40,238 nt of DNA from Candidatus Omnitrophota bacterium (GTDB lineage: Bacteria; Omnitrophota; Gorgyraeia; JAGLLT01), in assembly GCA_023140385.1 (NCBI GenBank), contig JAGLLT010000044.1, forward strand, positions 1-40,238, in the 5' to 3' direction. Positions 1-40,238 of the stretch are shown piece after piece; within the stretch, counting starts at the first letter, position 1, and each line of letters starts with the position of its first letter. The position numbers and the translations under genes are program-made. The notes below the pieces were generated by a model. It saw nothing but the letters and a program-made list of their open reading frames with translations. It searched no databases and was not told the DNA's origin.

Positions 1-946
1 TTGAAGGCGCGGGCCTGTTGTCAATAACGGCCAAAAAGGCCGGCATCACCTTGTCTTTTTTATCCCGCAGGCAAAAGAGCTTCTGGCCTTTTTTCATACT
101 GGTCATTAAAACTTCATCAGGCAGGGACAAAAATTTTTTACTAAAACTTCCTGAAATAAAACCGGGGCATTCAACAAGGTTAGTCATTTCATCAAGTAGT
201 TCCATGTCAAAATGCAGGCATCCTTTACACCTGGCGGCAAGAGCGCTAACGCCTTTTTCTATCTTCCGCCTTCTTTCGTTGAAATCTATATCAACACAAT
301 GTTTCTTCACCTTTCTAAAGTAATCCGCGGCGCCCTTAACCTGATAAGGCCCCGGCGCTAAAACCTGATGGCCAAAAGTAACGCCGCCTGATTTAACCCC
401 GGCCAACTCAAACGCAACCGGCATATCATTCCACAAAAGGAGAAGCCACCTGATGGGACGTATAAAGTCGTAGTTTTTATTCCACCGCATATTCTTTTCG
501 CAGGAAATAGAACCAATAAGTTCCTTTATGAGGCCGGGCAGCATAAGGATAGTTTTTTTAGCCGGCTCCTTTTTTATACCGTAAAGGTATTCGCCCTGTG
601 AAGTTTTCCTTATCTCAACATCAATTTCTCTCAAGCCGTTCTTCTTTAAGAATCCCAGAAATGCCCGGGTAGCCTTATTGTTTTCATCAAAGGCCATCTC
701 CTTTGACGGCCCTCTAAATTCTATCTCGCGAGGCTCCTGCAGTTCCCGCACACTCTTTACAAACACAACGAGTCTTCTGTAAGTATCAAAGGTTTCCACC
801 TCTCCAAAGACGATGTGATTACTTTTAAGTATACCGCGGATATTAGCCTTTAGCTGTTTAACTAAAGGATAAATAGAATTTGCCGGCAGCGGCTCTATTC
901 CAATTTCTAACAGTATAGTATTTTTTAAACTATTTTTTTCTGTCAT
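1..946 (-). CDS. glyS: Glycine--tRNA ligase beta subunit, 5' part (runs off the window's left edge)
   Basis: Translated by hand, not in the ORF track: ATG at 946 gives [25 protein letters not shown]..., matching the GlyS N-terminal LLEIGxEELP motif. Overlaps the glyQ end. Alternative in-frame ATG at 958. Confidence 0.9.
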
Positions 947-1784
947 GATTTTTTTCATAATAAATACGGGCGCACCCGGAAGCAAGTTTTCTTACCCTTG
1001 TTATGTAAGTAGCCCTTTCCGTTGAACTAATAGCCCCCCGGGCATCAAGTACATTAAATATGTGTGATATTTTTAAAACACATTCATAGGCGGGAATAGC
1101 CAGGCCGGCGGCAATTAACCGTCCGGCTTCTCCTTCGTACATCTCAAACAATTTAAGATGCAAACCAACGTCGGCCTTTTCAAAGTTATATTCAGAGCAC
1201 TCCTTTTCTCTCTCCCTCTGAAGGTCTCCGTAAGTTATACCCTCTGACCATTCGAGTTCAAAAAGGTCATATTTATTTTGGAGAACCATAGCTATTCTTT
1301 CCAAGCCATAGGTAATTTCACAGGGCACCTCTCCTAACTCTATACCGCCAATTTGCTGCATATAGGTAAATTGTGTAATCTCCAGGCCATCCAGCCAGAC
1401 CTCCCAGCCCAACCCCTTAGCTCCAAGAGTAGGAGATGACCAGTCATCCTCAATAAACTTTAAGTCGTGTTTCTTTGTGTCTATGCCGATATGCCTCAGG
1501 CTTTCAAAATACAGGTCTCTGACATTTTCAGGTGAGGGCTTTAAGATTACCTGATACTGATAATAAAACTGGAGCCTTAGCGGATTATCGGCGTATCTGC
1601 CGTCAGTGGGACGGCGTGAGGGTTGAATAAAAGCGGTATTCCACTTACCTTTATCCAGGCACTTCAAAAATGTAGCTGTATGAAAAGTTCCCGCCCCAAC
1701 TTCAATATCATAAGGATAGACGATCACACAGCCCTTGCTTTTCCAGAAACTTTCTATCGTAGAAACCAAATCCTGAAATTTCAT
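930..1784 (-). CDS. glyQ: Glycine--tRNA ligase alpha subunit
   Basis: [33 protein letters not shown] and EITYGLER motifs. Confidence 0.98.
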
Positions 1785-1811
1785 TTAAAAACCTTTAATT
1801 TTAGTTGAGCC

Positions 1812-1840
1812 ATTTTAACACAGCAACTTTTACCAAGCAA
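1812..1840 (-). promoter_or_regulatory. Putative sigma70 promoter for glyQS
   Basis: Minus strand TTGCTT-17 bp-TAAAAT with an extended -10 TG. Confidence 0.55.
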
Positions 1841-1868
1841 GATTATATTTTTAATTTTAATTTTACGT

Positions 1869-1928
1869 TATCAACCATCAGCTCATAGCTCTTTGTTTTA
1901 TACGCTATGCGCCATACGCTAAACGCTA
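1869..1928. repeat. Degenerate heptamer tandem repeats, intergenic
   Basis: TATACGC TATGCGC CATACGC TAAACGC at 1899-1926, preceded by TATCAAC CATCAGC TCATAGC. Confidence 0.6.
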
Positions 1929-1951
1929 TTAAAACACGCTTTACACTTTTT

Positions 1952-2698
1952 TTACGTGATGGCCTCTACAAAACTTTTTGATTTTATATTCGTATTAATG
2001 TGGAAACTAATAAAATCGCTTAATATTTTGCTTAACTGCCCTTTCACCTTACTGGTTAAATTGAGCCGCCAGACGTTATCAAAATCGGCCTTTTCTATGT
2101 GCAGCATAGTTGCCAGTGTTCCGTTATAAATCTCAAGAGAGCTTCTGTCGCTGCTAAAACATTCATCACAAAGAAGACCTCCGAGGCTGGTACTAAATCT
2201 GGCTCTTTTTGAAACAGACCTGGCGCAAATTATACAGGAATCTACTCTGGGCTTAAAACCGGAAAGGATTAAGGTTTTTATTTCATATATGTTTTTAACG
2301 GCGGCCGGATTACCCTTTTTTTTCAGGGAAAGCAGAGTTTTTAATATCAGCCTGAAAAGTTTCTCGTTTTTATCTTCATTTATAGTTATAGCATTGAGAA
2401 GCTCAATGAAATAAAAAGCATAGATTGTTTTTTCATAATCTATCCTTATCTCCTTAAAGTAATCTATTAAATCACACTGGCCAACCGTGTAAAGGCCGCC
2501 CCGGTTTTTTTTATAAAAAATAATTTCTGAAAGACTATATAATTCTAAAGAGTTATACGTCTTATTCAGGCCGCCCCTCACCCCTTTCATAACTCCGCTG
2601 ATCTTGCCAAAATCTTCAGTGTAAAAAGTGGCGAGAACTGACGTCTCCCGCAATCTTTGTTTTTTTAAGATTATTGCCCGGCTCTTCTCAACGCTCAT
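1952..2698 (-). CDS. recO: DNA repair protein RecO
   Basis: N-terminal OB-fold (AIILKK..LRETS..FYTEDFGKI), Zn-finger CIIC...GGLLCDEC, adjacent to glyQ. Confidence 0.93.
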   Translation of the reverse strand: MSVEKSRAIILKKQRLRETSVLATFYTEDFGKISGVMKGVRGGLNKTYNSLELYSLSEIIFYKKNRGGLYTVGQCDLIDYFKEIRIDYEKTIYAFYFIELLNAITINEDKNEKLFRLILKTLLSLKKKGNPAAVKNIYEIKTLILSGFKPRVDSCIICARSVSKRARFSTSLGGLLCDECFSSDRSSLEIYNGTLATMLHIEKADFDNVWRLNLTSKVKGQLSKILSDFISFHINTNIKSKSFVEAIT

Positions 2699-2731
2699 TT
2701 AGAATACTCAAGGGGTACGCTTATAAAAAAT

Positions 2732-4030
2732 TCAGGTAAATACCCGAAACAGCCACGTGGCCAGTAAAAAGTAAATCAGAACACCCGTTATATCATTGGC
2801 CGTAGTTATAAAAGGGCCGCTGGCTATAGCCGGATCAATATCCAATTTCTCAAATAAAAAAGGAATTAAAACGCCGATGAGGGCAGCTACAATAATAGCG
2901 GCAAACATGGAAATCATTAAAACCAGGCCAAGTAAAGGATTGCTATCCAGCCAATAGGCCACCGCCCCAACCACAACTCCGCAGACCGTGCCCATTATTA
3001 AAGCCTGCTTTAACTCCTTCATCAATACTTTTATTACCTGGTCGATACTTATAGAGCCCGTCGCCAATCCCCGGACGGTAATAGTTGATGACTGCATACC
3101 TATATTGCCGCCCATACCTGTAATAACCGGAATGAAAAAAGCCATAGCGATAACCTTCTCCAGAGTCAGCTGGAAATTTTTGATAAGACTGGCCACAATG
3201 ATACCGCCGCACAAAGTAGCAATAAGCCAGGGCAGCCTGTACTGGGCGACCTTAAAGGCCGACCCTTTCAAAAGTTCTTCATGGCTGATGCCGGCCATCT
3301 TATATATGTCTTCCGTGTCCTCTTCTTTAATAACGTCAATAACATCATCAACCGTAATAATTCCAAGAAGCTTCTTATCTTCGGCTACAACCGGCACCGC
3401 TAAAAGGTCATATTTGGATACTATTTTAGCCACCTCTTCCTGATCCATCTCCGGATTAACAGTGACGGCCTCACGATTTACCAGCTCACGCAGTTTGGCA
3501 TTAGGCGGGGCTGTGATTAAATTCTTAATCGGCAAAATTCCGATAAATCTATTCTCTTTGTCAACTACATAGATGTAAACTATCTGCTCCTTAGTTTCTT
3601 TAGCAAACTGCCGCAAGGCCTCAATGGCCCGCGAGGTGGTGAAACTCTCATTTAAGGCCAAAAGATTAGTGGTCATAATTCCGCCGGCGCTTTCCTCGGG
3701 ATACTTCATTAGCTCCTGAACCTCCAGCGAATCCTCTTTTTTCATTAGGCGCAAAACATCTTTCTGCTTTTCGCTGGATAGATCGGCCAGTATATCCGCC
3801 GCCTCATCAGGAGGCAGCATTTCAACCATTTTGGAAATCTTAAAACTGGAAAGCTCTCTTAAAAGCTGAGATTCACCTTGCGCCTCAAGCTCGCTTAAAA
3901 CCTGGGCCGCCTTTTCATAATCCAGAGCCGCGAGTATAGCCAACCTGTCCCCATGCTCCTTTTTGCGCAAGACATCCGCTATGTCGGCAGGATGCATCGC
4001 TGACAGTTCCCTGATGTTTTTACTCTCCAT
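2732..4030 (-). CDS. mgtE: Magnesium transporter MgtE
   Basis: MHPADIAD N-domain, CBS pair (SAGGIMT, YDLLAVPVV), TM motifs GGNIGMQS and DPAIASGPFITTANDI. Confidence 0.96.
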   Translation of the reverse strand: MESKNIRELSAMHPADIADVLRKKEHGDRLAILAALDYEKAAQVLSELEAQGESQLLRELSSFKISKMVEMLPPDEAADILADLSSEKQKDVLRLMKKEDSLEVQELMKYPEESAGGIMTTNLLALNESFTTSRAIEALRQFAKETKEQIVYIYVVDKENRFIGILPIKNLITAPPNAKLRELVNREAVTVNPEMDQEEVAKIVSKYDLLAVPVVAEDKKLLGIITVDDVIDVIKEEDTEDIYKMAGISHEELLKGSAFKVAQYRLPWLIATLCGGIIVASLIKNFQLTLEKVIAMAFFIPVITGMGGNIGMQSSTITVRGLATGSISIDQVIKVLMKELKQALIMGTVCGVVVGAVAYWLDSNPLLGLVLMISMFAAIIVAALIGVLIPFLFEKLDIDPAIASGPFITTANDITGVLIYFLLATWLFRVFT

Positions 4031-4682
4031 CTTTTGGCCCTTCTTTTTTATAATCCGGCGTTACCTTGCCGCCGGAGACAACAAGTTTTAAGGCTTCTTC
4101 AACGCTCATATCAAGACATACCAGCTCTTTATCCGGCACCAGAATAAATATCCCTGAAGTTGGATTAGGTGTCGTGGGAATAAAAACGTTTATCATATTT
4201 AACCGTGTCCTGGCCTGCAGTTCTTCTTTGGTTTCGGAGATTACAAAACCGATTGAATAAATGCCCCTGCGGGGATATTCCACAAGAACCGCCTTCTCAA
4301 AGATAATTCTTCCCGAACCCAGAAAAGCGTTGCTTAACTGCTTAATGGACATATATATCTTGCTTATCATGGGCACTTTTAGAAAAAGCCGCTCAACAAA
4401 AGAAAATATTTTTCTGATTACAAAAATTCTCGCCGCCAGGCCCACTATAATTACTGAAGTAATAATACCAATAAAGACAACTCCTTTAAATATCTGAACG
4501 GCATAAGGAAAATAAATATCCGGCAGATAAGGCTGGACGGTCTGAATCAACAAGTTCGATATGGGTTCAACTATATAAGTAAGCGTTTTAATTACCAGCA
4601 GCCTGAATATTACATAAGTCAAAACTATCGGTAATATTACCACCAAACCTGTTAGAAAATAATTTCGCAGTTTTCTAAACAA
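4020..4682 (-). CDS. DUF502 family membrane protein
   Basis: FLTGL N-terminus, VLVEYPR and VFIPTTPNPTSG motifs. Confidence 0.9.
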   Translation of the reverse strand: MFRKLRNYFLTGLVVILPIVLTYVIFRLLVIKTLTYIVEPISNLLIQTVQPYLPDIYFPYAVQIFKGVVFIGIITSVIIVGLAARIFVIRKIFSFVERLFLKVPMISKIYMSIKQLSNAFLGSGRIIFEKAVLVEYPRRGIYSIGFVISETKEELQARTRLNMINVFIPTTPNPTSGIFILVPDKELVCLDMSVEEALKLVVSGGKVTPDYKKEGPKDGE

Positions 4683-4715
4683 CTTTAAACTCCTATGGTT
4701 TAATCAGTTTCACTT

Positions 4716-5429
4716 TTAATAAAAAAATCGATAAAAAATCTGAAAGCACAACAAAGTTACTATTACTCCCAGCACTCCCCCCGCAACAACCTCCCACAAG
4801 GTATGAATTTTAACCCGCACCCTGCTCTGGGCAATCAAGATTACCATTATCAAGACAAGAACCGCCACCAGGCTTTCTTTGGTCACCAAAACAAGAACTG
4901 TCCATATTGAAAAGGCAACCGCCGCGTGGCCCGAGGGCATCCCTCCCCGCAAAGGCTTCCCTTTTTTTGAAAGGGTCTTAGTTAAGATTACTAAAAAAAC
5001 AACAATTAATAACGAAGCAAATGTTATATGCCATGGCGAATACTGAATCCTTAACAAAATGGCTTCTATCTCAAAATCAATGATGGGCCTGGAGAAAACC
5101 AGGTAACCGACTATGAGGGAGTTAATGGCGGCAATTAACACACAGCCTGCTGTTACGTCTTTAACAACCCTTGCCAGCGGATGGAAGTTCGGCGTAATTA
5201 AGTCTATCACTTTCTCCACCGCCGTATTAAACATCTCCGTGATAAGAACCAGGCTCGCGGCAATGGCTACGAGGATAATCTCTGTCTTAGCCAGATTAAG
5301 AAAAAACGATAAAACAACTATAAGGACCGCGCATAAAAAATGCAGCCTCATATTTCTCTGGGTCTTTACGGTATAAATAACACCTTCTATGGCCGCGTTA
5401 AAACTATCAACCAAGGTTCTTTTTTGCAT
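4716..5429 (-). CDS. dgkA: Diacylglycerol/undecaprenol kinase DgkA fused to a PAP2 phosphatase domain
   Basis: SFNAAIEG, EMFNTAVEKVID, KDVTAG, then GGMPSGHAA and SRV...HTLWEV (PAP2). Confidence 0.9.
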   Translation of the reverse strand: MQKRTLVDSFNAAIEGVIYTVKTQRNMRLHFLCAVLIVVLSFFLNLAKTEIILVAIAASLVLITEMFNTAVEKVIDLITPNFHPLARVVKDVTAGCVLIAAINSLIVGYLVFSRPIIDFEIEAILLRIQYSPWHITFASLLIVVFLVILTKTLSKKGKPLRGGMPSGHAAVAFSIWTVLVLVTKESLVAVLVLIMVILIAQSRVRVKIHTLWEVVAGGVLGVIVTLLCFQIFYRFFY

Positions 5430-5859
5430 AGTCTTTCAGGAGGCCTTCCTGCCGTTCAGCCAACTTTAAAAAATCTTTTTTAGTATAATCGCTCCAGCCT
5501 AAAAGATGCAATAAGCCGTGTATTATATAAAGCCTGATTTCACTTATAATACTTTTTTTTAAAGAAGCGGCCTGTCTTCTCGCGGTCTCTACAGAAATCA
5601 CAACATCCCCCAGATATGGCGCTGTCAAAGCCTTGGTGCGGCTGCTTTCCTGATAAAAAGATAAAACATCGGTCGCTTTATTTTTATTACGAAATTTCGC
5701 GTTAAATTTTTTTATCTCTTTATCACCGGTAAAAAGAATACTTACTTCCGTATTTTTACAACCTTCTTTTTTAAAAACAAACTTGCTAAACCGGCACAAT
5801 TCTTTCAAAGGCAAATGATAAAAATTTTGCTCATTTATTATATTTACCTTTAAGGCCAT
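5407..5859 (-). CDS. ybeY: rRNA maturation endoribonuclease YbeY
   Basis: ATDVLSF, LGDVVIS and HGLLHLLGW motifs. Start placed at ATG 5859; the ORF track extends to 5895. Confidence 0.93.
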   Translation of the reverse strand: MALKVNIINEQNFYHLPLKELCRFSKFVFKKEGCKNTEVSILFTGDKEIKKFNAKFRNKNKATDVLSFYQESSRTKALTAPYLGDVVISVETARRQAASLKKSIISEIRLYIIHGLLHLLGWSDYTKKDFLKLAERQEGLLKDYAKKNLG

Positions 5860-5881
5860 TACCGCTCTCTTCGCTCCTCTG

Positions 5882-8086
5882 TTACTCCGCTTCATTATCG
5901 GGATCGGGATACTCCACCCTGCTATGATAAATGCCGGCCAGCAGCCTTGAAAAACTCGCGGATATTTTATGCAAATCCTTTAAAGTTAAATCACACTCAT
6001 CTAACTGGCCGTCAATAAACTTATTGTTAATTATCTTTTGCACAGTCTTCTTAATTTTCTTGTGTGTCGGGCTGGCAATAGCACGCGTAGCCGCCTCGAC
6101 TGAATCAGCGAGGAGAACGAGAGCCACTTCCTTTGTTTGAGGCAGAGGCGCGTTATACCTGAAATCCTCCTCCTTTACCTCACCATCCTTCTTCTCCCGC
6201 TCTAACGCCCGCTGATAAAAATAAAAGGTAAGGCTTGTCCCGTGGTGCTGCCGTATAAAGTCTAAAATAGTATCGCTCAGTTTGTACTTCCTGGCTAACT
6301 CAACTCCCTCTTTTATATGACTGGTAATAATTAAACTGCTCATTTTTGGGGCAAGCTCAGCATGCTTATCATCAAAGCCCATTTGATTTTCACTAAAGTA
6401 CTCCGGTTTGCTCAACTTGCCAATATCATGATAATAAGCGCCGACCCTGGCCAGCAATGAGTTGGCTCCTATACTATCGGCCGCGCCCTCGGCTAAGTTA
6501 CCGACTATTAAACTATGATGGTAAGTCCCCGGCGCTTTAATAACCATTTCCTTCAGTAAAGGGTGATTAAGATCCGAGAGTTCCAGCAGGCTGATATTAG
6601 TTGTAATCTTAAAAAGATATTCGAGCACCGGCAAAATGCCCATTACGATAAAAGCGCAAACCAAACCGTTAATTAACCCCCAGAAACTTTCATATAATAC
6701 AGCTTTACCGTTTAATCCATGCATAAAATCTATATTTATAATAGTCAGGCAGCTCATTAGTCCGACAAAGAAGCCGGCTTTTAAAACCTGAGCCCGCCTT
6801 CTAACATTTTGTACTAAGTATATACCAATAAAGCCGCCGCTCAAACTGTAAATAAAGGTGCTCAACTGCTCACCGGTTATTATACCCACAAAGATACTTA
6901 AAAAAAGCGTCATAACAATAGCCAGCCTACCGTTAAGCAGAATGGCTATCAAAATAGAAATGCTTGCCAGAGGAATTAAGTAAACCGATAAAATCGAAAG
7001 CGATATTATTTTAGCTGACAGAATAATTAAAAAGGAAAGAAGCCCAATTAAAACCAGATACCTCGTATTTAAAAATACCGCGGGTTCATATAATTTGAGA
7101 TAAAGCAGAAAGAGCAGAAAAAACATGATAACAAACGTACTTATACTATAATAATAATATATTTTTGATGTTTTATTGCTTTCCTTATTTTGAATCTCCT
7201 GAGCTTTTTGAAGGTAAAGCGTATGCTGTCCGGTTACAAGCTGGCTTTTAGCAACTATAATACTGTTCTTTTTAATTAAATTCTGTCTGTAGACCGGAAG
7301 CGCTTTGTCTCTGGCTTCCTGCTTCCTTTTACCTGTCAACTCCTCGTTAAAAACGAGATTAGCCGATAAAACCCGGCTTATAATCTCCAAAGATGCGCTC
7401 CTGGCGTCCCGGCTGTCTAATCTGTCATTAATCAACCCTTGAGCAACCTCCAAAGCTTCAGCTTCCGTAATAACTTCATCAACTCCGGCGATCACCTCAA
7501 CATTCGCGCTTCGGTCTATAATGGTTATTTTCTTATCTCTCCTATCCAACTCCTTCTTTTTTTCAGGTACAACTATCGGCTTAGCCATTATCTCCCTAAG
7601 AAGGCCTTCAGTTACCCGCTCTATAGAGCTTAACTCTTTTTCCGCAAGAGCCATAAGGTAAGAAATATAGGAACTCTTTAAACTAATAGAGGTTTTGGTT
7701 TTTAAGGATGACGCTTTACGCTTTTCATTAAGCTTATCATCTTTTTTAAGCAGAGATATTTCATCAAAATAAATAGAAACCTCCGACAGAACCTGCCTTA
7801 CCTCTTCATTGTCTATCTCGTAAACATCCCGGACACCTGCGGCGGCATCTTCTTTTTTTTGCCTTGTCATCTTTTGGTTAATACCGGCCGGCACGTAAAA
7901 ATCACTGGGAGCCTTAATGGTTTTTGTAGCTATATCTCCCTCTCGTAAGCCGCCTTCATAAGGCCGCGGGCCGATGAGAATAATAAAAACGAAAGTGAGG
8001 CAAAAAACTGCTATTAAAAGAAAAGATGTCGTCTTCCTCAATACCGCGCGCGGATCTATAGACTTTAGAGCCTTATATCTTTTCAT
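5882..8086 (-). CDS. 7TM-HD membrane phosphohydrolase (PgpH-like, possible c-di-AMP phosphodiesterase)
   Basis: Large extracytoplasmic domain, 7 TM block, APGTYHHS, YYHDIGK, QHHGT and LADSVEAA, in a phoH-ybeY context. Start placed at ATG 8086; the ORF track starts at 8149. Confidence 0.9.
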   Translation of the reverse strand: MKRYKALKSIDPRAVLRKTTSFLLIAVFCLTFVFIILIGPRPYEGGLREGDIATKTIKAPSDFYVPAGINQKMTRQKKEDAAAGVRDVYEIDNEEVRQVLSEVSIYFDEISLLKKDDKLNEKRKASSLKTKTSISLKSSYISYLMALAEKELSSIERVTEGLLREIMAKPIVVPEKKKELDRRDKKITIIDRSANVEVIAGVDEVITEAEALEVAQGLINDRLDSRDARSASLEIISRVLSANLVFNEELTGKRKQEARDKALPVYRQNLIKKNSIIVAKSQLVTGQHTLYLQKAQEIQNKESNKTSKIYYYYSISTFVIMFFLLFLLYLKLYEPAVFLNTRYLVLIGLLSFLIILSAKIISLSILSVYLIPLASISILIAILLNGRLAIVMTLFLSIFVGIITGEQLSTFIYSLSGGFIGIYLVQNVRRRAQVLKAGFFVGLMSCLTIINIDFMHGLNGKAVLYESFWGLINGLVCAFIVMGILPVLEYLFKITTNISLLELSDLNHPLLKEMVIKAPGTYHHSLIVGNLAEGAADSIGANSLLARVGAYYHDIGKLSKPEYFSENQMGFDDKHAELAPKMSSLIITSHIKEGVELARKYKLSDTILDFIRQHHGTSLTFYFYQRALEREKKDGEVKEEDFRYNAPLPQTKEVALVLLADSVEAATRAIASPTHKKIKKTVQKIINNKFIDGQLDECDLTLKDLHKISASFSRLLAGIYHSRVEYPDPDNEAE

Positions 8087-9041
8087 CCTGTCCCTTTTCA
8101 AATTTTTCATAAGCCGAAATAATTTCCTGCACCAATTCATGCCTGACAATATCTTTGCCGCTTAGATAAACAAACTTTATGCCTTTTATGTCTTTTAATA
8201 CTGCCTGGATATGCACAAGCCCGGAGGGCTTGCCGCCGGGCAGGTCACTTTGAGTAATATCGCCCGTAACAACCGTTTTGGAGTTAAAACCTAAACGGGT
8301 TAAAAACATCTTCATTTGCTCGGCCGTGCAGTTTTGCGCCTCATCTAAAATAATAAAAGAGTCGTTTAATGTCCTGCCTCTCATATACGCCAGAGGAGCA
8401 ACCTCAATGACTCCCTTATCCATGTAACTCTTAACCCTGTCTACCTCCAGCATATCATACAAAGCATCATACAGCGGCCTTAAGTATGGGCTGACCTTTT
8501 CATAAAAATCACCCGGTAAAAATCCCAAACTCTCCCCCGCCTCTACCGCCGGCCTGGCCAAAATAATCCTGCTTGACTCTCCTTTTATCAAACTCTCCAC
8601 CGCCATAGCCATAGCCAGATAAGTCTTGCCTGTTCCGGCAGGGCCTATGCTGACTGTTATATCAAAGTTTCTAATGGCATCAATATACTCTTTCTGCCCG
8701 GCGGTTTTGGGAACTACAGGCTGTCTTTTATGGGAAACTTTTATTTTATCAAGATAAATTTTATCAATTTTTATTGGTTCATCGTTTTTTAGGTTTTTAA
8801 CGGCATAGGCCAGTTCAGATTTTTTTATTACTCCTCCCTTTCTGATGACCAGAAGGACCTCCTTAAATAAATCTATGGCCTTTTTTATATTTTTGTCACT
8901 GCCGCGAACGGTAAGCTTTTCACCGCGCGATATAACGGAAACATTCAACTCCTCCTCAATAAGCCTGAGGTTTTCATCATGCTTGCCAAAAAGCGCGCGG
9001 GCTTCTTTGTTATCCTTTAAGTCAATAGCCTTCGCCGTCAT
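8073..9041 (-). CDS. phoH: PhoH-like ATPase (PhoH/YbeZ)
   Basis: GPAGTGKT, RPAVEAGESLGFLPG, YMRGRTL and DEAQN motifs. Confidence 0.96.
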   Translation of the reverse strand: MTAKAIDLKDNKEARALFGKHDENLRLIEEELNVSVISRGEKLTVRGSDKNIKKAIDLFKEVLLVIRKGGVIKKSELAYAVKNLKNDEPIKIDKIYLDKIKVSHKRQPVVPKTAGQKEYIDAIRNFDITVSIGPAGTGKTYLAMAMAVESLIKGESSRIILARPAVEAGESLGFLPGDFYEKVSPYLRPLYDALYDMLEVDRVKSYMDKGVIEVAPLAYMRGRTLNDSFIILDEAQNCTAEQMKMFLTRLGFNSKTVVTGDITQSDLPGGKPSGLVHIQAVLKDIKGIKFVYLSGKDIVRHELVQEIISAYEKFEKGQDEKI

Positions 9042-9058
9042 ATAGTTCTCGGAAAGGT

Positions 9059-9673
9059 TTATCGGGGAATCTTCAATTTCATGCCGGGCTTAATTAGCTT
9101 CGGCTTTTTTATCTTGTCTTTATTAGCATCATAAATAATCCGCCACCTGGTGGAATTTCCGTAAATTTCCGGACGGCCCGCTATATCCCACAAGGTCTCC
9201 CCTTTTTTTACGGTATATATATCAAATACGGGCTCTTTTATTTCTTCGATCTCCTCTATTTCCTCTATCCCTTCAAACTCTTCTATTATTTCACAGCTCA
9301 ATTCAGGAATTTCTACGGCCTCACCCTTTTTCCCTTCGGCTATAAAGTAACCTTTATTATAAGTACCGGGAGAATCAACCGCGCCTCTCTCAGACTCCCG
9401 TTTTTTCCTTGACTCATTCGCGCGTCTACTGTCTTCCTCAGGTGATTCATATCCCTGAAGGCGTGAAAGATCTACATCAACCTTAATAAATGATTTGGTC
9501 TTCTTGCGAGGCTTCTTCTCTCCGGCAGCCGGAGCACCCGAAAGATACCCCTGATTACCCGACACCTCCTGGTCAACCCTATCCACCGTAACAGTCTCAA
9601 CTGTAACGCACCCGGTAAGTGAAGTTACACCAACTAAAACACAAGCAAGCAAAATAGAATTTTTCTTAATCAT
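9059..9673 (-). CDS. Lipoprotein with a C-terminal LysM domain
   Basis: Lipobox LTGC and C-terminal [13 protein letters not shown]...IYDAN...[20 protein letters not shown] lies before ATG 9673. Confidence 0.88.
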
Positions 9674-9686
9674 ATTATTTCTCCTC

Positions 9687-9779
9687 AATGAGGACATCAG
9701 TTACAACAACGAAGTTGGTGTAACTGATAAGCCCGAATTGATCCCCCCTGCGTGTTTTTAAAGAAAACAAGGGGGGATA
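9687..9779. repeat. Two-hairpin dispersed element, copy 1
   Basis: Hairpin ATCAGTTACAACAAC-GAA-GTTGGTGTAACTGAT plus ATCCCCCCTGCGTGTTTTTAAAGAAAACAAGGGGGGAT. Second copy at 15246-15341. Confidence 0.8.
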
Positions 9780-9794
9780 TTAACGTCACCCGAA

Positions 9795-11180
9795 TTATCC
9801 CTTCTTTAACTTAATCTCCAAACTCAATTCATCAAGCTGTTTTTTATCTACAATAGAGGGTGCTCCCGTTAAAGGGCACGTTGCCCTCTGTGTTTTAGGA
9901 AAAGCTATCACATCTCTGATACTTGCATCGCCGGTTAAAAGCGTAAGTAGTCTATCTATGCCAAAGGCTACGCCTCCATGTGGCGGGGCGCCATACTCAA
10001 AGGCTTCAAGTAAAAAACCAAATCTTGCCTCCACTTCATCACCGGGCATATTAATTATTTCAAATATTTTTTTCTGAAGCTCTTTTTTGTTTATTCTGAT
10101 TGAGCCGCTTCCAACTTCCACTCCGTTTATCACCAAATCATAAGAACTTGAACGCACACCTTCCGGACTTTTTGATAACATCTCTATGTCGTCTTCATGC
10201 GGAGAAGTAAAGGGATGATGCTCACTCTCCCAGCGCTTTTCCTGCTCGTTGTATTTAAAGAGAGGGAAATCAACTATCCAGACAAATTTATAACCTTCCC
10301 CTTTCTCTCTCAAATCAGGTTTATCGGTGTTATATTTTTCTAAAGATTCTTTATGCGTAAGCCTTAAAAAAGGCGTTTTTATCTCAATATCAAGAGCTTC
10401 TTTAAAAACCGCTTTAATAACATTTTCGCTGATTTTAAAAATATCATCCTGGCTAACGAAAGACATCTCCATATCAAGCTGGGTAAACTCCGGCTGGCGG
10501 TCAGCCCTCAGGTCTTCATCTCTGAAGCACTTCACAATTTGAAAGTAGCGATCAAGGCCCGAGACCATCAATATCTGTTTAAATAATTGCGGCGATTGAG
10601 GCAAGGCATAAAAATTTCCTTGATTTACGCGGCTGGGCACCAAGTAATCGCGGGCACCCTCTGGAGTACTTTTTGTCAATATAGGAGTTTCAACTTCAAT
10701 AAACTCTTCCTTATCAAGCGTATCTCTTATAATTTTGCAAACCCTGTAGCGCAAAATAATATTTTTAGTCATTTTAGGCCGCCTTAAGTCAAGGTAGCGA
10801 TATTTAAGCCTGCTCTCCTCACCCATCTCTGATTCATCGGAAATTTCAAAAGGCGGAGTTTCAGACTCATTAAGAATTCTCATAGACGCGGCATGGACTT
10901 CAATAAGGCCCGTCGGCATCTTATCATTTTCCGTCCCCTTGGGCCTTTCCTGCACAATACCTTCAATTAAAAGCACAAACTCGCTTCTTACTTTTTTAAT
11001 TTCTTCAAAGAGCTCTTTATTGCTCTTAAAAAAATCAATTTGTGTACAGCCAAAACGATCTCTCAGATCAATAAATATGAGGCTTCCGTGATCGCGGCGG
11101 CTATCTACCCAACCGCAAAGAGTTACTGTCTGGCCTACGTTATCTTTTGTAAGCTGTCCGCAGGTGTGAGTTCTCATCAT
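9795..11180 (-). CDS. aspS: Aspartate--tRNA ligase, probably non-discriminating, lacking the GAD domain
   Basis: MRTHTCG, RRDHG, STPEGARDYLVPSR, CFRDEDLRADRQPEF and APPHGG motifs; only 461 aa. Confidence 0.96.
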   Translation of the reverse strand: MMRTHTCGQLTKDNVGQTVTLCGWVDSRRDHGSLIFIDLRDRFGCTQIDFFKSNKELFEEIKKVRSEFVLLIEGIVQERPKGTENDKMPTGLIEVHAASMRILNESETPPFEISDESEMGEESRLKYRYLDLRRPKMTKNIILRYRVCKIIRDTLDKEEFIEVETPILTKSTPEGARDYLVPSRVNQGNFYALPQSPQLFKQILMVSGLDRYFQIVKCFRDEDLRADRQPEFTQLDMEMSFVSQDDIFKISENVIKAVFKEALDIEIKTPFLRLTHKESLEKYNTDKPDLREKGEGYKFVWIVDFPLFKYNEQEKRWESEHHPFTSPHEDDIEMLSKSPEGVRSSSYDLVINGVEVGSGSIRINKKELQKKIFEIINMPGDEVEARFGFLLEAFEYGAPPHGGVAFGIDRLLTLLTGDASIRDVIAFPKTQRATCPLTGAPSIVDKKQLDELSLEIKLKKG

Positions 11181-12337
11181 TTTTTCATACCTACTTTCTG
11201 AGCCGCCTGAAAAACCTTACCCTCTGTTTTAATTGCCGGCGCGATAATAATCTCTGTTAACTGGAAGTCCCGAATCGTACGCGCTCCGACCGCTCCCATG
11301 GATATCATTATAGCTCCGAGAAGATTCTGCGTACCGTCATCTGTTCGCGCCGGGCCAAGAAGAATTTCCTTAAGCGTTCCTGTAGTGCCGACACGAATGC
11401 GAGTACCGCGAGGCAGGTTTAAATTCGGAGTTGCCATCCCCCAATGACATCCACGACCCGGCGCTTCTTTCGCGCGGGCTAAAGCGGAGCCGACCATTAC
11501 CGAGTCAGCGCCGCAGGCAAACGCCTTACAAATATCGCCGCCGGTCGTCATTCCTCCATCAGTAATAATGGGGGTATATTTTCCTGTTTTCTTAAAATGA
11601 AAATCACGCGCCGCCGCCGCGTCACAAGTCGCGGTTACCTGCGGCACCCCGATGCCAAGGACACCGCGTGTCGTACAGGCGGCGCCGGGACCCACACCAA
11701 TAAGAACGGCGCTCGCGCCAAGCTCCATAAGCTCAAGCGTCATTTTATAGGTTACCGCGTTTCCAATCATTACCGGTATCTTACTGCGCTTACATAACAC
11801 GCCGTAATTACATACTTTATATTGTGTTGAGATATGAGTTGGAGAAGAAACCTGCGACTGGACAACAAAAACATCCGCCCCCGCGGACTGCGCTATCTTG
11901 CTATAGCGTTCCGCCTTCTGTGGAATCGCGCTGACAATTGCCGTTACTTTGGCTTTTTTAATTTCTTTTATACGTTTAATAATTAGTTTTTCTTTGACCG
12001 GAGGCCGGTAAAGTTTTTGGACGAGTTCGGTTGCGCGCGGGGGTGTCGCTTTTGAAATTTCACTTAGAATGTCACTTGGATCTTCATAGCGCGTCTGCAC
12101 CCCTTCAAGATTCAGGACCGCGAGACCGCCAAGTTTGGCCATTTTTACCGCGAATGAAACATCAACAACACCATCCATCGCGGCGGCAACAATAGGCACT
12201 TTATATTTTTTTCCCGCGAATTCCCAGGACGGATCAACCTCATTTGGATTAATTGATATATCTCCGGGAACAAGCGCGATTTCATCAAAACTATAACAAC
12301 GCCGCGCCTTTCTGCCGCGTCCTACCCACATTCCCAT
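11177..12337 (-). CDS. guaB3: GuaB3-family IMP dehydrogenase-related protein
   Basis: [46 protein letters not shown] and HWGMATP motifs; no CBS domains. Confidence 0.9.
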
Positions 12338-12400
12338 CTATCTACCCTCCCAATAAAAGTTGCGCTAAAACTTATTAAGTATTTATATTATTGAAACGAT

Positions 12401-12429
12401 ATTATATCAAAACGATGAATAAAAGTCAA
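12401..12429 (-). promoter_or_regulatory. Near-consensus sigma70 promoter for guaB3-aspS
   Basis: Minus strand TTGACT-17 bp-TATAAT with extended -10 TG. Confidence 0.75.
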
Positions 12430-12447
12430 CCGATTTACAAAATCACA

Positions 12448-13086
12448 TCACCCGCGCGTTATTTTTTTATCTTTAACCTTCTTCGCGTAAAGAAAAAATA
12501 AACCGGGGCCAAAGGACATAAGGGCAATAGATATACCGGTTATTATCCCGAAAAATGTAATTGGCGGAGCGCAGCATTCATTTCTATTGCGTGAAATAAT
12601 GTGGCTTGGAATAGCAACTATCAGCTCTAATATACTTCCCCTTAACAGCCAGCGTGTAATAGTCGCGGTAAAAGCTTTAGGGTTATCATTTGAATAATTC
12701 TTATAAAAGATTACCGCCCACGATATCCAGCAAACCGCGGGCACAATAAATAGCCACCATCTATATAGATATTCAGCAGAAGTATTCTCTCCCCAAACCA
12801 TAAGAACCGCGGATATAATAAACATCAAAACCAAAAAGCCCATCGGAAAAGCCCCCATTATCGCCGATGTTATTACTTTCCTGTGTTTTATAGGCCTCTC
12901 AGTAACAATATTAAACGGAATCAGTAATAGTACGGTTTGAATAAGGATTAAAACAGGTATGATGTACGTATACAAGAGAGGTATTATGTCAATACCGTCC
13001 TTATAAAAAAATAAAACTATCGGCACAACCAAAACCGACACTGAAACAACATAAAGCCCCACAACCAACAACACCCATCGTTTCAT
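12448..13086 (-). CDS. Hypothetical multi-pass membrane protein (about 6 TM)
   Basis: Several hydrophobic segments, a GSILEL.VA.PSHI..R.RNECCAP motif and a GGGAG RBS. Confidence 0.8.
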   Translation of the reverse strand: MKRWVLLVVGLYVVSVSVLVVPIVLFFYKDGIDIIPLLYTYIIPVLILIQTVLLLIPFNIVTERPIKHRKVITSAIMGAFPMGFLVLMFIISAVLMVWGENTSAEYLYRWWLFIVPAVCWISWAVIFYKNYSNDNPKAFTATITRWLLRGSILELIVAIPSHIISRNRNECCAPPITFFGIITGISIALMSFGPGLFFLYAKKVKDKKITRG

Positions 13087-13204
13087 CTTTAAGTCTCCCG
13101 TTCCACAATCCCGCCCTTCTTTTTAAACATCTTTATTTCCTTGTATATACTAACATAACCTGTCAAGCAATCAAAGATTAATTTCGTAAACAATCATTTC
13201 CCCA

Positions 13205-14923
<1,719 letters not shown>

Positions 14924-14937
14924 TTAAGTGTATTTTC

Positions 14938-15231
14938 TTACTTGGTAATTACCGCCAAAATATCCTCTTCTTTTGCTATCAAGTAAGTCTCACCGGCTGA
15001 ATCGGTTACCTCTGTCCCTGAGTACTTTCCAAAAAGAACTACATCGCCTTTTTTAATCAGGGGCTTCTGCCTTTTTCCGTCATCCAAAAGCTTACCTTCG
15101 CCGGCCTCTATTACCTTTGCCTGTTGAGGTTTTTCCTGCGCCGTATCGGGTAAATATATACCCCCTCTGCTCTTTTCCTGGGCATCCAGCACTTTCAGCA
15201 ATACTCTGTCTCCCAACGGTCTAATCGCCAT
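14938..15231 (-). CDS. groES: Co-chaperonin GroES
   Basis: IRPLGDRVL, GGIYLPDTAQEKP, KYSGTEV and EEDILA motifs. Confidence 0.98.
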   Translation of the reverse strand: MAIRPLGDRVLLKVLDAQEKSRGGIYLPDTAQEKPQQAKVIEAGEGKLLDDGKRQKPLIKKGDVVLFGKYSGTEVTDSAGETYLIAKEEDILAVITK

Positions 15232-15245
15232 ACTTTTTCCTCCTT

Positions 15246-15341
15246 AATGAGCACATAACTTATGTCATCCTTCGGATGTCATAAATTATTTGTGCGAATT
15301 AATCCCCCCTGCTTTGTTTTCAAAGAAAACAAGGGGGGATA
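15246..15341. repeat. Two-hairpin dispersed element, copy 2 (groES leader)
   Basis: Hairpin GCACATAACTTATGTCATCC-TTC-GGATGTCATAAATTATTTGTGC plus ATCCCCCCTGCTTTGTTTTCAAAGAAAACAAGGGGGGAT. Confidence 0.8.
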
Positions 15342-15400
15342 CATACAAAGTACATACTTTAATTAATCCCACCGTAACTGAGGGCACGTAAATCCCCCTT

Positions 15401-15427
15401 TTAGCACTCTATTGATAAGAGTGCTAA
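15401..15427. promoter_or_regulatory. CIRCE element (HrcA operator)
   Basis: Perfect TTAGCACTC-N9-GAGTGCTAA upstream of groES. Confidence 0.97.
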
Positions 15428-15438
15428 TTTAGTACCCT

Positions 15439-15467
15439 ATCATATTAGAATACTTCCTAAAAATCAA
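15439..15467 (-). promoter_or_regulatory. sigma70 promoter of groESL
   Basis: Minus strand TTGATT-17 bp-TATGAT immediately upstream of CIRCE. Confidence 0.7.
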
Positions 15468-15544
15468 GTCACATATAAGACAGTAACAGGAATTTACAGA
15501 TAGTATGGATGAAATATTAGCAGTTATCTCTTGAATTCTTATAA

Positions 15545-16324
15545 TTACCCTGTTTTTCGCCCATTTTCGCTATAACTTATAAGTAGCCCCCTCAGCGTCA
15601 GGTTGGGCTCTACCTTATCTATACAAGATGTATGCTGCTTAATAAGCCCCGCGTAACCGCCTGTAGCCAGCACAATGAAACCCTTACCGAACTTCCTTTT
15701 ATACCTGGCGACTATCCCTTCACAGGCCGCCGCCGTAGCATATATGATGCCGTTACTCATACTGGTAACCGTATCGCGGCCTATCAAACCTCTGGCCTTC
15801 ATCAGGCTAATCTCAGGCAGCAACTCGGCATCAGCAGACAAAGCCTTGAGCGAACTCTTTATACCGGGAACTATCACCCCGCCCAGATAATCCCCCTTTT
15901 TATTAACCGCGTCAAAGGTTATGGCCGTGCCAAAATCTATGATGACGATATTTTTTTCACCGTAGAGATGATGAGCGGCTATAGCATTCACCAGCCTGTC
16001 AGCGCCAACCTGCCCGGGAGTTTTATACCTGTTTTTAATTTTATACTTCAAGTCTTTTCCCAATTCAAAAACCGCACAACTCAAGAGGCGCTTCAGCGCT
16101 CTCTTAAAAGAGCTGCTTAATGAAGGCACCACACTGCAAAAGACAACAGCTTCAATTTGCTTTTTAATAATCTTATTTTTTTTAAAATACCCTTTTACCG
16201 CTTTTTCTAAATACAAAACATTACTACCGGTTTCTGTGTCAATCCTATCCACCTTCATAATGCCCTTGTTTTTAGCCGCGCCTAAAACTATGCATGTATT
16301 ACCGATATCTATCAATAAAATCAT
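15545..16324 (-). CDS. coaX: Type III pantothenate kinase
   Basis: IDIGNT, SVVP, VGADR, IDFGTAITFD, GGVIVPG and ATGG motifs. Confidence 0.96.
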   Translation of the reverse strand: MILLIDIGNTCIVLGAAKNKGIMKVDRIDTETGSNVLYLEKAVKGYFKKNKIIKKQIEAVVFCSVVPSLSSSFKRALKRLLSCAVFELGKDLKYKIKNRYKTPGQVGADRLVNAIAAHHLYGEKNIVIIDFGTAITFDAVNKKGDYLGGVIVPGIKSSLKALSADAELLPEISLMKARGLIGRDTVTSMSNGIIYATAAACEGIVARYKRKFGKGFIVLATGGYAGLIKQHTSCIDKVEPNLTLRGLLISYSENGRKTG

Positions 16325-17121
16325 TTTACTTCACCTCCGCGAATTCCCCTGCCGCCTCTCTCAATCTGAATATCTTCAGCGCTCATAATCTTTTCTATTA
16401 ACCCGCTGTCCTTTCTCAAAAGCAAGGCGCCATTTTCCTCATCGAGGCCGACGGCCATACCCGTTATTAAATCTTTACCGGTATTTATAGTCATCTGCGA
16501 TCCTATCGAGCAGGATAAATCATACCACGTTTTTATTACAGGTTTTATACCCTCTTCTTTAAATAAAAAATACTGTTTTTCGAGCTCTCTTAAAATCTCT
16601 TTTGCCAGCTCAACTCTCGAATATCTGACACCTGACTCCTCAAGCAAAGTAGTGCTTCCCGGGGGCAAACCATCGGAGGACAAATTAACGTTAATGCCTA
16701 TGCCTAAAATAAGAAACTCTGTTTTTTCGTCTCTTATCTCAGCTTCAGCTAAAATACCGGCCGCCTTTCCGCCGTTAATCATAATGTCATTGGGCCACTT
16801 GATAAAACAGTCAAGACTGCTTACCTTTCTAATTGCCAGAGCCAGGGCAACACCTGACAAAAGATAAAATCCGGCTAGGCTGTTCGCGCTTCCCTCCGGC
16901 CTTAAAATAACGGACATATAGAGGCCGCCCTCCTGAGAGACCCACTCTCTTTGCCTGCGGCCTCTGGCAGAAGTCTGGTTTTCAGCAAAAACCACCGCGC
17001 CCTCTTCTGTGCCCCTTCGCGCCAAAAGCCGGGCAACGTCATTAGTAGAACCTGTACTTTTATAGCAGAATATTTTCCTGCCTAACAGGCGGGTATTTAA
17101 ATTATAACTTACTTTCTGCAT
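16321..17121 (-). CDS. birA: Biotin--protein ligase without an N-terminal HTH
   Basis: STND, AENQTSARGRRQREW, KWPNDI..GGKAAGIL and GIGINVN motifs. Confidence 0.93.
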   Translation of the reverse strand: MQKVSYNLNTRLLGRKIFCYKSTGSTNDVARLLARRGTEEGAVVFAENQTSARGRRQREWVSQEGGLYMSVILRPEGSANSLAGFYLLSGVALALAIRKVSSLDCFIKWPNDIMINGGKAAGILAEAEIRDEKTEFLILGIGINVNLSSDGLPPGSTTLLEESGVRYSRVELAKEILRELEKQYFLFKEEGIKPVIKTWYDLSCSIGSQMTINTGKDLITGMAVGLDEENGALLLRKDSGLIEKIMSAEDIQIERGGRGIRGGEVK

Positions 17122-17174
17122 ACAGATGGAGTTTTAGTCCCTACGGGTACAATGGCAATTTCCATAATAGTCAT
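17109..17174 (-). pseudogene. Truncated MTH1187/YkoF (DUF77, thiamine-binding) family N-terminal fragment
   Basis: AAGGAG RBS, then MTIMEIAIVPVGTKTPSVCRK*, which resembles the family N-terminus (MxxxEIxxVPxGTxxxSV). Ends at the birA start. Confidence 0.65.
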
Positions 17175-17212
17175 TTCATATCTCCTTTGAACAAAGATAC
17201 GCTAGGGATAGA

Positions 17213-17665
17213 TTAATCTTGAGTTAATATTTCAGGTATAACTTCGACTTTGGTTTTTATTGAATTAGAAATAAGACAATTTTTTTCAGAGAATTGTATA
17301 AGTTCCTTTGCTTTTTCAGTTTGACTGACCGATTTAACTTTTATTTTTGGTTTAACTTTAATTTCAGAAAATATAAATTGGTTCCCTACCCTCTCCAATA
17401 TTCCTTCTGCTTCACTCTCATAGCTTAAAAATTTAAGATTACTCTTTTGAGCATAGTGTAAAAAGGTGGTTTTAATGCAAATATTAACTGCCGCGACAAA
17501 TAATTCTTCCGGTGTCCATATACCCTCATGCCCTTTGAACTCCGGAGGAGTGGCTACTTCAATAGTCGGCTTGCCGGCTGAACACAAAATTCCTTTCTTT
17601 TCTTCCGTCCATGTGACATTTGTTTTATAAATAAATTTTTTACTTTTCCGCTCTATACTCCCCAT
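17213..17665 (-). CDS. OsmC/Ohr family protein (SACOL1771-like)
   Basis: VATPPEFKG...WTPEELFVAAVNIC and EKNCLISNSI motifs. Confidence 0.9.
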   Translation of the reverse strand: MGSIERKSKKFIYKTNVTWTEEKKGILCSAGKPTIEVATPPEFKGHEGIWTPEELFVAAVNICIKTTFLHYAQKSNLKFLSYESEAEGILERVGNQFIFSEIKVKPKIKVKSVSQTEKAKELIQFSEKNCLISNSIKTKVEVIPEILTQD

Positions 17666-17693
17666 TTGTTCATCTCCTTAACTTTTAGATACC

Positions 17694-17888
17694 TTAAAGG
17701 TTGCAAGCTCCCGTTGGGCAGCTCGGCCCTGAGGAACTTGAACTTTTTACACTAAAAGAGCTGAATGTTTTCTTAATTTTCTTACTACCGCATTTACTAC
17801 ATTTAAGCTCTACCTTTTCAGAAGTCATTCCAATCAACAAATCAAATTTTTCACCGCAATCTTCACAGATATATGTATATACCGGCAT
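17694..17888 (-). CDS. FmdB-family zinc-ribbon protein
   Basis: MPVYTYICEDCG..F...KCSKCGS..KKTFS, with a GGAGG RBS. Confidence 0.88.
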   Translation of the reverse strand: MPVYTYICEDCGEKFDLLIGMTSEKVELKCSKCGSKKIKKTFSSFSVKSSSSSGPSCPTGACNL

Positions 17889-17918
17889 AATCATCACCTC
17901 CTATTCTCAATAAAAAAG

Positions 17919-18890
17919 TTACCGAATTATTGAGCTATTACACCCGTCCCTATTAAATCTGCATCCGCCGCCGCACTTCCGAAATTGGCTACAATCATCA
18001 CAATCAATTTTTAAGTTATTTCGTTGAAATAAGTTAACCGCTTCTAAATTTGATAACTCATAAAATGTATTATCAAAAAGACTCCCTAATATCTCGGGGT
18101 TTTGTTCGCAGGTTCTTAAATTTCCAAGGGGATCAATAACCCACTTCTCCCTGCCGCAGACGCAGGTACCAAAATTCAGATGAGGGTATCTTTTATGCTC
18201 TATGATGCAGGGTTCTACAGGTATTGTAATGTTTATCGGCATGTTATAATCCTTGGCCTTTTCCTCAGCCATAGATAACACTTTTTCAAGCTCCGCCTTT
18301 ATTATTTGTAATTGCGGGAGATAATTAAGCCCATTGCCTCCGGGAACAAAACGGTTTAAAGCAATGACATCAACCGAAAAAGAAAAACATAAATCAATGG
18401 TCTTTTCTATATCGGCTAAATTAGCTTTGGTAATAATAATAGAAACACTTAGCTTTGCCCTCTGCTTTTTTACCTCTAAAATAGCATTTTTAACCTCATC
18501 GAGCCGGCTGTTTTGAGATAAGTAATTATACGTTTCCCGTTTTATGCTATTCATAGATATCTCAAAATAATTAACTCCGTTAGCCGCTAAACTTTGCACC
18601 AGCTCTCTCTTGAGCAAGATTCCATTTGTAGCCACAGCTACCTTAATTCCTTTATTGCTTAATAAAGAAACGACCTTTAGTATTTCAGGATATAGTAACG
18701 GTTCTCCGCCGGCAAGAGTAATTCCATTGGGAGTAATTTCGCTTAATACTTTATCAAATAATCGCTCTATTTCAGATAAAGATAGCTCACCTTTTGGATA
18801 ATCGCCCGGCAGCTTCCAAACATTGTAACAGTATTTACAAGCGCTGGTACAGCGGGGCGTTATTTCATAGACGAAATAGGGCCGTATCAT
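17919..18890 (-). CDS. Radical SAM/SPASM-domain protein
   Basis: CTSACKYC, GGEPLL, ATNG and the SPASM cysteines CVCG..IDPLGNLRTC...CDDC.....CGGGCR. Confidence 0.92.
   Translation of the reverse strand: MIRPYFVYEITPRCTSACKYCYNVWKLPGDYPKGELSLSEIERLFDKVLSEITPNGITLAGGEPLLYPEILKVVSLLSNKGIKVAVATNGILLKRELVQSLAANGVNYFEISMNSIKRETYNYLSQNSRLDEVKNAILEVKKQRAKLSVSIIITKANLADIEKTIDLCFSFSVDVIALNRFVPGGNGLNYLPQLQIIKAELEKVLSMAEEKAKDYNMPINITIPVEPCIIEHKRYPHLNFGTCVCGREKWVIDPLGNLRTCEQNPEILGSLFDNTFYELSNLEAVNLFQRNNLKIDCDDCSQFRKCGGGCRFNRDGCNSSIIR
17942..17950. repeat. Left arm of a short inverted repeat (ACCCGTCCC)
   Basis: Reverse complement of GGGACGGGT at 19915-19923. Confidence 0.5.
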
Positions 18891-19870
18891 CTTTCTAAAT
18901 CTACGATAAGCTCACCGTAGGCGGGCAGAGCCTTCTTGATTTCCGCCAGGGCTTGTTTTGTCTGCCGATAATTTACATCTATATCCTTATATTGCGCAAT
19001 TGCATCATCGTTGAGCTTTCCTTCTTCTTTTTTAATCTGATAATCAGCGTAGTGCTTCTCAAATTCTTTTATGTGTCTTTCTGTAATATTTACTTTATCG
19101 CCAGTTTCTCGTGAACCAACGCCAGGATAATAGTAATATCTAACATAATGACTGTTGATTGCATCCAGTATAGAAAAAGTTTTGATATCTTCCTGAATAT
19201 TTAAGAGCGCTTGTTCATATTCCTTCGTTTCTATTTCTTCTTTTTCTTGTAATTCAATAAGAATATCTATCCTTCGTTCCAAATTTTTAATAGAGACTTC
19301 TTTAGCACTCTGCACTGGCGGCGGCATCATTCGCGTCAATGTAAAACCATAAGACATATAATTAATTCTTTCTCTGCAGATTTTTATTAGTAGTTCAATC
19401 TCTATAGTACTGATTTTCTCTTCTTGCTCGAGTTTTTTTAGGCCATTAGTTAATTCCGGCAGTTCTCCTCGCAGATTTTCCGCTTCCTCATTAGAGATTG
19501 CTCCTGTATATTCAGAAAAAAAATAATCCGCCTCTTTCTCATCTGTTTTCTGCTTCGGCGTTATCTCATCAAGTTTTTTCCAGAAGGCCTTAAAATTTAT
19601 CCACTCCTGAGTATTATTTAACTTATCTACTCTGCTTAACACTTGCTTTATGTTCTCTATTTCGGCAGGTTTCAGAGAAGAGTCTGCGCTTGACGCAGAT
19701 TTATCTGCCGCGTCACATCCCGTCAAACCCAATATTATCAACAGCGTACTCACAAAAAAACTATGCCTTGTTGTTTTATTTAATTTAAGACGTTTAATTC
19801 CAACCAAAACCAATATAAAGGCTGTTATTGACGCAAAAAATATAATGACAACACGAATTGTCTTATCCAT
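18887..19870 (-). CDS. Hypothetical membrane-anchored/lipoprotein, helical; candidate substrate of the adjacent rSAM enzyme
   Basis: N-terminal TM, second hydrophobic stretch ending LTGC, GGAGGAGG RBS, and stop overlapping the rSAM start (ATGA). Confidence 0.8.
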   Translation of the reverse strand: MDKTIRVVIIFFASITAFILVLVGIKRLKLNKTTRHSFFVSTLLIILGLTGCDAADKSASSADSSLKPAEIENIKQVLSRVDKLNNTQEWINFKAFWKKLDEITPKQKTDEKEADYFFSEYTGAISNEEAENLRGELPELTNGLKKLEQEEKISTIEIELLIKICRERINYMSYGFTLTRMMPPPVQSAKEVSIKNLERRIDILIELQEKEEIETKEYEQALLNIQEDIKTFSILDAINSHYVRYYYYPGVGSRETGDKVNITERHIKEFEKHYADYQIKKEEGKLNDDAIAQYKDIDVNYRQTKQALAEIKKALPAYGELIVDLER

Positions 19871-19914
19871 AACCTCCTCCTTCTTTTTTCTTTTCTTTCA
19901 CCAAACAAATAAAG

Positions 19915-19923
19915 GGGACGGGT
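19915..19923. repeat. Right arm of the inverted repeat, within AAATAAAGGGGACGGGTTCATTTTT
   Basis: Lies directly after the nadC stop and pairs with 17942-17950. Confidence 0.5.
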
Positions 19924-19932
19924 TCATTTTTC

Positions 19933-20811
19933 TTACACAACCTTTAAGGCCATATCCAGCGAAGGGTTTGAGTGGGTCAAAGCGCCGATGGATATCAGGT
20001 CTACCTTGCAGGCGGCGATTTTTCTGACGTTAGATAAGCTGACATTTCCGGAAACTTCAATAAGTATTTTTTTATGAGATTTATTTTGCTTGTAAAAGTT
20101 ATCCTTGATGGCAATTGCCTTTTTTATCTGTGCAATATTCATATTATCAAGCATAATGACATCCGGTTTGGCTTTAATGGTTTCCAGCAGTTGAGAAAAA
20201 TGCTTTATTTCAACTTCAATTTCTTTCTTTGTTCTTTTTCCGGCTAATCTCACACAATCAGCAGGTGTCATACCTGAAATTTTAATATGATTATCCTTTA
20301 TTAAAACCTTATCGTACAAACCCATTCTGTGATTTAAGCCCCCGCCTACCCTTACCGCGTACTTCTCAAAATATCTTAAGTTAGGTGTGGTTTTTCTGGT
20401 ATCGATTATTTTCGTCTTATAACCTTTGACTTCTTTGACAAATTTATATGTAAGGCTCGCGATGCCCGATAAATGAGCAATGAGATTGAGGCCCAATCTC
20501 TCAATTTTTAGTATATCCCGGGCGTTGCCGCTTACTTCAGCTATAACCTTAGCATTGCTTCCCTTCCCCGCCTTAATAAAATCACCGTCTTCGCGAAAAG
20601 ATTTAAACCTGATTTGCTTATTGGTCATTCTAAAAAATAACTTATAAATATCAAGGCCGGCTATAACTCCATCTTCTCTTAATATTAAATTGGCCTTAAC
20701 CTTTTGGCCTTTAGCTATTAACAAATTGGAAGTTATGTCGCCTGTCTTAACATCCTCTTTCAGCGCCGCCCTTAATAACTCCTTTATTTTATCCTTCTTT
20801 AATCTAATCAT
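19933..20811 (-). CDS. nadC: Nicotinate-nucleotide diphosphorylase (QPRTase)
   Basis: EDVKTGDITS, DTRKTTP, NHRMGLYD..LIKDNH, MLDN and SIGALTHS motifs. Confidence 0.96.
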   Translation of the reverse strand: MIRLKKDKIKELLRAALKEDVKTGDITSNLLIAKGQKVKANLILREDGVIAGLDIYKLFFRMTNKQIRFKSFREDGDFIKAGKGSNAKVIAEVSGNARDILKIERLGLNLIAHLSGIASLTYKFVKEVKGYKTKIIDTRKTTPNLRYFEKYAVRVGGGLNHRMGLYDKVLIKDNHIKISGMTPADCVRLAGKRTKKEIEVEIKHFSQLLETIKAKPDVIMLDNMNIAQIKKAIAIKDNFYKQNKSHKKILIEVSGNVSLSNVRKIAACKVDLISIGALTHSNPSLDMALKVV

Positions 20812-21553
20812 CTTTCATCCCCACTAGCTTTTTTAATGAATCCACTTCCTTCTTTGACAGCTTCCTCGCCTCGCCTTTTTTTAAACTGCCCAACGTAAGG
20901 CCGCCCAGCCGCAGCCTCTTTAAAGCCAGTACCCTGTAGCCAAGAGCGGAAAACATTCTTCTTATCTGGCGCTTGATGCCCTGATGAATAGTTATCTCCA
21001 CCCTTGCCTCATCCGCCTTTTTATAAACCTTAACGAGCCGGGCCTCACCGGAAACCCGAGGGCCATCTTCAAGGCTGACTCCCCTCTTAAGCTTCCCTAT
21101 ATCCCTGCCGGATATCACCGGCTTGATAAGCGCTTCATAAACCTTGTCAATCTCAAATTTGGGATGAGTAAGCCTGTAAGTTAAGTCGCCGTTATTGGTT
21201 AAAATAAGCAGCCCTTCCGTATCCTTATCCAACCTGCCGACAGGATAGATCCTCTCCTTATCCTTCACTAAATCCATAACGGTTTTTCTGCCGTGAGTAT
21301 CCGTAACCGTCGAGAGGCAGTCTACGGGTTTATTTAAAAGATAATAGACGTACTCTTTATTAATACCGCCGTCATCCTTAATCCGCCTTTTGCCAATCCT
21401 TATAACGTCTTTTTCCGGCTCCACCTTATAGAGCGGATCAGAGACCACCACATTATTAACTGTCACCTCTCCACCTTTAATTAAGGACGCGCACTTACGG
21501 CGGGAGGCAACATCATTTTTGAGGAGAAATTTATAGAGGTCCGCTTTAGCCAC
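20804..21553 (-). CDS. rluB: RsuA/RluB-family pseudouridine synthase
   Basis: S4 domain (VASRRKC), NKP, YPVGRLDKDTEGL, LTHP and RQIRRM motifs. Confidence 0.85.
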   Translation of the reverse strand: MAKADLYKFLLKNDVASRRKCASLIKGGEVTVNNVVVSDPLYKVEPEKDVIRIGKRRIKDDGGINKEYVYYLLNKPVDCLSTVTDTHGRKTVMDLVKDKERIYPVGRLDKDTEGLLILTNNGDLTYRLTHPKFEIDKVYEALIKPVISGRDIGKLKRGVSLEDGPRVSGEARLVKVYKKADEARVEITIHQGIKRQIRRMFSALGYRVLALKRLRLGGLTLGSLKKGEARKLSKKEVDSLKKLVGMKDD

Positions 21554-21555
21554 TT

Positions 21556-24330
21556 TTAAGCCAATTCCTCTAAGTCTTTTTTCAAACTTTGCCGGCGAAT
21601 TTCAAATTCAACCTTCTTTTTTTTCATTTGTTCAATAGCTTTTTCGGGAGCCTTGTTCAAAAACCCTTTATTTTTAAGGTGGTTATCGGTCTTTAAAATT
21701 TCCTCATTTATTTTTTCTATCTCTTTTTTAAGCCTGGCACGCTCTATGCCAAAATCTTTCAACCCGCCTTCTATATATATAGACGCGCTCATAGCGGCTA
21801 CTTTTGACCCGACAGCTTCTTTTATTACTTCTTTTGACGGTACAATAAGTTCAACTTTAAGATGTGTTAGTTTTTCAACGTATTTTTTATACGTATTTAA
21901 TAAGTCTATTAAACCGGGATGGTTTGTTGAAATCCGAACCGTATGTTTTACGCGAAACTTTAAGCCTTCATTTCTTATTTTTAATACAATTTCTTTAATA
22001 CTGTCAAACTGCTCTCCGGCCGCCTCGCTAATCAGCTTCTTATCGGCCCCGGGCCAGGAACTTGTGGTAATGAGCTCCTCTTCTTTAGCCGGTAATTTCT
22101 GCCAAATCTCTTCCGTAATAAAAGGAACGTAGGGATGCAAAAGCTTCAGTATGGTTTTCAGGCAAACAAGAAGCACGCTCTGAGTAACCTCATCCTTAAT
22201 GTCTATCTTGGCTATCTCTATGTACCAGTCGCAAAACTTATGCCGGAAGAAGTCATAAAGCTTGCTGGCTGCTTCATAAAAACGGTACGCTCCAAAGGCT
22301 TCGTCAATATCCAGGATAAGCTGATTTAATTCACTTATAATCCACTTCTCAGCCAAATAAGAATCACCATCAGCTAATAATTTCTCTATATCTTTAAAAG
22401 AGATGTCTTGAGGTTTATTCTCTTCCAGATTCATAATAATAAAGCGAGACGCGTTCCAGATTTTATTCATCAGGTTCCTGCCAAACTCAAATTTATTTTC
22501 AGACAGATATAAATCCTCACCCGGTATAGAAATCAGGCTAAACCTGAGAGCATCCGCCCCATACTTTTCAATAACTTCCAGCGGGTCAATGGCATTACCC
22601 AGAGACTTACTCATCTTTCTTCCTTTATCGTCGCGGACGGTTCCATGAATATAAACGTCACTAAAAGGAATCTTCCCCATAAATTTAAGCCCCGACATTA
22701 TCATACGGGCAACCCAGAAAAATATAATCTCAGAAGCGGTAATCAAGCAAGAAGTAGGATAAAAATACTCTAAATCAGCATTCAGCACTTTTTTTTCTGC
22801 TGATGGCTGATGGCTGATGGCTGATGGCTCATTAAACGGCCAGCCAAAAACGGCAAACGGCCAGAGCCACGAACTAAACCATGTGTCAAGCACATCAGGA
22901 TCCTGAAATATCTCCTGAGACCCGCAATCAGGACACTTTCGCGGCTTATCCAAACCTACATGAATAATTCCGGTTTCTTTGTCTGATATCTCTAAAGGAA
23001 GTTTCAGTCTTTGAGCATGCCTGTTTTTTAAGTACTTATCATAACAATTTTTACAATACCAAACAGGTATTCTGTGACCCCACCATATCTGGCGCGATAT
23101 GCACCAGTCTCTTATATTTTCCATCCAGTTGACATAAATCTTATGCCAGCGCCTGGGATAAAAATTGATATTGCCCTTTTCTACCTCCTCAAGCGCCTTC
23201 CCGGACAGGGGCTTCATTCTCACAAACCACTGCTCGGAAAAGTAAGGCTCAATTACCGTATGACACCTGTAACAGTGCCCCACTGAATGCGTATGCGGCT
23301 CTATCTTTTCAAGCAGTTTTCTTTCTTTTAACTCCTCAATCAGAGCCTCTCTGGCTTCAAAGCGGTCCATGCCATCATAATTTTCCGTCGCGTTAGCGTT
23401 CATAGTGCCGTCGGGATTAATGCAAAGAATGCCATCCAGCTTATGGCGGTTACCCATCTCGTAATCATTGGGATCGTGAAAAGGTGTAACCTTAACTACC
23501 CCCGTCCCAAACTCAGGATCCACAAAATCATCGGCAATTATCTCAAGTTCTCTTTCAGCAATAGGCAGAATAACTTTTTTTCCTATTAAAGCCTTATACC
23601 TCTTATCATTCGGATTAACAGCTAACGCCGTATCTCCAAACATAGTTTCAGGCCGCGTAGTAGCAACTACAACATAGTCTGGTTTCTGGTTTCCGGTTTC
23701 TGGTTTCTTTCTCAATGGGTACCTAATGTAATAAAGATTTCCCTGTACTTCTTTATGCGGCGCTTCTTCATCGCTTAAGGCGCTTTGGCATCTGGGGCAC
23801 CAGTTAATAATATAGCTCCCTTTATAAATAAGGCCTTCATTATAAAGCCTCACAAAAACCTCATTAACCGCCTCAGAGTAGCCTTCATCAAGCGTAAAAC
23901 GCTCTCTCTCCCAATCACAGCTTGAGCCCATCTTTTTTAACTGCTCAATAATCTTTCCGCCGTTCTTACCGGTCCACTCCCACATCCTTTCAACAAACTT
24001 CTCGCGCCCCAGCTCATACCTCGTCTTCTTCTCCTTAGCGAGGTCTCTCTCCACCACGTTCTGCGTAGCAATACCCGCGTGGTCAGTACCGGGCACCCAT
24101 AAAGAGTTATATCCCTTCATTCTCTTATAACGGATTAGTATATCCTGGAGGGTATTGTTCAGGGCATGCCCCATATGAAGAATGCCGGTAACGTTGGGAG
24201 GAGGGATAACTATACAGTAAGGATCTTTATTGGGTGAACTTTCAGTATGAAAACAACCTTTTTCATTCCATATCTTAAACCACTTATCCTCAACATCCTT
24301 TGGAGTATATCTTGTCGAAAGATTTTCCAT
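21556..24330 (-). CDS. valS: Valine--tRNA ligase
   Basis: PPPNVTGILHMGH, GTDHAGIATQ, DWCISRQIWWGH and KMSKS motifs, plus the C-terminal coiled coil. Confidence 0.98.
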   Translation of the reverse strand: MENLSTRYTPKDVEDKWFKIWNEKGCFHTESSPNKDPYCIVIPPPNVTGILHMGHALNNTLQDILIRYKRMKGYNSLWVPGTDHAGIATQNVVERDLAKEKKTRYELGREKFVERMWEWTGKNGGKIIEQLKKMGSSCDWERERFTLDEGYSEAVNEVFVRLYNEGLIYKGSYIINWCPRCQSALSDEEAPHKEVQGNLYYIRYPLRKKPETGNQKPDYVVVATTRPETMFGDTALAVNPNDKRYKALIGKKVILPIAERELEIIADDFVDPEFGTGVVKVTPFHDPNDYEMGNRHKLDGILCINPDGTMNANATENYDGMDRFEAREALIEELKERKLLEKIEPHTHSVGHCYRCHTVIEPYFSEQWFVRMKPLSGKALEEVEKGNINFYPRRWHKIYVNWMENIRDWCISRQIWWGHRIPVWYCKNCYDKYLKNRHAQRLKLPLEISDKETGIIHVGLDKPRKCPDCGSQEIFQDPDVLDTWFSSWLWPFAVFGWPFNEPSAISHQPSAEKKVLNADLEYFYPTSCLITASEIIFFWVARMIMSGLKFMGKIPFSDVYIHGTVRDDKGRKMSKSLGNAIDPLEVIEKYGADALRFSLISIPGEDLYLSENKFEFGRNLMNKIWNASRFIIMNLEENKPQDISFKDIEKLLADGDSYLAEKWIISELNQLILDIDEAFGAYRFYEAASKLYDFFRHKFCDWYIEIAKIDIKDEVTQSVLLVCLKTILKLLHPYVPFITEEIWQKLPAKEEELITTSSWPGADKKLISEAAGEQFDSIKEIVLKIRNEGLKFRVKHTVRISTNHPGLIDLLNTYKKYVEKLTHLKVELIVPSKEVIKEAVGSKVAAMSASIYIEGGLKDFGIERARLKKEIEKINEEILKTDNHLKNKGFLNKAPEKAIEQMKKKKVEFEIRRQSLKKDLEELA
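22799..22829. repeat. (GCTGATG)4 heptamer tandem repeat inside valS
   Basis: Read directly; encodes EPSAISHQPSA. Confidence 0.9.
23678..23707. repeat. (TCYGGTT)4 heptamer tandem repeat inside valS
   Basis: Read directly; encodes KPETGNQKPD. Confidence 0.9.
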
Positions 24331-24359
24331 CGCGTCTTATTTTTCCTAAATAGTTTTTC

Positions 24360-24509
24360 TTAAGTAGATTGTGTCAAGTGCGCATGGTGCCGCGCCATAG
24401 CAATCTGTTCTCCAATGCAAAGATTTTGATATTCCTCATCAAACCTCTCGCGGAATTCTTTATCTTCCATTAGCTTGTCCATATAAGTTTTAGCTTTTCT
24501 CTTTTTCAT
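24360..24509 (-). pseudogene. Truncated HigA/XRE-type antitoxin
   Basis: MKKRKAKTYMDKLMEDKEFRERFDEEYQNLCIGEQIAMARHHAHLTQST*, stopping at the start of the HTH (LTQ). Confidence 0.7.
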
Positions 24510-24515
24510 AGACAG

Positions 24516-24638
24516 TCACTTATAATCAAGATCGCTTTCTTCAAGCCTCTTGCCCTCCTCCTCGTAGTGTCTTTTAAATTCTTTGTCTTTAAGTTCCCCC
24601 TTTAAGACATCTTTAAAATCTAAAAGCTTCCTAATCAC
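24516..24638 (-). pseudogene. Second truncated HigA-like antitoxin N-terminus
   Basis: GGAGG RBS and GTG start; MIRKLLDFKDVLKGELKDKEFKRHYEEEGKRLEESDLDYK*; shares the DKEF...EE motif with the neighbouring fragment. Confidence 0.6.
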
Positions 24639-24671
24639 TACAAACACCTCCCACAGTTCAAATTTACCCTG

Positions 24672-24746
24672 CTAATACCGCAGAATAAAGTCTTCCATAT
24701 TTTTCTTCGCCTGTTCAATCTCCCTCTCGGGCAATTCTTTCCGTCT
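24672..24746 (-). pseudogene. C-terminal fragment of a HigB/RelE (Gp49-like) toxin
   Basis: RRKELPEREIEQAKKNMEDFILRY*, resembling the KTxxxPxxEIxxAxxxxxD C-terminus; lies just upstream of the antitoxin fragment. Confidence 0.6.
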
Positions 24747-24751
24747 TCGGT

Positions 24752-24822
24752 GTTTGTGAAATTTTGCAAAGTAAAATTTGGGTGAGTGCCATTAAGCACG
24801 AACTTTTTATGCTATATTATGT
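24752..24822 (-). mobile_element. Degenerate attC (5' half only; R'' mutated to ACATAAT)
   Basis: ACATAAT-ATAGCATA parallels GTATAAC-ACAGCATA of the attC at 26116-26207; internal hairpins present; L'/R' missing. Confidence 0.6.
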
Positions 24823-24840
24823 GAAGTGATGCAAAAAAAA

Positions 24841-25263
24841 TCAGTCAACTATTTTTAATATCCTATAATTTGAAAATTTCAGCTTGGTGTTCTTGTACTC
24901 TAAGTCCCTCCTCATTTCTAATACCAACTCACCAAGCATATTTTTGGCAGTATTTTGATCATCAGGGTGTCCTTGTTCATTAGAATGGATAAACTCATCT
25001 AAAAGTTTATTAGCTTTAAGAACAACGCTATCAGAAGCGTAGAGCCAAGATTCTGATAATTCATTTAGAAAAAGCTGTTTATCCTTTTTATTGGCAGTAC
25101 CTTCCATGAAACCTTTCAAATAACGCAAAAGGTTTTGGTATTTTTCTCTCTTCCTTTCAAAAATTCTAGTTTCCCGCTCAGCCCTTTTCTCTAACCAGCT
25201 CTTGATAAAATAGCCACTAACACCACCAAAAATTAAGTAAATCAGGTTGCCAATGTTTTCCAT
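24841..25263 (-). CDS. Gene-cassette ORF: N-terminal TM plus helical domain, unknown function
   Basis: AT-rich, lies between attC sites; WLYASDSVV and ELVLEMRRDL motifs. Confidence 0.85.
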   Translation of the reverse strand: MENIGNLIYLIFGGVSGYFIKSWLEKRAERETRIFERKREKYQNLLRYLKGFMEGTANKKDKQLFLNELSESWLYASDSVVLKANKLLDEFIHSNEQGHPDDQNTAKNMLGELVLEMRRDLEYKNTKLKFSNYRILKIVD

Positions 25264-25305
25264 ATTTTACCCCATTTTGAGCAGATAATTTTTTTGCAAC
25301 ATTTC

Positions 25306-25385
25306 ATATAACGAAATGCAAAATTGCGAAGCGAAGCAATTTAGATACGCGACAATAAGAGCAAATCGCATATTCGCTGTTATAC
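25306..25385 (-). mobile_element. attC-like integron recombination site (80 bp)
   Basis: Minus strand GTATAAC-AGCGAATATGC...GCATTTC-GTTATAT, with internal hairpin AAATTGC-TTCGCTTC-GCAATTT. Confidence 0.75.
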
Positions 25386-25426
25386 AACCATAGCCCACCA
25401 TCTTTGAAACATACATCGCACTTCTT

Positions 25427-26095
25427 TTATTCTATATTACTTTTTCCAAGGTTGCATTTTTGGCACAGTGTTTGAAGATTTTCAAGTATAGTTTCTCCAC
25501 CCTTACTCCAAGGTTTTATATGGTCAACATGCAGTTCCACATTTTTATCTTTTGCAGGACTCACACCACATTGTTTACATGAAAAATTATCTCTTTTGAG
25601 GACCTTAAATCGTAAACGCAAAGATGGATCTCTATTTATTTTCTTTATACTATCCGAAATTTGAGGTGTTTCTATGTTTTGAATATCAGTTCCATTTGCA
25701 TATTTAACAAAAGATAGTAGTGTATATGACCAAGATTTGAACCGCCGGTTATATGGACTTTGAGAAATTTTTGAGGGCTTAAAATTCAAATCTTTTCGAA
25801 TAGGTTGTTTACCTTTATATTGCCAAATGTTTAATATGTTTTCAAATAATTCTTCGTCTGAATAATTAAAAATATTTCCTGGTTTCAAACCAACTTTTGA
25901 TAGTGCTTCTCTCCATGTCCCAAAACGTCTAGAGAAACTTGTAACATCATATTTTCCATATTCTAAATAAAGTTTTTGAGATAGAATATCTGTACCAAGT
26001 TTTTCTGCAACCTTTTTTAAATCATATAGCAACTTATCTGATTCAATTGGTGTATTTTTCGGTGGTGTGTATTCAAAATTATTCATATTTACCAC
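25427..26095 (-). CDS. HNH endonuclease with N-terminal homing-endonuclease-associated repeats (cassette ORF)
   Basis: RRFGTWREAL and RRFKSW repeats; LRFKVLKRDNFSCKQCG...LHVDHIKPWSKGG...NLQTLCQKCNLGKS. Confidence 0.92.
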   Translation of the reverse strand: MVNMNNFEYTPPKNTPIESDKLLYDLKKVAEKLGTDILSQKLYLEYGKYDVTSFSRRFGTWREALSKVGLKPGNIFNYSDEELFENILNIWQYKGKQPIRKDLNFKPSKISQSPYNRRFKSWSYTLLSFVKYANGTDIQNIETPQISDSIKKINRDPSLRLRFKVLKRDNFSCKQCGVSPAKDKNVELHVDHIKPWSKGGETILENLQTLCQKCNLGKSNIE

Positions 26096-26115
26096 TATTA
26101 TTTAGACAGTATGTT

Positions 26116-26207
26116 ATATAACATTCCCAGCATATGCAATGTGCGACCGAAGGGAGCATATCTCGAAGGGCAAGGGCAAAGCCCGTAGCGCATATGCTGT
26201 GTTATAC
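26116..26207 (-). mobile_element. attC integron recombination site (92 bp)
   Basis: Minus strand GTATAAC-ACAGCATATGC...GCATATGCTG-GGAAT-GTTATAT: R''/L''/L'/R' boxes with a palindromic core. Confidence 0.85.
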
Positions 26208-26235
26208 GCTGGTGCTGACTCTTCGTTATGCTCTC

Positions 26236-26679
26236 CTATTGTTTCCGGCCAACCAGATGCACTTTAGGAAAGAATCTATTTATATTTTTCCCCTTCCCAA
26301 AGAGATCTTGTCTCATTTCTTTTACAAGTTCAGTAAGTAAATCATCGTGTTTCCTTGTCCATTCTTCAGAATCTCGTGGAATAACAACATTCTCCATCTT
26401 TACAAAGTTATGAAACTCCATTAGTTTACTAACTACATTAGCATTTGCCATAAGAAGTAACGAGTTAAATCCTTCTGAAAGACTTTTTTGAGCATCATCA
26501 TCTTTATTATCAATAGCTACATCACTTAGTGCTTTGATAAATAATCTGTAAAATTCTTCTTTTAGCCTACACTCTTCCCGCTTTAATTGGTGCTTTTTAG
26601 TAAAATAATATGATAATGAAGCCGTGATTGCTGAAGCCAGTAATCCAATACTTGCTACGATAATTTCCGATAAATCCAT
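26236..26679 (-). CDS. Gene-cassette ORF: N-terminal TM plus helical domain, homologous to 24841-25263
   Basis: LLMANANVV and ELVKEMRQDL motifs; lies between attC sites. Confidence 0.85.
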   Translation of the reverse strand: MDLSEIIVASIGLLASAITASLSYYFTKKHQLKREECRLKEEFYRLFIKALSDVAIDNKDDDAQKSLSEGFNSLLLMANANVVSKLMEFHNFVKMENVVIPRDSEEWTRKHDDLLTELVKEMRQDLFGKGKNINRFFPKVHLVGRKQ

Positions 26680-26707
26680 TTTTCACCCTATTTTTGCTGG
26701 CACTTGC

Positions 26708-26771
26708 GTATAACTTAAAATAACCGAACTGCTTCGTTCATGCTTCCAAATCGGCACTTTTTGCGAAGCAA
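26708..26771 (-). mobile_element. 3' half of an attC site (R' GTTATAC)
   Basis: Minus strand TTGCTTCGCAA...CGAAGCAGTTCGGTTATTTTAA-GTTATAC, 28 bp before the cassette ATG. Confidence 0.6.
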
Positions 26772-26946
26772 TTCCTCTATTCCTAACTATATCTAAGTTT
26801 AGTCTTACCTTTCCGCTAACATCTCAGCCGCTTCCTTTATATCTTCTTGAAATATCCACTTTCGCTAAAAACTTCGACTGATAGGTATTCGTATAACATC
26901 TTAATATTCTCGTCACATCTACATATCTTAGATTTGTTTTGCGAGC

Positions 26947-27291
26947 TTAGCTTAAATCTTCCTTTATTTTTAAAATCTTAGCTTTTAAATCAACCATATC
27001 TTCTTTGACAACTTTCAGGGTTCGTTTTAGATTTACTCCAAAGTATTCATGGATAAGGATGTCCCGCATACCCGCAATTTGCTTCCATGGTACCCCTGGA
27101 TATTGATCTCGGAACTCATGGGGAATGTTTTTGACAGCCTCGCCAATAATTTCTAAGCGTCTTAAAATAGCATCCTGAATTAGAGTATTGTTATAAAAAT
27201 CGTCCTCGTTATTAAATCCCTTCATATACTCTTCTATCTTTACAATGGCCTCTAATATATCTTCAATATACACTCGTACATCTCTTTTCAT
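26947..27291 (-). CDS. hepT: HepT-like HEPN ribonuclease toxin (DUF86)
   Basis: [23 protein letters not shown] and [13 protein letters not shown] (RX4HXY) motifs. Confidence 0.92.
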
Positions 27292-27575
27292 AAAAGCACC
27301 ACCTGTTCTTTGAGAATCCTTTCCTTAAGAAGGGGTTTGAGGGTGTCGTATTCTACTAAATCTACTTTCCGTCCCAGGGCCTCTTCGATTTTTTGTTTAA
27401 GCCCTACAAAACCAAGCAGGCTGATATCTGCCCTGATATCTATTAAGATATCAACATCACTCTCCTCTTTCATCTCACCCCGAACACAAGAGCCAAAAAG
27501 GGCTACTTTTTTAACTTCATAATCTTGCAGAATAGGAAGAATCTTTTGTTTTATTCCTTCAATATTTTCCGTCAT
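27288..27575 (-). CDS. mntA: MntA-like minimal nucleotidyltransferase antitoxin
   Basis: LFGSCVRGE...SDVDILID (GSX10DXD) and LGRKVDLV motifs; overlaps hepT. Confidence 0.92.
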
Positions 27576-29158
27576 AGCTTTTTTCCGTCCTTCAACAATT
27601 TATATTCAATACTATCAACCAGAGCTTGCCAGCTGGCTTCGATTATATTTCCTGAAACGCCTACTGTTGACCAGAGCTCCTCTTCGTCCTGCGATTGGAT
27701 AAGAACTCTTACTTTGGCGGCTGTGCCTGCTTTTTGATCGAGTACCCTTACCTTGAAATCTGCCAGGTGCATCTTCTTCAGGCTTGGATAAAAATCCTCT
27801 AGAGCTTTTCTTAAAGCGTTATCCAGGGCATTAATCGGGCCGTCGCCTTCGGCAGCCGTGTGCTCCATAATGCCGTTTACCTTAAGCTTAATAGTCGCCT
27901 CAGAGTAGAGTTGGGGCATCTTTGTTTTAGGGTCAATCCTTTTTTCATTGATAACCCGAAAGCCCTCTAATTCAAAAAACTTCTTGGACTTTTTCATCAT
28001 CCGCTTCATCAACAGTTCAAAAGAGGCTTCGCCGGCTTCAAAATGATAGCCTTCATTCTCCATATCCTGAAGCTGTTCTAATATCTTTTTTGTCTGGGGA
28101 GTATCTTTATCTAAATCAATATTAAGCTCCTTAGCCTTCATCAGAATACTACTCCTGCCGGCCCACTCAGAAATTAAAAATCTTCTTTTATTGCCCACCT
28201 CTTCAGGCTTTATGTGTTCGTAGGATGTCGGGTTTTTCATAACGGCATTAACATGCACACCTCCCTTATGGGCAAAGGCGCTCAAGCCGACGTAGGGTTG
28301 ATTGCCGCTCTGCTTCATATTACTTACTTCGCTTACGTAATGAGAAACCTCGGTTAACTCCTTTAATTTTTTGGGCGATAGGCAGTTAAGGCCTAACTTC
28401 AACTGCAATGTCGGAATAATCACACACAGATCGGCATTACCACATCGCTCCCCGCAGCCGTTAATCGTCCCCTGAACCTGAGTACAGCCGGCCTCAACAG
28501 CCGCGACAGAATTAGCCGCCGCCATTCCGATATCATTGTGTGTATGAATGCCTAAATTTATTTTTATCTCTTTTTTTACGGCTTTGACAATAGCAGAAAT
28601 TTCAGAGGTCAAACTCCCGCCGTTAGTATCACATAAAATAATCCCCTCTGCTCCGGCATCCTGAGCGGCCGTGAGAACCTTAAGCGCGTAGCCCGCGTTG
28701 TCCTTGTAACCATCAAAAAAGTGTTCCGCGTCAAAAAATACCTTCCGGCCCTTTTTCCTAAGATACCTGATACTTTCATCAACCATCTTCAGGTTCTCTT
28801 CCAGCGAAACTTTAAGAATGTCTTTCACCTGCAGAACCCAACTTTTTCCGAAAACGGTAATGTACTCCGTACCCGCTTTCAATAAAGCCTGGAGATTTTT
28901 ATCCTTATGGGCCTTGATATGACGGCGTCTGGTCGAGCCAAAAGCTACCAGCTTCGTCTTACCTAATTTTAAAGCCCCCGCTGTTTTAAAAAAAGTTAAG
29001 TCTTTCGGATTTGAGCCCGGCCACCCGCCTTCAACAAAGTGCACCCCTAACTCAGCCAGCTTTTTAACAATCTGCACCTTATCCCCGACAGAATAACTAA
29101 CCCCTTCCGCCTGAGCGCCGTCTCTTAAAGTCGTATCATATACTTTAATATGGGTCAT
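27572..29158 (-). CDS. cimA: Citramalate synthase (CimA, LeuA family)
   Basis: YDTTLRDGAQAEG, EGGWPGSNPKD, DAEHFFDGY, AFAHKGGVH and NIIEASWQAL motifs. Start placed at ATG 29158 after GGGGGAG. Confidence 0.92.
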   Translation of the reverse strand: MTHIKVYDTTLRDGAQAEGVSYSVGDKVQIVKKLAELGVHFVEGGWPGSNPKDLTFFKTAGALKLGKTKLVAFGSTRRRHIKAHKDKNLQALLKAGTEYITVFGKSWVLQVKDILKVSLEENLKMVDESIRYLRKKGRKVFFDAEHFFDGYKDNAGYALKVLTAAQDAGAEGIILCDTNGGSLTSEISAIVKAVKKEIKINLGIHTHNDIGMAAANSVAAVEAGCTQVQGTINGCGERCGNADLCVIIPTLQLKLGLNCLSPKKLKELTEVSHYVSEVSNMKQSGNQPYVGLSAFAHKGGVHVNAVMKNPTSYEHIKPEEVGNKRRFLISEWAGRSSILMKAKELNIDLDKDTPQTKKILEQLQDMENEGYHFEAGEASFELLMKRMMKKSKKFFELEGFRVINEKRIDPKTKMPQLYSEATIKLKVNGIMEHTAAEGDGPINALDNALRKALEDFYPSLKKMHLADFKVRVLDQKAGTAAKVRVLIQSQDEEELWSTVGVSGNIIEASWQALVDSIEYKLLKDGKKL

Positions 29159-29222
29159 AATCACTCCCCCTATTCGTATTGTCAAAAGTATTTACCCTTT
29201 ATACGTTTAAAAAACTCTAAAC

Positions 29223-29367
29223 AAACTCTAAATCCTAATATCTAAATCCTAAATAATTTCAAAATTCTAATGTTCAAATGTTATAAACCTTAAGTGTCTT
29301 TGTTTTGGTCATTTGTATTTTGGACATTTGGATTTGTTTAGTATTTAGTGCTTAGTATTTAGGATTT
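29223..29367. repeat. Long imperfect inverted repeat built from heptamers (AAATHCT-type)
   Basis: Left arm AAACTCT AAATCCT AATATCT AAATCCT AAATAATTTC...; right arm reverse complement AAATCCT AAATACT AAGCACT AAATACT AAACAAATCC... Confidence 0.8.
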
Positions 29368-29390
29368 CCCTCCCCGTCTTTATGTCTTTT

Positions 29391-30629
29391 TTAACTTTGA
29401 CGCCTTTTTACTTTTTTGCCGAGGTCAAACTCTTTGTGGAGAATTTTAACGGCCATCTCCGCCTTATCTTTCTTTATCAGGCAGGATATTTTTATTTCAG
29501 AGGTAGATATGGTCTCAATATTAATACCCGCCTCACCCAAACTGCCAAACATTCTGGCGGCTACACCAGCGTGGCTTCGCATACCTACACCGACGACTGA
29601 AATCTTGGCTATATCATTATCCTGAATTACGCCCCCGGCTCCGACTATTGAAACAACCTTCTTGATAACTTTTGTGGCCCTGCTCAGTTCCGTCTTTTCA
29701 ACTGTAAATGATATATCGGTACTCCCTGTCCGAGAAGTATTCTGGACTATCATATCAATATTAACATTGCCGCTGGCAATCTCTTTAAATATCCTGGCGG
29801 CCACACCCGGCTTGTCAGGAACATCGCAAATAGTAATCTTGGCCTCATTTTTGTTTAAGGCAATACCGCTAACCAGAACACCCTCCATCATTTTAACCTC
29901 CTTGGTAATCCTTGTCCCTTCCGCTTCCAGGAAACTTGAACGAACATGTAAAGGTATGTTATACCTTTTGGCCACTTCTATTGAGCGGGATTGCAAAACC
30001 TGAGCTCCTAAAGAGGCCAACTCCAGCATCTCCTCATAGCTCAGCACAGACAACTTCCTTGCCTCGGGCACTATTCTCGGGTCAGCCGTATAGACTCCTT
30101 TTACGTCAGTATATATCTCGCAGACATCCGCCTTGAGCACCTTGGCCAAAGCTACAGCCGTTAAATCCGAACCGCCCCTGCCCAGCGTTGTAATCTCCCG
30201 CTCCGGGCTCACCCCCTGAAAACCGGCTACAATAACTATCTTTTTGTTTTTTAACTCAGCTTTTATCCGTTTAGTGTTTATGTCCACTATACGGGCTTTG
30301 GTATGAGAAGTATCCGTAACTATGCCAACCTGCCCTCCGGTCAGAGATACAGCCTCCCTGCCGAGTTTATGTATAGCCATTGCCAAAAGCGCCACCGATA
30401 CCTGCTCGCCGGTGGAAATCAGCATATCCATCTCTCTTTCACTGGGAGCGGCGGTTATCTGATAAGCAAGATTGATAAGTTCATCCGTCGTACCTCCCAG
30501 GGCTGAGACAACAACTACAATCCGGGTGCCCTTTTTGTGAGTTTTAACGATTCGCCCGGCAATCTTTTTAATCCGTTCGACAGAGCCTACGGATGTGCCT
30601 CCGTATTTTTGGATTATAAGTTTAGGCAT
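29391..30629 (-). CDS. lysC: Aspartate kinase
   Basis: QKYGGTSVG, TTLGRGGSDLTA and YTDVKGVYTADPR motifs, two ACT domains, STSEIKIS. Confidence 0.97.
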   Translation of the reverse strand: MPKLIIQKYGGTSVGSVERIKKIAGRIVKTHKKGTRIVVVVSALGGTTDELINLAYQITAAPSEREMDMLISTGEQVSVALLAMAIHKLGREAVSLTGGQVGIVTDTSHTKARIVDINTKRIKAELKNKKIVIVAGFQGVSPEREITTLGRGGSDLTAVALAKVLKADVCEIYTDVKGVYTADPRIVPEARKLSVLSYEEMLELASLGAQVLQSRSIEVAKRYNIPLHVRSSFLEAEGTRITKEVKMMEGVLVSGIALNKNEAKITICDVPDKPGVAARIFKEIASGNVNIDMIVQNTSRTGSTDISFTVEKTELSRATKVIKKVVSIVGAGGVIQDNDIAKISVVGVGMRSHAGVAARMFGSLGEAGINIETISTSEIKISCLIKKDKAEMAVKILHKEFDLGKKVKRRQS

Positions 30630-31837
30630 AATTTACTATTTCCTGTGTTTAAAAACTCATTCATTAACTTATGGCCTTCTTTAAAATTTAAAGAGCCGCT
30701 TTTACTGGTATACTCACTGTAACTTTGAACGCTGTCAGCCATAATACCTTCGCCGCACATAGCAAAACATACGGCATCAGCGGTGTGGGTTTTAATCTTT
30801 ACAGGGGTTGGGTGGTCAGGCAAAATTAATATTCTGGCATCCTCTTTTTTTTCCACATACCTTAAAAACCTGCTGACAACCTCCCTGTCAATATTTTCAA
30901 TAGCCGTTATCTTTTCCCTCAAGTCACCGTTGTGCCCCGCTTCATCAGGCGCCTCAATGTGAACGAGGATAAAATCTTTATCTTCCAGCGAGCGCAGTCC
31001 ATATTCGGCTTTTGCTTTATAGTCCGTATCATAATAGCCGGTTATATTGGGCACATCGATTATATCCAGGCCGGCCAGCCGGCCGATACCTTTTAGCAGG
31101 TCAACTGCCGAAATTACCGAACCCTTAACCTTATACTTGCTGTAAAATTTTGGCAAATCAGGTTTTTTACCCTGTCCCCAGAGCCATATCATATTGGCGG
31201 GGTTTTCTCCTAAGTCCACCCTTACCTGATTTATCTCGTGCCGCATCAGAATATTATTAGACATCTTCATCAGGTCAATAAGAAACTGTCCCCCCTCGCC
31301 GCTGGGCAAATATTCGGCAATGCTTTTCCCCGTAATGTCATGAGGCGGTGTACAGCGGGCTGTAAACTCAGAATATTTGGGAGTTGGCTTAACACACATA
31401 ATATGCCTGTAACTTGTCCCCGGGTAGAACCTGATAAATTTAGTAGCCAGCCTCTTATTGAGGAGCTCGATAAGTACTCCCGCCTCATCGGTCGAGATAT
31501 GCCCGGAACTGTAGTCGCTCATTATATCGCCGGCTATAGTAACCAAATTACAGCGAAAAACAACCTCGTCCTTACCCAGCTTAACGCCCAAATTAGCCGC
31601 CTCAAGCGGCCCTCTGCCCGTATAATACTGTTTGGGGTCATAACCAAAGATAGACAGGTTGGCTACATCGCTTCCCGGAGGCATATTTTTGGGCACCATA
31701 TTTGCCTGGCCAACAACGCCGTTTCTGGCGATAAAGTCCATATTGGGTGTTTTGGCCGCCTCCAGAGGAGTCTTTCCGTCTAACTCATCAATCGGATAAT
31801 CGGCCATCCCATCTGCCACAATAACAATATATTTCAT
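30614..31837 (-). CDS. apgM: ApgM-type cofactor-independent phosphoglycerate mutase family protein (proposed homoserine kinase)
   Basis: DGMAD, PGSDVANL, GRGPLEAA, PPHDI, EAPDEAGH and PDHPTP motifs. Confidence 0.9.
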   Translation of the reverse strand: MKYIVIVADGMADYPIDELDGKTPLEAAKTPNMDFIARNGVVGQANMVPKNMPPGSDVANLSIFGYDPKQYYTGRGPLEAANLGVKLGKDEVVFRCNLVTIAGDIMSDYSSGHISTDEAGVLIELLNKRLATKFIRFYPGTSYRHIMCVKPTPKYSEFTARCTPPHDITGKSIAEYLPSGEGGQFLIDLMKMSNNILMRHEINQVRVDLGENPANMIWLWGQGKKPDLPKFYSKYKVKGSVISAVDLLKGIGRLAGLDIIDVPNITGYYDTDYKAKAEYGLRSLEDKDFILVHIEAPDEAGHNGDLREKITAIENIDREVVSRFLRYVEKKEDARILILPDHPTPVKIKTHTADAVCFAMCGEGIMADSVQSYSEYTSKSGSLNFKEGHKLMNEFLNTGNSKLCLNL

Positions 31838-31845
31838 TTTAACCT

Positions 31846-32919
31846 CTAATATCCCATCAACTTAAGAATGTTTTCTTTTTTTGCTTCAACCGCCTCCGGA
31901 CTGCTTACGCACTTAATTGCTCTTTCCGGATCCTTTAGGCCATGGCCGGTCAATACACAAACTATCTTCTTCCTTTTCCCTTTTAAGCCTTCCTCTTCAA
32001 AATAGCCCGCTTTGGATAATTTAATAAGCCCGGCTACAGAAGCCGCCGAGGCCGGCTCAACAAAAACACCTACCTCGCCGGCAAGAATCTTATAGGCCTC
32101 GATGATTTCCTCATCGGTTACCTTATCTATCACGCCTCCCGACTCATCACGGGCCGCCTCCGCCTTTTTCCAGCTGGCAGGATTTCCGATTCTTATGGCG
32201 GTAGCAATGGTTTCCGGTCTTTCTATTATTCTCCTCTCCACAATCGGCGCCGCGCCGGCCGCCTGAAAACCCATCATCCTCGGCAGGTTAGTTATCTTTC
32301 CCGCCTCCTTATACTCCTTATATCCCTTCCAATAAGCGGTGATATTGCCGGCATTACCGACAGGAATAAAATGAAGGCCGGGCGCCTCTCCTAAATCATC
32401 ACATATCTCAAAGGCCCCTGTCTTCTGGCCTTCAATCCTAAAAGGATTAAGTGAATTCACCAGAGCCACCGGATATTCATCGGTAATTTCCTTAACTAAA
32501 CTAAGCGCCTTATCAAAGTTCCCCTTAATAGCTATCACACAGGCTCCATGAATGAGCGCCTGGGCCAGCTTGCCCAAAGCAATATTGCCCTCCGGTATAA
32601 CCACAAAACTCTTCATCCCGGCTCTGACCGCGTAAGCGGAAGCAGAGGCGGAAGTGTTTCCGGTCGAGGCGCACATAACAGCCTCTATGCCGTCTTCTTT
32701 TGCTTTAGAGACGGCCATGGTCATACCCCTATCCTTAAAAGAGCCTGTCGGGTTCTGCCCCTCGTACTTGAGGAATATCTCGGCATCAACCTTTAATTTA
32801 TCTTCCAGCACCTTTGCTCTTATTAATGCGGTATTTCCTTCGCAAAGAGTGACAACCGGCGTTTTTTCACTTACCGGTAAATACCCTCTATATCTTTCTA
32901 TTACGCCTTTTATACTCAT
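31846..32919 (-). CDS. thrC: Threonine synthase
   Basis: [33 protein letters not shown] and LTGHGLKDP motifs. Confidence 0.97.
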
Positions 32920-32922
32920 AAT

Positions 32923-34224
32923 TTAACATTCCTTCTCAATCTTAATTACCACCGACTTTGCCATTATAACCTTTTGCCTATCTATTTCCTTTAAAGCCTT
33001 TTTCAGGCTTATCTCTTTAACCTGATGAGTAAGCATAACTATAGGCACAGCTCCGACTTTTTCTCTGGACTTCTGCATTACAGAGGCAATGCTAATCTCG
33101 TGCTTTGCCAAAATGCCGGAAATTTTAGCCAGGACGCCCGGCCTGTCAATGGCCATAAAACGCACATAATAACAAGCTTCATTTTCATCAACTTTTTTTA
33201 TGCGTTTTACCTTTTCTTTGCGGCCGCTTAAAAAATTCCTCCGGCTCGCGCCGCCGCTTTTAATGTCCGAGACAACGTCGGCTATATCACTAACTACCGC
33301 GGAACTGGTGGAACTGCCTCCCGCTCCCTGCCCGTATAAAAATATATCTTTAGCCAAATCCGACTTGATATAAACAGCGTTATAGGCATTATTTACCTGG
33401 GACAACATATGCTGTGACGGCAGGAGGGTCGGTTCAACCCTTACCTCAATACAGTCTCTTGAGGCCTTGGCTACAGCCAGCAGTTTTATACAATAGCCCA
33501 GCTCTTTAGCGTACATCACGTCTCCGGACGAAATACTTGATATACCTTCAACATGAATATCTTCCAGCTTAATGTCCTGCCTAAAGGCCAAAGAAGATAT
33601 AATAGCCAGCTTATGCGCCGAATCAAAACCCTCAACATCAAGAGAATAATTTTTTTCGGCATAACCCTTACTCTGCGCCTCTTTAAGCGCCTCCTTGAAT
33701 TCAACGCCCTTAGAATGCATATTGCTGAGTATGTAATTGGAAGTTCCGTTAATTATCCCCCACATACTCTGAACACGGTTGCCCGCCAGGCTCTCCTCTA
33801 ACACCTTAATCACCGGTACACCGGCTAAAACCGAGGCTTCAAAATACAGGCCTACGCCATTCTCTTCAGCAACTTTAAACAGTTCCTTTTTATAATCTGA
33901 CAAAAGAGCTTTATTAGCGGTGATAACGTGCTTTTTATTTTTAAGCGCCTTTATTATCATCTCCCGCGCGGGATGCACTCCTCCTATCAGTTCTATCACT
34001 ACGTTAATTGCAGGGTCGCTTAATATCTCATCCGCTCTCTTCTTTATAATCTTCTTATTCAACCCCGAGCCCTTAAACACTCTCTGATCCCTATCGCAGA
34101 CGCTCTTTAGATTAATTCGGCACCCAAGCCGCTCACCCAAAGATTTCCCATTTTTTTTAATAGCCCCAACAACCGCGCTGCCAATAGTACCAAACCCAAT
34201 AAGCCCTATATTAATCTGTTTCAT
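32923..34224 (-). CDS. hom: Homoserine dehydrogenase with ACT domain
   Basis: GFGTIG, TANKA, FEASV, GIINGTSNYIL and DRPGVLAKI motifs. Confidence 0.96.
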   Translation of the reverse strand: MKQINIGLIGFGTIGSAVVGAIKKNGKSLGERLGCRINLKSVCDRDQRVFKGSGLNKKIIKKRADEILSDPAINVVIELIGGVHPAREMIIKALKNKKHVITANKALLSDYKKELFKVAEENGVGLYFEASVLAGVPVIKVLEESLAGNRVQSMWGIINGTSNYILSNMHSKGVEFKEALKEAQSKGYAEKNYSLDVEGFDSAHKLAIISSLAFRQDIKLEDIHVEGISSISSGDVMYAKELGYCIKLLAVAKASRDCIEVRVEPTLLPSQHMLSQVNNAYNAVYIKSDLAKDIFLYGQGAGGSSTSSAVVSDIADVVSDIKSGGASRRNFLSGRKEKVKRIKKVDENEACYYVRFMAIDRPGVLAKISGILAKHEISIASVMQKSREKVGAVPIVMLTHQVKEISLKKALKEIDRQKVIMAKSVVIKIEKEC

Positions 34225-34272
34225 CTAAAACTCCCGCTATTATTCATATAGTTAAACCACTCTATCTAAAAT

Positions 34273-34350
34273 TGGTCGGGGCGACTGGATTCGAACCAGC
34301 GACCTCTTGAACCCCATTCAAGTGCGCTAGCCAAGCTGCGCTACGCCCCG
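34273..34350 (-). tRNA. tRNA-Pro(GGG)
   Basis: CGGGGCGTAGCGCAGCTTGGCTAGCGCACTTGAATGGGGTTCAAGAGGTCGCTGGTTCGAATCCAGTCGCCCCGACCA: cloverleaf, anticodon GGG, encoded CCA. Confidence 0.97.
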
Positions 34351-34368
34351 ATATAAATTAAAAGCTTA

Positions 34369-35364
34369 TCAAATGTGCTCTCTCTTCCCTTCCCGCTTCA
34401 TTAAATCGTTTACCGCGCGGAGAGGGTCTTTGTTTTTGTATAATACTCTGTAAATCTCAGTAGTTATGGGGAGCTCTACGGAGTAATTCTTGCTTAGATT
34501 ATATACGCTCTTCGCGGTCTTTACCCCCTCTGCCACCATATGCATTTTATCTATAATATCATTTAATTTTTTACCCTTGCCAATCTTTTCTCCCACCTGC
34601 CGGTTACGGCTGTAGGGGCTCATACAGGTGGTTACTAAATCACCCAACCCGGTCAGGCCGCTGAAGGTCTCTTTTTTGGCGCCCATAGCCATACCTAAGC
34701 GTGCCATCTCTACCAATCCTCTGGTAACGATAGCCGCCTTGGCATTTACGCCAAATCCTAAGCCGTCCGATATGCCGGCGGCTAAAGCAATAATATTCTT
34801 TAAAGACCCTCCCAGTTCTACGCCGACGACGTCAAGATTAGTATATACTCTTAATCTCTCATCTATGAAAATCTTCTGCAAAGCCTTGGCGGTCTCTTCA
34901 CATCTTGAGGCTATAACACAGGTAGCCGGAAGCCCTCTGGCCACCTCATGAGCTATTGTGGGTCCTGAAAGAACCGCCATTTTGACCTGCCCCAAAACCT
35001 CTCTCACAAGTTCTGACATCCTCAGGTGTGTTTTTTCTTCTATGCCCTTTGAAACACTTAAAACAATCTTGTCTCTAAAGCAACTACTTTTCATTTTTTC
35101 CAGCACACCGCGCATATAACATGAGGGAACGGCCAGGATTATTAAATCAGCGTCACCAACGGCAGCTTCTATATCAGAGGTTATTAAGATGCCTTTGGGT
35201 ATCTTTATGCCCGGCAAAAACTTCAGGTTTTCGCGTATCTTGTTCAGCCTCGCGGCGTAAACTCCAAAGGCAGACCAAAGATTTACCTTATAGCCTTTTT
35301 TATAAAGATGCAGGGCCAGAGTCGTCCCCCATCCGCCATCACCAATAATTGCTGTTTTTCTCAT
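34369..35364 (-). CDS. gpsA: NAD(P)H-dependent glycerol-3-phosphate dehydrogenase
   Basis: GDGGWGT, SKGIE, LSGPT, GGSLKNIIA, GLGDL..TC.S..SRN and VAEG motifs. Start placed at ATG 35364. Confidence 0.96.
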   Translation of the reverse strand: MRKTAIIGDGGWGTTLALHLYKKGYKVNLWSAFGVYAARLNKIRENLKFLPGIKIPKGILITSDIEAAVGDADLIILAVPSCYMRGVLEKMKSSCFRDKIVLSVSKGIEEKTHLRMSELVREVLGQVKMAVLSGPTIAHEVARGLPATCVIASRCEETAKALQKIFIDERLRVYTNLDVVGVELGGSLKNIIALAAGISDGLGFGVNAKAAIVTRGLVEMARLGMAMGAKKETFSGLTGLGDLVTTCMSPYSRNRQVGEKIGKGKKLNDIIDKMHMVAEGVKTAKSVYNLSKNYSVELPITTEIYRVLYKNKDPLRAVNDLMKREGKREHI

Positions 35365-35382
35365 ATTAATAGTTATTTTAGC

Positions 35383-35412
35383 AAAAAAACAGCTGCCGGG
35401 CAACTGTTTTTT
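35383..35412. terminator. Terminator-like hairpin between plsY and gpsA, overlapping a putative gpsA promoter
   Basis: Minus strand AAAAAACAGTTGC-CCG-GCAGCTGTTTTTTT; TTGCCC-17 bp-TAAAAT overlaps it. Confidence 0.6.
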
Positions 35413-35441
35413 AGTTCAACCGCGTTAACAAAAATTGATCG

Positions 35442-36065
35442 TTATAACTTAAGCCTCTTCTCTCTTTTATCGATCAGCCGCCTGATATTACCTTTATGCC
35501 GCCAGATAATCAAACCGCCTGTTATCACACCAAAAAAAATAGAAGCTGGCGTTTTAATAAATATCCAGAAACATACGGGCAGGCCTGCCGCCGCCAAAAT
35601 TGAACCCAGGGATACGTATTTTGAAATTACCACTACGAACAACCAAAAAATAAAAAGCAAACTTAAAACCTTGCCGGCTCCGGAAACCCAAAAACACAGG
35701 CCTATCAATACGCCCAGAGTAGTCGCTACACCTTTGCCCCCCCTAAAACCCAGAAATGGCGTATAGATATGGCCGGTTATAGCCGCCAAACCCGCTAAAT
35801 AAATATAAACCGGCTCGCGGCAGGCCGCGCCTTGATAAGAACAAATCTTCCCCGCGATTATTACGGCAAGCGCCCCTTTAAGAAGATCGAGAAGAAGAAC
35901 GGCGGCGCCCGCCGTCTTGCCCATTGCTCTTAAGGCGTTAGTGGCTCCGATGTTGCCGCTTCCGGACTTTCTGATATCCACTTTCTTAATTTTACCTATG
36001 ACATAGCCAAAAGGCACAGCGCCCAGCAGATAAGCAAACATTACTCCAAAAAAAGATACAATCAC
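35442..36065 (-). CDS. plsY: Glycerol-3-phosphate acyltransferase PlsY
   Basis: YLLGAVPFG, SGSGNIGATN, GH..F.GGKGVAT, YVSLGS and RH.GNI.RL motifs. Confidence 0.96.
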   Translation of the reverse strand: MIVSFFGVMFAYLLGAVPFGYVIGKIKKVDIRKSGSGNIGATNALRAMGKTAGAAVLLLDLLKGALAVIIAGKICSYQGAACREPVYIYLAGLAAITGHIYTPFLGFRGGKGVATTLGVLIGLCFWVSGAGKVLSLLFIFWLFVVVISKYVSLGSILAAAGLPVCFWIFIKTPASIFFGVITGGLIIWRHKGNIRRLIDKREKRLKL

Positions 36066-36616
36066 GCGCTCACCTTCTCTTTCTTAACGAGCCTTATACC
36101 GGACACCAGGTATTTTATACCTGACAAACAAGCCAGAGCAACAGCCAGATTCCAGATAACAAAAGAATGCTTAAAATTTAATAAAACCGCGATAATAACC
36201 AGCATCTCAACCGCGATACTAAGCTTGCCTGTTATATCGGGAAGGATATAAAGACGTTTTGTAATTATGTGAAATATAAAGATACTCAATATAACAACGG
36301 CATCCCTGCCTATAATAACAACAGCCACCCAAACAGGTACGTTAAGAGGCAGTTTCAACAAAAGACTTAATAACACAAAGGCGGTGATTAAAAAAATCTT
36401 ATCAGCCACTACATCAAGAACACGCCCCGAAGCCGTCTCCTGATTAAACCGCCGCGCGACATATCCGTCTAAAAAATCTGTGAAGGCGGAGACGGCAAAT
36501 ATGCCCAGAGCTATAAATCTGAGAAAATCTTTTTGCGGTGAATAGTTAATAAGCGCCAAGATAAAAAATGGCGTCAGCATTATTCTTATACTTGTTATTT
36601 TATTTGCCAGTGTCAT
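36062..36616 (-). CDS. pgsA: CDP-alcohol phosphatidyltransferase (PgsA-like)
   Basis: ANKITSIR and TDFLDGYVAR....T.SG..LD..ADK motifs. Confidence 0.85.
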   Translation of the reverse strand: MTLANKITSIRIMLTPFFILALINYSPQKDFLRFIALGIFAVSAFTDFLDGYVARRFNQETASGRVLDVVADKIFLITAFVLLSLLLKLPLNVPVWVAVVIIGRDAVVILSIFIFHIITKRLYILPDITGKLSIAVEMLVIIAVLLNFKHSFVIWNLAVALACLSGIKYLVSGIRLVKKEKVSA

Positions 36617-36622
36617 AGTATC

Positions 36623-36660
36623 AAAAAGGGTACAACTAATTTCCTCGTTGTACCCCTTTT
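36623..36660. terminator. Rho-independent terminator after the glycine-zipper lipoprotein gene
   Basis: AAAAAGGGTACAAC...GTTGTACCCCTTTT inverted repeat. Confidence 0.7.
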
Positions 36661-36687
36661 CTTTTATCCAATTAGTAGTTAGTTATT

Positions 36688-36987
36688 TTATTGTTTCCAC
36701 TCCAATTTTGTGCCGCAGGTCGGACAGAATTGTACGTCAGAAGGAAACTGTTTACCACAGGTTGGACAGAATTTTCTATCCATCTGCTCTCCAATAAGCG
36801 CGCCGCCCAAGCCGCCGACAGCGGCACCTATAGCGGCACCCTCAGCAGTATGACCTGACTGGTGGCCGATAATGGCGCCTAAGCCGGCGCCGCCCAGGGC
36901 TCCAACACCGGCACCCTTTTGAGTAGTCGTACAGCCGCATAAAGAAACAACGCTTAAAACCAAAATTAAAACCAGAATTTTTTTCAT
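36688..36987 (-). CDS. Glycine-zipper lipoprotein with C-terminal double zinc ribbon
   Basis: Lipobox LCGC, GAGVGALGGAGLGAIIG / GAAIGAAVGGLGGALIG zipper, and CPTCG...FCPTCG. Confidence 0.88.
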   Translation of the reverse strand: MKKILVLILVLSVVSLCGCTTTQKGAGVGALGGAGLGAIIGHQSGHTAEGAAIGAAVGGLGGALIGEQMDRKFCPTCGKQFPSDVQFCPTCGTKLEWKQ

Positions 36988-37031
36988 CTTATATCACTCC
37001 TTTCCAATTCACCCTCTATCACTCCTAAATC

Positions 37032-37060
37032 ATTATAACATAAAACCGACTTCTTTTCAA
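37032..37060 (-). promoter_or_regulatory. Putative sigma70 promoter for the lipoprotein gene
   Basis: TTGAAA-17 bp-TATAAT with extended -10 TG. Confidence 0.7.
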
Positions 37061-37150
37061 TCATGATTATTAAACCGGCCGCGTGAGCCGGACAATAAAT
37101 AATACAACTCCCGAAACAGCAAGCAGCAATACCATAGTTACACAACACAA

Positions 37151-38155
37151 TCAGGGGCTCTCCCCTTGCCGCCAGTCTCTTAGGCAAATAATAGTTTCAA
37201 AACCCGGCGGCGGATCAATTACTATAGAATCATCGTAAGTAATGGTCGCGCTATCGCTATCTTTAAGATCAAAATTTCCTCCAGCGATAATTACACCCGT
37301 TATATTAAGATTTACCGCCTCTTTTACATCAAGATTACCTTCCATATCCGCTCCGGCATAGATTAAGCCAAAAATAGTTACATTTAGCGTATTCTTTAAA
37401 TCAATATTGCCGTTCGCGACTAAGGCCGGATTTGGCGACGTAGCAGTAATGGTAATATTACTATTTCCCCTCATCTCAATGGCTCCCGTTGCTATAATTG
37501 AACCATCAATAGTAACATCGCTTTCAACGATAACACCACCATCAACAAACCACACACCGGAATAGTCCGTCCCGGGACCCTGATCGCTAAACGTATAATT
37601 CCCGGATATATCCTGGCCCGCATCTGCTACACCTTTAAAATAAGAAAAATTTACAGTTGGCAAATCGGTGGCGCCCTCCATTTGATCTCCTGTTACGGTA
37701 AGATTAGTGGCGCCCTTATCATCAATCTTACCACCCACATAAATAACGTAACTAAAAAGATCGGAAAGGCTATCCGTATCAATGCCTGCACTTTGATAAA
37801 TCGTCATAGTAATCTCATGCGCCGTAGCGGTCGACGCAAAGGTATGCACACCGCTATCTTCAGTAACTCGAACAGTATAAGTTCCCACCCCCAGCGGCAC
37901 GTCAGTAAAGTTGTTTACCCAGTATTGAGAGTCTGTGAGAAGGCTGGGAGCATCAATAGCGGCATTTAGGCTTTTTTCTAGACCGGCTTCTGCCAGCCAA
38001 AAAACCTGCTTTTCATGATAATCCCTAACGCTTAGCGCCTTTTCATTTAGGGTAATGTTTATATACAGGCTCATCATAAGAATAGAAGTAACCATCACAA
38101 ATACGACGGCAATTAAAATAAATCCTTTATTGCTTGTCGTCTTAATTTTTTTCAT
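37151..38155 (-). CDS. PilX-like minor pilin with beta-rich C-terminal repeats
   Basis: KG/FIL prepilin site without E5, the PilX-type FWLAEAGLE motif, and Gly/Ile-rich beta repeats. Confidence 0.8.
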   Translation of the reverse strand: MKKIKTTSNKGFILIAVVFVMVTSILMMSLYINITLNEKALSVRDYHEKQVFWLAEAGLEKSLNAAIDAPSLLTDSQYWVNNFTDVPLGVGTYTVRVTEDSGVHTFASTATAHEITMTIYQSAGIDTDSLSDLFSYVIYVGGKIDDKGATNLTVTGDQMEGATDLPTVNFSYFKGVADAGQDISGNYTFSDQGPGTDYSGVWFVDGGVIVESDVTIDGSIIATGAIEMRGNSNITITATSPNPALVANGNIDLKNTLNVTIFGLIYAGADMEGNLDVKEAVNLNITGVIIAGGNFDLKDSDSATITYDDSIVIDPPPGFETIICLRDWRQGESP

Positions 38156-38171
38156 ATAATGCCTTAAGCTT

Positions 38172-38750
38172 CTAATTTCTTAAACCAGTTTTACTATTCA
38201 GCGTTTGTGTTTCATAAACTCCAGACCCTAAGGGCATTTTGATTTGCCCTGTTATACTAATGCCCACCATATCAACAACTCCGTCAACCGGGTCATCAAC
38301 ATCTAAATACGTAAATTCTAAAGCGGATATCTCTATCGGATCAACATTGACACTATGCCAGGTAAAGCTTCCGCCGGGTTCACCTACGTTCGCGTCTTTA
38401 GTATATTGCAAAGTTGTACCGTCCAGCCGGAAACGATGTTCTTCGCCCGCTCCAAGAAGCCCGTCGTTGTTTTCATCCAGTGTATAGCGAATTTCCGCGG
38501 CAGTACTTTCCGGGCTTATTCCAAAACTACCGGAGCCCTCAGGGTCATATCCTGTCCGCCTGATACCTTGGATTATTATATCCATCGATAATCTTAAATT
38601 TCTTTGCAATTGCGCTTTTTTTGCCTGCCCGATGCTGAAATTTTGCTGATTAAGATAAAAATTATAAACACCCAAAATAATAATCGAGGCAAGCAAAGCT
38701 GCAATCATACTTTCAATAACACTAAAGCCCTTAGAGTTCTTTAATTTCAT
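38172..38750 (-). CDS. PilW-like minor pilin
   Basis: KG/FSVIES N-terminal methylation motif, LQRNLR..MD.I...IRRTGY and C-terminal LRN. Confidence 0.82.
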   Translation of the reverse strand: MKLKNSKGFSVIESMIAALLASIIILGVYNFYLNQQNFSIGQAKKAQLQRNLRLSMDIIIQGIRRTGYDPEGSGSFGISPESTAAEIRYTLDENNDGLLGAGEEHRFRLDGTTLQYTKDANVGEPGGSFTWHSVNVDPIEISALEFTYLDVDDPVDGVVDMVGISITGQIKMPLGSGVYETQTLNSKTGLRN

Positions 38751-38757
38751 AAGTTAT

Positions 38758-39153
38758 TTACTTATCAGCTTTAATAGTGGTCAACGTAACTGAATTCATT
38801 GCTGCGGAATTTGAAGGGTAAGTTATAGTTACAGTAATCACAGAAGATGACCCCACGTAACCGCCGGAACTCCACGATTTCATATATACGCCATCCGTGT
38901 CACTTCCATCCGCTACACTGCCATAAGCAGAGACTTTGTATTCCTCCAGTTTATCCTGCGCCCACAAAGAAGCAATTGACATATGATGAGATTGAGCTCT
39001 AATCTGGCTAATAGTGATAAAGCTATAAGCAACCGCTGAAACTAAAATAACAATTACAGCAACTGCTACCATAACCTCCACCAAGGTAAACGCTTTTTTA
39101 GGCCTTAACCGGAAAACTCTGAGAAATTTCTTTTTATATTTCATCCTGCCCAT
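38758..39153 (-). CDS. PilV-like minor pilin
   Basis: KA/FTLVEVMVA prepilin motif and A..WAQDKLE. Confidence 0.82.
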   Translation of the reverse strand: MGRMKYKKKFLRVFRLRPKKAFTLVEVMVAVAVIVILVSAVAYSFITISQIRAQSHHMSIASLWAQDKLEEYKVSAYGSVADGSDTDGVYMKSWSSGGYVGSSSVITVTITYPSNSAAMNSVTLTTIKADK

Positions 39154-39174
39154 TTTTAATTTATCTTTTTATAA

Positions 39175-39203
39175 AGTTTATCATATAAAAATCATTTTGT
39201 CAA
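39175..39203 (-). promoter_or_regulatory. Putative sigma70 promoter for the pilin cluster
   Basis: TTGACA-17 bp-TAAACT with extended -10 TG. Confidence 0.65.
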
Positions 39204-39237
39204 AGCGAATACCGATAAAAAAACCGGTGAAAAAAAT

Positions 39238-40224
39238 TTACAGCATAAGCTTTCTAACATCCTCTTTTTTAAGAGGCATTACCTCTATTATTTTAATCCC
39301 TGTTCCCGGTATTAAAAGGCTGACACTTACGGGGCCTTTACTTTTTGTATAGGCGGATAATATCCCGGCCGCCAGATTCTGAAGATCAGCCGCGGCCTCT
39401 TTATTAAGGAGAGCCGTGGGGCCGGGAACATCGCGGAGCTTTAACAGTATGCTTGCCTCAGCCCTTAACTCTTCGATAAGCTCATTGTCCTCTTTGTCTC
39501 TTCCGACGATTAGTTTTGTAAATTTATCAAGGCGAAAATGGCGTCCCGCCTTTAAGAGTTTGGCGTTATAAAAATCAAACTGCTTGTGCGCTATCAGATC
39601 CTTAACCTTTTGGCAAAACTGGCCATCGGTTAAAAGGCATCCGCCTCCGGGAGTTTGATATTTTTTTATTTTCATTCTTTTCGCCATCTCAAACTGTCTT
39701 TTTCTCGAACGCCCGTTAATATCAAACAATTTCTCTCTTATCACCCAGCCTTCTCTTTCAGGAACAGTCTCCGCTAAGAGTTTAGCTGACAGCGGCCGTA
39801 ATACTAAGCCTTCCACAGAAGCTTCTTTGTCTATTAATAAAAGGGTATTTTTCATCTGGGACATAGGCCGCTCACCCAAAACATCCCCGGTTATGATGAA
39901 ACTCGCCCCATCTTCTATCATAATCTTTTTTGCCTCTTTCAGCATAAAGGCGTGGCAATCAACACAGGGATTAAGATTTTTCCCATAGCCAAATTTAGGG
40001 CTTTCAATTATTCTTAAATAAGAAGTTGATTTATTCAAATCTAAAACGCGGCTTTTTATTTTTAAATCACGGCAGGCGGATAAGGCCGCGTCAAGGGGAT
40101 TTTTAGAAGGCATAAAAGGAAAATTGAGAGTCAGGGCTTCAACTTCAATATCCTGCTCGAGAAGCAGTTTAGCGGCCAGAATACTGTCCAGGCCGCCGCT
40201 TATGAGAGAAATAGCTTTAACCAA
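39238..40224 (-). CDS. PP-loop tRNA sulfurtransferase (ThiI/MnmA-like) with C-terminal DUF814-like region
   Basis: SGGLDS, NPCVDCH, TGDVLGERPMSQ, LRPLSA, PGGGCLLT and GRHFRL motifs; TTG start near the window edge. Confidence 0.85.
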   Translation of the reverse strand: MVKAISLISGGLDSILAAKLLLEQDIEVEALTLNFPFMPSKNPLDAALSACRDLKIKSRVLDLNKSTSYLRIIESPKFGYGKNLNPCVDCHAFMLKEAKKIMIEDGASFIITGDVLGERPMSQMKNTLLLIDKEASVEGLVLRPLSAKLLAETVPEREGWVIREKLFDINGRSRKRQFEMAKRMKIKKYQTPGGGCLLTDGQFCQKVKDLIAHKQFDFYNAKLLKAGRHFRLDKFTKLIVGRDKEDNELIEELRAEASILLKLRDVPGPTALLNKEAAADLQNLAAGILSAYTKSKGPVSVSLLIPGTGIKIIEVMPLKKEDVRKLML

Positions 40225-40238
40225 AGCACCAACCTGTT

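Follow-up and report, generated by a model that had tools for sequence, protein, structure and literature searches.

A probable orphan array of integron-like gene cassettes with asymmetric-loop hairpin sites between cimA and valS of a Candidatus Omnitrophota genome

The insertion between cimA and valS

The window (the whole stretch of 40,238 nucleotides analysed here) is one contig (C39) of a 1.50-Mb Candidatus Omnitrophota genome (G000) that is assembled in 57 contigs and is 92.7% complete. On its minus strand, a cimA-like gene with HMGL-like and LeuA dimer domains (27572–29185) forms the upstream flank of a 3241-bp (3.2-kb) insert, and valS, with the tRNA-synt_1 and Val_tRNA-synt_C domains (21556–24330), forms the downstream flank. 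Every element of the insert lies on the minus strand: an MntA/HepT-type toxin-antitoxin pair, three AT-rich open reading frames (ORFs) and gene fragments. The pair (26947–27575; PF18765/PF01909 and PF01934 above cut-off) carries no hairpin site of its own, and its start overlaps the cimA stop; it does not stand between cimA and valS in relatives. The fragments (24345–24761), recognized in translation, have a single weak database match, to a PHROG transcriptional regulator (E 9e-4); by eye, they resemble the C-terminus of a toxin and the N-termini of two antitoxins from bacterial toxin-antitoxin pairs. The region 26790–26920 also looked by eye like a second, decayed HepT gene, a reading that was dropped (tblastn E 0.67).

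The insert is absent from all relatives with a readable junction (6/6, a count that leaves out G001, in which neither gene was found, and G002). In these genomes cimA and valS adjoin, with a spacing of 8–9 nt in three members of the same family and from an overlap to 114 nt in three others of the class. This comparison, proposed as a check in an earlier sequence-only reading of the window, speaks in favour of mobility. The assembly of the locus is reproduced without any difference by contigs of two runs (X1 and X3), from which this DNA may come. Among the contigs of four runs, in which rare variants are dropped, neither a joint nor a circular cassette appeared. Scans for promoters and terminators stayed at the level expected by chance (7 versus 11.0 and 2 versus 2.1, respectively), and an Rfam search of the window returned nothing but one tRNA. 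A tRNA gene is located at 34276–34350 on the minus strand.

The common orientation and AT-richness of the three ORFs, noted in the same reading, were confirmed: all lie on the minus strand, with GC contents of 0.33 (26236–26679), 0.31 (25427–26095) and 0.34 (24841–25263), a range of 0.31–0.34 compared to 0.41 for the genome. The first ORF codes for a 147-aa protein of an unnamed family with a hydrophobic N-terminus, for which no Pfam or PADLOC family was found; its Atlas look-alikes are all hypothetical proteins, and seven relatives were identified in genomes and metagenomes. The second encodes an HNH endonuclease with two homing-endonuclease-associated repeats (PF18780, 70.5 bits; PF01844, 50.1 bits; both above cut-off), whose PADLOC matches to type II REases are limited to the HNH domain. 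The third codes for a 140-aa protein for which no close homologue was found; a pairwise identity of 29% over 127 aa (E 1e-4) makes it probably a distant relative of the first. The two proteins appear to be distant members of the same unnamed family, which comprises many Atlas clusters and has no Pfam counterpart. The cargo (an HNH nuclease, two small membrane-anchored proteins and toxin-antitoxin pieces) suggests defence or addiction functions.

The first ORF and the hairpin downstream of it form a 592-bp unit (cassette 1, 26122–26713, minus strand) with a related copy in a metagenome contig (L026). The two share 82% DNA identity over 603 nt. The identity starts at G/TTATAC, spans the gene and the whole downstream site, and stops at GTTATA; the L026 copy has different neighbours on both sides. 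Hence, gene and downstream site travel together, with the crossover at G/TT as in integrons. Cassette 2 (810 bp, 25312–26121, minus strand) is bounded by the two hairpins described below as sites A and B, and a 328-nt contig of run X3 carries a relative of its 5' part that continues into a different upstream junction. The ends are complementary at 13/16 in cassette 1 and at 9/16 in cassette 2; those of cassette 3, which holds the third ORF, are complementary over 23 nt at 87%. The genes are shown to be cassettes, each with its own downstream hairpin and exchanged at G/TT. The proposal of a decaying array of mobile one-gene cassettes in a variable interval, far from any integrase gene, has stood.

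Hairpin sites with an offset loop

Site A (26116–26207, minus strand) is an intact hairpin of what we term the offset type, as assigned by its register and by two covariance models (R2 and R3, below). It is composed of GTATAAC, 1 nt, an 11-bp stem, 5 nt and GTTATAT, with the core CAGCATATGC/GCATATGCTG; the 1:5 asymmetric loop is followed by an unbroken stem, and the L box has no extrahelical base. The L026 relative has the same register and one compensatory G-C to A-T change in the stem. No DNA match to site A was found in plasmids. Site B (25306–25385, minus strand) is of the offset type with a damaged right arm (21.7 bits with R2; 23.7 bits, E 0.0044, with R3). Both sites lie where the sequence-only reading had placed spacers bounded by GTATAAC...GTTATAT. 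Of these two spacers, described there as palindromic, site A forms a more stable fold than its shuffled versions (z −3.60 on the plus strand, 0/200 shuffles; z −2.16 on the minus strand), and site B does not (z −0.94 and −0.67).

A 5'-half site had also been suggested at 24752–24822, and a real part-site of the offset type is indeed present there (site C, 24762–24823, minus strand), matching a complete site in another genome of the phylum (G039, L119:10321–10372) at 45/53 nt. Its core has changed from AAC to AAT, and the right arm and GTT are lost; in sediment contigs the missing arm is present as loose ends at 24773–24775. With R3, site C is the third best match in the window (14.6 bits, E 0.48). 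The decay of sites B and C leaves at most the cassette boundary at site A usable now. At least two of the sites have AAC...GTT cores on the same strand, each after a single ORF, with no intI nearby. The insert contains two TATAAC..GTTATA pairs compared to a shuffle mean of 0.024, and two were reached in 0/2000 shuffles. The 7-mers of the sites differ from RYYYAAC/GTTRRRY at one position each.

In descriptions of canonical attC sites (PMC5027507, PMC7439510), each arm has 5–6 unpaired bases and L'' contains an extrahelical base. This base is at position 16, and a second one follows 6 bp further. Forced into the canonical register, sites A and B pair at 1/7 positions versus 6–7/7 in sites of two canonical arrays of the same genome (contigs C6 and C48). 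For a canonical model (R1), we took 30 sites that adjoin IntI genes in the same phylum; its structure was supported. R1 gives nothing at the window sites with filters off and E up to 10. The check by attC covariance model thus turned against reading the spacers as the attC sites of an IntI integron, as did the lack of an L-box register and of an extrahelical base.

For the offset type, we used a model based on 18 offset sites outside the window (R2) and a refined version (R3). Neither model was trained on the window; R2 gives site A 34.2 bits and R3 gives it 44.9. In G000, where 150 of 385 candidates were scored, R2 matched sites A and B only. Offset sites share an invariant AAC/GTT core and a fixed loop register, 1:5 and elsewhere also 1:4, with a continuous stem. 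Two-sided changes occur in 10 of the 11 stem pairs in an alignment fitted to the model. The models were trained partly on loci also used to test them. They replaced the first genome-wide palindrome scans, which were noisy and gave false positives at long, AT-rich intergenic repeats that are palindromic and contain TAAC/GTTA units (G000 C9:29528–29673, C21:34338–34488 and C7:45955–46070). A strict site pattern was too narrow for counting, G000 being its sole match in 301 genomes.

The head of the array

Upstream of cassette 1, the segment at 26708–26775 (minus strand) had been taken for a 3'-half site (26708–26771). Neither R1 nor R3 matches it at E up to 10, and we read it instead as the entry (attI-like) site of the array, in a variant of its own. 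Its last 37 nt, which end in GTTA, are matched in two other genomes, at 29, 29 and 23 of 37 positions in three copies of a same-family genome (G002) and at 31/37 in a genome of the same order (G007); the best match elsewhere in G000 is 24/37. The G002 copies stand at the head of genes in an offset-site array. The crossover would fall at G26714/T26713. Scored with a profile of 11 entry sites that adjoin short recombinases, the 26714 site ranked 8035 of 22031, with no nhmmer match. The earlier placement of the array end at 26897 did not hold up, since the GTTATAC there has no match with either hairpin model or with the entry-site profile. Entry-pattern matches in three genomes (G029, G090 and G154) were dropped, as no sites followed them where checked. 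In G002, a promoter-like block and the entry site occur three times in one offset array without a recombinase (C86, L121).

Canonical arrays and recombinases in the same genome

A genome-wide search for intI and related attC sites, also suggested in the sequence-only reading, recovered the sites on other contigs and no intI: R1 identified 12 canonical sites on contigs C6, C14, C38, C48 and C54. The array on C6 (22400–25226, L101) has three strong and one weak model matches and an attI-like head, and lies directly before pilZ-bamD. In a genome of the same genus (G001), the 3' end of an intI gene is located beside pilZ-bamD, in the exact place of this array, and contig C6 is continuous. The lineage has thus lost intI. 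Further canonical sites are at C38:21200–36000, C14:41700–42330, C48:24203–24263 and C54:353–417, several of them after toxin-antitoxin pairs, and copies of the C6 head sequence are also present on C38 and C4. The putative entry site of the window is unlike the C6 head. G000 therefore holds orphan arrays of both the canonical and the offset kind, unmixed.

The absence of a tyrosine recombinase from the 40-kb window, as previously noted, was confirmed, and no recombinase remnant was detected in 26680–26960 or 24331–24845. The genome encodes three tyrosine recombinases (XerD, XerC and a phage-type enzyme). A tblastn search of G000 with both IntI and I2-less enzymes recovered nothing beyond these three, and the best genome score with the IntI model TIGR02249 was 89 bits (cut-off, 265).

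Recombinases beside offset sites

One genome with a relative of cassette 1 (G314) encodes a 271-aa relative of IntI, and relatives of this enzyme are present in 22 of the 61 small genomes around it. These short IntI relatives lack the I2 insertion, with a catalytic Arg-His spacing of 91–92 versus 133, and score near NCBIfam NF040815 and below TIGR02249. In a tree of 29 recombinases, IntI formed one clade (99/100), and IntI and the I2-less enzymes together were separated from Xer only at 80/95.

A register scan identified 38 canonical and no offset sites in 16 IntI loci, and 10 offset sites and three weak canonical calls in 21 loci with short recombinases. R2 matched 11 of these 21 loci (six outside its training set) and none of 14 IntI loci; it found no site in the other 10 short-recombinase loci. 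In all 11 matched loci the offset sites are upstream of and divergent from the recombinase, in a fixed geometry of recombinase, entry site and array. R1 had no match in 20 offset loci, nor R3 in 21 canonical ones. Among 69 loci chosen by recombinase similarity alone, R3 matched five, R1 matched 18 and none was matched by both; all 10 of the R1-matched loci with a measurable enzyme show IntI-length spacing. Offset sites thus adjoin IntI relatives without the I2 insertion. The link between enzyme and site that these sequences suggest is one of association only.

Within the phylum, arrays with the 1:5 register occur in seven other genomes (G002, G006, G039, G055, G198, G232 and G377). Those of G198, G232 and G055 lie downstream of co-oriented recombinase genes that are broken and match I2-less enzymes best, for example that of a Chryseobacterium plasmid, and G039 has a broken copy of a short-type recombinase. 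None of the eight genomes with offset sites, G000 included, yielded an intact I2-less enzyme. Of 301 genomes of the phylum, 14 have IntI and a single one has the short enzyme, in broken form. Offset sites were found in at least 6 of 150 genomes of the class, a floor because 24 candidates were scored per genome and G000 itself was missed. The co-oriented I2-less recombinase genes observed before arrays of the phylum are all truncated or broken (L120:11201–11341, L137:1459–1665 and L235:6871–7251). A pattern scan of viral contigs gave five loci, with real offset sites in two. One phage contig (L035:406–4979) has about ten offset sites, with small genes on the strand opposite to the sites. An Acinetobacter plasmid (L233:5548–7563) carries a truncated recombinase with I2-less spacing before tet(X3), where neither site model matched.

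Interpretation and alternatives

Taken together, the locus probably represents an orphan array belonging to an integron-like system, parallel to classical integrons, that uses a recombinase of the I2-less type. As neither IntI nor an I2-less enzyme is encoded in the 92.7% complete assembly, we describe the array as orphan and decaying. An I2-less recombinase would have inserted the cassettes successively at the putative entry site (26714), newest first, and would have recognized folded single-stranded sites by their asymmetric loop and not by extrahelical bases. The enzyme gene may have been lost later, or the block may have arrived without it. The cassette genes are co-directional with the cimA-valS operon and would probably be read through from it. 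Several observations weigh against this reading: G000 contains neither a cognate recombinase nor a remnant of one, which makes the enzyme link indirect at this locus; none of the eight phylum genomes with offset sites yielded an intact enzyme; 10 of the 21 short-recombinase loci gave no site match; the entry site does not fit the profile from short-recombinase loci; and a relative of the cassette 1 protein precedes a canonical site in L027.

The most serious competing explanation, unlikely in our judgement, is that of a classical CALIN with unusual attC sites put at a secondary chromosomal site by the former IntI of the lineage. Such an enzyme is suggested by the G001 intI at pilZ-bamD, where G000 has a canonical array and attI-like head and no intI. 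IntI is also reported to insert cassettes at GWT sites across genomes (10.1101/2022.09.11.507474), IntI1 to recombine two short attC sites stripped of extrahelical bases (PMC5027507), and the crossover at G/TT is that of integrons. However, the spacer of site A is 1:5 instead of 5–6 per arm and the canonical model does not match it. Furthermore, IntI arrays contained no offset sites and offset arrays no canonical ones, and at the head of the window array lies a conserved putative entry site that differs from the canonical head on C6. A former IntI explains neither the lack of mixing nor the separate entry site. Slightly less likely again is that the host XerC/XerD handle the cassettes, as they do folded single-stranded phage DNA, the I2-less genes being passengers. 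Phylum genomes with offset arrays do keep XerC/XerD-like genes and no intact cognate enzyme, the entry modules of G002 are repeated without an enzyme, and Xer action on hairpin DNA has been described for CTX phage (PMC7790495). Against this stand the fixed geometry in 11/11 matched short-recombinase loci and the arrays downstream of co-oriented remnants; moreover, Xer is encoded in all genomes of the class, while an insensitive search found offset sites in few (at least 6/150).

The hairpins could also be REP- or MITE-like repeats or RNA stabilising elements, the insert then being a patchwork of horizontally acquired genes with no site-specific recombination involved. The presence of only one intact site and of toxin-antitoxin genes without sites would fit such a patchwork, which we nevertheless regard as highly improbable: the gene is transferred along with its downstream site, the border at G/TTATA is sharp, and the AAC/GTT core is invariant, the loop register fixed and the sites placed one per gene. 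An orphan array tied to I2-less recombinases remains our preferred reading.

We also favour, with somewhat less assurance, a broader proposal: that a second, widespread gene-capture system exists beside integrons, in which relatives of IntI lacking the I2 helix would recombine sites on folded single strands, marked by an asymmetric loop in place of extrahelical bases, and which may preserve the state from which IntI arose. The G000 chromosome would then keep the arrays of both systems apart, with their own entry sites and their enzymes lost. The occurrence of both kinds of arrays apart on one chromosome, each with its own entry site, would point to separate specificities with shared cargo. A relative of the cassette 1 protein in another locus (L027) precedes a canonical site beside an intI-like remnant, so that cargo moves between the two systems. 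The I2 helix has been held necessary for cassette capture and single-strand recombination (PMC7790495; for capture, also PMC3053210). An integron-like subgroup in which the I2 insertion is not fully conserved has been reported, with no sites described in the text available to us (PMC8138268). In the portions consulted, papers on archaeal (10.1101/2022.02.06.479319) and phage (PMC9892861) integrons contain no offset-type class. Our literature search, thin on subscription papers and excluding supplements, found no published description of offset sites with I2-less recombinases.

If the enzyme link holds, the system would be important; the window locus is a small, decaying, enzyme-less example of it. 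Cassette arrays tied to I2-less enzymes would change the account of integron origin and offer natural enzymes and sites that can be tested. Offset arrays may also be missed or misfiled by attC models. The locus itself adds a genome with both site classes unmixed and a probable new variant of the entry site.

Comparison with known systems

The array works like an integron array and is not filed as a classical CALIN. CALINs are common and are defined by matches to attC models (Cury et al. 2016, PMC4889954). As in the cassettes of classical integrons and CALINs described there, each cassette of the window carries one promoterless gene followed by an imperfect palindrome whose cores are AAC/GTT; further likenesses are the G/TT crossover, a putative entry site at the head, stacking on the same strand and absence of the integrase. 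In contrast to classical CALINs, the window sites have a loop of 1 + 5 nt instead of 5–6 per arm, lack the extrahelical base of the L box, have no canonical model match and are of a class whose associated enzymes lack the I2 insertion. The small size of the array and its position in a housekeeping region far from any integrase resemble the products of attG insertion, which gives SALINs and small CALINs (10.1101/2022.09.11.507474). Unlike these, its head is a conserved 37-nt putative entry site common to other genomes and not a bare GWT, and its sites are not canonical attC. Compared to the offset arrays that bear an enzyme, the window array has neither enzyme nor remnant, has its own entry-site variant, and shares its genome with classical CALINs with which it is unmixed.
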